64,000 nucleotides of DNA from an uncultured virus (IMG/VR IMGVR_UViG_3300042569_003179). Lineage: Duplodnaviria; Heunggongvirae; Uroviricota; Caudoviricetes. Shown here piece after piece: positions 1 through 64,000 of this stretch. How positions within the stretch are numbered: position 1 is the first letter of the stretch; each line of letters starts with the position of its first letter. Made by a program: the position numbers and the translations under genes. The notes under the pieces are model-generated. The model worked only from the letters and a program-made list of their open reading frames with translations. It was not told the DNA's origin and did no database searches. The stretch is taken from IMG/VR virus record IMGVR_UViG_3300042569_003179; one strand, given 5' to 3'.

Positions 1-6
1 TATGCT

Positions 7-270
7 TTATTTGACTTTGCGAATGATGAGGGTAACCCCAAAACTGCAGCCGCATCCAATCATTTGATCCGACTCTATGCCCACAAGTTCATAATCCGAA
101 TCGTCTTCGGGATCATCGGTGCAGACTAGCACATGGGCGGCGAGGCTATGGCTAGCAATCGTCCCATCCGGTTTCATACCAATGTCATCCAGAATAAGGG
201 AATATTCTCGGTTAAAGTCTTTTAGTTCCATGTTATGTGGTTCAGGTTGAACTAGGCAAAGTCTAAACAA
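7..270 (-). CDS. hypothetical protein
   Basis: ORF co-oriented with neighbours; no recognisable motif. Confidence 0.5.
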   Translation of the reverse strand: MFRLCLVQPEPHNMELKDFNREYSLILDDIGMKPDGTIASHSLAAHVLVCTDDPEDDSDYELVGIESDQMIGCGCSFGVTLIIRKVK

Positions 271-723
271 TCAAATCCCCATCGAAAGGTGCGCTTCATC
301 GCGAATCCCCTCAAGGATGACCCCAAGTTTGTTGGCGCCATCTCCGGTCACAACATCAACACCCCAATAAGTGTCTCCCCAAGTGTTGCCTTCGATTAGC
401 TTTGCGTTCCCTGTTTGTGCTAGGAGGTTTTTTAGATCTGGGTTCTGAAATTTAATGCGTAGTAACTCTTCCATAACTTTGTCTTTTCTAAGTTCCCACC
501 CTATAGGGTCAAAGTCCTTTAAAATGCCGTTGCGGTTCCCGGCGGCTTTAGCCTCGCTTGGAGACTGCATCTTTGCGATTTGGTGGCGAGTTTCGGAGTC
601 CTGAGTCTTAGCTGCTTGAAAGGCGTGTTCGACTGTGGGGTATTTGATCCCTTCGTATTCTAGAACGCTCTCATAAAAGTTTGACAGAAAGCTGAATTGG
701 CCTGAGAATTTGGTAATGGTCAT
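271..723 (-). CDS. NADAR family protein (YbiA/DUF1768-like ADP-ribosyl hydrolase)
   Basis: FLSNFY, YPTVEHAFQAAK, LIEGNTWGDTYWG and GANKLG motifs; ATG at 723 overlaps the upstream stop (ATGA). Confidence 0.92.
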   Translation of the reverse strand: MTITKFSGQFSFLSNFYESVLEYEGIKYPTVEHAFQAAKTQDSETRHQIAKMQSPSEAKAAGNRNGILKDFDPIGWELRKDKVMEELLRIKFQNPDLKNLLAQTGNAKLIEGNTWGDTYWGVDVVTGDGANKLGVILEGIRDEAHLSMGI

Positions 724-1070
724 TTGTCTCCGAATTCGATAAACAGATTCATTTCCCAATAGTCAAATTGATCTTGGATGGCGTCCTTCGCTTCGTTGTA
801 TTCTTCCTCGGTAAGGCAGCCGGGGTTCTGATATAGGACCTTCATTCTTTCTAAAGAATTTTGCAGGCCCCGGATATATTCAGATTTGTACTTGCGTTTT
901 TGGTATTCTTCCAAAGATTCCTTGACGCCGTCAGGCCAATAAATGGTGTCGGTTCGGGAGTCAAATCCTGGTAAGTCTCTGCTGAGGGCTTTGGAATTTT
1001 TAGCGGCTTGCTGATTGCACCATTCTTGTGCCCAGGAGAGTGGGCGAGTTGAGTCTGCTTCGAGTATCAT
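720..1070 (-). CDS. hypothetical protein
   Basis: ORF with ATGA coupling on both sides. Confidence 0.6.
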   Translation of the reverse strand: MILEADSTRPLSWAQEWCNQQAAKNSKALSRDLPGFDSRTDTIYWPDGVKESLEEYQKRKYKSEYIRGLQNSLERMKVLYQNPGCLTEEEYNEAKDAIQDQFDYWEMNLFIEFGDK

Positions 1071-1568
1071 TCTTTACCGTGAGGGTTGTAGTCTTTGTCG
1101 AGATTACATGTGACCCAGTTGATTTCATCTCGCATACTATACATTCTTCCGGACACAAAACCTCTCAGAAAAGTCTCAAAGGTTGAACCCAAACGAATGT
1201 CATCTTCGGGGGTTTGTCCCCACATGGTGCGGAAGGCTTCGATTGCTTCCGGCGTGGTTCCGGGCGGATATAGGTAGGTAGTGACTGTCATGTGTTGTGA
1301 ATGTTGGGGCGATGAATGTAGCAGGTAAGAGCAAGGAGTGTGATGCCGTATGACACCGGGATAGAATTCACAGGGGTTGACATGACCCCTACGGCCAAGG
1401 AAATACAAGCAATCAAACAATGGAAAGCAAAAATAATTGCTAGCTCCAGAGTGGAATTTCTTTGCCTATAACGGCGAATGTGCCAGTTTGCGTAGCGAAT
1501 TAGGGGGAGCATTTTATTTCAGGGATAAACTTTTGGGCATCAGCCAACGGGTCCTTTGGGCACTGGCA

Positions 1569-2660
1569 TCAGCCACTCTTCTTCCCCTTAGATAGCAACC
1601 ACTCATTACTAATGGCCTTAAAGGAAAACTCAGAGTCATTGGACTTGAATACTAAGCCCTCACGTTTAACGTTAGGATTCATGGACGGGCCATCGGCGTA
1701 CGCTAGTAGCTCATCTAGGTTGGCGAAACTATCGGTTACACACATTGCGGGGTGTAGGACAGGGGCATGGGTTAAATCAGCGCCTAATGGAACCAGGTAC
1801 TTGTCCAAGAGGTTCATTCTGGCCCCTGGCTTCATGTAGGTCTGGTTGTCGATATCGAAGATGTCGAACAGATATAGCCGTTGTCCCTTGATTCCTTCCT
1901 GATTGCCCTGGATGCCTTCTCCAAGGGTTTCCGACTGCAAGGCAATACTGTGACCAGTCTTCCCATTGTATGCAAGCATAGCATCGATAATGCCCTGGTC
2001 CCTAGCAGCCTTCCAGAAACTATTGCCTTCGGTTTCCTTGAGATCAAGGTTACGGCTGCAAACCCCAATGTCACCGTCTTTGACGTAAATCGTACATGAA
2101 GATCCGTCGAGCTTCAGGGTAACTTCGTAGGTCTCATTCCTGTGGGTCTCAAAGATTTCGCTAGCGATATTCTGACAACGTTCCTGGTCTGTCTTCACAA
2201 GGAAGCTCGGGAAGTTGCCTTTTGCAATGCCAGCCAAACAAGCCGGTACAGGAGCCTCCCATTTCTGAATGCCGAGAATTTCGGTTACGTCGTCTCCTTC
2301 CTGAAGGCCCCTCTCAAATGCGGTGACATAGTAACTGAAGTCTACATAGAGCTTTAGAGAAATAGGCAACAGCAACCCTTGGCTGAGTTGCCCACGGAGC
2401 TTAACGGTCTTGAGACGTTCGCCCTTCACGCCGTTATACTCACGGGGCTCTTTCCCATTAGAAAGGAAGGGCGCCAACTCGTGAGGAATAAATGAGTCGG
2501 GTTCTGCGTAAATTACCAAATCCCCTACTTCATACTTCCCCACAGAATCCACAACCCACCAGCCATTCACACGGTAGGCACAGATTCTATCGGCTTCAGG
2601 GATGGGGCGAATCTCAGCAATGCGCTGGACAGATGCAAGTTTGCGTTCGATGTTTGCCAT
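1569..2660 (-). CDS. RNA ligase, DRB0094/Rnl2-like family
   Basis: N-terminal OB-like domain (RKLASVQRI...KLRGQLSQGLLLP), motif I KLDGSS, EGLVFK and FKAISNEWLL motifs. Confidence 0.92.
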   Translation of the reverse strand: MANIERKLASVQRIAEIRPIPEADRICAYRVNGWWVVDSVGKYEVGDLVIYAEPDSFIPHELAPFLSNGKEPREYNGVKGERLKTVKLRGQLSQGLLLPISLKLYVDFSYYVTAFERGLQEGDDVTEILGIQKWEAPVPACLAGIAKGNFPSFLVKTDQERCQNIASEIFETHRNETYEVTLKLDGSSCTIYVKDGDIGVCSRNLDLKETEGNSFWKAARDQGIIDAMLAYNGKTGHSIALQSETLGEGIQGNQEGIKGQRLYLFDIFDIDNQTYMKPGARMNLLDKYLVPLGADLTHAPVLHPAMCVTDSFANLDELLAYADGPSMNPNVKREGLVFKSNDSEFSFKAISNEWLLSKGKKSG

Positions 2661-2722
2661 GTTGACTTCGGGGTTTGACTTTGGGTGTTAAGTGGGTGAA
2701 AATTTACGAACTAAGTTTATTT

Positions 2723-3016
2723 TCAGATAGGGTTCCTTGGCACTCTACGAATTTCACTATAATGGCCATCATAGCAAACTTCAAAATAGACGTAGTCCTT
2801 TGACCATGCTAGGAACTCCCTACCGCAACTAAACCCGAACCCGAACCCCATTACCTCACCACTCCCCATACTGACGGGGTTATTCATTTCCCGGTCTGAC
2901 AGGGAGATTTTCTCAATGTCGTCCAACGTCTCCCCAAATTCAGAAAGAGCTTGTTTGAACCAGTCAAGGTTAGTAATTGTTGATGATTCCATTGATCTCC
3001 TAGAAGTAAATGTCAT
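2723..3016 (-). CDS. hypothetical protein
   Basis: ORF ending in phage-typical YF..YDG...VPRNP. Confidence 0.6.
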   Translation of the reverse strand: MTFTSRRSMESSTITNLDWFKQALSEFGETLDDIEKISLSDREMNNPVSMGSGEVMGFGFGFSCGREFLAWSKDYVYFEVCYDGHYSEIRRVPRNPI

Positions 3017-3025
3017 TGTGGGGTT

Positions 3026-3346
3026 TTACGCCTGGGGGCCATACATAGGGCTAAGAAATGCGCCTAAGTTGCCATCCGGCTGGACTACATCCGCTACCTT
3101 CATAATTGCCCTATGGCAGTCCCGTCTTTGACGAATTCCGCCTAGTTTGTATGCAGATAGGGCGTAAGATTGGGCTAATTCTAGGAACGAATCCCGGATA
3201 CCTGGTGGTAACTTTTCAATTTTGTTTCGGGTTTCCTCGGGAATACCCAACCAAAGTGCTTCTAGGTCGGCTTCCGTTTTAGGGTCGGGGATGGAAATCA
3301 GGATGTTGGTCATTGGGGGTGATGGGGATGTGGTGGGATGATGCAA
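3026..3346 (-). CDS. hypothetical protein
   Basis: co-oriented ORF. Confidence 0.55.
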   Translation of the reverse strand: MHHPTTSPSPPMTNILISIPDPKTEADLEALWLGIPEETRNKIEKLPPGIRDSFLELAQSYALSAYKLGGIRQRRDCHRAIMKVADVVQPDGNLGAFLSPMYGPQA

Positions 3347-3371
3347 TCATCATAGCACGTTTTCCTGGAGT

Positions 3372-3740
3372 TTATGCCTGGCTAGCCTTAGCAGCTTCCA
3401 CAACCTGACGCAACCGGAACACTGTTGCGCGGTCTGGCAAGAGCCTACTGTGCCAATCGTAATTGAGGTCGAAATTAATAATATCCTCCCAAGTGTAACC
3501 ATAGGCGAACGGAAAATTACCAACCCAAAGCCTTAAGTCCCCTAACAGGATTGTGCAGACCACTCTACTATTATAACTCCGCTCCAAAATAAGGCCCGTA
3601 TCAGGATCATCCAGAAGTTGATTTATTTTTTGAGAGTGAGTTTTAGAAGTCCTATAGTTGCGTATGTATGTTCCAAAATGTGTCCAATAGAGAATTTTAT
3701 CCCTAATACTAGATTCGATAGCAATGTCAGAGATTTTCAT
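3372..3740 (-). CDS. hypothetical protein
   Basis: ORF downstream of a box promoter, AC-rich leader. Confidence 0.65.
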   Translation of the reverse strand: MKISDIAIESSIRDKILYWTHFGTYIRNYRTSKTHSQKINQLLDDPDTGLILERSYNSRVVCTILLGDLRLWVGNFPFAYGYTWEDIINFDLNYDWHSRLLPDRATVFRLRQVVEAAKASQA

Positions 3741-3782
3741 TGTTTGTCTTTTGGTGTTTGTTTTGGTGGGGTTTACGCGGTA

Positions 3783-3846
3783 AACCTAGCATTTTCGCCA
3801 TGCAAAAACAAGGGTGCGAACCGAACCGGCTAGGCCGGTTAACCGC
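3783..3846 (-). promoter_or_regulatory. sigma70-like promoter with double CGGTT(AACCG) box
   Basis: minus strand GCGGTTAACCG...CGGTTCGCACCC-TTGTTT-N17-TAGGTT. Confidence 0.65.
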
Positions 3847-3848
3847 TC

Positions 3849-4781
3849 TCACGCCAATAGTTCCTGGCGGACTTCTTCCCTTAACGCTGCGATTTTGCCA
3901 AGAGCAGAAGTGTAAGCAGAACGAGAAGTTTTCACGGGTGAAATACCCGACACCACCCTATAAATATCATCAAGGTCGCTAAGCACTTCTCCAGCATTTT
4001 TCAGATTTGGCTTAGTTCTGTGCTTCGCAATGAATAGTTTTACTCCGGTTTCTACTCGCTTCTGGAGCCGTTCCTTTTCGTGCTTGCACTGCTCTAACGT
4101 ACCGATGAAAGCATTGGCACGAGAATAATCCATATCGTTAAACCCTAGGTAAATACCATCGATCTGTGCGAATCGAATCCCAGATTGGGTACTTCCACCC
4201 AGAGTGTAGGTTAGCTCACGGGATTCACAATAAGCCTTAAACTCTCGAACCGAAATTGCAAGGCGATCTAGAGAGTATAAGTGTGCCTTAGAGACCATTC
4301 CGGGTGCGTTCCATAGGCTCCGGATATCAGGATCTCCAGAATTCGTTCTAATCTCAGTCAGTTCGACTGTTACAGGCTCTCTTTCGAATTTGTCCTCAGT
4401 ATAAACTGGAGTCCAGGTTTTGAGGAAACGTCTATAGGAGAACTCCTGGTCAAGATCCGAAAAAGAATAACAATCGCTGTACTCGCTGTCTTCTGTAGCT
4501 CCGACTAAAAGCGAACTCTTTTCCGACGTATAGGATTCAACAGATTTAATCTCCCCCTGTTCATCCACGTAATGTGAAATTACGCCAGGGATTTTTCGGA
4601 CGCTTTTGATGCTTAATGGGTCTGAAACAACGAAAGTATTTGCACTTACTGGGACCCCGTCTACTTCCAGGCTGCGATAGTCTCTAGTAACAAGGTAGCT
4701 CCCCTCATTAACAAGGTGGATGGCTTTTAGGTTTACGGTCATTGGTTTCGGGTTGGTGTTGTCGGGAGCCCTTGTCCACAA
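3849..4781 (-). CDS. hypothetical protein
   Basis: 310-aa ORF; likely start at the internal MTVNLK. Confidence 0.7.
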   Translation of the reverse strand: MWTRAPDNTNPKPMTVNLKAIHLVNEGSYLVTRDYRSLEVDGVPVSANTFVVSDPLSIKSVRKIPGVISHYVDEQGEIKSVESYTSEKSSLLVGATEDSEYSDCYSFSDLDQEFSYRRFLKTWTPVYTEDKFEREPVTVELTEIRTNSGDPDIRSLWNAPGMVSKAHLYSLDRLAISVREFKAYCESRELTYTLGGSTQSGIRFAQIDGIYLGFNDMDYSRANAFIGTLEQCKHEKERLQKRVETGVKLFIAKHRTKPNLKNAGEVLSDLDDIYRVVSGISPVKTSRSAYTSALGKIAALREEVRQELLA

Positions 4782-4811
4782 TGGTCGGGGCTTTTCTTCG
4801 GAGTTTCCCCA

Positions 4812-4856
4812 AGTATAGGGCTTTTTCTTTGCTAAGCAAAGGGCGGTTAACCGCCC
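4812..4856 (-). promoter_or_regulatory. sigma70-like promoter with palindromic box
   Basis: GGGCGGTTAACCGCCC followed by (T)TTGCTT-N16/17-TATACT. Confidence 0.7.
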
Positions 4857-4883
4857 TCAGGGCAACGCGAAGAGTTGGGGGAT

Positions 4884-5195
4884 TTATTCAACGTCTAATT
4901 TGTATATATTGTTTAAAATAACGCTAACATCAATTTCTTCTTCTGGCTCATCTTCCCCGTCAACCCGAAAGTAATCATAGTAATTCTCTAGATATGTGGC
5001 CAAGTCTTCCAGTGCCTCTTCCATCGTATGGAATCCAAACCATTTCGACTCATGGTGTCTTCTCGCAAGGTTCGAAGAAGGATTCAACTGCCAAGTCCAC
5101 CGTTCCCACCATTCACCCTCATCTCTTTTCGGAGCGTTGGAAATTGTGAAGGTGTAACCGGGTGGAAAAATATCGTAGAAGCGGTTTAGGTTCAT
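4884..5195 (-). CDS. hypothetical protein
   Basis: co-oriented ORF. Confidence 0.6.
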   Translation of the reverse strand: MNLNRFYDIFPPGYTFTISNAPKRDEGEWWERWTWQLNPSSNLARRHHESKWFGFHTMEEALEDLATYLENYYDYFRVDGEDEPEEEIDVSVILNNIYKLDVE

Positions 5196-5213
5196 TGTTT
5201 GTCTTCAGTTACC

Positions 5214-5528
5214 TTACGAGTCAATTACAGGATACAGCAGTTTTAAGGTGTTTTCCGCGCCCCAACTTTGTATTAGGGGCCCACACTTACGTTCTGTCAG
5301 TTTCCGTTTGTCCCTGTTGTAAACCTTAAAGCATTGCACCATAGCGTAACCTGGTGCGCCGGGATGAGGGAAGTATTCCTCAACAATTTCAAAAAGTTCA
5401 AAGTCCAGGTCATCATTTTTAGTAAAGTAGCATATATGTTTCGTCTTTAATGGAGGATCATTAGTGTTTACAAAATAAACATGTGTTTGCTCTTCGTTAT
5501 TCTCTGTAACTTGTTTACGGTCAGTCAT
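5214..5528 (-). CDS. hypothetical protein
   Basis: ORF directly downstream of a promoter. Confidence 0.6.
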   Translation of the reverse strand: MTDRKQVTENNEEQTHVYFVNTNDPPLKTKHICYFTKNDDLDFELFEIVEEYFPHPGAPGYAMVQCFKVYNRDKRKLTERKCGPLIQSWGAENTLKLLYPVIDS

Positions 5529-5563
5529 TGTTAGCGATCAGAAAAGTCGGGAGTATCCAAATA

Positions 5564-5608
5564 AGTATAGCGGCATTGTAGACCTATGGCAAGGGCGGTT
5601 AACCGTCC
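5564..5608 (-). promoter_or_regulatory. sigma70-like promoter with palindromic box
   Basis: GGACGGTTAACCGCCC-TTGCCA-N17-TATACT. Confidence 0.75.
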
Positions 5609-6078
5609 TGATCCCCTCTTTTACTTTCTGGGGCCGACCGCAGACCCAAACTTATTGTAAGTCTTGACATCGACTCAAGGTCTTCACGACATCTTTTAGT
5701 TCTAAAATTTCCAGTGAGTCTACCCGTGTGCCACCCCACTCATTAATGTAAACTTTGTGGTGATCCCCGTCATTGTAACAACGGATCGTGGATTCCCCCG
5801 TCTTTAACCAGTGGGCAGTGTCTTCGAGCCACTCTCCGAATTTTTGCCCCAGGGTTTCAAACATAATGGCAACTAGAAGGAATCCAAATCAATACAATCG
5901 TCTAAAATCAGTTCCTCAGGTAACAACCCCTTAGCAACAACCTCCTGATGGTCTATGCAACGATCAAAAGCCAAGGGCCTTGCCTTGTAACAATCCCATA
6001 ACAACAGATTCCGAAACCATTCACCCGGTCGCATGTCTAGTTTGGTTGCGATTTCAGGCGTTATCTTCTGGATTGGTA

Positions 6079-6471
6079 TCACAATGACTGGTTCAAGAAT
6101 TTTCTCAGTAGGTCAACCCACAGATTGTCCTTAGGGTCATTAAAGTCAAAGTCAATCTCAACATAACCTAATTTACTACTGGGTAGTATAGCGTGAAACC
6201 ATCCTGTTTTTTCTGGGGAAATGTCCAAGCTGGGTTGGAGCCCCGGCAGAAACCATTCCAGGACTAATCCGCCCTCAAACATCTTTATAAATAAGGTCGG
6301 GTAATCCAGCCCAGGAAAATTTTCTTTGTAAAAGTCAAAGAACCAACCTTCAAACCAATCTAGCAACTCGACTGTTGGGGCTTTCCCCTCGCCATCCCGC
6401 CACCCATCTCGCAATGAGCGGACCCTAAGTAGGTTGGCTTTGAATTTGCTTTCGGTTTTTGCTTCAATCAT
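6079..6471 (-). CDS. hypothetical protein
   Basis: L.DGW.DG.G..P...GG...EW pattern seen in phage hypotheticals. Confidence 0.6.
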   Translation of the reverse strand: MIEAKTESKFKANLLRVRSLRDGWRDGEGKAPTVELLDWFEGWFFDFYKENFPGLDYPTLFIKMFEGGLVLEWFLPGLQPSLDISPEKTGWFHAILPSSKLGYVEIDFDFNDPKDNLWVDLLRKFLNQSL

Positions 6472-6646
6472 AGTAGTTTAAGGGGAAGCCAGATTCAATC
6501 GTCAAGAAATGCAGCCAAAACCAGGGCCAAGTGATGTGGCCGGTAAGTTCCAGACCGATAAACAAAACAGTAAGCAAACCAGAGAATCCAATCCCTGAAG
6601 AAGATGATGATGACATTTGTGTGCGGCGGCGAGAACGGTAGGACAT
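6464..6646 (-). CDS. small membrane protein
   Basis: GIGFSGLLTVLFIGLELTGHITWPWFW hydrophobic motif common in phages. Confidence 0.6.
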   Translation of the reverse strand: MSYRSRRRTQMSSSSSSGIGFSGLLTVLFIGLELTGHITWPWFWLHFLTIESGFPLNYYD

Positions 6647-8018
6647 TTGGTGTTCTAAGAGGTAAAATCATTTGAAGTTTTCAAGTTTTCGGACAGGGAG
6701 ATAATTTGATTTTATCACCGGTGTCCTGCCCCAACCCCAACCTCTTCACTGCTTGAATGATTTCTGCAGTTTTATCGTTGACTTCGGAAAGGCTGAACCG
6801 GCCATCAAACAAGATATCTTGAATCGCGGACTCTAGACTACCCCAAGTTGGGAGGCTACGTGTACTAAGAAAGGACTTTTTTGGGCCCAATCGTTGTACT
6901 CCTGGATAGTTAAATCTGTTTCATTTTTGTAGGGGGAACCCAGATAATTGCCTGAATACTTGAGTAATAACTCGCTCATGTCAAGGGCAATTCGTTGTAA
7001 ATCTCTCGTTTTTGTCATCGATTATTACCAACCCTTGAGGGCATCATTTACCCCTTTAATGAAACGTTGGTAATTAGCCTCAGTTTCGGATTCTGAATCA
7101 AAATTCACTTCGACTTTTTCTCCATCTGATAATACGACCCAAACAAACCCTTTCAGGCTGCTGGTGCAGAAGTGATGGGAAACTCTCTTAACATCTTTCG
7201 CTGATACTGCTTTATTTCCGATTGTGATTAGCATGGTTTTGTGTTTTAGTTAGTTAGTTAAGTGAAGCTTTTTGTCCGTCGGTCTGTTGGTGGCTAGTCT
7301 TCGGTGTTGTTTGGGGGACCGTTTTAGGCAACATCACCATTGGTAACATTCCCGATGTCATTAACTTTAAGGCAATTGCCTTGGCATGGGCATTCATAGA
7401 TTTCATTTTCCATGGGTCGCCCAGCTCTGAGGTCACCTATGTAACAACAAGCTTCTCCCATTATGGTTGCCATTTCTGGCATCAACTCATCGTGATAATC
7501 TCCTAAGCAATCTTGAGCGGCTTTACAGGAAGGCAACCAGGACCAAAGATCGAAAGCTCTGTCTTGTCTTTCCTCCAATTGTTTGGAGAACCTAATTAAA
7601 TCGTTTTCGAGTGACATTTTGATTGGGTGTAGGGTAGCTAAGGGGGTATGGACCCACACCCAGTATAGGAGACCCTAAGGCAAGTGACTAGTGGTGAAAA
7701 CCGAACATGCCACCCTGGCCCATACCTAACTATATTTAGCGGGGGGCACCAGATTTGTCAAATCTGCAGGCAGTAGTTCTATCATATAGATTGAATTCCG
7801 GAGGATAAACGGATTCAGCACAATTGCATTACCTTTTTCATCTTGCAAGGTATATGAGTTATCTTCCTTATGGCATCCATCCCCTAGCTCTTCCAACTCT
7901 GTGGTTAAGACTTCGTACCTCTCCCTGGAATAAGGCTCGTGTCTTGTTGCGATGATTCCGAAATCTTTTGTAATAATTTTTACTCTCATTTTGCTTGTGG
8001 GTGTGGATTCAGTTGTTG

Positions 8019-8867
8019 TCAATCTTCGTCGTTATCGCTGCCATCGGTATCGTACCAGCTATCGTCCCCATCGGTATCATCCTCGATGTCATCATCCCCA
8101 TCGGCATCATCATCACCACCGGTACCGTACCAGCCATCGTCCCCATCGGTATCTTCCTCGATATCGTCATCATCACTACCGGCATCATCATCATCATCAG
8201 CATCCCTAAGTCTCAAAACTCTGGCTGATCTATAATTGAAGGTCTTGTTGGGGTCCCCACCTAATTTTTTCATCCTGTTATATTGAGCTTCAATCTCACC
8301 AAATTCTACCATTTTAGCCAACAAGTATAGCCTCTCACAAGAGGAAATAAAAGTAGTGGCCGACCCGCAGAGGTAAGTCAAACGGGCTTCTTCCATAATT
8401 TTTTCTTTATCATCGGGGTTATCATCGAGCCAAACAAGCATCTTTTTATATGCGTCTTTGCTATTCTTGTGCCATATCTTACTAGATGTTTTTTCCTTCC
8501 CTTTCCAAGACGGCGATGGAACTTCTAGCCAATCTGGATATTCCCCTATGAAGCGACTTCGGACGATTCTGGTGATGCTTTGAGTATGCCTGGCCCCGGA
8601 AATTACCCTAATCTCTTCAATCAAGTCCTTGGCATCTTGAAATTCCTTGAATAGCTTTTTAAGACTCCTCATTGCATTAGGGTAGTTATCACTCCCCATT
8701 GCTTCGGTGAAGGCATCAAGCTTTTCTTTGTACCGGGCAAGGAGTTTAAATCTGGATTGTATTACCCTGATAGCATTAATTAGAAGCTTAGTGTCGGTTA
8801 GCTTCATTAGTTCGTCTTGAACTTCAAGGAGATAAGTCCTTGAGTATTTCATATTTTGTAACGTCAT
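8019..8867 (-). CDS. hypothetical protein with duplicated Asp-rich C-terminal tail
   Basis: 282-aa ORF; tail carries DDDIE(E/D)DTDGDD(G/S)WY twice. Confidence 0.7.
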   Translation of the reverse strand: MTLQNMKYSRTYLLEVQDELMKLTDTKLLINAIRVIQSRFKLLARYKEKLDAFTEAMGSDNYPNAMRSLKKLFKEFQDAKDLIEEIRVISGARHTQSITRIVRSRFIGEYPDWLEVPSPSWKGKEKTSSKIWHKNSKDAYKKMLVWLDDNPDDKEKIMEEARLTYLCGSATTFISSCERLYLLAKMVEFGEIEAQYNRMKKLGGDPNKTFNYRSARVLRLRDADDDDDAGSDDDDIEEDTDGDDGWYGTGGDDDADGDDDIEDDTDGDDSWYDTDGSDNDED

Positions 8868-8923
8868 TTTGTTTCGTAGTAGTTTTTGTTTAAGGGGATT
8901 TTACTGCTTAGATTTTACCCCTT

Positions 8924-8970
8924 GCTATTGGGTTAATTGCTGTTGGGCCGAATAGGATACAGGCTGACTC
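8924..8970. repeat. direct repeat, copy 1 (copy 2 at 9843-9890)
   Basis: gggttaattgctgttggg(c/a)cgaataggatacaggctgactct present twice; minus strand encodes RVSLYPIRPNSN*. Confidence 0.85.
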
Positions 8971-9007
8971 TCGCCTGAGTAAGATGTTCGTCATGTGTCC
9001 AAATAGT

Positions 9008-9364
9008 TCAATCCCCGTGCCCATCACCCAATCGACTCTCAAGTAGACGCTTTATGGTATCTCCATGACAACGCTTCGGGGCGCAATGGCAGATTAGCTC
9101 TAGTGTTTGAACTTCGGGATTTCTAGCAATTGCAAGCAACTGCTGAAATTGGGTTAATTCTGCCCCTCTCTGTAACAATTTAGGTGGCAACCATTGCTCA
9201 TAGGAATCACAGACTCGGTCCCTTTCTGCTTGGCTATAGTTAGCCATTACGAACGGGTTCCCTAAAGATGTGCTGCGGTCTATCGCCACCCTGACGGTAC
9301 CTTTAGGCGGTGCTAAGGGTCTTCCGCTAATGCGGCTTTTATTGACTACTTTGATTTCAGCCAT
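9008..9364 (-). CDS. DUF4326 domain protein
   Basis: IDRSTSLGNPF and LICHCAPKRCHGD motifs. Confidence 0.85.
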   Translation of the reverse strand: MAEIKVVNKSRISGRPLAPPKGTVRVAIDRSTSLGNPFVMANYSQAERDRVCDSYEQWLPPKLLQRGAELTQFQQLLAIARNPEVQTLELICHCAPKRCHGDTIKRLLESRLGDGHGD

Positions 9365-9838
9365 TTATGCTATGTGTTGAAAAGAACTAGGAGTGGCTAC
9401 CAACAATCCCTTAAACTCACGATTGGGTGGGCAATATCGTTTTGTCAAGTCTTTGGGGTCTCCCTCATCGTAGGTAACCTTGTTACCCTCTTCATCCATC
9501 AATTTCTCAACGAATACGTGACCATTACGGACACTCTGAATAAGGTAAACAGAGTGGGTTTGAATGAATACCGATTTAAGATTGGGGAAACATACTACCA
9601 TTCGCTCAGGAATAGCCCTCAGTTCTAGCATGTTTGCCCATCGCTCGGGGTACTCAAGGTCGAATTCTTCTACGGTGAGATCCACTTCGCATTTGTCAAA
9701 CATCTGCTCAAGGATGTTCTTTCCACGGTATTGAAACATGTATGAAATACTGTCTCGGAGGTTCGGACGAGTAGCTACTTGAACTGTGAAGTCAATTTCT
9801 TCACCCTTCGAGTTGAGATAGTGTTGTGATTTGGTCAT
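9365..9838 (-). CDS. hypothetical protein
   Basis: co-oriented ORF. Confidence 0.65.
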   Translation of the reverse strand: MTKSQHYLNSKGEEIDFTVQVATRPNLRDSISYMFQYRGKNILEQMFDKCEVDLTVEEFDLEYPERWANMLELRAIPERMVVCFPNLKSVFIQTHSVYLIQSVRNGHVFVEKLMDEEGNKVTYDEGDPKDLTKRYCPPNREFKGLLVATPSSFQHIA

Positions 9839-9851
9839 TTTTGCTAATGGG

Positions 9852-10067
9852 TTAATTGCTGTTGGGACGAATAGGATACAGGCTGACTCTTACTGTGTAC
9901 CACTGATGGTGGGTCAATGTCCAAATGTCCCAATCAGCGTACCCAACACGGTAAGACTTACCATCCAGAGTTAGGAAGCTATCTCTTGCGGGGATCGCGG
10001 GGAGTTCCACTTCGCTACAGATATAAGAATTACCATCGTCAGCGTTTGTGAATTGAATTAGAATTAT
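9852..10067 (-). CDS. 71-codon paralog of 10118..10333 beginning with ATA (absent from the ORF track)
   Basis: IILIQFTNADDGNSYICSEVELPAIPARDSFLTLDGKSYRVGYADWDI aligns with MYEITFTNA...AIPAKGSTLALDQRHYRVGDAHWDI. Confidence 0.6.
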   Translation of the reverse strand: MILIQFTNADDGNSYICSEVELPAIPARDSFLTLDGKSYRVGYADWDIWTLTHHQWYTVRVSLYPIRPNSN

Positions 10068-10117
10068 TTTGTGGTTGGTGGGGGTAGGTTGGTGCTATGG
10101 GGTTAGAAACCGGTGAG

Positions 10118-10333
10118 TCAATCCAAGGGGAACAACTCGATTGTCACGGTGATGTTTGCCCCCATCTTGAACTTCTCAAAGCCAATATCCCAATGTGCAT
10201 CACCGACACGATAGTGTCTTTGATCCAGGGCTAACGTGCTGCCTTTTGCGGGAATAGCGTTCATCACTACCCGGTAGTCACATTCGATGACTTTATTTCC
10301 GAGGTGGGCGTTTGTGAATGTGATTTCGTACAT
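10118..10333 (-). CDS. hypothetical protein (small paralog family)
   Basis: has an adjacent paralog. Confidence 0.7.
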   Translation of the reverse strand: MYEITFTNAHLGNKVIECDYRVVMNAIPAKGSTLALDQRHYRVGDAHWDIGFEKFKMGANITVTIELFPLD

Positions 10334-10461
10334 TTTTTTGGGTAGAGTAGAGTAATTTTCAGACTGATTCAGTGGGGCTATAGCCTTTGACGTAGGTTGA
10401 CATTGACATTTTGTTGGGGAGTTGTTGGGTGTAGTGAGCAGAGTTTGAAGGTTTCAGGAAT

Positions 10462-10767
10462 TCAGCGGGGGACGTGTTCCCTCTTATCAAGTTCTGCCTT
10501 GAGGTTGTCTCTTAAGAATATGAGGTCCCTAACCTGTGAAGCTCGGTACAGGGGGTTAGGCCGGTAAATTCCTAGTTCATTCAATACTTGCTTGGGTATT
10601 ATCGCAGTTTCAGGATAACCCTCCAGGCCCTTTTTGTGGACTTCATAGGCATTCCAATCCCAATCATGAAGCACGCTGAGCTGGCCACTAACCATTCGAA
10701 ATACCTTAAGCAGCCTGGGTGTAGGTAGCTTCAAGAGGTAGTCTAGATTGTTGTTGTTTGGGTTCAT
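10462..10767 (-). CDS. hypothetical protein
   Basis: L..LPT.RLL...K.EL..REHV pattern common in phages. Confidence 0.65.
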   Translation of the reverse strand: MNPNNNNLDYLLKLPTPRLLKVFRMVSGQLSVLHDWDWNAYEVHKKGLEGYPETAIIPKQVLNELGIYRPNPLYRASQVRDLIFLRDNLKAELDKREHVPR

Positions 10768-10848
10768 AGTTTCGTTGGGCTCACAGGGTAAGGAATCCAG
10801 GGATTAATCCAGGGGTCATCAACCCAGAGAAATCAATTCGGGGCCATC

Positions 10849-11958
10849 CTACCGGATCCCAAGCAGTTTGTCAAGTTGTTGGGGCCGTAGGTCTGCTAGC
10901 CACTGCCGGAAGGTAGGGTACCTGCCGGAGCGTATTGCGAAACAGGCTGCCGATACTGAGGGGGCATCTTTGAGAATTGCAATGGCGAATTCCTTTTGCG
11001 TTAAGGCTCCATACTTAAGAAGCAGAGTCTCACATAAAGATTGCATCGCGGGGATAGCAGAGTCTAGATGAATCGAAAACTTGTCTCTATATTCTGGAAA
11101 GTGCAATAGAAACTCATCTAAATCGTCACTAAGAAACAATTCCGAAAAGTCTGGGTCGCCATTGTTCCATGCCCGGTGTAGTTGGCAGTATAATCTAGAC
11201 TTAATCTTAACCCTTCCAACCCCATCAAACAATACATAACCTTCATGATTTGAATCTCGCTTTTCAACTTTGGTAAGTACAGAGTCAAGGTCACTGAATT
11301 CGTAAGATGGGGCCACCACATAGCCATACCACCCAAACTCTTCCAGATCACACTCTTCGAAGTCCTGATCTCGGTCTCGTACTGCTAGTAAGGGAAGTTT
11401 GGGCGCATCGTAGTTAATAACATCTTTATTATCTAGGTGACATAACTCAAAGATGTAGCAAATTGACGGGTCTAGGCATTCCTTTAAGTACCCTACTTTT
11501 TCGAATACATCCCAGAATAATTCATCAAAGGTTTTTTTAGTTTTTCCTACTAGGCCATCCCCTGCTACTGAACCAGAAGTTGAAACGAGCCATTGCCCCC
11601 TATACTCAAACAATTTAATTAAGGAGCCGGAAAATTTCTCATAAACCTTGGTGCGAGACCAATCTAACTGATGGCAATGGCCCTCACCAATGTTAAAGAA
11701 TCTATCGAACGCATATGCAACCAGGCGGTAATACGGCGAGTGATCCCCATCGTTATCAACACGCTCGACCACAGCACCACGGCAGGCACAAACCAGCGGA
11801 TTTGATTTGGATGCTAAAATCGTCCCATATTTCAAATTAAAAAGGTTCGGATACCTCTCATCGCGAGTAACACGAATGTCATACTCGGCCAGCTCGTCCA
11901 GGGCATTGTAACCCCGCTCGTTAAGCCAGTCAATCAAGTAGTGGCGCAAGTTTTCCAT
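10849..11958 (-). CDS. T4 Rnl1 (RnlA)-like RNA ligase with atypical motif I (KFSG)
   Basis: CRG, FDRFFNIGE, EKFSGSLIK, YIFEL, EGYV and RVKIKS..Y motifs. Confidence 0.85.
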   Translation of the reverse strand: MENLRHYLIDWLNERGYNALDELAEYDIRVTRDERYPNLFNLKYGTILASKSNPLVCACRGAVVERVDNDGDHSPYYRLVAYAFDRFFNIGEGHCHQLDWSRTKVYEKFSGSLIKLFEYRGQWLVSTSGSVAGDGLVGKTKKTFDELFWDVFEKVGYLKECLDPSICYIFELCHLDNKDVINYDAPKLPLLAVRDRDQDFEECDLEEFGWYGYVVAPSYEFSDLDSVLTKVEKRDSNHEGYVLFDGVGRVKIKSRLYCQLHRAWNNGDPDFSELFLSDDLDEFLLHFPEYRDKFSIHLDSAIPAMQSLCETLLLKYGALTQKEFAIAILKDAPSVSAACFAIRSGRYPTFRQWLADLRPQQLDKLLGIR

Positions 11959-12145
11959 GGTTGTAGTATAGGTGGTTTTTTAGTTTGGTGATGCGGCTTA
12001 CCGAATGATGGTCAGTCGTTGGGGACCAGTTTGCCGTACTCGTCATGTTGACACCTCCATAAGTCAACCGCCCACTCAACACTCAATCGGGTAGAAAACT
12101 TATTAAAGGCTTCGATGGCTTTAGAAGTGGTGGAAAGAGGGTAGG

Positions 12146-12790
12146 TCATGGGCTCGGTACAGTTCGCCTTACAGGGTAAGAACGCCAATTGGTTGCGAGA
12201 GTGGCCTTCTTTTCACCATTAACCATCAAATCCAGAGTCGTAGTGCCCTCATCGTCCCATGGACCGTCATACTCACGGCCGATAGCTAAAGTGGCTCGAT
12301 GCTTATAGAGCACTTGCCCTAGGTCTTTTTTGAATTCGTCCAAGTTGAATCTTTCACTAGGTTTGTACACATCGGCCTTAACTTTACCTTCCTTAATAAG
12401 TTGATCCCAGTCGAGGCAATTATAGTTCACCTTTCGGGAAGAAAAGCACTTCCCCTGGAATCCAGACTCTTTGTACTTTTCCCTCCAAGTTGATTCCAAG
12501 TTAGTGAGACGACGCTTACTACGGATTCTCCTTAGAGTGTAACAATAAGAAGAGGGGTCAGCAGAATTTGCCGCGTTCGGGTGCATCCAAATGTCTGTGA
12601 CCACGTACAGACCGGGCTCTACAGGTTGCTGCCGAAAGTGAAGGTAAGGGACTTGGGTCTCATACTTCCAACCATCCTTTGTTTTTACGCCTACAGCCGG
12701 TACTTGGACGCTGTCTCCTAGTTTCAATAGGATAGCTTGTGTTACAGCTTCAGGAAGCGGTTCCATGGTTTTCGGGGAAGCGTCGTTCAT
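12146..12790 (-). CDS. hypothetical protein
   Basis: 214-aa ORF. Confidence 0.65.
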   Translation of the reverse strand: MNDASPKTMEPLPEAVTQAILLKLGDSVQVPAVGVKTKDGWKYETQVPYLHFRQQPVEPGLYVVTDIWMHPNAANSADPSSYCYTLRRIRSKRRLTNLESTWREKYKESGFQGKCFSSRKVNYNCLDWDQLIKEGKVKADVYKPSERFNLDEFKKDLGQVLYKHRATLAIGREYDGPWDDEGTTTLDLMVNGEKKATLATNWRSYPVRRTVPSP

Positions 12791-12810
12791 AAACTAAGGG
12801 TACCGTCTCT

Positions 12811-13110
12811 TCAAGGGTCAGTCAGACCCAATGCCTCTTTCTCTTCTTTTGAGAGTTTCTTGAGGGCGGCCTGCCGGACTTTTTCCTTGTCGGATTCCAG
12901 CTCAACTATGTCGTAATCGATTACGTTAACCGGTTTGATGTACCAGTCTCCGTACTGATTCAAAGACCATTTGCCCCTTTGCCCCATGACTCCAGGTTGC
13001 TCGTCGATGTACCTCTCAGCATGTTGCCTGTGAAGGAAAGCGAGATCTGGAACCATTGGCCCCCTACCCTCGGTTTGATCAGCGTTGCGATAAGTTTGCC
13101 AGATTTGCAT
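12811..13110 (-). CDS. hypothetical protein with C-terminal ALKKLSKEEKEALGL motif
   Basis: N.D.TEGRG motif and shared C-terminal helix. Confidence 0.7.
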   Translation of the reverse strand: MQIWQTYRNADQTEGRGPMVPDLAFLHRQHAERYIDEQPGVMGQRGKWSLNQYGDWYIKPVNVIDYDIVELESDKEKVRQAALKKLSKEEKEALGLTDP

Positions 13111-13140
13111 TGGTTTGTGCGTTGTGGTGTTTACGAAATG

Positions 13141-13206
13141 ATTATACCGCTTTTGCCTCTCACAAACAAGGGTCTAAACCGAAGGTTTAGGTTCGGTTAA
13201 CCGCCC
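13141..13206 (-). promoter_or_regulatory. sigma70-like promoter with double box
   Basis: GGGCGGTTAACCG...CGGTTTAGACCC-TTGTTT-N17-TATAAT. Confidence 0.8.
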
Positions 13207-13861
13207 TCACCGCAAATAGCTTCTTGAACTTCTGTGGGAAACATGGCGATTCTTTGTTGGTTAATTTCATCAAAGTCATATCCAGCAACTTTCGTGTCCC
13301 CATAGTGGAGCAACCAAAGGAAAGGTTGTTTGATCCATTTTTTTTCATAAAAATCCCCGCACCCCTGTAGTTGTCAAGACGGTGTTTAAAACCCTCCCGC
13401 GCATCAAAGTTTCCACACCAGACGTATTTACCGTTCGGCCCTTCAACTGCAGTACCACTAAAGCCACCCCCATATGAATTGTCACTAGCTGGCAAATAGT
13501 TAAAGAATGCTTTGGCACCATTTAAAGATCCCCTAAAAGAATCATAAACCACCAAAATACCATCCTTCCAGTCAATAAACCATTCGTCTTCACTATTTGG
13601 AATGAATCCACTGGCAACCGATTTGAACCCCATACTATCCATTAAAACAACAAATTCAGCAAACTCCATCCCGTAGTAAGAGTCTTTGTTGGTCTTCAGT
13701 AGTTCTTTTTTCTTTTGATTGTTGTCAACTGCCAAAAGAAGTCCAATACTGGAAGTTGCTTCATCATGTTTGTAGCTGCGGCCTGTCATGATTTCAGCTT
13801 CTTGCAAGGGGTCAAATCCTGGAAGCTCGTCCAGGTTGTCGTTGGGGAACTGTTGGGTCAT
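13197..13861 (-). pseudogene. phage protein apparently frameshifted at an A8 run (13338-13345)
   Basis: the -1 frame after ATG-A8 gives WIKQPFLWLLHYGDTKVAGYDFDEINQQRIAMFPTEVQEAICGEGG*, more protein-like than the annotated tail. Confidence 0.6.
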
Positions 13862-13910
13862 TGACTTTTGGGGTACTGGTTTGTAAAAAAAGGGGGGGTC
13901 AAATCCAAGG

Positions 13911-14462
13911 TCATCCTACACTGACTGTCTCCTGGAGTCTATGGCGGTTAACCGCCCCCCAGATAGCTGCATTCCTAGCTGAGGATAACGCAACAGGGTT
14001 ACGCGAACTATTTCCACTACCATTAAACCACTTGCAACACTCAAGGTGAAAGTCCGGCTGATCCAGTGGAGAAGCTCCAATGTAGCCCCCAGATGAACGC
14101 CACTCAGGTTGGTTTCCGCAAAAGGGGCAATTCGTATTTTTCACACCTACGATTTCAAGTATCTTCCCGTTGAGGTGGGAAATGCCAACCGGAATTTCGG
14201 CCCATTCTATCAAACCTTCTGGTAAGAGCAGGCTGTATCCGTCCCAGTAGTCGAATTCAGGAGAAATTACGTCTCTGTAACCAGCCCATCGAGCCCGTTG
14301 TTCCGCTGTGAAGATTAATGTAAAGGATTTACTTTTGTGAAGCATTCTCCAAATGTATCGGCCTTCGGGCGGTTTGCTTTTGGAGTAATCATGAAAGACC
14401 AACCCCTCAAGACCAGGTAGGTCAGACTTAGATTCAGGCATGGGGTGAGAGGTGTCGTTCAT
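13911..14462 (-). CDS. hypothetical protein with Lar-like zinc ribbon
   Basis: CPFCG...LECC motif. Confidence 0.6.
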   Translation of the reverse strand: MNDTSHPMPESKSDLPGLEGLVFHDYSKSKPPEGRYIWRMLHKSKSFTLIFTAEQRARWAGYRDVISPEFDYWDGYSLLLPEGLIEWAEIPVGISHLNGKILEIVGVKNTNCPFCGNQPEWRSSGGYIGASPLDQPDFHLECCKWFNGSGNSSRNPVALSSARNAAIWGAVNRHRLQETVSVG

Positions 14463-14468
14463 ACCTAT

Positions 14469-14534
14469 ACTATACTGCCTTAGCCCCGCAAAAACAAGGG
14501 TCTAAACCGTCGATTTAGGTTCGGTTAACCGCCC
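14469..14534 (-). promoter_or_regulatory. sigma70-like promoter with double box (near copy of 13141-13206)
   Basis: GGGCGGTTAACCGAACCTAAA..CGGTTTAGACCC-TTGTTT-N17-TATAGT. Confidence 0.8.
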
Positions 14535-14817
14535 ACTATCCACATAGAGCGACCATCGCCCTGCCCAAATGATTCTCCCTCGGGGGTTAAAACCATTTGA
14601 AGGGTTAGAGTTAATCCACCTGAAGTTTCCGATTCCCCCAGAGTCTGAACTAATGAAGCCAAATCTGCAATCAATATGTGGTGGTAAGTTTGGCTCCCTA
14701 TGGTCGTAGTTGCTAGGTATGTCCATCACCTCGAATGATGACTTTACTCGTTGAAGCCAACGAAGGAAATTTGTAAGGGGGCTCATTTTTTTAATTGCGC
14801 AGAGTAAGCTTCGTCAT

Positions 14818-15123
14818 TCAGCTAAAATAGAAACCATTGCTTTTAAACTTTACTTTGCCACCTTTCAAGGTCACAACCCACTCTTTCTTTTTATATGACA
14901 GGTATTCACCATCGAATTTAAAAGACTTGATGGCAGTCAGGATGATGGTGTGGCTAGGGTCCCGGAGAAAGAGGCTCTTGGCATAAGAACGGGCTCGTTT
15001 CGAAGTGTCGAAAGTTTTGCTTTCATCGAGTTGTTCACCGAGTTGTTCACAAAGTTGCAAATCATCTACACTCCACCGCCCGCGTGATAGTATGTCCTTG
15101 TGTTTAATTTTCATGGTCTTCAT
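14818..15123 (-). CDS. hypothetical protein
   Basis: co-oriented ORF. Confidence 0.55.
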   Translation of the reverse strand: MKTMKIKHKDILSRGRWSVDDLQLCEQLGEQLDESKTFDTSKRARSYAKSLFLRDPSHTIILTAIKSFKFDGEYLSYKKKEWVVTLKGGKVKFKSNGFYFS

Positions 15124-15316
15124 TCTCGTACTCTTGTAGAACTAAGGGGATCCCTGAGGCAATTACCGTTACAGCTAGTATTATAGGTGGCCAGCCCTGT
15201 AGCAATGCTGCGAATGTTGACACTGCTGCCAAAAGTAGAAAGTAGGTAGTTTCGGCTACCCGAAAAGTTACCCTCACTGAACCTTTGGCCCCCGCTGTTT
15301 CCGCCCATATGGCGAG

Positions 15317-15914
15317 TCATGGTTGTAACCTCCGAGTGTCCCCCGAGTGTCCTTCGTGGGGTTTTTCTTTTTCTTTCAGCCCCATCAGCTCGTCCTTTAA
15401 GTACACTAAATCAAGCTCAGCAATGCGTAGTTCCTTTTGTTTGTCATTAAGATGCTCCCATTGCGAGGAATGACATTCTTCAAGGCATAAGCTAGGACGA
15501 TACGAGCCGTTAAGCGTGCCCCAAGGGCCGCCCCCCATTGCAATACCCATCTTGCTACTGAAAAAATAGGACCCTTCGTGGAAGGCTCTTGAAATTACAG
15601 CAGCACGCACCAAATAATGCCACTGATGAAACCAAGGCAACTCACGATTTAGATTGGACTCTAGTTCTAGAAGATCATCAAAAAGCAACTGAAGACCTTC
15701 CCCCCCTGCTGATGGTTTGACCCCATACAATGTTTTTGCCGGTGTGGCGATAGCCTATGGACAATAGTTCTTTCGAATAATACCAGCGACCCCTACCCAA
15801 CTCATCGCGCAATGGATAATATGCGCTTGGCCGAAAGGTGTTAAACCTAGTAATGATGTTTACCGCTGGGCCTAGTCGTTTTGACACGCCTTTTCCCAGG
15901 ATTGGGTAGCTCAT
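15317..15914 (-). pseudogene. probable single gene split by one extra A near 15733
   Basis: MSYPILGK...RHTGK joins TLYGVKPS...; total length is 3n+1. Confidence 0.4.
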
Positions 15915-16266
15915 AGCTGCACCCTCCGAAACCCGATAACCCACACCCAAGGGTTCGCTTCCCATGACCCTTCACCATTTATGTATCGGTGGGAGTGCTT
16001 AGGGTAGCTATCATTTTCTGAGACCCATTGAAGGTAGTCATTTCTTTCTGTACGGTGGTCAACGTGCATCATCATTTTTGTTGTTTGTACTCGCAGCATC
16101 CAGCAAGGACTCTACCCGAATCAACCGATTAGAAATGCTAAGCAGAATGTCCGTCAACCCCTCAATCTCCTCATGAATGTCCTGGTGGTGGAATCGTAAT
16201 GGCTTTTGAATTAGCTTATTGAATTTAGATTTTTTCATCTTGGCGTAGTAATAAGGATTGTGACAA

Positions 16267-16860
16267 TCATGCGTAGATATACTCACGCCATTCCGCAACT
16301 TCAGCCATGCTGATAGTCACTGTGATTTTATTGAATGGGGCTTTAGGGTTCCCTGCCAAGGTGGTCCCACGGCTATTTACCCTCGACTCCATCATTCCCA
16401 CCTGAAAACTATCCCAAGTGAATGGCAATGGCGCAACATTCGTAGTTTCCTTAGCAAATACCTTCTTCAAGGCCATAGCCCATTCTTCTGGGGTACGATT
16501 ATCCTTGCAATTGTTGCATTCCAGGCAGCTAGTAACTAGGTTTTGCCAAGTGTCTTGGCCACCTCTGGACTTTGGAATTACGTGGTCGATTGTAAGATTA
16601 GGACCTGAATACCCGCAATATTGGCAAACATGCCTATCTCGCTTCAGGATCAAGGAACGGGAGGGTTTCCCGGCAAAGAGTTTAGATTGGGGGACTTTGA
16701 CATAGTGCTTTAGGCGGATAGTACGCTTGGACACAACGTGTGCTTTATTTTTCAACACCAAAATAGTCGCCCTCTTCCAACTCAACATCGTCAAAGGTTG
16801 ATATGTAGCATTGAGTAATAAAATAGTCGAACCAACTTTGACAGGGATTTCTTTAGGCAT
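16267..16860 (-). CDS. HNH endonuclease (McrA/HNH_5-like)
   Basis: LLLNATYQPL, RD.HVCQYCG, TIDHVIPKSRGG and NLVTSC..CN..K..RTP motifs. Confidence 0.92.
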   Translation of the reverse strand: MPKEIPVKVGSTILLLNATYQPLTMLSWKRATILVLKNKAHVVSKRTIRLKHYVKVPQSKLFAGKPSRSLILKRDRHVCQYCGYSGPNLTIDHVIPKSRGGQDTWQNLVTSCLECNNCKDNRTPEEWAMALKKVFAKETTNVAPLPFTWDSFQVGMMESRVNSRGTTLAGNPKAPFNKITVTISMAEVAEWREYIYA

Positions 16861-16927
16861 TCTTCGAGGTCTTTTTCAAATAGTGAGCATGTGGTTCTAT
16901 TGCGCCATTAGTCCCATGTTCTTAAGG

Positions 16928-17182
16928 CTATACAACAGGGTCCTTAACTTCCCCAATGTCAAGGTCTACCAATCGTGTAAAATCATTGGCTTCCATTTGG
17001 GTAAATGGATTGAACCGAATTTCCCTACGGTTACCAACCTCATCAATGCTAAAATGCCTGTAGTATTCAACAGAGTCCTCATACTCAACATCAAACTGAT
17101 ACCCAAACATTGAGCCATTGCGCCCAGTAATTACGAATTTGCAATTTGCGTAACGAAAGTTGGATACGTCTGGGATTTCCAT
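16928..17182 (-). CDS. hypothetical protein
   Basis: AC-rich leader, co-oriented. Confidence 0.55.
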   Translation of the reverse strand: MEIPDVSNFRYANCKFVITGRNGSMFGYQFDVEYEDSVEYYRHFSIDEVGNRREIRFNPFTQMEANDFTRLVDLDIGEVKDPVV

Positions 17183-17597
17183 TTGGTTGGTTGTTGGTTG
17201 TTGGTTATTGGTAGTCGGTTGTTGGCAGGTGTCTAAATAGCAATGAGTCAGAAACCGGTAGCAATCTATTGGCGGCCACTCCCGAGGTTTCTAAGGTTCT
17301 TCAAAGCCATGGCGGCCAATGGCAAGACTATAATTCCCACAAGCAGGAAATTGACTACGGGGTCTGGCAAGTTGACGGGGTCGTTGATTGTTGTGGGTTG
17401 GATTGTTGTGGGTTGGATTGATGCAGTTCGTTGGGTGGCCATGATGGGTTGCTTGGGGGTTGTTTGGTGATTGCTGGAGGGGGAAAGTTGTCCAGTTATG
17501 GACCCACTCTAGCCTGATGCCTTGTCAATGTCAACCCCCCCCCCCCCCGAATCGCGCCAGAATTTGCGCCAAAATGGCGGGGTAGGTCCCCATCTAA

Positions 17598-19091
17598 TCA
17601 AGAGAGCAACCGACTCCTGATATTAGCCAGACTGTTTACATCTTCGCCATATACGCGACCGTCCAGGAAAACCGTTTTTAATTCCCCTAGTCCTTCCTGC
17701 TCATGGGTTTGCTGCTCATGGAGGACAAAGTCATCTCCTTCTTTTTCAACGCGGAGTAAACCCTTGGCCGATTTTTTCGTTCCAGAGTCAGTGATTGGAT
17801 CCTTAAAAATTTCTACACCTTGACCATCAACTTGACCCCAAGTGGATTTGAAAGCCATGCCAAAAGTATCGCGAGTGTGATATTGATAGGAATAAGATCC
17901 TACACCAAGAACAACGTTGCTGCTGGCCCACTTGTTACGGTTCATATTTTCCAAGATAGAAAAAGCCCGTTGCAAGGTAATGGAATCACCGTAAATCAGA
18001 CCAACCCTCGGATTAATTTCCCTGAAGCCACTTTCATTCACGGTGCCGCCAAACTCATCCCAAAGCAATTGCAGAGATCCCTTATGGGCAGGGCTGCCAG
18101 GTTCGGCATCAGGATTACCGCAAAGGATATGTTCGGGGTTACCGCTATCACCCCTGAGTACAACCTTAGCAAGTCCCATAGCGTCCGGTTGACGGCTTAA
18201 GATAACATCCTTAAGTTGAACAGCAATTTTAGTCAAGACATTCCAGTAATCCCAAGTGTCACTAACAATACTGACGATACCACTGGGGTACCTGTCTTGA
18301 ATAAGGCGCCGGTAAGTTTCCAACTCATTATCTTTACCGCCAATGCACATTACACTGTGCTCAGTAGCAGGGACACCGCCCGCGATAAACTCAGAGCCAA
18401 CATCATAGTAGTCTTCTAGGAAGTCGATCGAGGGGATATTGTCCGAACCTGTAAACGAGAAAAGATGACCAATACCATGGGCAGCCCCATCATGAATTCC
18501 ACCAACACCCCTCAACGAAAAGTCGTGCGCCTGGAAATTAACAAAGCTGGGGTCAGCTCCCGTCAATGCAGCATAACGATCTAGCAAACGACGAAACTCG
18601 TAAGCAACGGTAGCGATATTGACTGTTTTCCAAATTTCCGACGAAAGGGCAGTTTCCACGTAGTTAGTCAACCAGTAGAATTCGTGAATAGTATTCTGGA
18701 TCGTCAAAAATGGTACTCTCAAATTGACTCGGCTTCCCTCAGGCAAAGCTTTAACCCTAAGGGGCATATAGCCGAGGTCATGTAAATCAGCCAGGTGATC
18801 TACTCCAACCGCCCCTGGGCCGAGGGCCGAATCCATACGCCTACGGTACTTTTCAAGTACTTGATCCTTTGGTTTATTGAAAAAGGAGTCATTCCACAAG
18901 TCTTGAAGATACCATTTAAGAGTGCCTTGAATCCCTGCCACTACGATTTTATGATCGAAATCCGGTAGCATCTTAGCCAGACGGTCAGATCTAGCGGTTT
19001 GATTGGTGTATACGATTTCGGTTTTGTCAGGGTATTGGTAGATATGCCCAGTCTTGTAAAAGTCGGTTGCGTGGGGGGCAAAAAGTTTCAT
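17598..19091 (-). CDS. nadV: nicotinamide phosphoribosyltransferase-like protein (NAMPT/Namat-like)
   Basis: TDFYKTGH..QYP, HDFSLRG, VPATEHSVM, SIVSDTWD, R.DSG, GLIYGDSIT and KDPITDSGTKKSAKG motifs. Confidence 0.93.
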   Translation of the reverse strand: MKLFAPHATDFYKTGHIYQYPDKTEIVYTNQTARSDRLAKMLPDFDHKIVVAGIQGTLKWYLQDLWNDSFFNKPKDQVLEKYRRRMDSALGPGAVGVDHLADLHDLGYMPLRVKALPEGSRVNLRVPFLTIQNTIHEFYWLTNYVETALSSEIWKTVNIATVAYEFRRLLDRYAALTGADPSFVNFQAHDFSLRGVGGIHDGAAHGIGHLFSFTGSDNIPSIDFLEDYYDVGSEFIAGGVPATEHSVMCIGGKDNELETYRRLIQDRYPSGIVSIVSDTWDYWNVLTKIAVQLKDVILSRQPDAMGLAKVVLRGDSGNPEHILCGNPDAEPGSPAHKGSLQLLWDEFGGTVNESGFREINPRVGLIYGDSITLQRAFSILENMNRNKWASSNVVLGVGSYSYQYHTRDTFGMAFKSTWGQVDGQGVEIFKDPITDSGTKKSAKGLLRVEKEGDDFVLHEQQTHEQEGLGELKTVFLDGRVYGEDVNSLANIRSRLLS

Positions 19092-19156
19092 TGTTTGTTA
19101 GGGGTTTGGTTGCGTTTGGTTGCGTTTGGCGGTAGTTGCGTCCGGGTTAATAAGGC

Positions 19157-20077
19157 CTAGTTCACCCTGAGACAAGTCAAGTTGGCGGGTAGTTCCCGAT
19201 AAAAGTCTCGATTCGGCAACATGTTCGCCACATAGAAGTGATCGATAAGGCCATCAAAAACCTCAAAACCCTTCGAGAAGATTCCATGGGTGATATACAA
19301 GTCGATGCGGGATGGCTCGTATTTTTTCAGAACCTTGGCAAGTTCAATAAAGGTCCGACCACCATCGCAAATATCGTCAACAATAAGAAGGTTCTTCCCT
19401 TTGTAATCGCCGTCTTGGATCTCCGTTCGCAGGATTTCCCCATTTTCAGGGTTACGGACCTTAGTGGCATACTTGACTTCAGTAGACCCTCTAAATCTAG
19501 CAGCTACTTCCGCCCGTGGCACTGCGCCTTTATCAGGGGCAATGATTACGGTGGTGGGGTCCCACTCCATGCCTGAAGGTATCAATTCAAACTTACTCAA
19601 AAGGGAATCAACCTGATCGTTAACAAAGTTGGTGAATTCCCCAAAGATGCCCTCAGCTATAGGGCTATGAACATCCCACGTTGCCAAGAGGTCGCACTCG
19701 CCCAAATACGGCCTGAGGGAATTAGCAAACACCGACAGGGAGAAAGCTTCGCCTTCAGCACAAACTCTATCCTGGCGGCTATAGGGGAGATAGGGGATAA
19801 AAAGTTCCAACTTCCAAGGCTTGGGGAGCCCATCCCTCACTCTTTTAATCGCATCCAAAATAAGCAAAAGTTTCACCCATTCTTCGCCTTTGCCGTCGAT
19901 GTCAGCAGTGACGAAGATTTCGGAGTATTCAGACAGACTATCAAGGTTAACTCCGTCTAAGATTCTAACTTGATGCTCTCCAGCCGAGAAAGTGAAGGTT
20001 GAGTAATTGATCTCTGTAGGAGGTTTCCCCTCGATTAGATCCCTCGTTAGATTGGTTGCAGTTATGTTGATTGTCAT
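19157..20077 (-). CDS. prs: ribose-phosphate pyrophosphokinase-like protein (Prs/Adps-like)
   Basis: FSAGE, PYLPYSRQDR, DVHS, APDKGA, IVDDICDGGRTF and THGIFSKG motifs. Confidence 0.92.
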   Translation of the reverse strand: MTINITATNLTRDLIEGKPPTEINYSTFTFSAGEHQVRILDGVNLDSLSEYSEIFVTADIDGKGEEWVKLLLILDAIKRVRDGLPKPWKLELFIPYLPYSRQDRVCAEGEAFSLSVFANSLRPYLGECDLLATWDVHSPIAEGIFGEFTNFVNDQVDSLLSKFELIPSGMEWDPTTVIIAPDKGAVPRAEVAARFRGSTEVKYATKVRNPENGEILRTEIQDGDYKGKNLLIVDDICDGGRTFIELAKVLKKYEPSRIDLYITHGIFSKGFEVFDGLIDHFYVANMLPNRDFYRELPANLTCLRVN

Positions 20078-20128
20078 TTTGTTAGTGGTTTTAGTTGGTT
20101 TAGTTGCAATGATGTCTCAACTGGAGCA

Positions 20129-20192
20129 ACTATAGCGTTTTTGCCCTACAGAAACAAGGGGGAAAGCCGAAGGCTTAGGTTCGGTTCCCCCC
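20129..20192 (-). promoter_or_regulatory. box promoter driving the prs-like/nadV-like pair
   Basis: degenerate double box then TTGTTT-N17-TATAGT. Confidence 0.7.
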
Positions 20193-20228
20193 CATACCTC
20201 TAGTTCCTATTGGTTTGAATGATATATG

Positions 20229-20256
20229 AAAAGAAAGAGGGGGTGAGGCACCCCCC
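20229..20256 (-). terminator. intrinsic terminator after the porin gene
   Basis: GGGGGTG-CCT-CACCCCC hairpin followed by TCTTTCTTTT. Confidence 0.75.
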
Positions 20257-20264
20257 GGCCGCAA

Positions 20265-21119
20265 TCAGAACTTAAAGCCGAGACCGATAGTGCCGACGGG
20301 GGCGTAAGCCGTTCCAGCAACACCGTTTTCCTGAGTCGGGAACTTCAGATCAGCGAAACCAACCAGGGACGATGTAAAAGCACGCTCCACACCGGCAACG
20401 AATACAAACTGAGAACCTTGACCAATGCTGGTCTGGTAGTTGGCTTCCCCATCGTTCGTCAATGCCCATTGGCCACCGGCACCGAGGTAGAGGTTAGTGC
20501 CACTAACGAAAGTACCACCGATGGTACGCCCAGCCAGGGAAACGTCTACGGTCCCCAGAACACCGATAGCAGAACCAATTTGGCTATCAGGGCCCGCAGC
20601 GAAGTTCACATAGGGACGAGCTGAGATGGCAGTACCGTAGACTTCAGCCACTGGGAAACGTCCCTGAAGGGTACCACCAGCGATAGTACGATTGTTGCTA
20701 TAGGTGTCGCTGCTAACGCCTTGGCGATTCAGGTTAACGCCTACGCCAACATAATTACCAACTCCAACTGCTTTCCGAGTTGCCGTATCTTCAAGGGCAG
20801 AAATACGAGCGTTGGTAACTGCGATAGCCGCACGAGCCTCGTCTGCAATGCGACGATCTGCTTGGCTCAGTGTGTCATAAACCCGGTCAACGCAAGCACT
20901 CATGAGAGCTACGCTTTCGTAGCGGGTGGTGGGATTGCTACCACGGAAAGTGCCATCGGGATAACCAGCAACGCAACCATACTTTTCAGCTAGGTTTTGA
21001 AGGGCACCGTAGGCCCAATTTGTAGGAGAAGAGTCCGTAAACCGTGGTGCGGCGAACGCAGGGGTGGTAAAGGAAGCGATAGCTGCTAATGTAGCAATAA
21101 TTCGATTTTTCATTTTCAT
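20265..21119 (-). CDS. SLH-domain outer-membrane beta-barrel protein (cyanobacterial porin-like)
   Basis: signal peptide, WAYGALQNLAEKYGCVAGYPDGTFRG...TRYE SLH motif, coiled coil, amphipathic strands ending in terminal F. Confidence 0.85.
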   Translation of the reverse strand: MKMKNRIIATLAAIASFTTPAFAAPRFTDSSPTNWAYGALQNLAEKYGCVAGYPDGTFRGSNPTTRYESVALMSACVDRVYDTLSQADRRIADEARAAIAVTNARISALEDTATRKAVGVGNYVGVGVNLNRQGVSSDTYSNNRTIAGGTLQGRFPVAEVYGTAISARPYVNFAAGPDSQIGSAIGVLGTVDVSLAGRTIGGTFVSGTNLYLGAGGQWALTNDGEANYQTSIGQGSQFVFVAGVERAFTSSLVGFADLKFPTQENGVAGTAYAPVGTIGLGFKF

Positions 21120-21284
21120 TTTGTTTGTGTTTTGTCTGTACAGATCCGGGTTACAAATCCCGGAATGTGATTGTGGGGTTATGAACCCCGGTGCAAATAG
21201 CACTTTGCCCTCTCAGGGTTACAATCACCTTGCTATTGGGTCGTTTATTGGGAGATTTACCATGGGAGATTATACCATAGTTTC

Positions 21285-22274
21285 TCATATAGGGCCAAAC
21301 TCATAGGTCGTTGTCCGTGAGCAATGAAAAACTTCCCCCTTCGGATAGACTTTTTGGACTTCCTGGACGACCCATTTCCTTGTCTCTTCGTTGGCTTTGA
21401 AATCCGTTAAACTGTTTTTCAGGTGGAAAAGTCTTCTAGTTACATCTTCTAGGATTTTTTTAGCTTTCCCGACGAGGATCACGTCCGTGGTACCCCGTGA
21501 GTCAAATTTTGGATATACATTGGGGGATACAAGGTCTAGAAAATCCAATGCGTCTTGAAAAGTGTTCATTGCCACACCAAGTGGCTGATAGGGATATAGC
21601 GTGCTATATGCCATGCAATAATTTCGCAATATCGGGAAAAACAAAGTCTTCCCGTCTTTTTTAGTAATCTCTAGGATTTTACGATTCACTGGCATGAAGA
21701 AGGGGTTTTGTTTCCTAGCTTTAGACTCCGCCCGCTGAATCATGAAGGGGCTTGTAGGAGAAAGTGTTGTAACACAACGGAAGCTATCCCCCATGTCATG
21801 AACTTTGTATGAAGCTTCGAACTTACACACTTTGCTAAAGTAACGGTCATTTTCGGTATTTTGCCTTTCCCGTAAGAATTCCCTTTGTAATTCCAAAGCT
21901 TCTGAGGAACAACATTCTGGAAGCCGTCTAATTAAAAACAGAATTGCGTCTACCAACTCGAAGTCATCCCTGCAAGGGTGGAAATTTGTCTTAACCTCGG
22001 AAATGAACTTTTCTAATAAAACCTTCTCACGGAAAGCTACATACATAATTGGTTCATAATAGCCCAATTCCGGCTTCCCTACTATAAACATTTGAGTGTG
22101 GGGGAAGTGATTTCCAGTGCCAAATCCTAGATCAACCGGGTCAAAATTTTGCCATCTAGTCCCAGGCGGAGGGCACGGCCTCTGATGGTAAAGGGGGAAA
22201 TAAACCTCTTCTCCCCCCCCCCAATCTGTAACTTTCAAGTACTTGAAAAGAGTTTCTATTTTGAGTTGGGACAT
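21285..22274 (-). CDS. hypothetical protein
   Basis: 329-aa ORF. Confidence 0.65.
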   Translation of the reverse strand: MSQLKIETLFKYLKVTDWGGGEEVYFPLYHQRPCPPPGTRWQNFDPVDLGFGTGNHFPHTQMFIVGKPELGYYEPIMYVAFREKVLLEKFISEVKTNFHPCRDDFELVDAILFLIRRLPECCSSEALELQREFLRERQNTENDRYFSKVCKFEASYKVHDMGDSFRCVTTLSPTSPFMIQRAESKARKQNPFFMPVNRKILEITKKDGKTLFFPILRNYCMAYSTLYPYQPLGVAMNTFQDALDFLDLVSPNVYPKFDSRGTTDVILVGKAKKILEDVTRRLFHLKNSLTDFKANEETRKWVVQEVQKVYPKGEVFHCSRTTTYEFGPI

Positions 22275-22294
22275 TGTAGTTTGGATTATTGAAC

Positions 22295-22513
22295 TTATTT
22301 ACCGGAGTCATAGGTGCAAAGTGCGGTGTAATGCCCTAGTTCATAACCTTCAGTCCAACTTCCCCCGGACCGAACACAATCACTCATTCTGTACGGACTT
22401 TTACCAGAGAGCACCCCGGCAGTAATTGAAGCAAGGATCCCCAAAATCGCCCCACAAATTAAAAGTTCAATCAGGATGAAGCCGTTAGGGGTTTGAAATT
22501 TTAATCGTGTCAT
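22295..22513 (-). CDS. type IV pilin-like protein
   Basis: prepilin site G/FILIELL followed by a hydrophobic helix and a C-terminal Cys pair. Confidence 0.75.
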   Translation of the reverse strand: MTRLKFQTPNGFILIELLICGAILGILASITAGVLSGKSPYRMSDCVRSGGSWTEGYELGHYTALCTYDSGK

Positions 22514-22567
22514 TTTAAGAAGTAAAGGAAAGAAGGGTGAGTACCAGCAAGGCATCACCCATGGCAA

Positions 22568-22915
22568 TCAGAGACGAGAAATGCAAACGTTGGCTAAACC
22601 ACTGACCCCCAGGCGTTGAGCAGCTCCGTGAGCAAGGTCAATGATACGACCTCCGATGTAGGGTCCCCTATCTGAAATCCTAACATCAGCAACAAGGCCA
22701 TTGTCACGATTTACTACTCTGACCCAACTTCCAAAGGGGAGTGAAGGATGTGCTGCTGTCATTGTGTTAGGGCGCAATCTTTCACCACTAGCAGTTAAGT
22801 TTCCATATAATCCTGGCCCATACCAACTGGCTTGGCCACACTGCTTGGCTTGAGCTGGTTCCCCAGAAAGAAGTCCGGCAGCGAGAAGGAAAGAGGATAA
22901 TTTGGAAAAACGCAT
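22568..22915 (-). CDS. rlpA: RlpA-like (DPBB) lytic transglycosylase
   Basis: GQASWYG, TASGE, TAAHPSLPFG and DRGPY..GRIIDL motifs. Confidence 0.92.
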   Translation of the reverse strand: MRFSKLSSFLLAAGLLSGEPAQAKQCGQASWYGPGLYGNLTASGERLRPNTMTAAHPSLPFGSWVRVVNRDNGLVADVRISDRGPYIGGRIIDLAHGAAQRLGVSGLANVCISRL

Positions 22916-23043
22916 GAAAACATTAGGATCCAACATTATTCTAGGTTTTTGCGGTTGGCAACCACGGCCTGGTGCCTGATTACTCGGGCTAGATACCATT
23001 GTAGCTTGTTGCGGTGAGCAAGTAAAGTTCGGGAAACCGCCCA

Positions 23044-23721
23044 TCAGCTTGCCTCTTGGCGAAGATTTGCTAGGTTTTCTTCATAGAAGCGCCGCAGGTC
23101 CTCATACCTTTTAACCGGCTGACCGTAATAGCTGTTGCCGCCATAAGTCGGAAGAGATGCCCATTCCGGAGCAAGCTTTGCAATTAGCGTAGGAGTAATC
23201 TTCCCGGAATCAGCTAGGCTCAAGGCATTGCGCTTTTCGACAAGGTACAAGGCTGCTTGGTCTTGGCTTCCGGGGCCAAAGTCCGAAAGGTTAAGTTTCT
23301 TGGATGCTTCATCCCAGGTCCCTGGCAAGAACTGATAGGCCCCAGCAGCTGCACTCGCGTAGCTCACCGAGTATTGAATTTGGTTTGGATGTTTTTCTAA
23401 TGAGGATACCATGCGCCCCCCAAACAAAATCCGGTAGCCATCTCGGCTATTTTCAGTCCAGGTTCCTTCGGCAAAGCGAATGGTATTTAAAAGGGCTCTG
23501 CGTTCTGGCGTAAGCTCATAGGCAGGGGCCGGTAAAAACTTTGTAGGATCGCAGCCTGTGCAGATGGGGTCGAGTCCTAGTGGTAGACCTGGGGAGAGAC
23601 CCATGATTGCGACTTTCTGAGGTATAGGGTATTCCAGTCTGTTAAACTCAGTAAGTCCGTTTAGCGGGGTTGCAACAGTTCCAACCAGGGAAACAGCCAC
23701 AAGTGTAGTGAGGTTAAGCAT
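23044..23721 (-). CDS. lambda-type lysozyme/muramidase (GH24/GH104)
   Basis: RALLNTIRFAEGT, AAGAYQFLPGTW, F.P..QD.AA and EWASLP motifs; N-terminal signal-like segment. Confidence 0.9.
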   Translation of the reverse strand: MLNLTTLVAVSLVGTVATPLNGLTEFNRLEYPIPQKVAIMGLSPGLPLGLDPICTGCDPTKFLPAPAYELTPERRALLNTIRFAEGTWTENSRDGYRILFGGRMVSSLEKHPNQIQYSVSYASAAAGAYQFLPGTWDEASKKLNLSDFGPGSQDQAALYLVEKRNALSLADSGKITPTLIAKLAPEWASLPTYGGNSYYGQPVKRYEDLRRFYEENLANLRQEAS

Positions 23722-23737
23722 TTAATTAGTTAGATAC

Positions 23738-23793
23738 AACATCCGATTAGGATAAGGAGAAGTTCCCCGTCTCAGGGGCGAATCCCTCGGCAC
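23738..23793 (-). promoter_or_regulatory. candidate structured 5' UTR element of the lysozyme gene
   Basis: nested stems CCGA/TCGG, GGGAT/ATCCT and CCCC/GGGG just before the ATG; promoter TTGACT-N16-TATAAT at 23898-23925. Confidence 0.4.
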
Positions 23794-24156
23794 ATTTTGT
23801 TTAAGGGCACATTATCATGCCCCGATCCCCACTTTGCGGTTTGCAAAGAACCCCCTCATAAAGGGCGACGTTTTAGGTTCCGTCATGGGTCGTTTCTATT
23901 ATAGCACCCTAGATCAGAAAGTCAATGGGTAAGGGCGGATGGATAGGTGGATGGGCGAATGGTGACGATCCTTATAGGAAGTCGGAGCCAGGTGTATTAC
24001 CAAAGTCTAAACAATATTCTCTAAACATCTCCTTGACTAATTGCCAATTTTCCCCGCTGGCATCTAACCCAAGTTTCTCAGTGGCTTGGGGGACGTTCCA
24101 TTTTGCCCCATATAATTTTCCCATCGCAATTTCATAGTCCCCCTTTGAAAAAGTCA

Positions 24157-24594
24157 TTACTTGTTGCCAGGATTTTTATTGTTATTTTTCCGTTTATTGT
24201 CATTTAACAAATTATTTATCATCTTAGTGAGAATCTTATTGACAGGCTCTGGGACCTGGTAAACGGGGATTTTTGGTTTTTTGCCGGGAGCTTTCGCTGC
24301 AGGGGCTTTCGTTTCGGGTTTTGTCACCGGGGACTTTGCTGCTGGTGACTTTGCTGCGGGTAACTTACGTTGGGCCAATATCTGATTAGCAACTTTGGTG
24401 ATCGCTGGATTTAAAGCCCAAGGAATATCAACCATGCAAACATGGTAACCCGGGATGCAAGAAGCCCCGCAAGATTTCCCCTTTTTGCATTTCTTTCTTT
24501 TTAGTTTGGGTAAATTGAGACCACCTAGCCTAGCTATTTGACCACGTTTAGCGGCATTAATTTGGCCCTCAGTTCTTCTTTCAATTAAAGGCAT
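24157..24594 (-). CDS. basic protein with CKKGKSCGASCI motif
   Basis: four-Cys motif plus an AAKSP low-complexity linker. Confidence 0.6.
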   Translation of the reverse strand: MPLIERRTEGQINAAKRGQIARLGGLNLPKLKRKKCKKGKSCGASCIPGYHVCMVDIPWALNPAITKVANQILAQRKLPAAKSPAAKSPVTKPETKAPAAKAPGKKPKIPVYQVPEPVNKILTKMINNLLNDNKRKNNNKNPGNK

Positions 24595-24619
24595 CTAGGG
24601 TGGATCGCTTGGTCTTATT

Positions 24620-25024
24620 TTACCCCGTTACCTTTCTTTCCTTACCCCGATAATTACCCCTAAGGGCCCTATGAATCCCCTCAAACCATCCTACCTTATG
24701 AGGATCCCCACACTTCCACAACGGTAAATGAGATAGCAAATATCGTTTTTCCTCATTAACCAAACAAGCGATTGCGCTAGGGTCATAACCTTCATAGTCG
24801 GGGTCATAGAACTTAACTACCGGTATAGAGTGGTACTCTAATGATAAGAGTAAATCTATCAGGTGCCATCTCCCCTCAACTGTTAGCCAAACGAAAGAGG
24901 GATGCTCGCCCTCAGGAACTCCCCGTAAACGGCAATACTCCAGCTGAGCATGAGCAGATTGAATAGCTTGCTGATGGGTAGGGAGATCACGCCTAGAAAT
25001 GGCGTAGAAGTGTTTTGGGCTCAT
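24620..25024 (-). CDS. peptidyl-tRNA hydrolase II (Pth2)-like protein
   Basis: Y...RRDL....QAIQSAHA, F.DPD and LSHLPL pattern. Confidence 0.7.
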   Translation of the reverse strand: MSPKHFYAISRRDLPTHQQAIQSAHAQLEYCRLRGVPEGEHPSFVWLTVEGRWHLIDLLLSLEYHSIPVVKFYDPDYEGYDPSAIACLVNEEKRYLLSHLPLWKCGDPHKVGWFEGIHRALRGNYRGKERKVTG

Positions 25025-25029
25025 ATTTC

Positions 25030-25461
25030 CTAGGTGGGTATACTAACGGAATTATCACTCTGGGTTAAGTCCACATCTGATAAATTAAAAAGTTCTTTAA
25101 AGAACTCGACTTCACCTGAGAATTCAACTGGTACAGTAGCCAAATTAGCAAAAATTGCTGCAGCTAAGCGGTGATTACCGTCAGTGAGTATCCAATCCAT
25201 AGAGTAACCCATAGAGGGGATTCCTACGTCTAAGGAAATTGGATCCTTAAACCCATTCACAATGAAATAAGCTATTCTTGCTGCGTGGTCATTGGCCGTT
25301 GGTTTTCTACCGTTAGCCCTAAGATTACTGATAGGAATCTCTAGCAAATTCCCGCAATTGACGGCCTTTTGTACCTTGGACTTTGGGACCTTGACACCCC
25401 AAGGATGATATAGGTATGGGTCGCAAAGTTCTTTAAGCTTACTCACCGGGACATGGATCAT
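25030..25461 (-). CDS. ParB/Srx-like domain protein
   Basis: DPI...ILTDGNHRLAAA...VPV. Confidence 0.75.
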   Translation of the reverse strand: MIHVPVSKLKELCDPYLYHPWGVKVPKSKVQKAVNCGNLLEIPISNLRANGRKPTANDHAARIAYFIVNGFKDPISLDVGIPSMGYSMDWILTDGNHRLAAAIFANLATVPVEFSGEVEFFKELFNLSDVDLTQSDNSVSIPT

Positions 25462-25484
25462 GTGTTTCTGAATACAAATGGCAT

Positions 25485-26192
25485 TTACTTATGGGGCTTC
25501 CCACGGAATGACACCTTAGCATCAAACCCCTTCTGTGTCAACCGGTCCTTGTCTGAAATGTCAACTGGTGGCAAACTGTCGGGGTTATCTCTGAGGGAGG
25601 TCAAAAACATAGCAATCTCCTGGTACATTTGTTCAGCAGTGAACAAGGATGCAAACCCCAGTTCCCCCAAGTTTGGTACCGTTCGATTTAGGGTTATGTG
25701 GAATGGTTCCCTAAGGTGCTTGTAGTGGGGGTCTTCCAGAATGAAAACAGGAATTTGTAACTTTTTGGATACTTCAACGCAGGCTGAGTTTGGAACTCCA
25801 ATTAGGTCTTTGATGTCTGGTTCTTTGTACCAATTTCCAGGAGATCTGCTGTAGACTAGGTCCAGGGAGGGGTGAGCCTCGGTAATTAGTTTATATTTGG
25901 GGAGATACACTCCGGGTTCATCAGACACCAGTAGGTACAACTTTCCACATACCGAGCACCATTTGTATGCCCAGGGGAATACATCTGGGTTTCTTTTCCA
26001 GAATATGCCATCTTTTGGCGACGGTTTAGCTGGTATCCCTCCTTTCACCCCAATAGAAAAGCATTTATCACTATACTCGTCCCTACCTTCCACGTCTCTA
26101 CGAACATAAGTGTTAGCCGGATCCCCACCTTCTTGGCTATACAGGTATTCTACATAGTCGTAGTAATCTTTGAACTTTGATAGGATTTTCAT
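25485..26192 (-). CDS. conserved phage hypothetical protein
   Basis: MKILSKFKDYYD...KGFD.K.SFR pattern. Confidence 0.7.
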   Translation of the reverse strand: MKILSKFKDYYDYVEYLYSQEGGDPANTYVRRDVEGRDEYSDKCFSIGVKGGIPAKPSPKDGIFWKRNPDVFPWAYKWCSVCGKLYLLVSDEPGVYLPKYKLITEAHPSLDLVYSRSPGNWYKEPDIKDLIGVPNSACVEVSKKLQIPVFILEDPHYKHLREPFHITLNRTVPNLGELGFASLFTAEQMYQEIAMFLTSLRDNPDSLPPVDISDKDRLTQKGFDAKVSFRGKPHK

Positions 26193-26521
26193 TGTTTTTG
26201 GGGTGAAAGGTGAATGAGTTTTACTTATCCCGTAAATCAGAACAATTTTCTATGGGACCTTAAGGGTTTGCAAAATCCTCCGTATGAATAGCCAGTATAG
26301 CAAACTTGCCCAAGCTGTCGTAGGTCTGGCTAACCCATTGCATCCCAGATTGTTCAAACCACCAATCGGAGGGTAATTCACAAAGATCAGCACTAACGCC
26401 AAACTCTGTGACCAACCAGCTTTCCCTATCGTATGCCCATGGAACATTTGAAAGCTCTGCTTTCCTGGCAATGTAAGTTCGACCGTCAGGCCCCTCAAGA
26501 AGTAGGTGCGTCATTTTTCAC

Positions 26522-26902
26522 TCAGTCCCAGTCCCCATCCAAACGTCTGCTAACCCTCCCCGCAGTTTCAGCAGCGTCTTCAATTTGGTTTCTTAAACTG
26601 ATTATAATTTTGGCAATGTTCGTGTAAATCGTTACTTCATTATAACTAAGGTTGTCAAAACCGCATTCGTATTCATCATTCTCTTCAATTCCAGACCCAT
26701 CAAAAAATTCTCTGAGAACCTTGTGGGTATTCCACTTATCCAGGAACTTGTAGTAATCTTTATCCAGGAACTTGTAGTAATCTTCTCCCTTTTGGAAATC
26801 ACTCCAAGCTAGACCACTGTAGTCTGGGGGACCGCACTCTGATAGGATTTTCTTAACTTTCTTCTTTCCGGAAGAGGTCAATAATTTAGGGTCGATTTCC
26901 AT
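26522..26902 (-). CDS. hypothetical protein with 24-bp tandem duplication
   Basis: DYYKFLDK occurs twice. Confidence 0.55.
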   Translation of the reverse strand: MEIDPKLLTSSGKKKVKKILSECGPPDYSGLAWSDFQKGEDYYKFLDKDYYKFLDKWNTHKVLREFFDGSGIEENDEYECGFDNLSYNEVTIYTNIAKIIISLRNQIEDAAETAGRVSRRLDGDWD

Positions 26903-26927
26903 TTTTCTATTAGTGTTTGGGGTAGCA

Positions 26928-27170
26928 AGGGGACCGAAGCCCCCCGCAATGAGTCAGAATGCTATCGCTCAAACGGCGACGGCAGTCCTCTCGAATTTGA
27001 CGATTTTGTTAGCGTCTATGTTGTGCTTATGCAAGCGGCTTTCGGTAATTGGCTTGCTGTCGGTCGATTCCAGAGCGGACCCTCGAAAGGGAAATGGATC
27101 CGGGGCGATTCGAACGCCCGTGTCGCGCAGTAGTGACAACTACCTACACCCAGTTTTTAGCCGTATGGTA
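26928..27170 (-). ncRNA. ssrA: circularly permuted (two-piece) tmRNA
   Basis: acceptor piece ends GGGCG-TTCGAAT-CGCCC-CGGATCC-A (27095); 12-nt spacer; coding piece starts GGGTCCG..GGAATCGAC (27082); G3-U70 pair; tag 27013-26969 = ANKIVKFERTAVAV*; 5' start approximate. Confidence 0.92.
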
Positions 27171-27490
27171 GGGCTTTAACAATTATTACCCGTTACAGTT
27201 AAAAGTCGATGTAATCTCATACTGCCTAAGTAAGTTAAACAACTCAGTTTGAAGGTCTTCGAAGCCGCCCACAAGTTGATCCTGAGTGACCGCATAGCAA
27301 GGACCCACTTTAGAGCCAGCCCAAGGTATGATTTGTTTGTGCTCTAGAATCTTGTTCCTGTACTTAAGAAGTAGGGAGTTAATCCCGGAGGCTAGCTGAA
27401 CTTTATCGGATAGAACTATTTGTTTTAACATGGTGGGGGGGGTGTTGGTTACGGTGAGGGGTGGCAATAAAAGGTGATGTTGCAGGAGGG

Positions 27491-27558
27491 GTTGGGTCCG
27501 GGCATCGCCTGCGGCGCCCGTCCCTGGTCGGGGGCTAACGCCCCCTCCCGAAATTTTC
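27491..27558. repeat. GC-rich multi-hairpin element, copy 1
   Basis: near-identical inverted copy at 62336-62404. Confidence 0.85.
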
Positions 27559-27670
27559 GGGCCATACCCCTATTGTAGCGCGTTTACTAGGGGAGGCAAG
27601 GCGGCTAACCCCCCCACAACCCAGCAAGCTGCCTGGAGTCCACCCATTTAACATATATGGCTAGGCAGGT

Positions 27671-29239
27671 TCACCCTAGGGGGACCATCCGCCGTCTAAT
27701 CCGAGTCGATGGAACTTCGATATAAGTCAAATGTTCTTTGGCTCTTGTCACTTGGACATAACATAAGTTGTTTTCTTGAATAATTTCCCAATCTTTTCTC
27801 GCCCACTTACTTGGGCTATAAGCATTCATACCTAGTGCATAAACATGACCCCATTCTTTGCCTTTAGAGCGATGCACTGTGGACAGGGTCAAAATGGACT
27901 GGCCCTTTGACGAATCGCTATCTCCAAACAACTCTTTAATTTTATCGATCAATACACTGATTGGATCATCCAGTTTGCATTGTTCCATCAAAACCCTTAA
28001 GGTTTCTGCTTGGTCTTCAATGTCATCGCATTTTGTATAATCCTCGTCGTCCCTGGCTTTGGCCATGGCTTTTATGTACCAGTTGGCTACTTTGGACTCT
28101 AGTTCGGACACCTCATCACAATCCCATCGGTTTATTAACTTAATTAGACCATCTCCAATAGCCCGTCCCTCTACCCTGCATGAAATACCCTTCTTGATAA
28201 GCTTAAAAGCCAACTCAACCAGGGGCTTCGTTACTCTGCACAAGATAGCATCGCTCGGGCTAAGGTTGGGGCTCTTCAATAAATCTTCCAACTTTAGGGA
28301 ATCTACAATGCCGTCAGGCGCACCATCAAATGCCTTAATGTGGGGCACCCACCTTTGGGCCTCCTTGACAATGAGCTTTGGACAACGGAAAGTTGTTGTC
28401 AGCGGGAGATTGATGGTGTTGAATTCTTTAGCAATTAAATCCATTGCATTGTGGTCAGCACCAGTGTACGCATTGATCGACTGATGGCTATCCCCAACAG
28501 CAATTAGACGCCCATTAGGGGCAAGCATCATCTTAATGAGCTTACGTCTTACGGGGTTAGTATCCTGTGCTTCATCTAGGAGGACCCAGTCGTATTGCTT
28601 AGATTTTAACCCCAAAAGGACTGGCCCATATACCATGTCATCGAAGTCAATTATTTTCGGGATAGCCCTATTACTTTCTTTTAGGACAGCACGAGCTTCT
28701 TTGATTCCGTCACTTAGTGATGCAAACTTAGGGAGAGCCAAATCCAGGGAAAAGTGATCAACCATGTGGTTCCAAGCCTGGGTATCATCAATGTTTGAAA
28801 AAATACCTATCCCAATTTGTTTGGCTTTTGATGCAGTATTTATGGCAAATGTGCGCAAATAAGGGTTTTTAACGACAGAGTCTGCAATTTTTTTGAGTTT
28901 TTTGTACCCGTCTAGCTCTACCCTTGGGTAAGAAGAGCGTAAAATTTTATACCCGAAACTATGAACGGTGCCAATATTAAGTCGATCCCCGATTTGCATT
29001 GGGCTAGATCTTACTTCAAGTTCTTTGACAATGGCTTTGTTATAGGCGCAAAAACCCACATCGCCCTTAGTTCGAGGGAGAACTCCAAGTAAAACCTTAG
29101 TTTTTCCTGACCCTGCCACAGCTTCAACAAGTGCAGATCCTTCACCTTTGACGGCCCATTCTGCTACTGCATACTGCTCAGGGGATGGGGTTGGCCCTTT
29201 GGTTGTGGTTGAATCGTCAGTAGGTTGGGGTATTAGCAT
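27671..29239 (-). CDS. UvrD/Rep-like SF1 helicase
   Basis: AVAGSGKT, DEAQD, VGDSHQSI, FRCP, TVHRSKGKEW and YVQVTRAK motifs. Confidence 0.93.
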   Translation of the reverse strand: MLIPQPTDDSTTTKGPTPSPEQYAVAEWAVKGEGSALVEAVAGSGKTKVLLGVLPRTKGDVGFCAYNKAIVKELEVRSSPMQIGDRLNIGTVHSFGYKILRSSYPRVELDGYKKLKKIADSVVKNPYLRTFAINTASKAKQIGIGIFSNIDDTQAWNHMVDHFSLDLALPKFASLSDGIKEARAVLKESNRAIPKIIDFDDMVYGPVLLGLKSKQYDWVLLDEAQDTNPVRRKLIKMMLAPNGRLIAVGDSHQSINAYTGADHNAMDLIAKEFNTINLPLTTTFRCPKLIVKEAQRWVPHIKAFDGAPDGIVDSLKLEDLLKSPNLSPSDAILCRVTKPLVELAFKLIKKGISCRVEGRAIGDGLIKLINRWDCDEVSELESKVANWYIKAMAKARDDEDYTKCDDIEDQAETLRVLMEQCKLDDPISVLIDKIKELFGDSDSSKGQSILTLSTVHRSKGKEWGHVYALGMNAYSPSKWARKDWEIIQENNLCYVQVTRAKEHLTYIEVPSTRIRRRMVPLG

Positions 29240-29300
29240 CTTGGTTGCGGTTTGGTTGCGGTTTAGTAGTTGGTTGGTAGTTGGTTTATTGCTGGGTGTG

Positions 29301-29507
29301 TCAAATTAACTTATGGCAATATGGCAATGTGGCAATGTCCCAGTGGGGATCTCCTGAAAGATCCACCCATGCGCAGTATTTGCCGTTAACTGAAACGAAG
29401 AATACTTTAGTGCCTTTCCGCTGTTCGATGTTGATGTTGGGGTTTCCACCCATTGAATTTATCAGGCGGTTCCTGGCTTTGTTTGAGATTGGAATTGCTC
29501 GGGCCAT
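29301..29507 (-). CDS. hypothetical protein
   Basis: P.S.KA.NR..N.M..N motif; TTGACT/TATAAT promoter upstream. Confidence 0.6.
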   Translation of the reverse strand: MARAIPISNKARNRLINSMGGNPNINIEQRKGTKVFFVSVNGKYCAWVDLSGDPHWDIATLPYCHKLI

Positions 29508-29580
29508 TTTCGACTTTGGAACTTACTTCTATTATAGTACATGCCTGCCGTAAAGTCAATGGCCCCAAGGTTAACTACCT

Positions 29581-30066
29581 TTAGTTAAAACTAGGCTCTA
29601 GCAATAGTGCCAGCATTTCCTGAATAGTTTTGTAGACGGGGTCTTCAGGTGAGAAGGAAAACTTTTGAGTTGCTTTATTGTCGATCCATTCGCGGATGCC
29701 GGTTCCAAACTCAGTTGACCTTGCATACCAATCACATACCATCTCAGCAACATAGACTTTCGGCATGTCGTGGATGCTACCCCAGTATTCGGGGTGATGT
29801 GGGTTCACGGACTGATGATGTTTGATGACTTCAGAAAGTAAAGGGTCTGAATGAAAAAGGTGGGCAAACTCTATACCTTTGAATTTAGAATTATCATGGA
29901 TTTGCCCGTTGGCAATTAGGTTGCGACCAAGCTCAATTTCACCACGCTTTATTAGTTTGAGCCCCAGCTTATAGCAGCCCCTTTGAACATTCTGAATGTG
30001 GTTAAAAACAAGTTCTATTTTGTCGATGGATTCAGTTTCGATTGTCATTTGGGGAGTGCCTGGCAT
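29581..30066 (-). CDS. DUF5662 (HD-like) protein
   Basis: HDNSKF, HH...NPHHPEYW and EMVCDW motifs. Confidence 0.8.
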   Translation of the reverse strand: MPGTPQMTIETESIDKIELVFNHIQNVQRGCYKLGLKLIKRGEIELGRNLIANGQIHDNSKFKGIEFAHLFHSDPLLSEVIKHHQSVNPHHPEYWGSIHDMPKVYVAEMVCDWYARSTEFGTGIREWIDNKATQKFSFSPEDPVYKTIQEMLALLLEPSFN

Positions 30067-30107
30067 TCATCATTGATACCTAAGCTATTACCCTGCTTTA
30101 CCGGGCT

Positions 30108-31232
30108 CTAGCAATGATAGTGATAGAATTTTTCTATGGTATCACCACACAAATAGTTGATTAATTCGTCATCAATCGTGTTTGGTAAAACGCACTCATT
30201 TTTCATTACGTGGTCGGCTTCGTCAAATAGTCGGTTTACAATAGAAATAAGTTCGCTATAGGTGACCCTACCATACTTAATATCAAGAAGGAACTCTGCG
30301 TCACCGACCAATTTTCTATCTACGAATAACTTACCGGCCCGCATCCCTTCAATAGCCATTTTCATAAGCCTCACGCAATGACTAGCATTCTTACCATCAT
30401 ACCCACAAGCCCGTTCAATTTCAGATCGCTTGACATTTCTATTCGTCAACCAATCTTGATAGTTGCCCCATCTTTTTAGGTCTGCCCGGTATTGCTGACT
30501 GGAATGAAGCAAGGCCATGTATTCATCACTTGCCCTTGTGATTTTTTGTGTTTCGTCAAAGCATTGCGTTGGCAGAACACTCTGTTTCAGAATACCTTTC
30601 CAATCAATCTGGTTGTTAAGTAGCTCATACAGCTCTGTTGAGGGTTGATAGTATTCAATTCTATCTTTAATCAACAGATACAAATACTCAATAAACGACT
30701 CGATCTGCGACGGTGTTAAGCTCGGTGAAGGAACTCCGTAGTCTTCCCACTCTGGTTTCCTTGTTGGTGGATCCCGCAGCCATTTACGGTGAGTTTCCAT
30801 CTTTTTGATTTGAGACTTTGCATACTGGACAAATGTGCCAGAGATTCTTTTGGAGATTAGTTTTGTTCGATTGTTGATCAGGGACTGCCCAAGGTAATCA
30901 AGGTAGATATAGCTATCGGGGGTCTGCCAAAGCATCTCCAGGATGTTGGGGTTTTGCGACCGTAACAGGCTGAGGTATCGCCTGATGCCATAAACTACTG
31001 AGTCGGAATTGTCTAATTCAGGAAATCTTGTCCTAAAAGTTGGTTCCCCGTCATGCACCCACCCTTTATCCTTTTGCTCAAATGTTTCTAATGTAGTATA
31101 AAATCTCCTTGGTGCAACACAGATACCTTTAAAGTCAAGGTCTGACATTTCAGTATTTAGGCCATAGGCGTGACTACCTGACTTACAGAATAGAATCATT
31201 CCATCTTCAATTTCCTTTCGTGTAATTGTCAT
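30108..31232 (-). CDS. Pol-beta superfamily nucleotidyltransferase (YcgL-like)
   Basis: GSHAYGLNTEMSDLDFKG, NPNILEML and GYDGKNASHCVRL motifs. Confidence 0.88.
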   Translation of the reverse strand: MTITRKEIEDGMILFCKSGSHAYGLNTEMSDLDFKGICVAPRRFYTTLETFEQKDKGWVHDGEPTFRTRFPELDNSDSVVYGIRRYLSLLRSQNPNILEMLWQTPDSYIYLDYLGQSLINNRTKLISKRISGTFVQYAKSQIKKMETHRKWLRDPPTRKPEWEDYGVPSPSLTPSQIESFIEYLYLLIKDRIEYYQPSTELYELLNNQIDWKGILKQSVLPTQCFDETQKITRASDEYMALLHSSQQYRADLKRWGNYQDWLTNRNVKRSEIERACGYDGKNASHCVRLMKMAIEGMRAGKLFVDRKLVGDAEFLLDIKYGRVTYSELISIVNRLFDEADHVMKNECVLPNTIDDELINYLCGDTIEKFYHYHC

Positions 31233-32271
31233 TTTGAGGGGGAGTCTCGTTAAGCAGGATCGTTAGCTTCTAGGAGGTACTCTGATCGGATCAAGTGCTC
31301 GTCAACTTCGTAACAAGAAAGGATAGTAATTTTGTCGTGAGGTCCATCAGAGCCAAACTCTTCTTGTACTGCAGCCCTCAGAGCATTTACAAAGGAGTCT
31401 AAACAGTCTAAATTTCCGCAAACTCCGGTATTTGTCCTGAGGCACTGGATTTCGATGGTGGCCCTATAACGTTTGATTCTCGATGCTTCGACTGAAGCAA
31501 TGTCAGCTTTTAGTTTCCGAATTTGGAGGTCGGTTAGTTGAGCTAGATCAATCAATTCCATTGGGTTTTCACTTTTTTGTGTAATTGTCATTTTTCGTGT
31601 AATTGGTTTTAAGGTTTACCCCTTGAATGAAGAACATGACAGTAAAACAACTAGTCATAAACCACCTGAAAAGTTCTGTGGAGTGCCCCATTTTCAACGC
31701 TTGTGAGTATGTCCCTAGAAGGAAGCAACCCGCGCCGTAAAACAACAAGCTCAAGGTACTAGGCATAGCGCCAATTTGATTTATTTAAAGGCAAAATGTA
31801 AATCATTGGGTCCATTCTCTCAAGTCCACAATTTCATACCAATCATATTCCCGATTGGGGTCTTTGCTATCGCTAATGGTATAACATATTTTATTGCTTT
31901 TTAGGTGACCCTTCATTTTACCTGAGTTGAAGAATGTCGGATAGTCAATATAATTAATTTTTTCTCGGGCTTCTGCCACTGATTCGTAGCACTTTATCCA
32001 ATCCTGATCTCCGGCTGACGGGTAAAGGTTGTCTCCAGCAATCAGCAAATAGGGTCTATTCATAGTAACACCAAATCTTCAGGGCAGCAAGATTGGGATG
32101 TGGTCCCAGCCCAGCCCAGCCTCGATACTGCTTTGTCAAACTTTACAAATACGTTTTTGCCATTATTGGATGATACGGTGCCATGTTCAACGTCAGGGTG
32201 GTTGATTTCCCCGTGGGCGTGCCCCGGAATATAAGCCACTTTGACTCCGGGTGTTGCAAGTTTGATGTCAA

Positions 32272-32520
32272 TCATTGGTTTTTAGTGTTATTTAATTTGA
32301 TTTCTAATGATAGGACTCTTAGGGTCATCTCCTCTGCCCTGGTAGCCATCTCCTCGGCTCTGAGAGCCATGCGTTCAGCTTTGTAAGCCATTTCCTCAGC
32401 CTTGAGCGCCATTTCCTCAGCTTTGAGCAACACTTCTTCGGCATTAAGAGCCGGGGTACGTTTGTTTATGGGCGGCAATGGTTGCTTCATCCACAATGGC
32501 AGATATGCTGGGCTCCACAT
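32272..32520 (-). CDS. small coiled-coil protein with 7-aa repeats
   Basis: (K/R)AE(E/R)M(A/T)x five times, a 21-bp tandem repeat. Confidence 0.55.
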   Translation of the reverse strand: MWSPAYLPLWMKQPLPPINKRTPALNAEEVLLKAEEMALKAEEMAYKAERMALRAEEMATRAEEMTLRVLSLEIKLNNTKNQ

Positions 32521-32541
32521 GGGTTTAAAGGTAAGTTATAA

Positions 32542-33150
32542 TTAGTTTGAACCCAGAACGAACCGAGCGAATCGCTTCACAACGATGTTTTCTCCCACAG
32601 TAGCAGCGAAGTTCTTGGTATAAGTTTCGATAGTCATCGTGCCATCTTTGATATAAGGTTGGTCCATCAGGGACATTTCCTTAAAGCGTTTGGCTACACG
32701 ACCTACAACAATTCTGCTACGCATTGCTTCTGGCTTTTTGGCAAGGTCTTCTTTGCCCATTTCGATTCGAGTCTCGTCCAATAGGATAGACTCAGGAATG
32801 TCGGATATTGAGACATAGCTTACAGAAGGGCACGCCGCAACTTGCATTGCCAAAGTGCGAACGAACTCTTGGAATGGCCCAGATTTTGCCACAAAATCAG
32901 TTTCGCAATTCACTTCGATGAGTACACCGATCTTGCCACCTGTATGGATATAACTGGATACAGTCCCTTCCAGGGTTGTACGGCCAATCTTTCCATCAGC
33001 TAAGACAATACCTTTTTGACGTAGCCAAGTGATTGCCCCGGCTTCGTCGCCTTGGGAGGCTTCCAGTGCTTCTTTGCAAAGCATCATGCCTGCCCCGGTT
33101 TTTTCACGGAGCGCTTTAATTTGTGGAATCGTGGGTTGGGTGTAAGTCAT
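32542..33150 (-). CDS. tsf: translation elongation factor Ts (short cyanobacterial-type form)
   Basis: LREKTGAGMMLCKEAL, EVNCETDFVAK and VGENIVVKRFARFVLG; 202 aa. Confidence 0.95.
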   Translation of the reverse strand: MTYTQPTIPQIKALREKTGAGMMLCKEALEASQGDEAGAITWLRQKGIVLADGKIGRTTLEGTVSSYIHTGGKIGVLIEVNCETDFVAKSGPFQEFVRTLAMQVAACPSVSYVSISDIPESILLDETRIEMGKEDLAKKPEAMRSRIVVGRVAKRFKEMSLMDQPYIKDGTMTIETYTKNFAATVGENIVVKRFARFVLGSN

Positions 33151-33210
33151 TTTGTTTTAGGTACTTATTTGAAGAGTGGGGCATTGGGATCCACTTCGGT
33201 GCCTGTTAAT

Positions 33211-33549
33211 TCAAGCTGGGCAGGGACCTTCGGGTCCCTCATAGTCATCATCACCGTAGTCATCATCTTCCCAGTCATCGTCCTCAATATAATCAAAGGG
33301 ACAATACCCAGAAGATAAATCGTGGTCTTCAAAAAGCTTTACAAACGCAAGATCATCGGATACCATTGTGATTTCGCCTTCGGTTATGACACCGGAAATT
33401 TCACTGTGCTTCCCAAGGACTTCGCCAAAGTAGATTTCTTTTTGGCTGTTAATAAGTCGCTTTACTTCTTCAGGGTCAGCTACGAAGATTCCTTCGAGGC
33501 TACCCATCCGGCCGTGGTCTTGGTGAAACTTGTAGATGGCTTTATTCAT
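33211..33549 (-). CDS. conserved phage hypothetical protein
   Basis: GRMG.LEG.F...YFGEVLGKHSEI motif. Confidence 0.7.
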   Translation of the reverse strand: MNKAIYKFHQDHGRMGSLEGIFVADPEEVKRLINSQKEIYFGEVLGKHSEISGVITEGEITMVSDDLAFVKLFEDHDLSSGYCPFDYIEDDDWEDDDYGDDDYEGPEGPCPA

Positions 33550-33895
33550 TTGTTTGTGTATGGTGGTACTTCAACCGCTGACTGTTAGTAAGCTAATTGA
33601 ATTAGATGGGGATGACTCTGACAGCAGACTGTAGAGTAAGAGGCATGTATTCATACAGGTGACGGGAATTAAGGCTTGAGTTCTCTACTCCAGCTTCTTT
33701 CCAAACATTTCCGTCCCAATAGGCCCATACACAAAAAGTGCCCAAGGAACCAGAAGTATCACCCCAAATATACCCCTTAGCCCAAATAGGGCGGCCATCT
33801 TTCGGGGCCAGTTCAATTTTAAGGAAGCAAATAGGACGCTCCTCCGATGTTGTTTCGTGGCTTAAAGTGTCGTGTTGTTCGTCTTTCATGGAATA

Positions 33896-33959
33896 AGTTT
33901 AGCGTTTCTAAGTTGCAGTAACAAGCCGGAGAACCGAACCGGGCGGGAGGGTTAACCGT
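33896..33959 (-). promoter_or_regulatory. box promoter
   Basis: CGGTTAACC...CGGTTCTCCGGC-TTGTTA-N17-TAAACT. Confidence 0.65.
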
Positions 33960-33977
33960 CGTTTTATAAAAGTCGGA

Positions 33978-34880
33978 CTAGGTAAACTTCGGTAAGTTCC
34001 GGAAGTAGGTGATTAAGTCCATTTCCTTGAACGAGGTTCGTTTAATACTCCGGCTGGTCTTTGCGTAGGTGCCTTCGACAGCGTCGATATACATGGTGAA
34101 TGTGCCGTCATTGCCCATATAGAACTTGGACCACCCTGCGTTTGTCAACAATCTCCTAATGTTAAGTTGTTCAACGGCTAGATTGTCGAACGACAAGTGG
34201 GTCTTTCCAAGGAAAGATGGTATAGTTCGATACCATTCGGTTAGCAACTGTTTGGTTTTGTCGCTATAGTACTGAATCCCTCGTCCGAACGTTTTGTACC
34301 CTAGGACCAAAGTTTTGCTGTTTTCCAGAGCGCTAAGATCCGACAAGACTTCCGGGGAATGAACCCCTGCGATCACGTGGAACACAGTGTGCGGATTGTT
34401 TTCTAGAAATTGCTTGAGAAGAGGTAAGTTTGTACCTGTGACAGAAACTCCGATTCCTTTGACCAAGCCTTTCCTACTTAGGGTACTCAAAAGAAACTCG
34501 TAGGGTTTCAAGTGTCTTTCGTTCACAGTTAGATTTGATACTAACCCCCTGTCGCGTACTTCGGTTAAAAACGGAATGAGTTCAGGATGGGAAAGCGGGT
34601 TACCACCACCTATGGCCAGCTCCACTCCTGCTGGCAAGGGCTTCAGTATGGAAAGCAAACGGTTCAGATCCCCAGGCTTCCCCCCAAGGGTGGAATTTTC
34701 GTGACAGTAGGGGCACGCTAGATCACAAAAGTTTGTAATTTTCACGTCAATACTCTCCGGGTGTCTCGCCCACGGGGGGTTGTTGTCAAGGGTTTCTCGG
34801 ATCTTAGTCCCATTCGAGCATAAGGTAACTTTGCAGTTGCCGTTTTTGTAACTGTGAAGAATTGACTCAGTAGTTGTCAT
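33978..34880 (-). CDS. radical SAM protein
   Basis: CDLACPYCH and AIGGGNPL.HP motifs. Confidence 0.9.
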   Translation of the reverse strand: MTTTESILHSYKNGNCKVTLCSNGTKIRETLDNNPPWARHPESIDVKITNFCDLACPYCHENSTLGGKPGDLNRLLSILKPLPAGVELAIGGGNPLSHPELIPFLTEVRDRGLVSNLTVNERHLKPYEFLLSTLSRKGLVKGIGVSVTGTNLPLLKQFLENNPHTVFHVIAGVHSPEVLSDLSALENSKTLVLGYKTFGRGIQYYSDKTKQLLTEWYRTIPSFLGKTHLSFDNLAVEQLNIRRLLTNAGWSKFYMGNDGTFTMYIDAVEGTYAKTSRSIKRTSFKEMDLITYFRNLPKFT

Positions 34881-35328
34881 TGTCGGTGTGAAGGACGCTG
34901 CGGGGGTTGAAGATAAACTGTCGCAAGAGTTCGGGGTCTTCAAACAAGTAGTCTAACTGACCTCCTTCTACAGACTGGTGGTCAATGTAGGAAGGATCTT
35001 TACCTTCCTCCCACGACGTGTTAAGGTCATATACAACACTGAAGCAACCGGTTTGCTGTTTGATCACCGAATTTAGAACTTCCCTGTATTCCTCACTTTT
35101 CTCTCCTGCCCAAGATTCAACATAGATAGCCGCGTAATTAGCCTTAATGTCGGCGTCAGTGTAGTCTTCAATTCCCCAACCGAATTGACCTCCGATGAGT
35201 ACAACGTTTCCCTCTTCGTCCAATGGCAGGGTGCTTAGTAGATCAGTAGAGTCACCTGAGGATATACTGAGTGAGTGAGTGCTTGAGCTATTGGTCTCAA
35301 ATACTGCTTGTCGAATTTGTGTAGTCAT
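34867..35328 (-). CDS. conserved protein with R..VFETNSSSTHS motif
   Basis: N-terminal motif plus YIDHQS; overlaps the radical SAM start. Confidence 0.75.
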   Translation of the reverse strand: MTTQIRQAVFETNSSSTHSLSISSGDSTDLLSTLPLDEEGNVVLIGGQFGWGIEDYTDADIKANYAAIYVESWAGEKSEEYREVLNSVIKQQTGCFSVVYDLNTSWEEGKDPSYIDHQSVEGGQLDYLFEDPELLRQFIFNPRSVLHTDNDNY

Positions 35329-35662
35329 TTTGCTTTGGTGTTTGATAAGAAATTGGAATGTCTATATCCTTGGTAAAGGAAATTTCGGATTGAACTCAGG
35401 AAGACCCAACCCATCCTGGAAGTTGCAAGACAATTAGCTGATCTGACTTCTCAAGAATTGTCAGGCAGTAGTTTCTCCAAAACCCATAATCAGAAGGCAG
35501 TTCAACACCACAGTCAAAGCAAAAGTGCATGAGCAACGGTGAGAAGGCCACCAGTCCTTTCGAGGCAAGGTCGGCAAGTTCATAGGTGACGGCATCCATG
35601 CGGGTTTGTGTGACTGCAGGATTGCTATCGCCGTATGGTGCGGCTAGGTGGATTAAAGGCAT
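35297..35662 (-). pseudogene. DUF1937 (NDT-like fold) gene with premature TGA
   Basis: LAAPY...FSP...LPGWVGSS*VQSEI...IPI; TGA at 35396-35398 where Gly is expected. Confidence 0.65.
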
Positions 35663-36376
35663 TTTGCTTCTCAGCTTCTAATCTTCATGTCGGTCATAAT
35701 TAACTCCCAGGAGACTACAAAGCTCACGGGCAAAGTCAATCTCACCTACCCGGGCACCATCGTTAAAGGCATCATCATAGCTACCTGCATCTATCGGGCA
35801 GTATTCGTCTTCGTCGGACGATCGGTCTAAAGCGTGCCGCTGAGATGCTCTGAATTTAATTTTCGTGATTAAGCGGCTGATGACTAAGCCGTCAATTTTA
35901 TCGCTGAAGGACAGAAGTTCAGGTTGGTTTTCCATTTGCGTTTATTGTGATTTGAGAATGATGCCAATGCCATGTTCGGTAACTACAGGTTCGTAACTCC
36001 GGAGATCCACAGGTTCTACGGTGTCCTCCTTGAGTGTTACCTTCCCGTCATTAAGAAACCTGAGGAAAGTTCTAGCCCTACTAATAGTCGCATTGGCTTG
36101 TCTAACTGCTTTTCTAGCCCCATAATGGTAAAGAACCCGTTCACACTCCTCCAGGCTAAATAGCATGTCAATAAACAAAGAATGGATTTCCTCTGGGGTG
36201 GCAGGTTGTTTGGTGCGTTCAGGCACGGAATTGGTTTCTGGCACACCTGTAGTATAGCATGTTAGACCCGGAAAGTCAACGGGGATCACACCCTGGTGGC
36301 ACTATGGTGGGAGTCCGTGTAAATGGTTTCCATTGCAGGTTTTTTCGTACGCGGGGGCAATGCGTGTGGTGTCATG

Positions 36377-36463
36377 ACTATCGTAGGTTGTTTGCTTCCG
36401 GGTGTGGGTGCGGATTCCCGTACAAAAAGGTTCGGTAATTACACCATCGGGAGCCGAAGTCAA
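36377..36463. repeat. ~87-bp intergenic repeat, copy A
   Basis: gggtgtgggtgcggattcccgtacaaaaaggttcggtaattacaccatcgggagccgaagtcaa also at 49100-49194 and 49566-49660. Confidence 0.9.
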
Positions 36464-36665
36464 TCAGAAGCGAAGGGTCTCTTCACCGGGTTGCATCGTT
36501 TGCGGTGGGGCGGTCATCGTCTGGGCCGAATCGGTCATCGCAGGTAATAGCAAGGCGCCCAGTAACCGGGGCTTGACCCAGATCGAGCCGGAATCCATAC
36601 CCAGCGAGGCAATTGGATTGGCGTTGACGCTGGTGTGGGTTGATAGGTGTATTGGCTGCTCATGG

Positions 36666-36956
36666 CTATGCCCCCTCGGCATGGGGCAGCGGGATAGCGT
36701 GGGCGGTAATGAACCGCGCCTGAGCATTGTTCCATCGGCATATTGCGCGATGAACCGTTCCGCATTCCTTAGTTGAAGTGTGGCCGTTGTCACAATAAAC
36801 CCGCCACATATCACGAAAATCCCAATCAAGAACCTTACCTTTTGCATTACACCTTGCACAATTAGCTATTGCCGGGGTGTGTACTTTCTGCTTCACGCTT
36901 CCACCTCCCCGGCCTGGGGCGTCAGGATAGAGAGAGTACTTACATGCTCGTTCCAT
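36666..36956 (-). CDS. Lar-like zinc-ribbon protein
   Basis: CARC...VYC..GH...AICRWN. Confidence 0.55.
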   Translation of the reverse strand: MERACKYSLYPDAPGRGGGSVKQKVHTPAIANCARCNAKGKVLDWDFRDMWRVYCDNGHTSTKECGTVHRAICRWNNAQARFITAHAIPLPHAEGA

Positions 36957-37273
36957 GCAGCTCGCAGATAATCTTTGTATACCTGGTAAGGGACACCCTT
37001 TTTAGAGCACGCTTCGATTACACTCTCTGCTTTTACGCCAGGGCCCCATCTGTGTTGACAGCGACATTTAGCATAGTTACCATTATTAAAGACCCAAGTA
37101 CGTGGAAACTCTCCGCAATTAGGGCATAGATCCCACCCGGCTGTGGATTTAAGAGGTTCGTACCATTCGCCACAGCTGTCTTCCCACCTGTAGGTTTCAG
37201 TCATTGCCTGTGCGGTAGAGGTTGAATGTCGGTCAGTCATTTGGTTGGTTTTATCGCTAATAGGATTTATCAC
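36893..37273 (-). CDS. zinc-ribbon hypothetical protein
   Basis: CPNCG...CRC...AWN. Confidence 0.6.
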   Translation of the reverse strand: MINPISDKTNQMTDRHSTSTAQAMTETYRWEDSCGEWYEPLKSTAGWDLCPNCGEFPRTWVFNNGNYAKCRCQHRWGPGVKAESVIEACSKKGVPYQVYKDYLRAAWNEHVSTLSILTPQAGEVEA

Positions 37274-37827
37274 GACCGCACCTCCCTGGCTTGGGGAATG
37301 GTAACAAGACCAGTAGGCGCAAGTCCACGGGCTATGCTGCCTATGACTCGCAGCACAGAAAGATCCAATTCTTCCTGGGGCCCATTATTGTCGAAATAAA
37401 TATCAGCATCACCTACTACAAGCTCCATTGAATATGCGCTTTCCGGTGGCCTGCGCTTTGAGGCGTCAACCCAGATAACGTGATCAAACAACCCAGCCTC
37501 GCGGCAGGCGTTAAATTCATCCCGTTTTCGCATTCCAACATACACATCATACCCACGGCTCAACATTGTCTTGGCCGTTCTCGTCTTGTCGGGGGTATTG
37601 TATTCGGAAATTAAGTCTGCCCATGTTTTTCGGTGGTTTACTCGATCGGCAAACATCTCATCAAAGGTTTTGTAGCGCTGGCGGCCCCATGTGGGCCAAA
37701 TAAATTCCTCTCCGACAAAAAGTGAAGAAGAGGAAAACGAGAGGTCCATTTTGCCGCAGATTTTTTCGGCGACGGTATCCTTGCCGTGGCGGGCGTGGCC
37801 GATGATTAGGAGTTTGGGTTTAGTCAT
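37270..37827 (-). CDS. deoxynucleoside monophosphate kinase-like P-loop protein
   Basis: IIGHARHGKDTVA Walker A, YVGMR and WVDAS.R motifs. Confidence 0.75.
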   Translation of the reverse strand: MTKPKLLIIGHARHGKDTVAEKICGKMDLSFSSSSLFVGEEFIWPTWGRQRYKTFDEMFADRVNHRKTWADLISEYNTPDKTRTAKTMLSRGYDVYVGMRKRDEFNACREAGLFDHVIWVDASKRRPPESAYSMELVVGDADIYFDNNGPQEELDLSVLRVIGSIARGLAPTGLVTIPQAREVRS

Positions 37828-37849
37828 TTTGGATAAGTGGTGTGGTCGC

Positions 37850-38739
37850 TCATGGCTGGGACTCCACGGCATGGGGTAAAGGAATGGCATTGTGAGGGAG
37901 CGTGTGGGTTTCTTGACCGTTTGACCGGCTATAGCTCCAGTTGCTATACCTTGAGTCACTCTCCGGGTGAAACCTCCAGCACTGCCCTTCCGCATCGTAA
38001 TACTCCTCCTCTAATGGCTGTTCACTCGTTGCCACCGGCACCCCGCCGGGGCGGGCTTGGCTATTGCCAGGCGAACCTCGGTAGCCACGTCCAGTAAGAA
38101 CGAGTCCGAGCAGCTCTGATTCACTAGCCCGCCAACGGCCTGGCCGCAGTCAATCAAAACATATCGAAGAAAGGCAGCACGCGATTCCTGCTGCTGAAGC
38201 AACGTGGCGGCGCGGGCGAGCTTGGCGCTTGCGTCGGGGTACTCATCAGCGGTCTTGGCAACCCCTTCCCCTAGCCACGTCACCAACTCCCTTACCTCCG
38301 CAGCGAGCACCTCTGGCGCTGGCAAGGTGGCGGGACGGCCCCAATGCTCCAGCGCCTCGCCGATCAGCGCAGTTAGCTGGCTCTGGGCCACGGCGGGCCA
38401 ACCATCGGGCCAGTCAGGGCGGCTTTCAATCCCCCGATCAATAGCAACATCGCCGTCGTCTGTTTCCGGCGCTGGTGGGGTGGCGGGGGTACGGTTCAGC
38501 GCTCGGACAACCTCCTCGATCGGAACCATCGCCCCATCAAAAAGAATTGCGGCGCCGTCTCCGCAGACACCTTCAGACCAGCGACCCTCCCCCCCCGGCT
38601 GAGCCAGGGCGGCTCGGGCGCGGGTGATCAGATCGCGGTATTCGTGATAGGGGTTGGCGCCGTCGTATTCAGCCAACGGTTGCAATAGCTCGGCACACAG
38701 TGCGCGAAAGTCAGTGTTAATGTCTGGGTTAGTCATCAT
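37850..38739 (-). pseudogene. mosaic GC-rich phage gene, probably frameshifted near 38045
   Basis: DFRALCAEL...KPAPA continues naturally into VPVATSE...DAEGQCW...HNAIPLP in another frame. Confidence 0.55.
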
Positions 38740-39182
38740 AGTAAGTTTTCGGGTTCCAGGGGTGGAACGGTAAGGTTTCCCCAACGGGCGAGAATGGCGC
38801 GGGCAAAGGCGATCACGTGGTAACTGTGCGTTGCATGGCTCCACGTAGCAAGCCACAAAGCGTCTAGCTCGGCTGTAGTCGGCATCTCCCCCTCCGGCTC
38901 GGCCAAAGCAGCGGGCGGCACCAGCCACTCCAGGTTGCACTGCTCGCACTGGGAGATAAATGCTTCCAGCGATTCGGCCCAAACGTGGCCGATCCCGCGT
39001 GATCCAACCTGCACAAGCTCGGGAGACCATTCGGGTGAATGAACGGTTCTGGCTATGTCTCGGCAAGTGTCAGCCTTGCCATGATCCAAGTCAACAATAC
39101 AGACGATTGCTGCGGTATGGGCCAGTTCCCAAAGCTGGCGATAATCGCGTGAGGTTGGGTAGTTGGCAGTTGGGACGATCAT
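38736..39182 (-). CDS. hypothetical protein
   Basis: ends with the FARAILARWG module; ATGA coupled. Confidence 0.65.
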   Translation of the reverse strand: MIVPTANYPTSRDYRQLWELAHTAAIVCIVDLDHGKADTCRDIARTVHSPEWSPELVQVGSRGIGHVWAESLEAFISQCEQCNLEWLVPPAALAEPEGEMPTTAELDALWLATWSHATHSYHVIAFARAILARWGNLTVPPLEPENLL

Positions 39183-39616
39183 GGTGCCTCCGTTGCGGTG
39201 ATTTGCTGTTGCTCTAATCCTGAGGCAATAAATACCCCCCTCAACTTATCAACTACATCTGTTTTGAACGTCTCAACCTGCGAACGCAACTCTTCCAAAG
39301 AGTCGCATTCAAACGGTTTCTCTTGCATTTCTTCGCCCAGGATCAATACAGTCACGGTGCCATCCCATTTTGGTCCGTAGTGGGTCTTTGGGGGATAGAA
39401 GCGACTGCTAAAACTAACCACTGGCCCGTCATAGTCCAATTTAAATCCGCAATCCCATCTCCAGGTCGGCTCATGCAGCTTGTAACTATTGGTGTTGGCC
39501 TGTGATTCCCATTGGTAGGCCTGGTCCCAACTGGTTGGGCAATCTCCCAAAGGTTCACCGCCATCGAAAATAATTTGGTTGTTTGTGGTGGGCATGTCAA
39601 TGTGGTTGGTGCTCAT
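39179..39616 (-). CDS. hypothetical protein
   Basis: ATGA-coupled ORF. Confidence 0.65.
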   Translation of the reverse strand: MSTNHIDMPTTNNQIIFDGGEPLGDCPTSWDQAYQWESQANTNSYKLHEPTWRWDCGFKLDYDGPVVSFSSRFYPPKTHYGPKWDGTVTVLILGEEMQEKPFECDSLEELRSQVETFKTDVVDKLRGVFIASGLEQQQITATEAP

Positions 39617-39864
39617 GTTGCCTCCTTAATTGGAATACACAGCCAGTAGCGATGCTGTTCGTTGACGCGGTGGCTAGGCCTTTCTGGGTCGATATCCCAG
39701 GTTGTACGCGCCTCCATCAATGGATAGTCAGCGCCGGGAAAGCCATAGCTAGTAAACATATCGCATTCAAATGATGCTGTGCCAAATGGCACAAGCTCAG
39801 GGTGCCGAGCGCGAATCGCTGCGAAGACTCTGAGGCTGGTTTCGATTGTTCTGTAGTCCTTCAT
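39613..39864 (-). CDS. hypothetical protein
   Basis: ATGA-coupled ORF. Confidence 0.6.
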   Translation of the reverse strand: MKDYRTIETSLRVFAAIRARHPELVPFGTASFECDMFTSYGFPGADYPLMEARTTWDIDPERPSHRVNEQHRYWLCIPIKEAT

Positions 39865-40916
39865 CGGTCAACCTCCCGGCGAAGATCATTGGCGCTGCCT
39901 TTGTTCCCGACAAGATCAAGCCAGGCCGCTACCTCGCGGATTGCGGCGCGGGTTGCCTCTTCATCGCTGGTCGCCATGCCTTTCCAGAAAGAGTGTAAGG
40001 CACTCTTCACCAATCCCCCGGCAGGCAAGACCGGTGAAGCAGGTTGGGCGACAACATCAGATTGCCCCCACCGATTGATTTCGGCCCACTCTTGGTCAGT
40101 GTATTCGCTCTCGCCATTCACATGGGGGGCGGCAAGTTGGGTAACTGGCGGGGCAAGCTCCCGTAGGTCAACCAGGGACTGCGCCGCAGGATCTCCCCAC
40201 TTTGCTTGCTTGTTTATGAAGGCCCACGCCTTTGCGTCCAGATCTTGTTCTGAATAGGGGCCAGGCGGGATTTGCTCCGATTCGGGCTGGGTCAGGGCAC
40301 CCCGCTCTTCCCCCGGATACGGATCGCAAACCTCCAACCGTGCGCATGTCATTGCAGTCTGCTCCAAAACATCACCCCAGGGGATACCGGCGTTTTCCGT
40401 AATCGACATTAATACCAGCAAAACATCAGCAGCTTCACTGAGCGGATCGCCATGCTTGCCCCGGAGGGCTTCGGTCAACTCGGAAGCTTCCAGGTGAAGG
40501 TACACGCCTCGGCTAGACCAACTAAGGTCCCACCCGCGCTTTTTGCACATGGCCAACACACGGGCTGGCAGTGCGTTTGGGGGCTGAGCGGCTCCGAAGT
40601 CGTTTGCCTCTATTAAATCAATGGCGTCCAGAATCCGAGAACAATGCCATACTCGTTCGTTATAGTCCTCTGATTCGTCTGCCAACACGGCACGCAAACC
40701 GATAACAATTCCTTCCCATGTCATTCCAGTTCCCCCAGGGGGCTGAGTGGCGGCCTCTGACGAGGCCAAAGCGTCTTCAATCTCAGACAAAGTCTTCTGT
40801 ACGTCAAGCAACTGAGCGTCCTTGGATTCTGCTGAGACGCAGCAAAGGCCCTCAGACACCTCATTCAATGCCTCTTTAACCTTCTCGGAGCATAGTGCCA
40901 TAAGATTGCTATTCAT
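39861..40916 (-). CDS. mosaic protein with a MazG-like NTP pyrophosphohydrolase domain
   Basis: HLEASELTEALR...EAADVLLVL motif. Confidence 0.65.
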   Translation of the reverse strand: MNSNLMALCSEKVKEALNEVSEGLCCVSAESKDAQLLDVQKTLSEIEDALASSEAATQPPGGTGMTWEGIVIGLRAVLADESEDYNERVWHCSRILDAIDLIEANDFGAAQPPNALPARVLAMCKKRGWDLSWSSRGVYLHLEASELTEALRGKHGDPLSEAADVLLVLMSITENAGIPWGDVLEQTAMTCARLEVCDPYPGEERGALTQPESEQIPPGPYSEQDLDAKAWAFINKQAKWGDPAAQSLVDLRELAPPVTQLAAPHVNGESEYTDQEWAEINRWGQSDVVAQPASPVLPAGGLVKSALHSFWKGMATSDEEATRAAIREVAAWLDLVGNKGSANDLRREVDR

Positions 40917-41809
40917 GGTTTTTCTGATTGGTAATTGGTGGTTGATTGTTGATGGTTTAATAAAGCTTTCAACTCAGCTATTTCAGCGGCCTGTCGTTGT
41001 TCAAGAGTGGGGGGCTTGGGTATCGCACGGTACGCGGCTAGGGCGTCTTCTTTCGTGGGCCAACTGAATTTATTTAGGAATTCTAGGTATGTAAGGGAGT
41101 TGGGCAACCACCATTCACTTTCTTTATTTAAATAGTGGTTCCGGTCTCTTACTACCCACTTTGTGTTCCCACGGTCACACGCTTCAATATAAATTTCGCT
41201 GTGATGGTGTGTATAATGGAACCTAAAAGGTACTGGCTCCGGTATGGCCCCCGAAAAAGAAGGCTCTTTGATCCAACGGACTAAGCCCAAAAGGGTATCC
41301 GTAGCATCCATTGATTCCCAATCGTCATCTCCGTCGTACCTATTGAGTCGTTCAGTGTAAACCCAGCGTAGTGTACCGTCCACATTTTGTTCTAAATCAC
41401 CATCAATAAACCCCTGACCAGCCAAAAAGCGTAGAATCTCGTCGTCAGTCCTAGTATATTTGGTACCACCAGAAAGCTCAGAAATTCTATCATCTTGCTT
41501 CGAGATGAATTCAGAGGCTCGGCGAAGTAGGCCAGGAGAAACCTCGTGGCACTGACCAAAGTAATCTAAACTGTGGGCCGTCACCCATAGAGAAGACACG
41601 AGATCTATTAGCTCCTTTTCATCTATTGGGTTCGTTTGGTTTGTGGTGTTGTCAATCTCGCTTAGCAAGGCAGTTCTATACTGCCCCATTGATTGAAAAC
41701 TCATAGCGAAATCATCGTCAGCGATTAGGCTTCGAATATCGTTTGTCATGTTTGTTTTAGGGGTTACAAGGTTTGTCAGAAAAGGTTTAATGCCATCGCC
41801 TGGGCCCAA
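40913..41809 (-). CDS. mosaic hypothetical protein
   Basis: LIADD.FA.SFQSMGQYRTALL module; likely start at the internal MTNDIR. Confidence 0.6.
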   Translation of the reverse strand: MGPGDGIKPFLTNLVTPKTNMTNDIRSLIADDDFAMSFQSMGQYRTALLSEIDNTTNQTNPIDEKELIDLVSSLWVTAHSLDYFGQCHEVSPGLLRRASEFISKQDDRISELSGGTKYTRTDDEILRFLAGQGFIDGDLEQNVDGTLRWVYTERLNRYDGDDDWESMDATDTLLGLVRWIKEPSFSGAIPEPVPFRFHYTHHHSEIYIEACDRGNTKWVVRDRNHYLNKESEWWLPNSLTYLEFLNKFSWPTKEDALAAYRAIPKPPTLEQRQAAEIAELKALLNHQQSTTNYQSEKP

Positions 41810-42960
41810 TACAGGATCAGGGTCTAAAGGGCAATTATGACGTTGAGTTTATTACCAGTGGGGACATCAAAATAAATTTCAAAGTCCGGGGAGTGTTTAG
41901 TTGCCATTTCCCCAAAGCTCTTCATAAGTTTGCTTGATGGTGTCTTCCTTATTAAGTGGGTGATTGTCACTCCATTCGCCAATTTCTTTTGATTGAATAG
42001 ACATTATCTTTGGGTAGAGGTGCCTTATGTTTTCAATGAAATACACAATATCATCTTCAGGCATGTCCTCAAAACCCAATACTAAAACTTCAACTTTGTA
42101 TGCTTTCATTGTCCCCCGGTTGCTTCGAAACACCCCTGATCGTAACCTTCGTCGTACATTTCTTGGGCAAATTTTAGAAGTCCATGGAGGAGCTTAGATT
42201 TTACGACGAATGACGATGGTTCAATTCTTACTAGGTCACCCATGCCATCTATAGCTGACCCCTTTCTGATAAAGTTGAAGTGTTGACTAGCAATCTCAAA
42301 AATTTGTTCGTCAGTCATTATCGAAATAGTGTAGGTTGGTTTGGGGGGTTCCCCATGTAGCTATGGTACTCTAATCGATGGGCCAGGTAAAGGCCGGTTA
42401 ACCGCCCTACCCGTCAAACTCTGAAAGTTCTTTCTTAGCGGCTCCCTTCCCAAGCAATCTCCTTTCTTTTTTATGCAAGACCTTTCCATGAGAACAAAGT
42501 TTGCATCGTGGGTTTCCGCAATCGAGTGGGTCTTTGCTATAGACCTTGCCAAAAGTGATGCAATCAGGGTTAATGCCGTTATTCAAACTACCTAGCAATC
42601 TTAACCATTTATTCCTCAAACGTTCCGCATGGTGGCGTCTTCGGGCTGACTTTGCCATTTTGGTTCTAGGGCCCTGGACAATTGATTAAACTACTGGGGC
42701 TATGGACGAAGAGGACCAGCTCGTCCTGATCCAAGTAACCAGCCACCAATAAGACTAAAAAAATGTGCCAAAAAAATGTGTCAGGGAAAGGTCCTGGAAT
42801 TGCGAAGCCAATGGAGACTAAAAGGGTTGCGACAGTGAGTAGAATGTAAGGGTTAGGCATTGGGTTTTGTAGAGGGGTGATCCGATGCCATTATAGGGCA
42901 AGTTTTCCCTGGGGAAACGGTCGGTTTTCCGAACCCATGGTTAAAACTCCGAAGCCAAAA

Positions 42961-43042
42961 TACCGAATGTCGGACTCGAACCGACACGCCTTGCGGCAAT
43001 CGCTTTTGAGGCGGCCATGACTACCAATTCCATCAATTCGGC
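42961..43042 (-). tRNA. tRNA-Leu(CAA)
   Basis: cloverleaf with long variable arm, anticodon loop CTCAAAA. Confidence 0.9.
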
Positions 43043-43170
43043 ATTTGCCCTGAGTAGCCAGCTCAAGGACTTTTTGGATGTTTGAACCGTCGCTCATTTC
43101 ACCCTCCATTTTGATATGGGAGATGGGCTCCTTTAAGGAGTTAACTCCCGAGCAAGTTACTGATTGCTCA

Positions 43171-43284
43171 CCGATAGAATTTTGCTAACCTAAGTTAACA
43201 ATGCACAGGTATTAATACCTGAGGGGCTATCTCCCAAAGTCTCAAGAATTCTTGAGACGCTTTTTACCCAGATATTCCGGGCAC
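43171..43284 (-). mobile_element. 114-bp non-coding element, copy 1 (putative MITE)
   Basis: identical copy at 58707-58820 in unrelated flanks. Confidence 0.6.
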
Positions 43285-43321
43285 ACCGTCTCTTTTTGGC
43301 TGGCCCAGAGAAGACGGGCTA

Positions 43322-43402
43322 TGGGGGCAGGGGGACTCGAACCCCCACGGCCGAAGCCAGAAGTTTTTAAGACTTCCGTGTCTACCATTCCACCATGCTC
43401 CC
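43322..43402 (-). tRNA. tRNA-Leu(TAA)
   Basis: cloverleaf, loop CTTAAAA, long variable arm. Confidence 0.92.
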
Positions 43403-43759
43403 TTGTGTGCCCCATCATAGCACCCCTTGGGTAAAAGTCGGGGCCTTTGGGGTTAGTTCGTGGCTAAATCCGAAGATGAACTAAACCCAAAGCAAACCCC
43501 TAGCCAATCAACCAATACTCAAGTAAGCCCTAGCCTCTACAATTTCCAAGCCATCCCCACCAAAGGTAAACGAAGTTTGGACTCCCCTGTGATTTGAAAA
43601 TGGGCTAGAGATTGTCACCGTTAGGGAATTAGGGTTATCTAACTCCCCATAGGAAACTCTGCCCAGGGTCAACCAGTTAGATTGGAATCTATTGATGATA
43701 GACTCTTTTGAAAGTCGTGGGTATTGGAATTGCATTTGTTTGCTAAGGCTGCCCCTAAA

Positions 43760-44203
43760 TCAGGCAGTGAGTACACATGGGGTAGATTTACCCAACTTGC
43801 TGAAATTGGCTGTTGTCACTAGTTTTACTGATTGACTGCCGGACATCTTGGCATCCGATTGAGCACCAGCCAGCAATTTCATTTGCTTGAGGGTAGCCAG
43901 CATTTCGGTAGCTTCCTTGGCGCCATCACGGTTGGCGATAGCAAGTTTGGAATGGTTTTTGCGGGCAGAGCCATAATCACTCCCATATTGCGCCCACCAA
44001 GCATCTTGCTGCTCGATGTCCCAATCATAGGAAAACACAGGCACATCAGAGACGGCGTGTTGGTTGGTGCGGATTTGATTTTTGCGGTTGCGTTGGCCCT
44101 GGCTGAGTTGGCTGTAGGCTTGTTTCCAGTCGGCAATGGCTTGAAGGTAGGTTTCCTTAGTAGTGAAGGCGGTGAAGGTGGTGAATGCGGCTAGAGTTGT
44201 CAT
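43760..44203 (-). CDS. hypothetical protein
   Basis: F.TKE.YL....WK..Y..LS pattern. Confidence 0.65.
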   Translation of the reverse strand: MTTLAAFTTFTAFTTKETYLQAIADWKQAYSQLSQGQRNRKNQIRTNQHAVSDVPVFSYDWDIEQQDAWWAQYGSDYGSARKNHSKLAIANRDGAKEATEMLATLKQMKLLAGAQSDAKMSGSQSVKLVTTANFSKLGKSTPCVLTA

Positions 44204-44298
44204 TGTTTTTGTTGTGTGTGTGTGTTTCGGTGTGGGCTATCGACCGAGTTAGTGTAAGATGGGCCCGTGGTCGGGGCAATACGGTAAACCGACCAGGT

Positions 44299-44853
44299 TC
44301 ATTTAGGGTGGGTGTCTGCTGATCTAAAACCCACTTGAGTGGGCCTGCTGTTCGGACCCTTGAACGGCACATTAACTCTGTGATCCACTATCGTTACCGG
44401 TGAATCTAAACTCAAAGTGTTACCCCCCAGATTAATTCTTTTCACTTGGACATACTCTGCAACTTTTTGCAGATCTTCAAGTACCGCGCCACCGTTGGCC
44501 ACGACCATGTCAGCAACTGCCATCAGGCTCCGGTACTGCTTATCGTCAAACTTTAAGCCGTTGGCTTCTTTGAGAATACACAGAATAACTTTTTCTGGCC
44601 TTTTATTACTATCATCTACTACCTCAGCAATAGAGTAAAACCCTTTTATTTCAGGCGTAATGACATAGAGGCAAAAATCGCAATTTTTTCTTTGCTCAAT
44701 TTCCTCAAGCCGTGCCCTGTCTGTCCATTCTTCGACTACGGGGTTAAAATATCCCAGCAGCCGCTGCTCCAGTAGGATTATAAGTTCTTCGCGCCAAGTG
44801 GATCCATTACAAGTGCCCCCAAGGAACACTTTTGTTTGATTGTCTGAAGTCAT
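44299..44853 (-). CDS. nucleoside 2-deoxyribosyltransferase-like protein
   Basis: KVFLGGTC..STWR, YFNPVV.EW and YSIAEV motifs. Confidence 0.8.
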   Translation of the reverse strand: MTSDNQTKVFLGGTCNGSTWREELIILLEQRLLGYFNPVVEEWTDRARLEEIEQRKNCDFCLYVITPEIKGFYSIAEVVDDSNKRPEKVILCILKEANGLKFDDKQYRSLMAVADMVVANGGAVLEDLQKVAEYVQVKRINLGGNTLSLDSPVTIVDHRVNVPFKGPNSRPTQVGFRSADTHPK

Positions 44854-44962
44854 TTTGCTGGTGTTTGTATGTTGGTGAACTTGCTGTTAAAGCTGTGTTT
44901 GTTACGAGCCTATTGTAGCTTAAAGGGGGAGCTGAGTCAAGGGGGAGGCCAAACCCCGACCA

Positions 44963-46195
44963 TCACTCAATCCAATGGGGGACCACTCGGCTTGTGTCAA
45001 GGACAATCGGCCGGTCATGATCCCTAATGATGATGCCTGCGGGTTCATTACCGACAACCCAAGACCCGATGACTGCCCGATTGTCGCCGTCCTGGAAAAG
45101 ATCGGCTTTTTTCTGGTAGATGCGGGGTCCATCATACATGCCAGTAGTTCTAGAGGTTACCACACCTGACTCAACAATGTCAATGTTGGCCCCTTCCCGG
45201 CTCAGCATAGGCTTTACCACGTAGGATGTGGGATTTAGTTTTCCGGATGAAAACGCCTCTAATTGTTCTGGTGTTCCATGCTCCCGGAGATTCAGCCAAT
45301 CCCAATCATCCACCGGGATGCCACCCTCAGTGAAACTGGCTGGAAGGATGTTAGGGTGGTCTGGAAACATCTCATGGAGAATAGGCAAGATGCCCTTATT
45401 GCTCAGGATTGATTTCCAGATTGGCTCTACAATTCCAGAGGAACCTTTAATAGTGTGTAATCCAAACTCATCTCCCATCATCCATTCCCATGGGTATAGC
45501 TTGAACCAATACTTAATCGGATTCTCTTGGATGTCAGTGAAGTTTTCTCCATTCCAGCCAATGTCCCCCAAATCAATAAAATCTGTAGTTAACCCAGCCT
45601 GAGTAGCTAAATCTTGGAAGTAAACCAGGGTCTGATACTCCTCTAGGCTTTCAGAATAACCTGCAAATACAAACTTGTGGCCGAACGGTACCCTTTGCCT
45701 GATTTCCTTGAATTGGTCAATAAGTTTTTCATGCAAAGAGTTGAATTGGTCTTTTCCGGGCTTAACATCCTGCAACCAGAACCATTGCATTAGCGCCGAT
45801 TCAATAACCATTGTAGGAGTGTCTGCATTGTATTCCAACATCTTAGGTTGGCTGTCCCCCGTATATGCAAAGTCAAACCTGCCATATAAAGATGGGTCGC
45901 ATTGCTTCCAGGATTTGGAAATCGCGGAGTGGTATGCTGAGGGAATTCCGATTTTTGCCATTAACTCTGAATCACCCACAACCTTGTCCACAGCATCGAG
46001 GCACCGGAGTTGGCATTCCCGTGTGGCATCTTCAAGTTCGTCAATTTCAGCCATAGAAAACTCATAGGCCACAGATTCATCCCAATAGGTTCCCTCCCCA
46101 TCTTTTGATGAGGTACCCGATGTGTGGTAGGTGAACCCAATCTCTTCAGCTTTTTCTTGCCAATTAACGCGAGGTTGTAGGGTGTGACGTTTCAT
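44963..46195 (-). CDS. glutathionylspermidine synthase family ATP-grasp ligase (YgiC-like)
   Basis: YWDES, LYGRFDF, LEYNADTPT, FKLYPWEW, EP.WK.ILSNK and KP.LSREGAN motifs. Confidence 0.93.
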   Translation of the reverse strand: MKRHTLQPRVNWQEKAEEIGFTYHTSGTSSKDGEGTYWDESVAYEFSMAEIDELEDATRECQLRCLDAVDKVVGDSELMAKIGIPSAYHSAISKSWKQCDPSLYGRFDFAYTGDSQPKMLEYNADTPTMVIESALMQWFWLQDVKPGKDQFNSLHEKLIDQFKEIRQRVPFGHKFVFAGYSESLEEYQTLVYFQDLATQAGLTTDFIDLGDIGWNGENFTDIQENPIKYWFKLYPWEWMMGDEFGLHTIKGSSGIVEPIWKSILSNKGILPILHEMFPDHPNILPASFTEGGIPVDDWDWLNLREHGTPEQLEAFSSGKLNPTSYVVKPMLSREGANIDIVESGVVTSRTTGMYDGPRIYQKKADLFQDGDNRAVIGSWVVGNEPAGIIIRDHDRPIVLDTSRVVPHWIE

Positions 46196-46279
46196 TTTGC
46201 TGTTTGGGTTGGCGGGTTGGTGCCCGGTATGATAATTTGGGAGTCTACCCAGCCACTATAGCACAGCTTAACCCTGCAA

Positions 46280-47044
46280 TCAACTCCCACTGCCAAACCC
46301 TCGACCGCCCCCACCGAATCCGCTCCGGGCAGATGCTGACCGAGACGACGTAAACGATGAGCGTCCATAACCTCCCACAGAGCCCCTAATCGATGCACTA
46401 CGGGCAGATGGCACATAGTTGCTGCTTAAGGCCAAAGATCGCCCACTAGATGGGTTGGCGCGAATGTAGGAGGTTCGCATTCCTTCCGTCAGGGAATTGG
46501 ATCTGATTCCGGAGAACCCATACGAGTAATAATAAGGAGTCGGATACCAACCGCCAAGAACAACAACTGAGGTTCGATCATAATCGTCGTCCTGATTATC
46601 AAAGACCGATGGCCCCGCAACTACGGCTCGCTCCTTAAGCTCATCAGCAGTAAGGGGCCGCTCGTTGATATAGCCTTCTTCATCTTCGTATTCTGCTGTT
46701 TTTTGATCGTAGCCTTGGAGATATACAGGGCGACTATTCGCCATGAAACCAACCATTTTAGGCAACCAAACTGTGGCACCGTCTAAAGTTACTTCGGAAC
46801 ATTCCTGATGACCTGCCGTCTTGCAATTAGCAGTGCTGGGGTAGCGAGGTGCCTTGAGCAGGTGGCTAAATGCTGCCCGATCATAATGCTGCTTGCAATC
46901 TTTGGTTCCAAACTTTTCACATTCTTCTATAGTTGAAAAAATCTTCTGACCTTCCAAGCTGGGTTGGGGTTTGGAGCAAGCTGTCAATGTGATGGCCGTC
47001 ATGGATGCAATGAGGACCAAAGAGATGGATTGTGTGTGTTTCAT
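46280..47044 (-). CDS. DUF1190 (YgiB-like) lipoprotein
   Basis: lipobox LTAC, conserved Cys pattern, APRY, RSGFG tail; upstream of the YgiC-like gene. Confidence 0.75.
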   Translation of the reverse strand: MKHTQSISLVLIASMTAITLTACSKPQPSLEGQKIFSTIEECEKFGTKDCKQHYDRAAFSHLLKAPRYPSTANCKTAGHQECSEVTLDGATVWLPKMVGFMANSRPVYLQGYDQKTAEYEDEEGYINERPLTADELKERAVVAGPSVFDNQDDDYDRTSVVVLGGWYPTPYYYSYGFSGIRSNSLTEGMRTSYIRANPSSGRSLALSSNYVPSARSASIRGSVGGYGRSSFTSSRSASARSGFGGGGRGFGSGS

Positions 47045-47106
47045 TGGTGGTGTTTGGACTTTGTATGTATGGTAAGGCCTATAGGGGGTTTAGAAACCCA
47101 TTGAAG

Positions 47107-47467
47107 TTAGGCGCTAAACCAGCAAGTACCACCATGGCGAAACTCAGCTTGAATCTGCTTGTAGGTGCAGCGTTTATTGTCCGCAGGACTAACCCTTGAC
47201 AACCCTTCAGGAAGCTCCGTATACTCGGAGAGAAGTTTGACTTCAATGTCTTTGGTACTAATGTCAGGAATCATCTTGGTTTTAATGTCAGGAATTGCTT
47301 TTTGGACAAGCTTTTTTTAAAGCCATGATGGCGGAAAGGGTGTTTCGAACTTCAGTCGGGGTTCTGCACCACCCTAAAGCATTGGAAACTTGTTTGCGGC
47401 TGGAGCATAACTCTTCGGCCCAAAATCTAAACAGTTCGGCATCTTTGTCATCGTTGGGGGCATCCAT
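47107..47467 (-). pseudogene. unannotated gene split by an A7 run (47312-47318)
   Basis: MDAPNDD...MALKK continues as LVQKAIPDIK...CWFSA* after removing one A. Confidence 0.4.
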
Positions 47468-48614
47468 ATTTAGTCTTTGTGTCCTGAATCTGCATTCCGC
47501 TCAAAACCCGAAGCAATAGATCTGATATAACTTTGAGTCTTCTCAGTCACACCAAAATTACAGATGTTTGGAGGGGCACCTGCCGCCCAGCGTGCAATCA
47601 GTTCGTCTTCCAATTCCGGGGTGTGGCGTGAGCGGGTACGCAAGTACCAAACATCATGAGCACAATTCACGGAAACACCAAGTTCGGTTGCTAGGTCTCT
47701 CATGTATTGCTCCAACTCCTCGTAGTATTCGTTGAGAATGTCCTCGTCAAATACGGTGGAAGCTTCGTTGGAGATTTGCTCAGGTGTCATTTTGCGGTTG
47801 GGTGATGATTGGTTAGCTGAAGGTATCGTATTGGTTTTGGCCTAAAGGGTCAAGGTTCGGGAACCCCGCCTTCAACATTGTTTGGCGTACTTTCCTTCGG
47901 TATGAACTTTGGTTTTGATTCCAGAATAGACGGGCATATAGATTTGTCCACCGATGAAACCCAATCTAAAATAGTTCCTAACTAGAAAATTTTCAAAGTT
48001 TGTTTCTGTTAGGGACGTAACTTGGTGCATTGTTTCCAAGGTGCTGCATTGGGTTTGAAGCCGTGTGTTTTGGCACCGGAGTTCCTGGTTAAGGTCGTCC
48101 CAATTCAAAAGATAAGGTTTCGTGTGCTTCATGACTGATTGCCACGGGAGATTCTCGCAAGGATTGCCTTACCGATTTATTGCCAAATAGTTAAGGGTTT
48201 CGGTGGCTAGGGTACCCATTGGTTTTGGGCTTTGCAGTTCCAGTCAAAATTTTGATAAGGGGGGAGGTTAACTTCTATGCAATAGGCCCCGCAAAGGTTG
48301 CAAAACCTCCATTTATCTTGTAATTCTCGGGAGCTAAAGTCACCAGGGGTGCTGTGGCCGCATGTAGAGCAGTTTTTGATTGGGAGTTCGCTCATTGTTC
48401 TTAGTGTGGGGAATCGAATGCGGGACTTTGATTGGCCCTGATGGTCTGTGGCGGGGTAAATTCTTAGCGCCTTAACTTAGCTACTATAGGTTGTTTTCTC
48501 CGGGGTTACCAGGGCGGTTATCCCTACTAAAAGGGACGGTAATTACACCATCGGAAGGGGGGAGCACCCTGCCGCATGGGGGACGAACCCTGTGCATCAT
48601 CACCGATAAGGCAA

Positions 48615-49073
48615 TCAAAGCCCTAGAAGTTTACGATCTTCGGGGTCGAGTTTTGAAAGGGCAGCTTGTCGTTTACGGTGGTTTTCTTCTACTTCAAGAC
48701 GAGAGCGTCTAATGTACTCAATCACTGAGAAGGCATTATCGATTTCGTATACTAAATTACAGTAGTCAGAGTAAGAGTAGCTATCTTGATACAACGCAAG
48801 ATTAAGGCTGTTACCTGAGAGGCTGAAGTTTGAATTATGGATGGTAAGTTTGAATATATTGGGTTCCGGTTGTTTTAGGGTATAATCAATGACCTCTTTA
48901 TCTAGTTCTGAGAGCAAATTAAGGATAATACCAGGAAAAGCATGGAAGTAGGAATCCATTTCCTTCTTTTGAATCTGAGCAGCGGCGGCCTTTAATTCAG
49001 CTTCTTTTTCCAGACGTTGCTGCTTGCGGAGAGCTTTTTCTTCGTCGGATAGTGGTTGCTTGGGGCTTGGCAT
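48615..49073 (-). CDS. hypothetical protein with C-terminal ALSKLDPEDRKLLGL motif
   Basis: downstream of repeat copy B. Confidence 0.7.
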   Translation of the reverse strand: MPSPKQPLSDEEKALRKQQRLEKEAELKAAAAQIQKKEMDSYFHAFPGIILNLLSELDKEVIDYTLKQPEPNIFKLTIHNSNFSLSGNSLNLALYQDSYSYSDYCNLVYEIDNAFSVIEYIRRSRLEVEENHRKRQAALSKLDPEDRKLLGL

Positions 49074-49099
49074 AGTCTGCTTAGGGTTTGGGGTCGGGG

Positions 49100-49194
49100 G
49101 TGTTGGTGCTATTATAGGTCGTTTACTTTCGGGTGTGGGTGCGGATTCCCGTACAAAAAGGTTCGGTAATTACACCATCGGGAGCCGAAGTCAA
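49100..49194. repeat. intergenic repeat, copy B (contains TATAAT on the minus strand)
   Basis: near-identical to copies A and C; includes the stop of 49191..49544. Confidence 0.9.
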
Positions 49195-49544
49195 AACCCT
49201 GGTAGGCCACATTCCTTAAGCCAACCATCATACCAAATCTGAGCCGAACCACGGATCACTTCGTCAACCATGTCCGTCAGGATCCACTCTTGGCTTGAAT
49301 GAAATGGTGCGCTTCTTAGATGCACATACCGGTGACCTGCCCAGTAGTCTAGAAACGTCCGGTCTTCGTTCGGGAAGATATCAAAAAGTAGCTGACTCAT
49401 GAGCGGACGCTTATCGATGCCTCGACTCATTTTGTCAAGCGTAACTTTGACGGCCGCTAGTTGGTCTTTGGTAAGGGTGTTTTTCGGGATTGCATCAAGG
49501 TTGACTTTTCCGGTAGGGGTCGTTGCTAGTGGATGATAAGGCAT
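49191..49544 (-). CDS. hypothetical protein flanked by direct repeats B and C
   Basis: ORF between two repeat copies. Confidence 0.65.
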   Translation of the reverse strand: MPYHPLATTPTGKVNLDAIPKNTLTKDQLAAVKVTLDKMSRGIDKRPLMSQLLFDIFPNEDRTFLDYWAGHRYVHLRSAPFHSSQEWILTDMVDEVIRGSAQIWYDGWLKECGLPGF

Positions 49545-49565
49545 TGGCTCGGGGGTATGACGGGA

Positions 49566-49660
49566 GTGTTGGTACTATTATAGGTCGTTTACTTTCGGGT
49601 GTGGGTGTGGATTCCCGTACTTTTAGGTTCGGTAATTACGCCATCGGGAGCCGAAGTCAA
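49566..49660. repeat. intergenic repeat, copy C
   Basis: includes the stop of 49657..50025. Confidence 0.9.
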
Positions 49661-50025
49661 CGAATCCCAAGTGCGTCCCTTTGCTCAGGAGTCAACGCTT
49701 CCTTTGCTACCCTCCTTGCTTCCGCCTTAACTTTTTCCGCTTCCTTTTGTTTTCGGTGGCTTTCACGCCGCTTCTCATATTCCTCGTCGGTCTCCTCTCT
49801 AATTTTGTAATACTTAGTTTCACACATTGCGTACTCATGGCCGTAGTCGTTATCGATCCACTTTTCGCTATCTATGTGGGTGAAACCCTCGTTTAAGATA
49901 TCTTGAAGATACGCAATAACTGCTGAAATTTCCCTACTGAAAACATCAGTGGCATTATCCGTGTATTGCTCTTTTTTAGACTGCATTTTGTAGTCAGTTA
50001 CAGTTAGCCTTTTGAGTTTTGCCAT
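49657..50025 (-). CDS. hypothetical protein, paralog of 50077..50436
   Basis: EGFT...K.REETD.EY..R...EQR.ALGI shared. Confidence 0.7.
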   Translation of the reverse strand: MAKLKRLTVTDYKMQSKKEQYTDNATDVFSREISAVIAYLQDILNEGFTHIDSEKWIDNDYGHEYAMCETKYYKIREETDEEYEKRRESHRKQKEAEKVKAEARRVAKEALTPEQRDALGIR

Positions 50026-50076
50026 TTTGCCTTTGTTTTTGTTTTCAAAAGAACTTTAAAGGAATGCCATAACAGA

Positions 50077-50436
50077 TTATTGACTAATACCCAAAGCCTC
50101 TCTTTGCTCCTGAGATAGTCCCGCAATAGTCACCCTCCGTCTTTCCGCTTTTTCTTCCCTTTCTAATTCAACTTTCAGTCGTGCCTGATACTCTGCGTCA
50201 GTTTCCTCTCTTTCTTTGAAATAGGAAAGATAAGCTGTACCGAGTCCATCCCATCCAGAGATGTCTACGTCTAAGGTCGTAAAACCTTCATCTATGAGAG
50301 ACTCGATATAGTCCGCAAGTTCCCTTAGGTTTCTAGGGAGGTACCTCAAGTCATCTTCAAGTTTTTCTTGTCTGTGGATGTTGTGGGTGAATAACCCTAA
50401 CTTGTATTCTTTAATTAGTTTCTTTGTTTTTTCCAT
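50077..50436 (-). CDS. hypothetical protein, paralog of 49657..50025
   Basis: shared motifs as above. Confidence 0.7.
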   Translation of the reverse strand: MEKTKKLIKEYKLGLFTHNIHRQEKLEDDLRYLPRNLRELADYIESLIDEGFTTLDVDISGWDGLGTAYLSYFKEREETDAEYQARLKVELEREEKAERRRVTIAGLSQEQREALGISQ

Positions 50437-50654
50437 TTTGGTTTAGTGATTTGTTGTGTAGGGAGCCTATCCCTTTGTGTCCCAACCAGTGTAAAGCACC
50501 CTGTACATGACTTAATGGGAACCTAGTGGCATGCAACTTTAAGCAACCAAATGGAATGGACGATGCCAAACACAAATGCCACGCCAATTAGTCCACTGAC
50601 CCAACCAACTCTGCGCCCATGTTCGTGAATTTTGGTGTCCGCTGGGGTTGGCAA

Positions 50655-50909
50655 TTAGCATCTCATGATGGGACCATTTTGTGGGGGCCTTTGAGCAGGG
50701 TTTGTTGGCGGGACAGGCACTGAAGACCCTGAGTGAATCTCATTCAAGGCACCCTGAGCCTCAGGACCCCCAAAGCTCGGGTCAATCTCATGGTAGAAAA
50801 CCATGTTGAGGTGGTTGCGGATAACTTGGATTTGGTCCGGAGTAAGAGATTCAGGGTTCCCAAGTTCAAAGAGCCCTTGTAGCCAATAGCAAAAGTTGCG
50901 GGATGTCAT
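50655..50909 (-). CDS. F(C/V)xWLQG family protein
   Basis: MTSRNFCYWLQGLFE...QIQVIRNHL..V. Confidence 0.7.
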   Translation of the reverse strand: MTSRNFCYWLQGLFELGNPESLTPDQIQVIRNHLNMVFYHEIDPSFGGPEAQGALNEIHSGSSVPVPPTNPAQRPPQNGPIMRC

Positions 50910-51014
50910 TTTGGTTGCGGGAAGGTTAATGGTTGGTGTAGCAGTTGAGACCAAGGGATTTAGGGTCATCAAGTTCAAAGAGTCTTTGAAGCCAGTAGCA
51001 AAAGTTATGGGATG

Positions 51015-51404
51015 TCATTTTGGTTTTGGTGGTTGACGGCCACCAAGGGATTCAACTTGCCCTGACATACCTGTGGGCCCCAGTGAGCTGCTCCCTCTAA
51101 CGACCCTCCATGTGGTTGTACCATCGGGTTGTCGCTGCTCGATCTGAATGGCTTGATCTGGGTCAAACCCGTGCTTGGCTATGAATGCTTGAAGAACCTC
51201 TTCGCGCTGAGATAGGATTGGGTTTACTATGTTTTGTAAACTGTTGTGAAACTCTTGTAGTTCCTTATTGTCTGGGCTCTTCCTCGGTACCCCATACGAC
51301 CCGGCCACGGCGGCGATGACTTCAGCTTGGTCTGAGTTGAGTTCAATTCCTGTTATACTGAGGATGTAGCCTTGCAGCCAGTGGCAAAAGTCGCGTGATT
51401 GCAT
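51015..51404 (-). CDS. F(C/V)xWLQG family protein
   Basis: MQSRDFCHWLQGYI. Confidence 0.7.
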   Translation of the reverse strand: MQSRDFCHWLQGYILSITGIELNSDQAEVIAAVAGSYGVPRKSPDNKELQEFHNSLQNIVNPILSQREEVLQAFIAKHGFDPDQAIQIEQRQPDGTTTWRVVRGSSSLGPTGMSGQVESLGGRQPPKPK

Positions 51405-51455
51405 TGTCGTGTTTAGATTGAGTGTGAATTTCAATAGGATTATATTCGGGTCCAG

Positions 51456-51647
51456 TCAGCAGCGGGCGATCTCGCCGTTCGGGAATGTCGGTTGGTGCCA
51501 CCCTGGTTTAGTTGGCTCTGGGCCTTGAACCAAGTGGACTTTTTCAAGATTGTTGCGGACCCTGTCAATTTGGTCTTGGTTAAGTTCGGTTCCAGTAACG
51601 CCTAGGATGTAGCCTTGAAGCCATGTTACAAAGTCAGTTTTGTTCAT
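51456..51647 (-). CDS. F(C/V)xWLQG family protein
   Basis: MNKTDFVTWLQGYI. Confidence 0.7.
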   Translation of the reverse strand: MNKTDFVTWLQGYILGVTGTELNQDQIDRVRNNLEKVHLVQGPEPTKPGWHQPTFPNGEIARC

Positions 51648-51667
51648 TTTGTGAGTGGGGAGTGAAA

Positions 51668-52606
51668 TTAAGAGCAGTAGAGGGGCCAATTATCGTTGCT
51701 GCGGGAATTTTCTTCGTAGTCAATAGCACCCTGAACAACAGAGAGGAGAATCTTGTGCCCATCAACATCAATATTCTGACTACCCTCGTGACCTCCGGGG
51801 GTCCACAGTTTTCGGGTCCTATCCATGAAGGTGCCAATAAAGATTCCCTTTAGGCAATCAGAAAGAAATTCCCTTAAGTTGTGCAGTCTTTCATCAACTT
51901 CGAGAATTTTTCCTGTCGCGATACTAAACGCAATATCATTGATATTAACTGAAGAGGCACTCTCATAACTATCAAATGCCCCGATCAAGATTTGTTCTGT
52001 GAAAGACCCTGCTGAATCTAAAGCGTATTTGATTTTGTTAAGCCCTAGGGCAGGATAGCTCACGGGGGTTGATTCACCTTCACTATCAGACATCGATAAT
52101 CTACATTTTAGTTTATCAATGATGTCTCCGAGGTGTTCTAGGCAATCACCGTATGAGTATGACTTTGAGTCCATATAGTTGTACATTGTGAATTTAATAA
52201 GAATCTCATCTACGACATCCTTACGCATCATTGTAAATTTAACCGGGATCTTGCGTGGAGAACCTACAAAGAGTCTATCCTCATGACAAGCCTCAAAGAA
52301 TTTGTCAATGTTAAAGTCGTCTCGCTTAACGGCAATGTCGTGGTATCTATTGTCACGGACTTCTAACTCTACTAAGTTTTCACGGAGAGCGTCCAAAATG
52401 TATGGTAAACCCACCCCAGAGGAGTTCTCTCCGCCGCCATAATCATCGTATTCGCTGTAAAAGGGAAGAAGGCAAGGTTTGAAAAGACATGTTGAATAGC
52501 AGTAGTCGCTTTTATCGACTTTTTCCTCCAACACAAACACATAGACCGGTTGCCCAACGTAGATGTGAAGGTTGGAGATTCCGCAAGTTTTGTTCCAGCA
52601 GCCCAT
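51668..52606 (-). CDS. conserved phage hypothetical protein
   Basis: MGCWN.TC.ISNL.I..G...Y.DYG motif. Confidence 0.7.
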   Translation of the reverse strand: MGCWNKTCGISNLHIYVGQPVYVFVLEEKVDKSDYCYSTCLFKPCLLPFYSEYDDYGGGENSSGVGLPYILDALRENLVELEVRDNRYHDIAVKRDDFNIDKFFEACHEDRLFVGSPRKIPVKFTMMRKDVVDEILIKFTMYNYMDSKSYSYGDCLEHLGDIIDKLKCRLSMSDSEGESTPVSYPALGLNKIKYALDSAGSFTEQILIGAFDSYESASSVNINDIAFSIATGKILEVDERLHNLREFLSDCLKGIFIGTFMDRTRKLWTPGGHEGSQNIDVDGHKILLSVVQGAIDYEENSRSNDNWPLYCS

Positions 52607-52671
52607 TTTGAAGTTGTTTTGGTTTTAGTATTGGTTTTAGTTGAAGGTAATAGATGATGGTCGCAGGGCAA

Positions 52672-53007
52672 TTAGCAATTTATTGCCGGGGGCCACAACC
52701 TACCGGGTCCCTCTGGCTGATAGTGAGGGTAGCGACCAGGAATGGGGGGACCTTCGTAGGTCCATTTTTGGTGTTCCCACAACTTTTTCAAAATCTCATC
52801 AGGGAGTTGCCGACCGATATCGGTGGTTGGGTCAACCTCAGGCCGCTCTGTCAGTATAGCACGGTCAGAGTCAGGCTCAGGGTGGGTGAAAACCGTATCG
52901 AGCTTTGTCTTTAGAGTAGTTAGTTGCTCCGGGCTTAGGCTGGTACCGCAACCTTCGAGAAAGCCCTGTAGCCAAATGCAGAATGTTGCTGGTGTTTGTG
53001 TGGTCAT
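52672..53007 (-). CDS. F(C/V)xWLQG family protein
   Basis: TPATFCIWLQGFLE...L..VF. Confidence 0.7.
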   Translation of the reverse strand: MTTQTPATFCIWLQGFLEGCGTSLSPEQLTTLKTKLDTVFTHPEPDSDRAILTERPEVDPTTDIGRQLPDEILKKLWEHQKWTYEGPPIPGRYPHYQPEGPGRLWPPAINC

Positions 53008-53627
53008 TGTGTTGTGATGTCCGGGAATTTAAAGACGTTTTTGGAATCCATACGGATAGATTTCAGAAATTTACAATGCTTTACATATTCAATATCGAAG
53101 CTAGTTGCGTAAGCATCAATATCATTTTGATCGGCCACAAGGAGCCAACCTTCCGGGTCTATAATCCCCTTTCGTAGAGCAGCTAACCTCCACCATAGGG
53201 ATGGGTGTTTTGCCATGGACATCGCCCAATGGTATTTAATGAAGTATTCACCTTCTTCGAGACTAATTTTTTCAACTCTACCGAAACCGCCAACTGTTTT
53301 GCTACGGTCACCGACCGTAATAGAAAATGTATTTTGTGGTTCTCCGTGGGAGATGTTGTCATAGGTCAAAAAGCCAACCCCGAAGCAAGGGTTCTTAAAG
53401 TCCATAGGGCAACCTTCTGTAGTTGAAGCTAAAACATAGTCATCAATTTCTGGTATGGTTGTGCCTACGAGGTGTTCGTGATTCCAACTTACAGTTATCT
53501 TTTTGGCTTGATTGAGGGTTAATTTTCCTTTTTCAATCGCACCCACTAGCTCTATTGGGAGTGAGTCAATCATTGTGGGTTCGGTCCGGGCCCCGGCCAT
53601 GTAATTACTTTGCAGTTTTTGAAGCAA
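53004..53627 (-). CDS. hypothetical protein
   Basis: likely start at the internal MIDSLP. Confidence 0.6.
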   Translation of the reverse strand: MLQKLQSNYMAGARTEPTMIDSLPIELVGAIEKGKLTLNQAKKITVSWNHEHLVGTTIPEIDDYVLASTTEGCPMDFKNPCFGVGFLTYDNISHGEPQNTFSITVGDRSKTVGGFGRVEKISLEEGEYFIKYHWAMSMAKHPSLWWRLAALRKGIIDPEGWLLVADQNDIDAYATSFDIEYVKHCKFLKSIRMDSKNVFKFPDITTQ

Positions 53628-54114
53628 TCTGGGTAGTTGGCCTGCATGAATTCATATGTTTTGAGACCTATGAGTAATGGTGTTCGTTCCCTAGGCATTA
53701 ATGCGTGTCTTAGGATGTCCTCTTTAAGTTTTTCGAGGTCTTTGATGGGGTCTCTTTTCGGTTGTTCCCAGCTTTGATGGTTCTTACTCATTGTCAATCA
53801 TTGTCAGATTGAGTGTGATTTGTTATTTGCCACAGTCAACGGTAACCTACAGCAATGTAGTCTTTCATATGCGACTCAGGGATTTCTTTTGTGGCACCAT
53901 CGGCGTAAAACATGCGCTCTGCAACGAACCAACTACCAGTGTACATTCGCGGACTTGAACGGTAAATGTGGTACAAGTTCCCGTCTCGCAGATTGCGAAA
54001 GATTGTCTCGGTACGATCACCAGACTTTCGATCTAATTCGAAACCGAAACCTTGTTCAACCAATTGCTTGAGGGTGACTTTTAACATTTTTGATTTATTG
54101 AGGAGTTGGAAAGG

Positions 54115-54360
54115 TTACAATGACCCTGTCACGACTGCTAGAATGTCTTCTTCACTTCCAAATGGGCACTTACCGTTAGCGTAAACGGAAATACGATTGT
54201 AACCTTTGTAATCATTTCTATAAGAAATTTGCCACAAGTCACCATCCCAGCTTACCTCGTGAACGGTAATAATCCTATTGTCTCGAAGAATTAGGCGGTC
54301 CCCTGGCTTGACGATGTGGCCGTCAATGGTTACGGGGGGTGTCTGAGGTAGTCTTTTTAT
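54115..54360 (-). CDS. unannotated 81-aa ORF beginning with ATA
   Basis: open frame IKRLPQTPPVTIDGHIVKPGDRLILRD...DILAVVTGSL* fills an otherwise empty gap. Confidence 0.45.
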   Translation of the reverse strand: MKRLPQTPPVTIDGHIVKPGDRLILRDNRIITVHEVSWDGDLWQISYRNDYKGYNRISVYANGKCPFGSEEDILAVVTGSL

Positions 54361-54922
54361 GTGTGTTTGCTGACATTTCGGTTGGAATCAATGCTACAAC
54401 ACGACGAAGCAAAGCAACCTGTTCAGAGCTGAGTCCTGTATCTCCGTCATCTAAGACGGTTGGCAGGATTTGGTTAAGTAATGCCGCTCTTTCTCGCTTC
54501 AGGGCCAGCTTAGGGTCGGGCACCCAGTCGGGGGTGTGGAGCCAAGGCAACAGGTCTGGCCTGTTTCCGTAATTCTTGAGTGCTCCGGCGTGGTTTGAAG
54601 CAACGGACGTCCAGTGCGTGTTTCTCCAGTATCCGTATTCAAGAATCTGCACCTGCCCTCGCTGGTCCCCATCCGCCTCAGTCGGTGGCGCGTTCCGGAT
54701 ACCATCGGTCGGCATTTGGTATTTCAATGCTTCGGCTGCCTGGGCAGCACCCCACCGGGCCCAGAAGGTTGCAGATTGAAGCTCATTGCCGTATGTTCTT
54801 GCGACATAGTTGACAAAATTCTCGGAAGCAGTGATGCTGTTTGGATTGAATGCCATGATTGTTTTTAGATGGGCGAGGAATGGTGACAAAGCAACTATAC
54901 TGCCTTCGCCCCGCAGAAACAA
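54323..54922 (-). CDS. hypothetical protein
   Basis: contains a PPTEADGD..G.V module; likely start at the internal MAFNP. Confidence 0.6.
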   Translation of the reverse strand: MFLRGEGSIVALSPFLAHLKTIMAFNPNSITASENFVNYVARTYGNELQSATFWARWGAAQAAEALKYQMPTDGIRNAPPTEADGDQRGQVQILEYGYWRNTHWTSVASNHAGALKNYGNRPDLLPWLHTPDWVPDPKLALKRERAALLNQILPTVLDDGDTGLSSEQVALLRRVVALIPTEMSANTHKKTTSDTPRNH

Positions 54923-54956
54923 GCCGGGGAACCGAACCGGGTGGGGCGGTTATCCG
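54893..54956 (-). promoter_or_regulatory. box promoter
   Basis: CGGATAACCG...CGGTTCCCCGGC-TTGTTT-N17-TATAGT. Confidence 0.7.
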
Positions 54957-55027
54957 ACTTTGCCGTGTTGGTAAAAAAGTTTTTTACCATTGCGTTCATA
55001 CTTTTTGAAATTTTTCGAGTGTTAAAA

Positions 55028-55098
55028 ATCCCCTAGACAGAATTGAACTGTCGTCTCTCGCTTACAAGGCGAGTGCATCACCACAATGCTTTAGGGGC
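55028..55098 (-). tRNA. tRNA-Thr(TGT)
   Basis: cloverleaf, loop CTTGTAA; G1-A72 mismatch. Confidence 0.85.
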
Positions 55099-55226
55099 AA
55101 GCGTTTCCATTATAGCATGGCTTGGCAAAAAGTCAATGCCCCCAAAGTCAGGGTGCCGGTTTTGACACCCCGCGCCTCTAGATTACGGACTGTAAGGGCC
55201 AATAAACGGGATGCCCCCCCTCTCTC

Positions 55227-55658
55227 CTACACCACAACCAAGTTATCACGAACCCAATCAGATGAGTAAGAATACACCTCATCATCAATACCAATAGCAA
55301 CATAGTCAGGGTGTGAGACCGTGGTATCGCCTTCCCTTGTTTTAAGGATTACGGTGACCTCAAGGGGGACGGGGACAAATTTGCACAGGGCACTGCGGCG
55401 ATACATGCCAGAATTAGGCTCAGTTTCTTCCCAGGAGCCAGGAAAAATATCAACCTTACACGGGTACGGCTGTGACCCATCGACCGGCATCAGTACATAG
55501 TCAATGCCTTCGACGGCAGTTAAATCACCCCTTTCTCGGGGGAAGACTTCGGTACCGACCGTCGGGCGAATGCGGACCAGGGTTTTTCGTCTTGCAGTCA
55601 AGGGTTGCCCGAAAGCTGCGATGACTTCGGTTCCGGTTGTGAATGTAAGGGTTGTCAT
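55227..55658 (-). CDS. PGDYG-like protein
   Basis: two related halves (ERGDL...DY...YPC and TREGD...PDY...VY). Confidence 0.6.
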   Translation of the reverse strand: MTTLTFTTGTEVIAAFGQPLTARRKTLVRIRPTVGTEVFPRERGDLTAVEGIDYVLMPVDGSQPYPCKVDIFPGSWEETEPNSGMYRRSALCKFVPVPLEVTVILKTREGDTTVSHPDYVAIGIDDEVYSYSSDWVRDNLVVV

Positions 55659-55880
55659 TTTTGATGTTGGTTTGGGTGGTGGGTTTAGGTTTGGAGCTAG
55701 ACGGTTAGACCCCCGTAGTTTAGCAGGCCACTAGGGCAAAGTCAAGGGTGGTTCCAGGTCCGTGAGGGAATTTGGAATGGTAACTCTTCGTCAGATTTCC
55801 TGGTATGTCGTCCCTCCTGGCAATGAGATACCGCATCAACGCATCACAAATTGTGCTAGGGGGAACCAAACTGGGTACAA

Positions 55881-56297
55881 TCAGTTCCGATTGGTCGGAG
55901 CAGTCAGGATTGGTAACCCGCCTTGGTTGGGCGCTACGAAATAGGTCTTGTTTCCCTTTTCCGCCCCTTCCTCAATGTGTTGAATCTGCAGGAACGTCAA
56001 ATACTCAGGGTTATCCTTAAGGCTGGCACCAATAATTTTATTGGATTCTGCGATACCTTCAGCTTCTTTGATGCGAACTTCTTTCAGCTTTTCGGCACTA
56101 TCGAGTTTAGCTTGGGCTTCCAAAACTGCTACTTGGCGCGTATATTCGGCCTTTTGCAACTCGGCTTTTCCTTCCAGGGACTGCTGCCAGACTCCGTATT
56201 GGGGAAGTACAAACATTGCGGTCGCAATGATGGCCGCCAAAAGGAATGCCAGGATGCCAAAAATGACGCCGCCTGAGTAACTGTCTGAGTGCTTCAT
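55881..56297 (-). CDS. membrane-anchored coiled-coil protein (SPFH/prohibitin C-terminus-like)
   Basis: TM helix, PQYGVWQQ..G.AEL and AEGIAESN.II..SL...YL. Confidence 0.65.
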   Translation of the reverse strand: MKHSDSYSGGVIFGILAFLLAAIIATAMFVLPQYGVWQQSLEGKAELQKAEYTRQVAVLEAQAKLDSAEKLKEVRIKEAEGIAESNKIIGASLKDNPEYLTFLQIQHIEEGAEKGNKTYFVAPNQGGLPILTAPTNRN

Positions 56298-56372
56298 GGT
56301 GCGATTGGTTGTTGGTGGTTGGTTGTTTGAGGTAGTGATTTGGCCTAATCGGGGGGGGAACCCGGTAGGCAA

Positions 56373-56448
56373 AGTTCCAGGCCGGATTCGAACCGGCGAA
56401 AATGCGAGTTTTGCAGACTCGTGCCTTAGACCACTTGGCGACTGGAAC
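56373..56448 (-). tRNA. tRNA-Cys(GCA)
   Basis: cloverleaf, loop CTGCAAA, U73. Confidence 0.92.
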
Positions 56449-57171
56449 ATTCGATTGTATTATAGGGTGCCCAATGGGCGAGTAAACCGATTAGACTCGG
56501 ATCGTGTTGAAGCCATTCTCAAAACCGTCACCGTACCCTTGGCTATAGGCTTTTGTGTCGATTATTCTGCACCACTCCAGGAAGTGTTCGAGAGATAAGT
56601 CCCCAGCGGCTACTGTTTCAAAGATCTCAGTGGCTGTGGGATAGACCACAAACAGTTCGTCAAAGGTTTTCATAGTTGTTGATCTGTAGAATGGTTCTTT
56701 TGTTGGAGTCTACGTGCTTTCCTAGCAAACCTTTTCCAAATTTGTTTGGCGACTTTCGTAGGAAAGTCTCTCATCTCCCTAAGGTATCGGCTCTGATTTC
56801 GACTTACTGGTTTTGCCATTTCTCTTCAAGAAAATCGGTGTCTTGCTGAGTTATCTTGTGAAGCCTTTCGTAAAATTGTTCTAACTTTTGATCGACCTCT
56901 TCTCTGTCTACTGTCATTGGCATGTTCAAGCGGGCGTCTTCTAATGATGACAAGGCATCACGAACTAAAGTTTTGAGGGACCCTACTTGTTTTCCAAGAT
57001 GGTGCATCTCGTCTCGCTGCTGTTCTAGGGGGGGGGGGTCAATGTTTGCCATTGTGTTGGGAATTTGAAGCCGTGGATACTATAGCACCTTACACAGGGT
57101 AAGGCAAGCCCCGGAACTGGCCTAGACAGGGAGGCAAACCACCCTTAACCAATTTGTAGACTCCCATGGTT

Positions 57172-57537
57172 TCAGAGTTGGGAAAGAGTAAGCCCCAAGT
57201 AGCAAAATTGATGAAGGAGCTGATCAAAACCGATCAAAACCCAAAAAGCTTTGTCAGTAGTGGACATTCCAAGCTTTAGGGTGATATTCTGCTTTGACCA
57301 ATCGATGTGGTAGTGGAGCATACCGTCAATGGCCCCTAAAACTAGGGCCACACTTGGCAGAAAAGGAAAGGTAACCAGCACTGTTGCCAATGCGTGTTTT
57401 ATCGAGTGTTGGATTCCAATTGGATGCAAGTAAGTGCCTTTATGCTTCACTTCGTCTTCCGTTTGTAGACACCAATCTACCGCGAAGTGTTTAATAAGGA
57501 GTAATGAAAGCAAGGCTAAGGCTTTTTGAGGGTCCAT
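57172..57537 (-). CDS. DUF3307 membrane protein
   Basis: KHF..D..LQ, H...H, HYHIDW.K and GFDQLLH motifs. Confidence 0.85.
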   Translation of the reverse strand: MDPQKALALLSLLLIKHFAVDWCLQTEDEVKHKGTYLHPIGIQHSIKHALATVLVTFPFLPSVALVLGAIDGMLHYHIDWSKQNITLKLGMSTTDKAFWVLIGFDQLLHQFCYLGLTLSQL

Positions 57538-57585
57538 GGGAACTTGTAAGGCAAGTTTACAACTTGGGTGCGTATCTTAGTGTAA

Positions 57586-57657
57586 TGGGGGATATCGGGC
57601 TTGAACCGATGGCGGCCTGTTTGTAGGACAGGTGCTCTACCACTGAGCTAATCCCCC
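57586..57657 (-). tRNA. tRNA-Val(TAC)
   Basis: cloverleaf; loop CCTACAA has C33 instead of U33. Confidence 0.85.
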
Positions 57658-57950
57658 AATAAAGACCAACGATGACCACCCCTACTTCAGTCCAAGACAA
57701 TAAAAACGGAATTTTGTATCACATTGGGGCCGAAATACACGGAACCTTCCTCAGTTACACAAAAGTAGTACTTAAGATCCTCCAAGTTAGTAGTCAGCAT
57801 TTCTTCGAGCGCTTTCCTTTGGGACTCTGAGAAGGGTTGCTCCACAGAGACAAAAGTTCCAAGAGGGGTGATTGCTTTGATTTTCATGATTGGGTGGGTA
57901 GGGTTCAGGGAGCAAGTTGAGGGGGAATTCAACTTTGTTTTCCATGGGCC

Positions 57951-58015
57951 AATCATAGCGTTTCTGCGCGGCAGAAACAAGGGAGAGAACCGAACCGGAT
58001 AGCACGGTAGACCGA
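57951..58015 (-). promoter_or_regulatory. box promoter
   Basis: CGGTCTACCG...CGGTTCTCTCCC-TTGTTT-N17-TATGAT. Confidence 0.65.
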
Positions 58016-58038
58016 CCCTCCCTAGAGCAGTGACCGCC

Positions 58039-58638
58039 TTAGATAGCAACCGGTGTAAATACTCCATAGTATGCCCTGCCATAACAGCCGGATTCAGCCA
58101 ACGTAGTAACACGACCTGTCTGCCCTATCCACCCATTAAGAGCATCTTCGGTAAGTTCATGGGGGTGGCCATCATGAGCAGGAATGTCGATCCACTCGAA
58201 AATTCTAAAAATCGGTGCAGCTTTTAGGGCGTTATGAACGATTTTGGCAGGGTCTACCGTATGTTGTAAACAGTTATACATCCATACCTCATCCCACCCC
58301 GTGTCTTCAATATCCTCACCCATCGAAACTGAAACTGAGACGTTATTACTCGCGTATCGATCAACGGTCCATTTAGGGTAGGATACCGGGTCTACGACTT
58401 TGCCTTCAGTTAAGTTGATGGTTTTAAGCAAAAGGCTGCTGGGACCACCACCGATATCAAGGATTCTTTTGCCCCCCACATCAAAACTATAATGGGTCCG
58501 ATGCAATCCCATTAATCTCCCGTAGACGAATTGCTTCTGTTCCTCGTCAAAGGTATTGCAGCAGTTACCCCAGTATGACCTTTCAAAGTCGTAGTCGTTG
58601 CTGCGATCGTTATGGTTGCCGTAGTCGTTATGGCTCAT
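58039..58638 (-). CDS. class I SAM-dependent methyltransferase
   Basis: ILDIGGGPSS motif I and N.LQH..DP. Confidence 0.8.
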   Translation of the reverse strand: MSHNDYGNHNDRSNDYDFERSYWGNCCNTFDEEQKQFVYGRLMGLHRTHYSFDVGGKRILDIGGGPSSLLLKTINLTEGKVVDPVSYPKWTVDRYASNNVSVSVSMGEDIEDTGWDEVWMYNCLQHTVDPAKIVHNALKAAPIFRIFEWIDIPAHDGHPHELTEDALNGWIGQTGRVTTLAESGCYGRAYYGVFTPVAI

Positions 58639-58678
58639 TTCAGTGGGTTAAATTTGTGATATTTGCGCCAGCAAATTA

Positions 58679-58910
58679 TGGCGGACCGGAGAATTGAACT
58701 CCTATTCCGATAGAATTTTGCTAACCTAAGTTAACAATGCACAGGTATTAATACCTGAGGGGCTATCTCCCAAAGTCTCAAGAATTCTTGAGACGCTTTT
58801 TACCCAGATATTCCGGGCACCATGTTGGCAGTAGATGCTAAGCTACTGGCCTTAGTATTAAAACTGAGGACTTAGACCTGTGCGTCTTACCTGGATTTCT
58901 CCAACCCGCA
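58679..58910 (-). ncRNA. degenerate tRNA-like RNA interrupted by the 114-bp element
   Basis: 5' TGCGGGT can pair with 3' GTCCGCC-A; T arm GGAG-TTCAATT-CTCC. Confidence 0.4.
58707..58820 (-). mobile_element. 114-bp non-coding element, copy 2
   Basis: identical to 43171-43284. Confidence 0.6.
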
Positions 58911-58941
58911 GTGAGGTAATGAACTGAAGAAGCAACCTTCA

Positions 58942-59059
58942 GACTTAAGGGAACCTTAAGATTTGAGTTATGGCCAGAAGGTCATACAAGATGGTTGGGT
59001 TTCTATAGCAAAGAAATTTGTAAATTGCTGAACCATCTTAGTTTTGTGCTAGCAAAACA
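58942..59059 (-). ncRNA. CAGCAA stem RNA, copy 1
   Basis: AAGATGGTT-CAGCAA...AACCATCTT stem with an inner TTTCT-N7-AGAAA hairpin; starts right after tRNA-fMet. Confidence 0.6.
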
Positions 59060-59131
59060 TGGCGGAAGCTGGATTTGCACCAGCGATCTTCAGGGTATGA
59101 GCCTGACGAGATTCTACTTCTCTACTCCGCG
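59060..59131 (-). tRNA. tRNA-Met(CAT), initiator-like
   Basis: CGCGGAG start, C1-C72 mismatch, loop CTCATAC, T loop TGCAAAT. Confidence 0.85.
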
Positions 59132-59159
59132 TTATTGTACCGTGTGTTAATTACGGTAA

Positions 59160-59230
59160 TCGGGATGGAAGGTACTGCCCCTTCTATTCTGCTTCCCAAA
59201 AGCAGTGTGATACTTTTCTACTACACCCCG
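59160..59230 (-). tRNA. tRNA-Pro(TGG)
   Basis: CGGGGTG/CATCCCG-A, loop TTTGGGA, atypical T loop GGCAGTA. Confidence 0.8.
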
Positions 59231-59264
59231 ATGTCTACCTAATGTTACCCTTCCGGTTCCATGC

Positions 59265-59308
59265 CCATGCTTGCAAAACAGGTGCCCCCCCAATTGAGCT
59301 ATGACCCC
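59265..59308 (-). pseudogene. 5' half of tRNA-Ala(TGC)
   Basis: GGGGTCATAGCTCAATTGG...TTTGCAA with no T arm or 3' acceptor strand. Confidence 0.6.
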
Positions 59309-59478
59309 GTGTTCATCTAATGCTTTCTAACATATAGGTTTTACCCTTGAGTGTGACAGTGAGCGAAGGGTTAGCTATGGCAGCAGCCAGTTGCTTCCTT
59401 GCCTTAGGGTCGTTTAATATCCCCTTAATTAACCTGGTTGGTTCTACTTTCATTTTATCAGGGTTTGTGTGGCCATCC

Positions 59479-59598
59479 GACTTGAGGGAACTTTAAGATT
59501 TGAGTTATGGCCAAAAAGTCATACAAGATGGTTGTTTTTTCTACCAAAAAGAAAGTTTTTAGATTGCTGAACCATCTTAGTTTTGCTATCGCAAAACA
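59479..59598 (-). ncRNA. CAGCAA stem RNA, copy 2
   Basis: same architecture as copy 1; starts right after tRNA-Phe. Confidence 0.6.
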
Positions 59599-59599
59599 A

Positions 59600-59676
59600 C
59601 CGGAAATCGCAGAATCGAACTGCGGACCTCTCGTTTTTCAGACGAGCGCTCTTCACCAAGACTGAGCTAATTCCCG
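59600..59676 (-). tRNA. tRNA-Phe(GAA)
   Basis: cloverleaf, loop CTGAAAA. Confidence 0.88.
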
Positions 59677-59737
59677 TTTTTTACCCGGGTTTGATCTCCC
59701 GGTAGTTATTACCCCCAGACTTTCACCTGAGGGCAAA

Positions 59738-59809
59738 TTGAACGCACGGGACTCGAACCCGCATCCTCCACCAACCCGGTGGCGCTCTACCACTTGGAGC
59801 TAACGTCCA
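59738..59809 (-). tRNA. tRNA-like gene with a 5-nt anticodon loop (undetermined)
   Basis: intact acceptor, D and T arms; anticodon arm CCACC-GGGTT-GGTGG. Confidence 0.7.
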
Positions 59810-59944
59810 AATCCCTTTGAATAAACCTGCAAGTTACTTTTAAGGGCCGGGTATTACAATTGCAGTTGCTTTCCCCTCGGGACTTTCACCCGTATATGCA
59901 ACTCTGTTAATTCGTGGTTGCTAACGATTTCCCGTTTCCGGAAA

Positions 59945-60015
59945 CGGGGTATAGGGGACTCGAACCCCCCTTTGCGAGTAGACAGCCCGCAGCCTTCCCT
60001 GACGGCAAATACCCT
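59945..60015 (-). tRNA. tRNA-Asp(GTC)
   Basis: loop CTGTCTA, G73, A1-C72 mismatch. Confidence 0.8.
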
Positions 60016-60081
60016 ATTTGCCCCTGCCCTGGCTCACTTGCTTGTTCCGAAGAACCGCACTAGCAAACCTGCTGGAGGCAA

Positions 60082-60154
60082 CACCCAATGAGGGAGTCGA
60101 ACCCCCGTATTCTAATTCGTAGCCAGACGCTTTAATCCACTAAGCTAATTGGGC
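60082..60154 (-). tRNA. tRNA-Arg(ACG)
   Basis: cloverleaf, loop CTACGAA. Confidence 0.9.
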
Positions 60155-60209
60155 AGTTTTCTGCCGAAAACTTTCAGAGTGTTCTCGTAAGTTTCTCGTT
60201 AGAGAAACA

Positions 60210-60290
60210 TGGCCCCCAAGGGACTTGAACCCTTACAGCTTTCGCTGGGAGTTTTTAAGACTCCTGTGTCTACCCTTCCACCAGAAGGCC
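60210..60290 (-). tRNA. tRNA-Leu(TAA), second copy
   Basis: loop CTTAAAA, long variable arm. Confidence 0.9.
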
Positions 60291-60349
60291 ATTTGGTGTT
60301 AAATTTTCAAGTTGCTGGTTGAGAGTTTTGACTCTGCCAACCTGTCACT

Positions 60350-60392
60350 ATTATAGCGTCTCTGCGGGCAGAGACAAGGGCGGTTAACCGAA
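60350..60392 (-). promoter_or_regulatory. box promoter inside the tRNA cluster
   Basis: CGGTTAACCGCCC-TTGTCT-N16-TATAAT. Confidence 0.75.
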
Positions 60393-60463
60393 CGTTTGCT
60401 GAGCAAACGACACCGGAGAGATGGCCCCCCGAGATTTATCTTAAGTTTCCTCGTCAGAGAAAA

Positions 60464-60535
60464 AGCGGGTAGGGGTAGTCGAAACCCCGTCTACTGCTTG
60501 GAAGGCAGTCATATTGGCCGTTATACGATACCCGC
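60464..60535 (-). tRNA. tRNA-Gly(TCC)
   Basis: cloverleaf, loop CTTCCAA, U73. Confidence 0.9.
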
Positions 60536-60575
60536 ATTTTGTATGTTGCTTCGGTAATGTTTACGTCAGCAAAAG

Positions 60576-60648
60576 GGTGATGAACGGGAATCGGACCCGC
60601 GCTAGTCTGGCTCACAACCAGATGCCTTACCACTTGGCTACCACCACC
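60576..60648 (-). tRNA. tRNA-His(GTG) with encoded G-1
   Basis: G-GTGGTGG/TCATCAC-C, loop TTGTGAG. Confidence 0.88.
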
Positions 60649-60746
60649 ATGGTGCCCTAGGTTTGTATCCAACGGTAATGAAACTTTAAGGTGATGGTCT
60701 CCCATTTCCACCCTAAGTCATATTACCCAGACTCAACCGTAAGCAA

Positions 60747-60902
60747 TGCCCCAACCAGGGGTTCGAACCTGGAGGCAAAAGAATCTATTTTCAATAAGAA
60801 GGTTTGATTTCAAGGCCACACCTTATCAACGTAGGTTCAATACGCCTATCAGCATTTACTCGTAGATTTGAACCCTGATGCCTGTTCCAACTACTTTGGG
60901 AC
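60747..60902 (-). ncRNA. 156-nt tRNA-shaped RNA with expanded anticodon arm
   Basis: acceptor GTCCCAA/TTGGGGC-A, T arm CCAGG-TTCGAACC-CCTGG, inner stems AGGCA/TGCCT and AATCTA/TAGATT. Confidence 0.65.
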
Positions 60903-60930
60903 TTTTTTCGTGTTTTGAACATTCCTAACA

Positions 60931-61008
60931 AAGTTAGGCTAGATGATTGTTTTTCCAATTTCGAAGGAGTTGATCGCTGAATCATCTAAGTTTGCAACTG
61001 CAAAACAA
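60931..61008 (-). ncRNA. CAGCAA-type stem RNA, copy 3 (diverged)
   Basis: AGATGATT-CAGCGA...AATCATCT, a compensatory change relative to copies 1-2; follows tRNA-Leu(TAG). Confidence 0.55.
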
Positions 61009-61015
61009 TGGCAAA

Positions 61016-61096
61016 TGCCCACCGGGGGACTCGAACCCCCACGCCTTTCGGCACATGGGCCTAAACCATGCGTGACTTCCATTCCACCAGGCAGGC
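61016..61096 (-). tRNA. tRNA-Leu(TAG)
   Basis: loop TTTAGGC, long variable arm. Confidence 0.9.
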
Positions 61097-61126
61097 TTTT
61101 TTCTAGGGGTTTTTCAAAGAAAAACA

Positions 61127-61284
61127 TTGAAGTGGAGAGGCTTGAACTCTCAATGTTAAGATTGCGTCTGGCTGCTACTTAACAGGTGGTTTCAACCATG
61201 AGCCAGGAAGTTGCTATTAGCATTTACAACCCCATCCGTATCGGCTGATTCCACACCCCCGTATACCAGTTCCGGCACACTTCT
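61127..61284 (-). ncRNA. 158-nt tRNA-shaped RNA with expanded anticodon arm
   Basis: acceptor AGAAGTG/CACTTCA-A, Leu-like D arm, T arm GAGAG-TTCAAGC-CTCTC, variable stem TGTTAAG/CTTAACA. Confidence 0.7.
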
Positions 61285-61302
61285 TCTTTCCTTAGAAAGA
61301 AA

Positions 61303-61383
61303 CTGGAGCGGAAGGACTCGAACCTTCATTGTCTTTCGACACTCGTTAACAGCGAGTTGCATTTCCAATTATGCTACACCCCA
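61303..61383 (-). tRNA. tRNA-Asn(GTT) with long variable arm
   Basis: loop CTGTTAA, G73, extra GTC-GAAA-GAC hairpin. Confidence 0.85.
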
Positions 61384-61544
61384 TTACACCCTGCGTTACG
61401 GCAGGGGACAGTAGGAAACACTCTGGGGTCGCATTGCGTCCCGGTGTGAGTACGAATCGTTACTTAAACCGGTTATTACTGACCCTTAGCTGCAAACCGG
61501 AAACCTGTGCTAAAGGACTTTTTCCTTTCCCGTTAGGGAAAGAA

Positions 61545-61618
61545 TGGGAGCGGTCGGGATCGAACCGACGACCTATCGGTTATCAACCGAGTGCTCTAGA
61601 CCGCTGAGCTACGCTCCC
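61545..61618 (-). tRNA. tRNA-Ile(GAT)
   Basis: cloverleaf, loop TTGATAA. Confidence 0.9.
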
Positions 61619-61824
61619 TTGGTGTTAAATTGTCTAGTTTCTGTCAATGGCGTAACCAGTGGCGTTACTACCAGCGACACCCTTAGTATAGGGTCTTGCC
61701 CCGGTAAAGTAAAGGACGGTTTGCCGCCCCCACCTTACGGACTTTTTCGCGTTTTTCGCTTAGCGAAAGTTGCCTTGCGATTAAACCTTACCAGGGTTAG
61801 CTGGTGGGTTAATCTTAGAGCAAA

Positions 61825-61951
61825 TTGACTACCGAGGACTTGCACCTCGACCCCCTCTGTCCAAAACTACTCGCAGGTACGGAACTTGGCCTTCGTTCTA
61901 TCTTACTGCTTTCGCCCAAAGGGACATGCTGACTTCTAACACTCGTAGTCA
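61825..61951 (-). ncRNA. 127-nt tRNA-shaped RNA with expanded anticodon arm
   Basis: perfect acceptor TGACTAC/GTAGTCA-A, D-like arm, CCCTTTG/CAGAGGG stem enclosing the insert, T arm CGAGG-TGCAAGT-CCTCG. Confidence 0.7.
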
Positions 61952-62113
61952 AAGTCCATTTTACGTCAGGGCGGACACACCCCGTTTGCCTTTGGAAAAC
62001 CAAAGATTTAACCTACCTAGATTTACCCTCTTACACGATAACTCGTTTTGATGCAATCTCCCGATCTGCAGAGGCAAAGTAGGCTAGCCCCGTGGATTAA
62101 TCCCATAGGGCCA

Positions 62114-62187
62114 TACTCTAGAAGGGATTCGAACCCTCGATTTCCTGCTTGAAAGGCAGGCGACTTAGACCGCTTGTCCACTAGAGC
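62114..62187 (-). tRNA. tRNA-Glu(TTC)
   Basis: cloverleaf, loop CTTTCAA. Confidence 0.92.
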
Positions 62188-62278
62188 CTATGCCGCATTG
62201 CTCCGGATACCGGAGTTACGGCTTTTGGCAATTAGGTTGTCAAGTTGCGTTGCTCGGGGTTGTGTCCCTTACCTCTGT

Positions 62279-62323
62279 ATTATAGGTTGCTGGCCCTGGC
62301 AAGTAAAGGGCGGTTAACCGAAC
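62279..62323 (-). promoter_or_regulatory. box promoter at the head of the tRNA cluster
   Basis: CGGTTAACCGCCC-TTTACT-N17-TATAAT. Confidence 0.75.
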
Positions 62324-62335
62324 CTTGCGCATGGG

Positions 62336-62404
62336 GAAAATTTCGGGAGGGGGCGTAAGCCCCCGACCTGGGACGGGCGCCGTAGGCGATTGCCCGGACC
62401 CAAC
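62336..62404. repeat. GC-rich multi-hairpin element, copy 2 (inverted)
   Basis: reverse complement of 27491-27558 with few changes. Confidence 0.85.
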
Positions 62405-62494
62405 ACCACCCAGCATCATGGCGCCAAGGGTAATACCCACTGATGCCACAACCTTCCAGGTATTATACCCCCCCCTATAATCAGCATTATACTA

Positions 62495-63268
62495 CTAAGC
62501 AACAAAATCCCCTAGCTGAATCCTGCCCTCCGGCACCCATTCTTTGACAATGGCCCTAATTATGGGCTTATTCGGTCTATACTGGGGGGGAATATCCGAC
62601 ATGTCCAAACTCTCGGGTCCAACCAAAACCCGTTGACGCTTAATGTAGGTCCCATGGGTGAATGCCCTAGGGAGTTCTTCCCATGGTTTCCCTATTTGTT
62701 TCAGCAAGGTTTTCATTTCTTCGCAAGTTACCCCTTGAAGGTCCTTATGTGAAAATAAACTCTGGGCATACATTGACACTGAGTTTTTCGTAGCGTCATT
62801 GAGCCTCCATAGGAAGTTCTTATAGACGTATTCCAAATTAGGGACATTCCATACCCTGCAGTCAAATACGGGGTACTGGCCTACCTTTTCAGGGAGATAT
62901 TCAGGTAAGTTTCCTGTGAAAAATGCCCCCGCTGTCGAGGCCAGTATTGATGTCAGCTTCTGGTATTTGCCCCTAAATAGAAATTCCCTATTGGAGTAAT
63001 TCCGCTTGTCAAGATGCCAATACAAAGTTATCTCATCGGATTGGCAATACCCTAGTAAAGCCTCACTTTCGGTAACAAGGTGCCTTGTGGTAGCAACCAT
63101 TAGGTTAACGAATCGCTCATCAAACGGCTTTTGGAGGTTATGGGTAAACGAACTAAAGGTCCTCCCATCGATGCGGCACATTAAAGGGCGGAAGGGATTT
63201 GCAGTCCTGCCTGCCTCTTTTTGCTCTTGTTCTTTTAGGGTGTCGCCCAGGGTGTCAGTGTGTGGCAT
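62495..63268 (-). CDS. tRNA(His) guanylyltransferase Thg1-like protein (3'-5' polymerase)
   Basis: RIDGRTFSSFT, KPFD, YCQSDEITL, QKLTS, FDCR and WR..DA.KNS motifs. Confidence 0.92.
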   Translation of the reverse strand: MPHTDTLGDTLKEQEQKEAGRTANPFRPLMCRIDGRTFSSFTHNLQKPFDERFVNLMVATTRHLVTESEALLGYCQSDEITLYWHLDKRNYSNREFLFRGKYQKLTSILASTAGAFFTGNLPEYLPEKVGQYPVFDCRVWNVPNLEYVYKNFLWRLNDATKNSVSMYAQSLFSHKDLQGVTCEEMKTLLKQIGKPWEELPRAFTHGTYIKRQRVLVGPESLDMSDIPPQYRPNKPIIRAIVKEWVPEGRIQLGDFVA

Positions 63269-63362
63269 TTTGTTTTGCTGTGAGTTTTTCTATGGTTGGC
63301 TGGTATTAGTAATTTGTATCTTAGGTTAATTTCAACGTTAAAGGATATGTACATTGTGCGGT

Positions 63363-63752
63363 TTAAGGTTGGTTGCTAGAGAGACTTGCTGTTGAAAAAA
63401 TAACGTTGTCTTGAGAAGGTTTGAGTTTCATGTATACCCTAGTGAGAAACTCCTGGGGTTCAGTGGGGTTGTTCCAGTATATGGGTTTGTACTCGTTATA
63501 GATCAAGTCGCCCCGTGAGTGGAATCTAACGTACCTCTCAAGAATCTCAAAATTAAAATTAAAATAACTGGATAGGATTTCCTCCCCGTCTTGTTCTCTG
63601 ACTTTCAGTTTGCGGTCTCTTCGAATGTAGTACACCAAATAATCACTCTTTCGGGTGAAAAGCCTGCGAAGAAACCCGGAATCTCTAAACTCAAATGCCA
63701 CTTCATAATTGTAACGGTCGAAGTTGAAATTGCTGAGGCTTACGTTTATCAT
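63363..63752 (-). CDS. hypothetical protein
   Basis: co-oriented ORF. Confidence 0.55.
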   Translation of the reverse strand: MINVSLSNFNFDRYNYEVAFEFRDSGFLRRLFTRKSDYLVYYIRRDRKLKVREQDGEEILSSYFNFNFEILERYVRFHSRGDLIYNEYKPIYWNNPTEPQEFLTRVYMKLKPSQDNVIFSTASLSSNQP

Positions 63753-64000
63753 TTTTATCCCCTACGAATAATATTTAAGATAGCCCACATCATCGTAGGC
63801 CTTAAACCAATCCCTCACCCAGAGTTCAGGGTTTTCCTGGTTTTCTGGCACCATTACGTTGAGTAAGCCACCCCTCAGTAATGCCCTACCATACACCCCC
63901 CCAACATAAGCCCAAGCGTGTCTTGGATCCCCCTTAAGCATAGCATGGAGCTTATCCACGGCTTTCTCTAGGTTGACGCAACCACGTCTGTAGCAAGGTT

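What the first reader, a model, noticed from the sequence alone, without database searches (positions are those of the whole stretch)
60747..61951. Family of tRNA-shaped RNAs whose anticodon arm is replaced by a long structured insert
Seen: three loci (60747-60902, 61127-61284, 61825-61951) and a decayed fourth (58679-58910) have a 7-nt acceptor stem, a T arm and discriminator A. Where the anticodon arm should be they carry 50-100 nt of nested stems. Two otherwise dissimilar members share the 14-mer GTAAATGCT(G/A)ATAG (60846-60859 and 61214-61227), in both cases in an apical hairpin loop, which argues for selection rather than decay. Known: T4 encodes two stable tRNA-like RNAs of unknown function (RNA C and D) in its tRNA cluster, and tmRNA and YrlA use a tRNA-like domain as a handle. 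Inference: the tRNA scaffold gives processing and stability to a functional RNA cargo (decoy, aptamer or guide). Alternatively these are intron-containing pre-tRNAs matured by the phage RNA ligases.
Basis: partly seen in the sequence, partly recalled or inferred. Interest (0 to 1): 0.85.

Follow-up and report, generated by a model that had tools for sequence, protein, structure and literature searches.

The report
Pseudoknotted tRNA-shaped RNAs in phages
A large cyanobacterial virus carries three unrelated RNA genes built on a tRNA frame with an oversized arm where the decoding arm should be; one folds into a conserved knot and is shared with an unrelated Pseudomonas phage, so it is probably a working tool aimed at the host, like the still unexplained 'species 1' RNA of phage T4.

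Summary
The loci are real (minus strand, tRNA cluster of a 279-kb cyanophage-like virus; no Rfam match) but are not one family.

B (61127-61284) is the solid result. Homologues occur in five clades, including isolated phages S-CRM01 and Pseudomonas phage GP100 (62-81% identity among four compared). Covariation supports a class II tRNA frame with a much lengthened anticodon arm locked to the variable-arm loop by a pseudoknot: 24 of 50 pairs change on both sides, 0/500 shuffles match. The invariant part is a junction core, not the flagged 14-mer, which two clades lose. Discriminator and outer acceptor pairs drift, so charging is unlikely. B is the only DNA GP100 shares with this phage.

C is a separate family (3 sequences, near-invariant insert). 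A has only close homologues and no covariation. D is an initiator-type tRNA relic holding a dispersed 114-nt repeat.

Splicing is unlikely for B, unproven either way for A and C. Best reading: non-decoding tRNA mimics that bind a conserved host factor (about 0.5). The scan noted this T4 RNA C-like class on other genomes; B and C sequence look-ups found nothing.

The parts
61127..61284 (-). RNA B, 158 nt: class II (Leu/Ser-type) tRNA frame with a lengthened, pseudoknotted anticodon arm. Acceptor 61284-61278 with 61134-61128, discriminator 61127
   Evidence: the model's next-best hits are tRNA-Leu genes
61259..61275 (-). B: D arm, 3 bp with GG in the loop
   Evidence: 100% of cells paired, 1 of 3 pairs with a double change
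61184..61258 (-). B: lengthened anticodon arm. P2 61258-61254/61188-61184; P3 61248-61243/61197-61192; conserved bulge 61242-61236; P4 61235-61232/61201-61198; P5 61231-61227/61213-61209 with tip loop 61226-61214
   Evidence: P3-bulge-P4 5' strand invariant at 14 of 17 positions in four clade representatives
61168..61206 (-). B: pseudoknot 1, arm strand 61206-61202 pairs with variable-loop strand 61172-61168
   Evidence: 30 of 30 cells paired in 6 rows, 3 of 5 pairs with double changes, one pair with three types; kept in held-out L416 although the model lacked it
61155..61183 (-). B: variable-arm stem 61183-61178/61160-61155. Its loop holds the pseudoknot strand and the conserved ACGYAA (61167-61162), which may pair with the bulge (possible pseudoknot 2: 61240-61237/61166-61163, not covarying)
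   Evidence: 6 of 6 stem pairs with double changes; pseudoknot 2 has 3 of 4 pairs invariant and an A:C mismatch in the window clade
61135..61151 (-). B: T arm
   Evidence: 100% paired, 3 of 5 pairs with double changes
60747..60902 (-). RNA A, 156 nt: 7-bp acceptor, weak or absent D stem, long first arm (60874-60868/60840-60834) tipped by the 14-mer (60859-60846), variable second hairpin, possible pseudoknot 60868-60863/60787-60782, T arm
   Evidence: 5 sequences at 92% mean identity, 0 of 43 predicted pairs with a double change; the pseudoknot is read from the sequence only and is invariant
61825..61951 (-). RNA C, 127 nt: acceptor, D arm, one long rod-like arm (core 61916-61861, with a loop-E-like GAA/AGUA juxtaposition; label recalled), T arm
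   Evidence: 3 distinct sequences, 4 of 40 pairs with double changes; 5 of 56 core columns vary against 21 of 71 frame columns
58679..58910 (-). Locus D: initiator-type tRNA relic with a degenerate anticodon arm; not of the same kind as A-C
   Evidence: its 3' end matches, at 95% over 37 nt, an intact CAT-anticodon tRNA in a relative
58707..58820 (-). 114-nt palindrome-rich dispersed repeat inside D
   Evidence: identical copy at window 43171-43284; 2 copies in G001, 2 in G002, 3 in G004; replaced by 174 other letters in a relative's contig
61685..61713 (-). sigma-70-like promoter heading the run Ile-Asn-B-Leu-A-His-Gly; similar sites at 62307-62279 (Glu, C) and 60377-60350
   Evidence: number of sites not above shuffles, 4 against 4.4; the three sites share repeated flanks (families D8 and D11)

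Best explanation
A, B and C are three separate, unspliced, non-decoding tRNA-mimic RNAs. SHOWN (comparative): B keeps a tRNA elbow (D-loop GG, T loop) and folds its lengthened anticodon arm back on the variable-arm loop through a pseudoknot around a sequence-invariant core. It has passed on its own between cyanophages and a Pseudomonas podovirus. INFERRED from position and tRNA biology: they are co-transcribed with neighbouring tRNAs and cut out by host tRNA-processing enzymes, and the oversized arm keeps them out of decoding. INFERRED, least certain: the elbow plus the rigid core binds and ties up a host factor conserved from cyanobacteria to Pseudomonas, most likely a tRNA-handling or tRNA-attacking protein such as an anti-phage nuclease or tRNA-end-modifying toxin. 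The RNA would then be a decoy or inhibitor. D is a relic and not part of this.
For: Covariation in B: 95.3% paired, 22 of 50 pairs with double changes in 12 rows; 93.3% and 24 of 50 in 6 rows from five clades, 0/500 shuffles, slid controls at most 44% paired. A held-out homologue kept the pseudoknot and had a new perfect variable stem. Identity elements for charging drift. B is the only DNA match between GP100 and G001, and of 446 GP100 frames only PhoH has a convincing protein match, so no shared phage partner is apparent. In GP100, B lies outside any tRNA cluster, among small hypothetical genes near the left end. G001 invests heavily in tRNA upkeep: three RNA ligases, Thg1, a CCA-type nucleotidyltransferase head domain, CysRS, a Tyr/Trp-type synthetase, EF-Ts. 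The same genome uses a tRNA frame to display another module, CAGCAA, beside DUF2828. Contigs from RNA libraries cross A, B and C without a joint.
Against: No binding partner, processed end or phenotype was shown. The laid runs are contigs of relatives that may include DNA, and no silent control stretch was laid. Covariation rests on five clades, several pair changes on GP100 alone. An acceptor of only 4 bp in two clades weakens the processing and CCA step. The anticodon-like tip loop that would suit a nuclease decoy is absent in 2 of 5 clades. A has no covariation, and one excision gives a Leu(CAA)-like tRNA in 4 of 5 A rows. A short or very diverged phage partner would escape the GP100 comparison.
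Confidence: 0.5

Rival explanations
1. B's pseudoknotted core is itself the active site: a natural aptamer or ribozyme mounted on a tRNA frame for stability, binding a small molecule (for example a host alarm nucleotide) or cleaving RNA.
For: Invariant bases cluster in a bulge and a pseudoknot loop rather than in tRNA identity positions, the pattern usual in riboswitch and ribozyme cores (established knowledge). No shared phage protein is apparent.
Against: No Rfam riboswitch or ribozyme match, even at E up to 10. By eye the order of strands lacks the P3/L3 and P1.1 parts of HDV-like ribozymes (recalled consensus). An A-rich loop crossing a pseudoknot stem can be purely structural.
Confidence: 0.17
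2. They are RNA partners of a phage protein, like Y RNAs with Ro60, and serve a phage RNA-repair or storage complex.
For: G001, G003 and G005 encode DUF2828. In G001 and G005 it is followed by tRNA frames carrying a CAGCAA module, and one free copy of that module lies between B and A.
Against: DUF2828 is absent from S-CRM01 and GP100, both of which carry B. TROVE was found in 0 of 5 genomes. The motif scan of the window found the CAGCAA module in none of A, B or C. More plausible for A and C than for B.
Confidence: 0.15
3. They are intron-containing pre-tRNAs spliced by an unknown endonuclease and phage RNA ligases, like the 'enigmatic' Lak phage tRNA introns.
For: G001 has three RNA ligases. 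One excision gives a Leu(CAA)-like tRNA in 4 of 5 A rows, and a Gln-like one in 3 of 3 C rows with shifting register.
Against: No canonical product in 6 of 12 B rows (three of the four clades then held), and the window-clade products destroy the covarying variable stem. The pseudoknot ties the 'intron' to the 'exon'. No group I or II match. No RNA ligase is annotated in GP100. No joint inside A, B or C among the 10 joints listed. With 1042 excisions per row some tRNA-like products are expected; I ran no control for that.
Confidence: 0.08
4. They are decaying tRNA duplicates with accidental inserts.
For: Fits D. Not excluded for A, whose homologues are all close. Folding energies of A-C are not significant.
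Against: B's covariation and invariant core across hosts of two phyla. C's insert is better conserved than its frame.
Confidence: 0.05

Closest known systems
Phage T4 RNA C (rnaC, species 1 RNA, 139 nt; NC_000866.4 70908-71046) and RNA D
   Same: Annotated as a small stable RNA beside the tRNA genes. It has a T arm at the 3' end, a large insert, and a hairpin before the T arm whose loop is complementary to an upstream insert segment; that complementarity is kept in 3 of 3 aligned rows, without covariation. That its function is unknown is recalled.
   Different: No sequence relation beyond the T arm. The B model does not hit rnaC or rnaD. B keeps a full D arm and anticodon-stem base, and its pseudoknot uses an internal strand, not a tip loop.
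YrlA, the tRNA-like Y RNA (Rfam RF02553; Chen et al. 2014, PMC4201824, abstract and section 6 read)
   Same: A tRNA elbow joined to a non-tRNA module; found in phages.
   Different: YrlA is permuted (T arm before D arm, acceptor closed by a loop) and lies near Ro60. A-C have normal order and open acceptor ends, no RF02553 match, and no TROVE gene in G001, S-CRM01 or GP100.
Lak megaphage tRNAs with 'enigmatic' introns (Devoto et al. 2019, PMC6784885, passages read)
   Same: Oversized phage tRNA genes with conserved inserts.
   Different: There, removing the insert gives an assignable tRNA, and for one intron insert-free variants were aligned. For B no consistent tRNA is recoverable and the insert pairs with the variable arm.
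tmRNA tRNA-like domain
   Same: A's frame (weak D stem, helix abutting the T arm) resembles it.
   Different: No tmRNA call by ARAGORN or Rfam at A-C; the phage has its own two-piece tmRNA at 26929-27191.
Class II tRNAs (Leu, Ser), likely ancestor of B
   Same: 3-bp D stem and long variable arm; best non-family hits of the B model are tRNA-Leu genes; the tip loop AUGCUAA matches 6 of 7 bases of the Ser(GCU) anticodon loop of relatives.
   Different: The arm is about 75 nt instead of 17, pseudoknotted, with drifting discriminator and acceptor.

Membership tests
functional tRNA | 5-bp anticodon stem with 7-nt loop (U33, R37) directly after the D arm | tested here: not met
functional tRNA | conserved acceptor identity (7 bp, fixed discriminator) | tested here: not met
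   B: position 73 is A, G, C or T; outer pairs broken in S-CRM01 and L416. C: A or C
functional tRNA | elbow: D-loop GG and T loop on paired arms | tested here: met
   B invariant GG and T-loop bases; the window's C lacks GG but both homologues have it
functional tRNA | aminoacylation | not testable with these tools
   needs an assay
intron-containing tRNA (group I, group II or Lak type) | excision restores one consistent tRNA across homologues | tested here: inconclusive
   not met for B (0 canonical in 6 of 12 rows); possible for A (4 of 5) and C (3 of 3, shifting register); no chance control
intron-containing tRNA (group I, group II or Lak type) | group I or II core in the insert | tested here: not met
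   no Rfam match
intron-containing tRNA (group I, group II or Lak type) | spliced product in RNA data | tested here: inconclusive
   no joint inside A-C in 4 runs, but contigs drop rare forms
T4 RNA C family | sequence or profile homology | tested here: not met
T4 RNA C family | tRNA ends plus large insert, inside a phage tRNA cluster (works-like test) | tested here: met
   the GP100 copy lies outside a cluster
T4 RNA C family | discrete stable RNA in infected cells | not testable with these tools
   only contigs were available
YrlA / Y RNA | permuted order T-acceptor-D with Ro-binding ends; RF02553 match | tested here: not met
YrlA / Y RNA | Ro60 (TROVE) gene in the genome | tested here: not met
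   0 of 5 genomes; DUF2828 in G001, G003, G005 but not S-CRM01 or GP100
tmRNA | tRNA-like domain plus tag frame recognised by ARAGORN or Rfam | tested here: not met

The most novel reading that the evidence does not exclude
B is a stand-alone, horizontally mobile anti-defence RNA: a natural tRNA-mounted pseudoknot domain that neutralises a host tRNA-attacking enzyme or an immune signal in both cyanobacteria and Pseudomonas with no phage protein. Phage tRNA clusters would then be workshops where tRNA frames are repeatedly fitted with different cargoes (B core, C rod, A arm, CAGCAA module).
Probability: 0.3. Interest if true: 0.9.

Novelty: new variant of a known kind. Interest (0 to 1): 0.62.

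Why it matters
T4's species 1 RNA has long lacked a function (recalled). B gives this class a member with a covariation-backed fold, a defined core to mutate, and copies in two isolated phages, one a 50-kb Pseudomonas phage whose only DNA match to this virus is B. That makes the question directly testable. If B blocks a host tRNA-targeting defence, it adds a tRNA-mimic RNA to the known means of phage counter-defence. These genes are invisible to ARAGORN and Rfam, so more are probably missed.

Tried and rejected
Homologue hunts. Metagenomes: 11 of 34 real; 18 of the other 23 were re-tested by model, all negative, and 5 were not re-tested. Bacterial and archaeal genomes: 0 of 12. A: no GenBank phage match; no distant homologue among 119 and 59 pattern hits; none in S-CRM01 or GP100. 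C: the Caulobacter phage Kuura hit is 28 nt around the T arm only; 3 of 5 pattern hits real. D: no GenBank match.

Ideas dropped. A CsrA-type GGA site in B's bulge: single site, and the consensus is recalled. An HDV-like ribozyme: strand order lacks parts. The 14-mer as universal anticodon decoy: lost in two clades. A link between B and DUF2828: absent in two B carriers. Ro60 likeness of DUF2828 could not be tested: no solved relative by sequence, single-sequence model pLDDT 43 and not searched further, Atlas returns only DUF2828 clusters.

RNA runs. 4 of 7 were laid; all are contigs with small shares, so they give no ends, strand or level.

Literature. Ten searches found no description of these RNAs; most were seen as listings only. 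Passages read: PMC10690425, PMC6784885, PMC7824862, PMC9976931, PMC7609411; abstract and section 6 of PMC4201824. In PMC10690425's supplements 3 of 6 listed files were searched without a hit; files 1, 2 and 4 and three larger files were not seen, so B could be among its 10,006 candidate RNAs.

Full report
Setting. The window lies in a complete 279,339-bp virus record, G001, at offset 199,004. A two-piece cyanobacterial tmRNA and kinship of its tRNA cluster with S-CRM01 point to a cyanobacterial host; this is an inference. The four loci, called A (60747-60902), B (61127-61284), C (61825-61951) and D (58679-58910), are on the minus strand among ordinary tRNA genes. ARAGORN does not call them and Rfam has no credible match at E up to 10. 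Three similar promoter-like sites head the tRNA runs that contain them, although the site count alone is not above chance.

The observation. Acceptor and T arms are present as described, except that B has an A:A mismatch at 1:72. The 14-mer is exact in A and B and unlikely by chance: 1 of 3000 shuffles for this pair and 30 of 3000 for any pair. Beyond it the inserts are unrelated, so these are members of a class, not of one family. Folding energy does not distinguish A-C from shuffles; the evidence for structure is comparative.

B, distribution. BLAST found B unannotated in Synechococcus phage S-CRM01 (83% over 114 nt) and in Pseudomonas phage GP100. Pattern scans added virus contigs G002-G005 and 11 of 34 metagenome hits, and 0 of 12 hits in cellular genomes. 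The model later found a further copy in G006. These fall into five clades; four representatives are 62-81% identical.

B, structure. The fold is: acceptor, 3-bp D arm, then an arm of four helices (P2-P5) with a 7-nt bulge, a variable-arm hairpin and the T arm. A 5-nt strand of the long arm pairs with the variable-arm loop. On 12 rows 95.3% of cells pair and 22 of 50 pairs change on both sides. On 6 rows covering all five clades the figures are 93.3% and 24 of 50, with 0 of 500 shuffles reaching them and slid controls at most 44% paired. The pseudoknot pairs in 30 of 30 cells with 3 of 5 pairs covarying, and all 6 variable-stem pairs covary. The G006 copy was found with a model that lacks the pseudoknot, yet keeps it and has a new perfect 8-bp variable stem. 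I derived the structure from these sequences by eye, and several changes come from GP100 alone. A second pseudoknot between the bulge and the variable loop is possible but invariant, with one mismatch in this clade.

B, what is conserved. The P3-bulge-P4 strand is invariant at 14 of 17 positions and the variable loop at 9 of 17, against 3 of 14 in the acceptor and 5 of 13 in the tip loop that holds the 14-mer. The tip reads like a Ser(GCU) anticodon loop in this clade and GP100 and is one base off in S-CRM01. It is shortened in the G003 clade and replaced by an A-rich loop in G006. The discriminator is A, G, C or T, and the outer acceptor pairs are broken in two clades. Selection thus keeps the elbow and the knotted core, not the charging identity. 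The model's next-best hits are tRNA-Leu genes, which suggests class II ancestry.

B travels alone. It is the only nucleotide match between GP100 (first 50,000 of 50,547 bases) and G001. Among 446 GP100 frames only PhoH has a convincing protein match; three others have E of 0.003 or more and two are B itself read as protein. In GP100, B lies among small hypothetical genes near the left end, outside any tRNA cluster, and no RNA ligase is annotated. DUF2828 and TROVE are absent from both GP100 and S-CRM01. Any partner is therefore most simply host-encoded and conserved across two phyla.

C. Three distinct sequences were found. Four of 40 predicted pairs covary: two in the acceptor, one at the arm base and one within the arm. 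Only 5 of 56 insert-core columns vary, against 21 of 71 in the frame. It is a single rod with a loop-E-like juxtaposition (label recalled). The support is good but rests on few sequences.

A. Five sequences at 92% mean identity give 0 of 43 covarying pairs. The second hairpin changes in sequence and length and by eye still pairs. A strand near the T arm could pair with the first arm as in B, but it is invariant. A is plausible but unproven.

D. Its 3' end matches an intact CAT-anticodon tRNA with initiator features in a relative. 114 nt of its insert are identical to window 43171-43284 and recur 2-3 times in related phages away from any T arm. A relative's contig has 174 other letters in that place. 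D is a tRNA relic with an exchangeable repeat.

Splicing test. Of 1042 single excisions per row, none gave a canonical tRNA in 6 of 12 B rows, and the window-clade products break the covarying variable stem. Against my reading, one excision gives a Leu(CAA)-like tRNA in 4 of 5 A rows and a Gln-like one in 3 of 3 C rows; I ran no chance control. In four RNA-library runs (4 of 7 listed), contigs of related phages cross A, B and C with no joint inside them. Contigs can hide rare forms and may contain DNA.

Mechanism. I favour a non-decoding mimic that is processed with the tRNAs and binds a conserved host tRNA-handling or tRNA-attacking protein (0.5). The fold and lone transfer of B are shown; processing and target are inferred. 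Rivals are an aptamer or ribozyme core (0.17), a phage-protein partner RNA (0.15), an unknown intron (0.08) and decay (0.05, though likely for D). The genome's tRNA-repair and translation genes (275 of 300 predicted frames of 100 aa or more scanned) fit a conflict over tRNA. Two more tRNA frames beside its DUF2828 gene carry a different, repeated module, which shows the frame-plus-cargo principle in the same virus.

Comparison and novelty. The closest known RNA is T4 RNA C, which shares the layout and a possible loop-loop pairing but no homology. YrlA, tmRNA and group I/II introns fail their tests. Ten literature searches found no description, but parts of one large candidate catalogue's supplements were not seen. 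Earlier notes of this scan describe the same class on other genomes and the CAGCAA module; sequence look-ups for B and C and the look-up of relatives found nothing. Verdict: new variant of a known but unexplained kind; interest 0.62.

Noticed in passing
G001 194073-194199 and 193854-193965, minus (L404 1074-1200 and 855-966), outside the window: Two more tRNA frames with the anticodon loop replaced by an insert lie directly downstream of a 511-aa DUF2828/DUF7788 gene. Both carry a helix-plus-CAGCAA module; the layout recurs in G005.
   Followed up: partly
window 59038, 59577 and 60987 (motif starts, minus strand): Free hairpin copies of the same CAGCAA module, each just behind a tRNA gene (Met, Phe, Leu); kept in relatives.
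   Followed up: partly
window 43171-43284 and 58707-58820: 114-nt palindrome-rich repeat, 98-100% identical among copies in three phages, often near tRNAs or promoters; folding z -4.1; no Rfam match. Small mobile element or structured RNA.
   Followed up: partly
window 26929-27191, minus: Two-piece (permuted) cyanobacterial-type tmRNA that ARAGORN missed.
   Followed up: no
window 61384-61545, minus: The spacer between tRNA-Ile and tRNA-Asn is 79-87% conserved over about 140 nt in more distant relatives; possibly another structured RNA.
   Followed up: no
L036 2433-2591 (+); L005 1068-1184 (-); L026 1180-1296 (-); L020 1543-1623 (+): Further odd tRNA-shaped genes in relatives: a huge variable-arm insert, an anticodon-arm insert and an enlarged D region.
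   Followed up: no
L001 11238-11352, minus (S-CRM01): Weak YrlA match (35.9 bits, gathering score 69) although no TROVE gene was found in that genome.
   Followed up: no
L409 2034-2106 (GP100): tRNA with anticodon TTA (stop-reading) and encoded CCA, 2 kb from the B homologue.
   Followed up: no
L004, L033, L036, L052, directly 3' of the B homologue: Conserved trailer that resembles the start of a twister ribozyme (recalled resemblance); Rfam gave no such match at E 0.5 in the three of these loci scanned.
   Followed up: partly
window 59160-59230 minus; 62495-63268; 32542-33150; L400 11131-12555; L397 9631-10797: A tRNA found by Rfam but not ARAGORN (anticodon TGG by my reading); Thg1 next to the cluster; phage EF-Ts, CysRS and a Tyr/Trp-type synthetase.
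   Followed up: no
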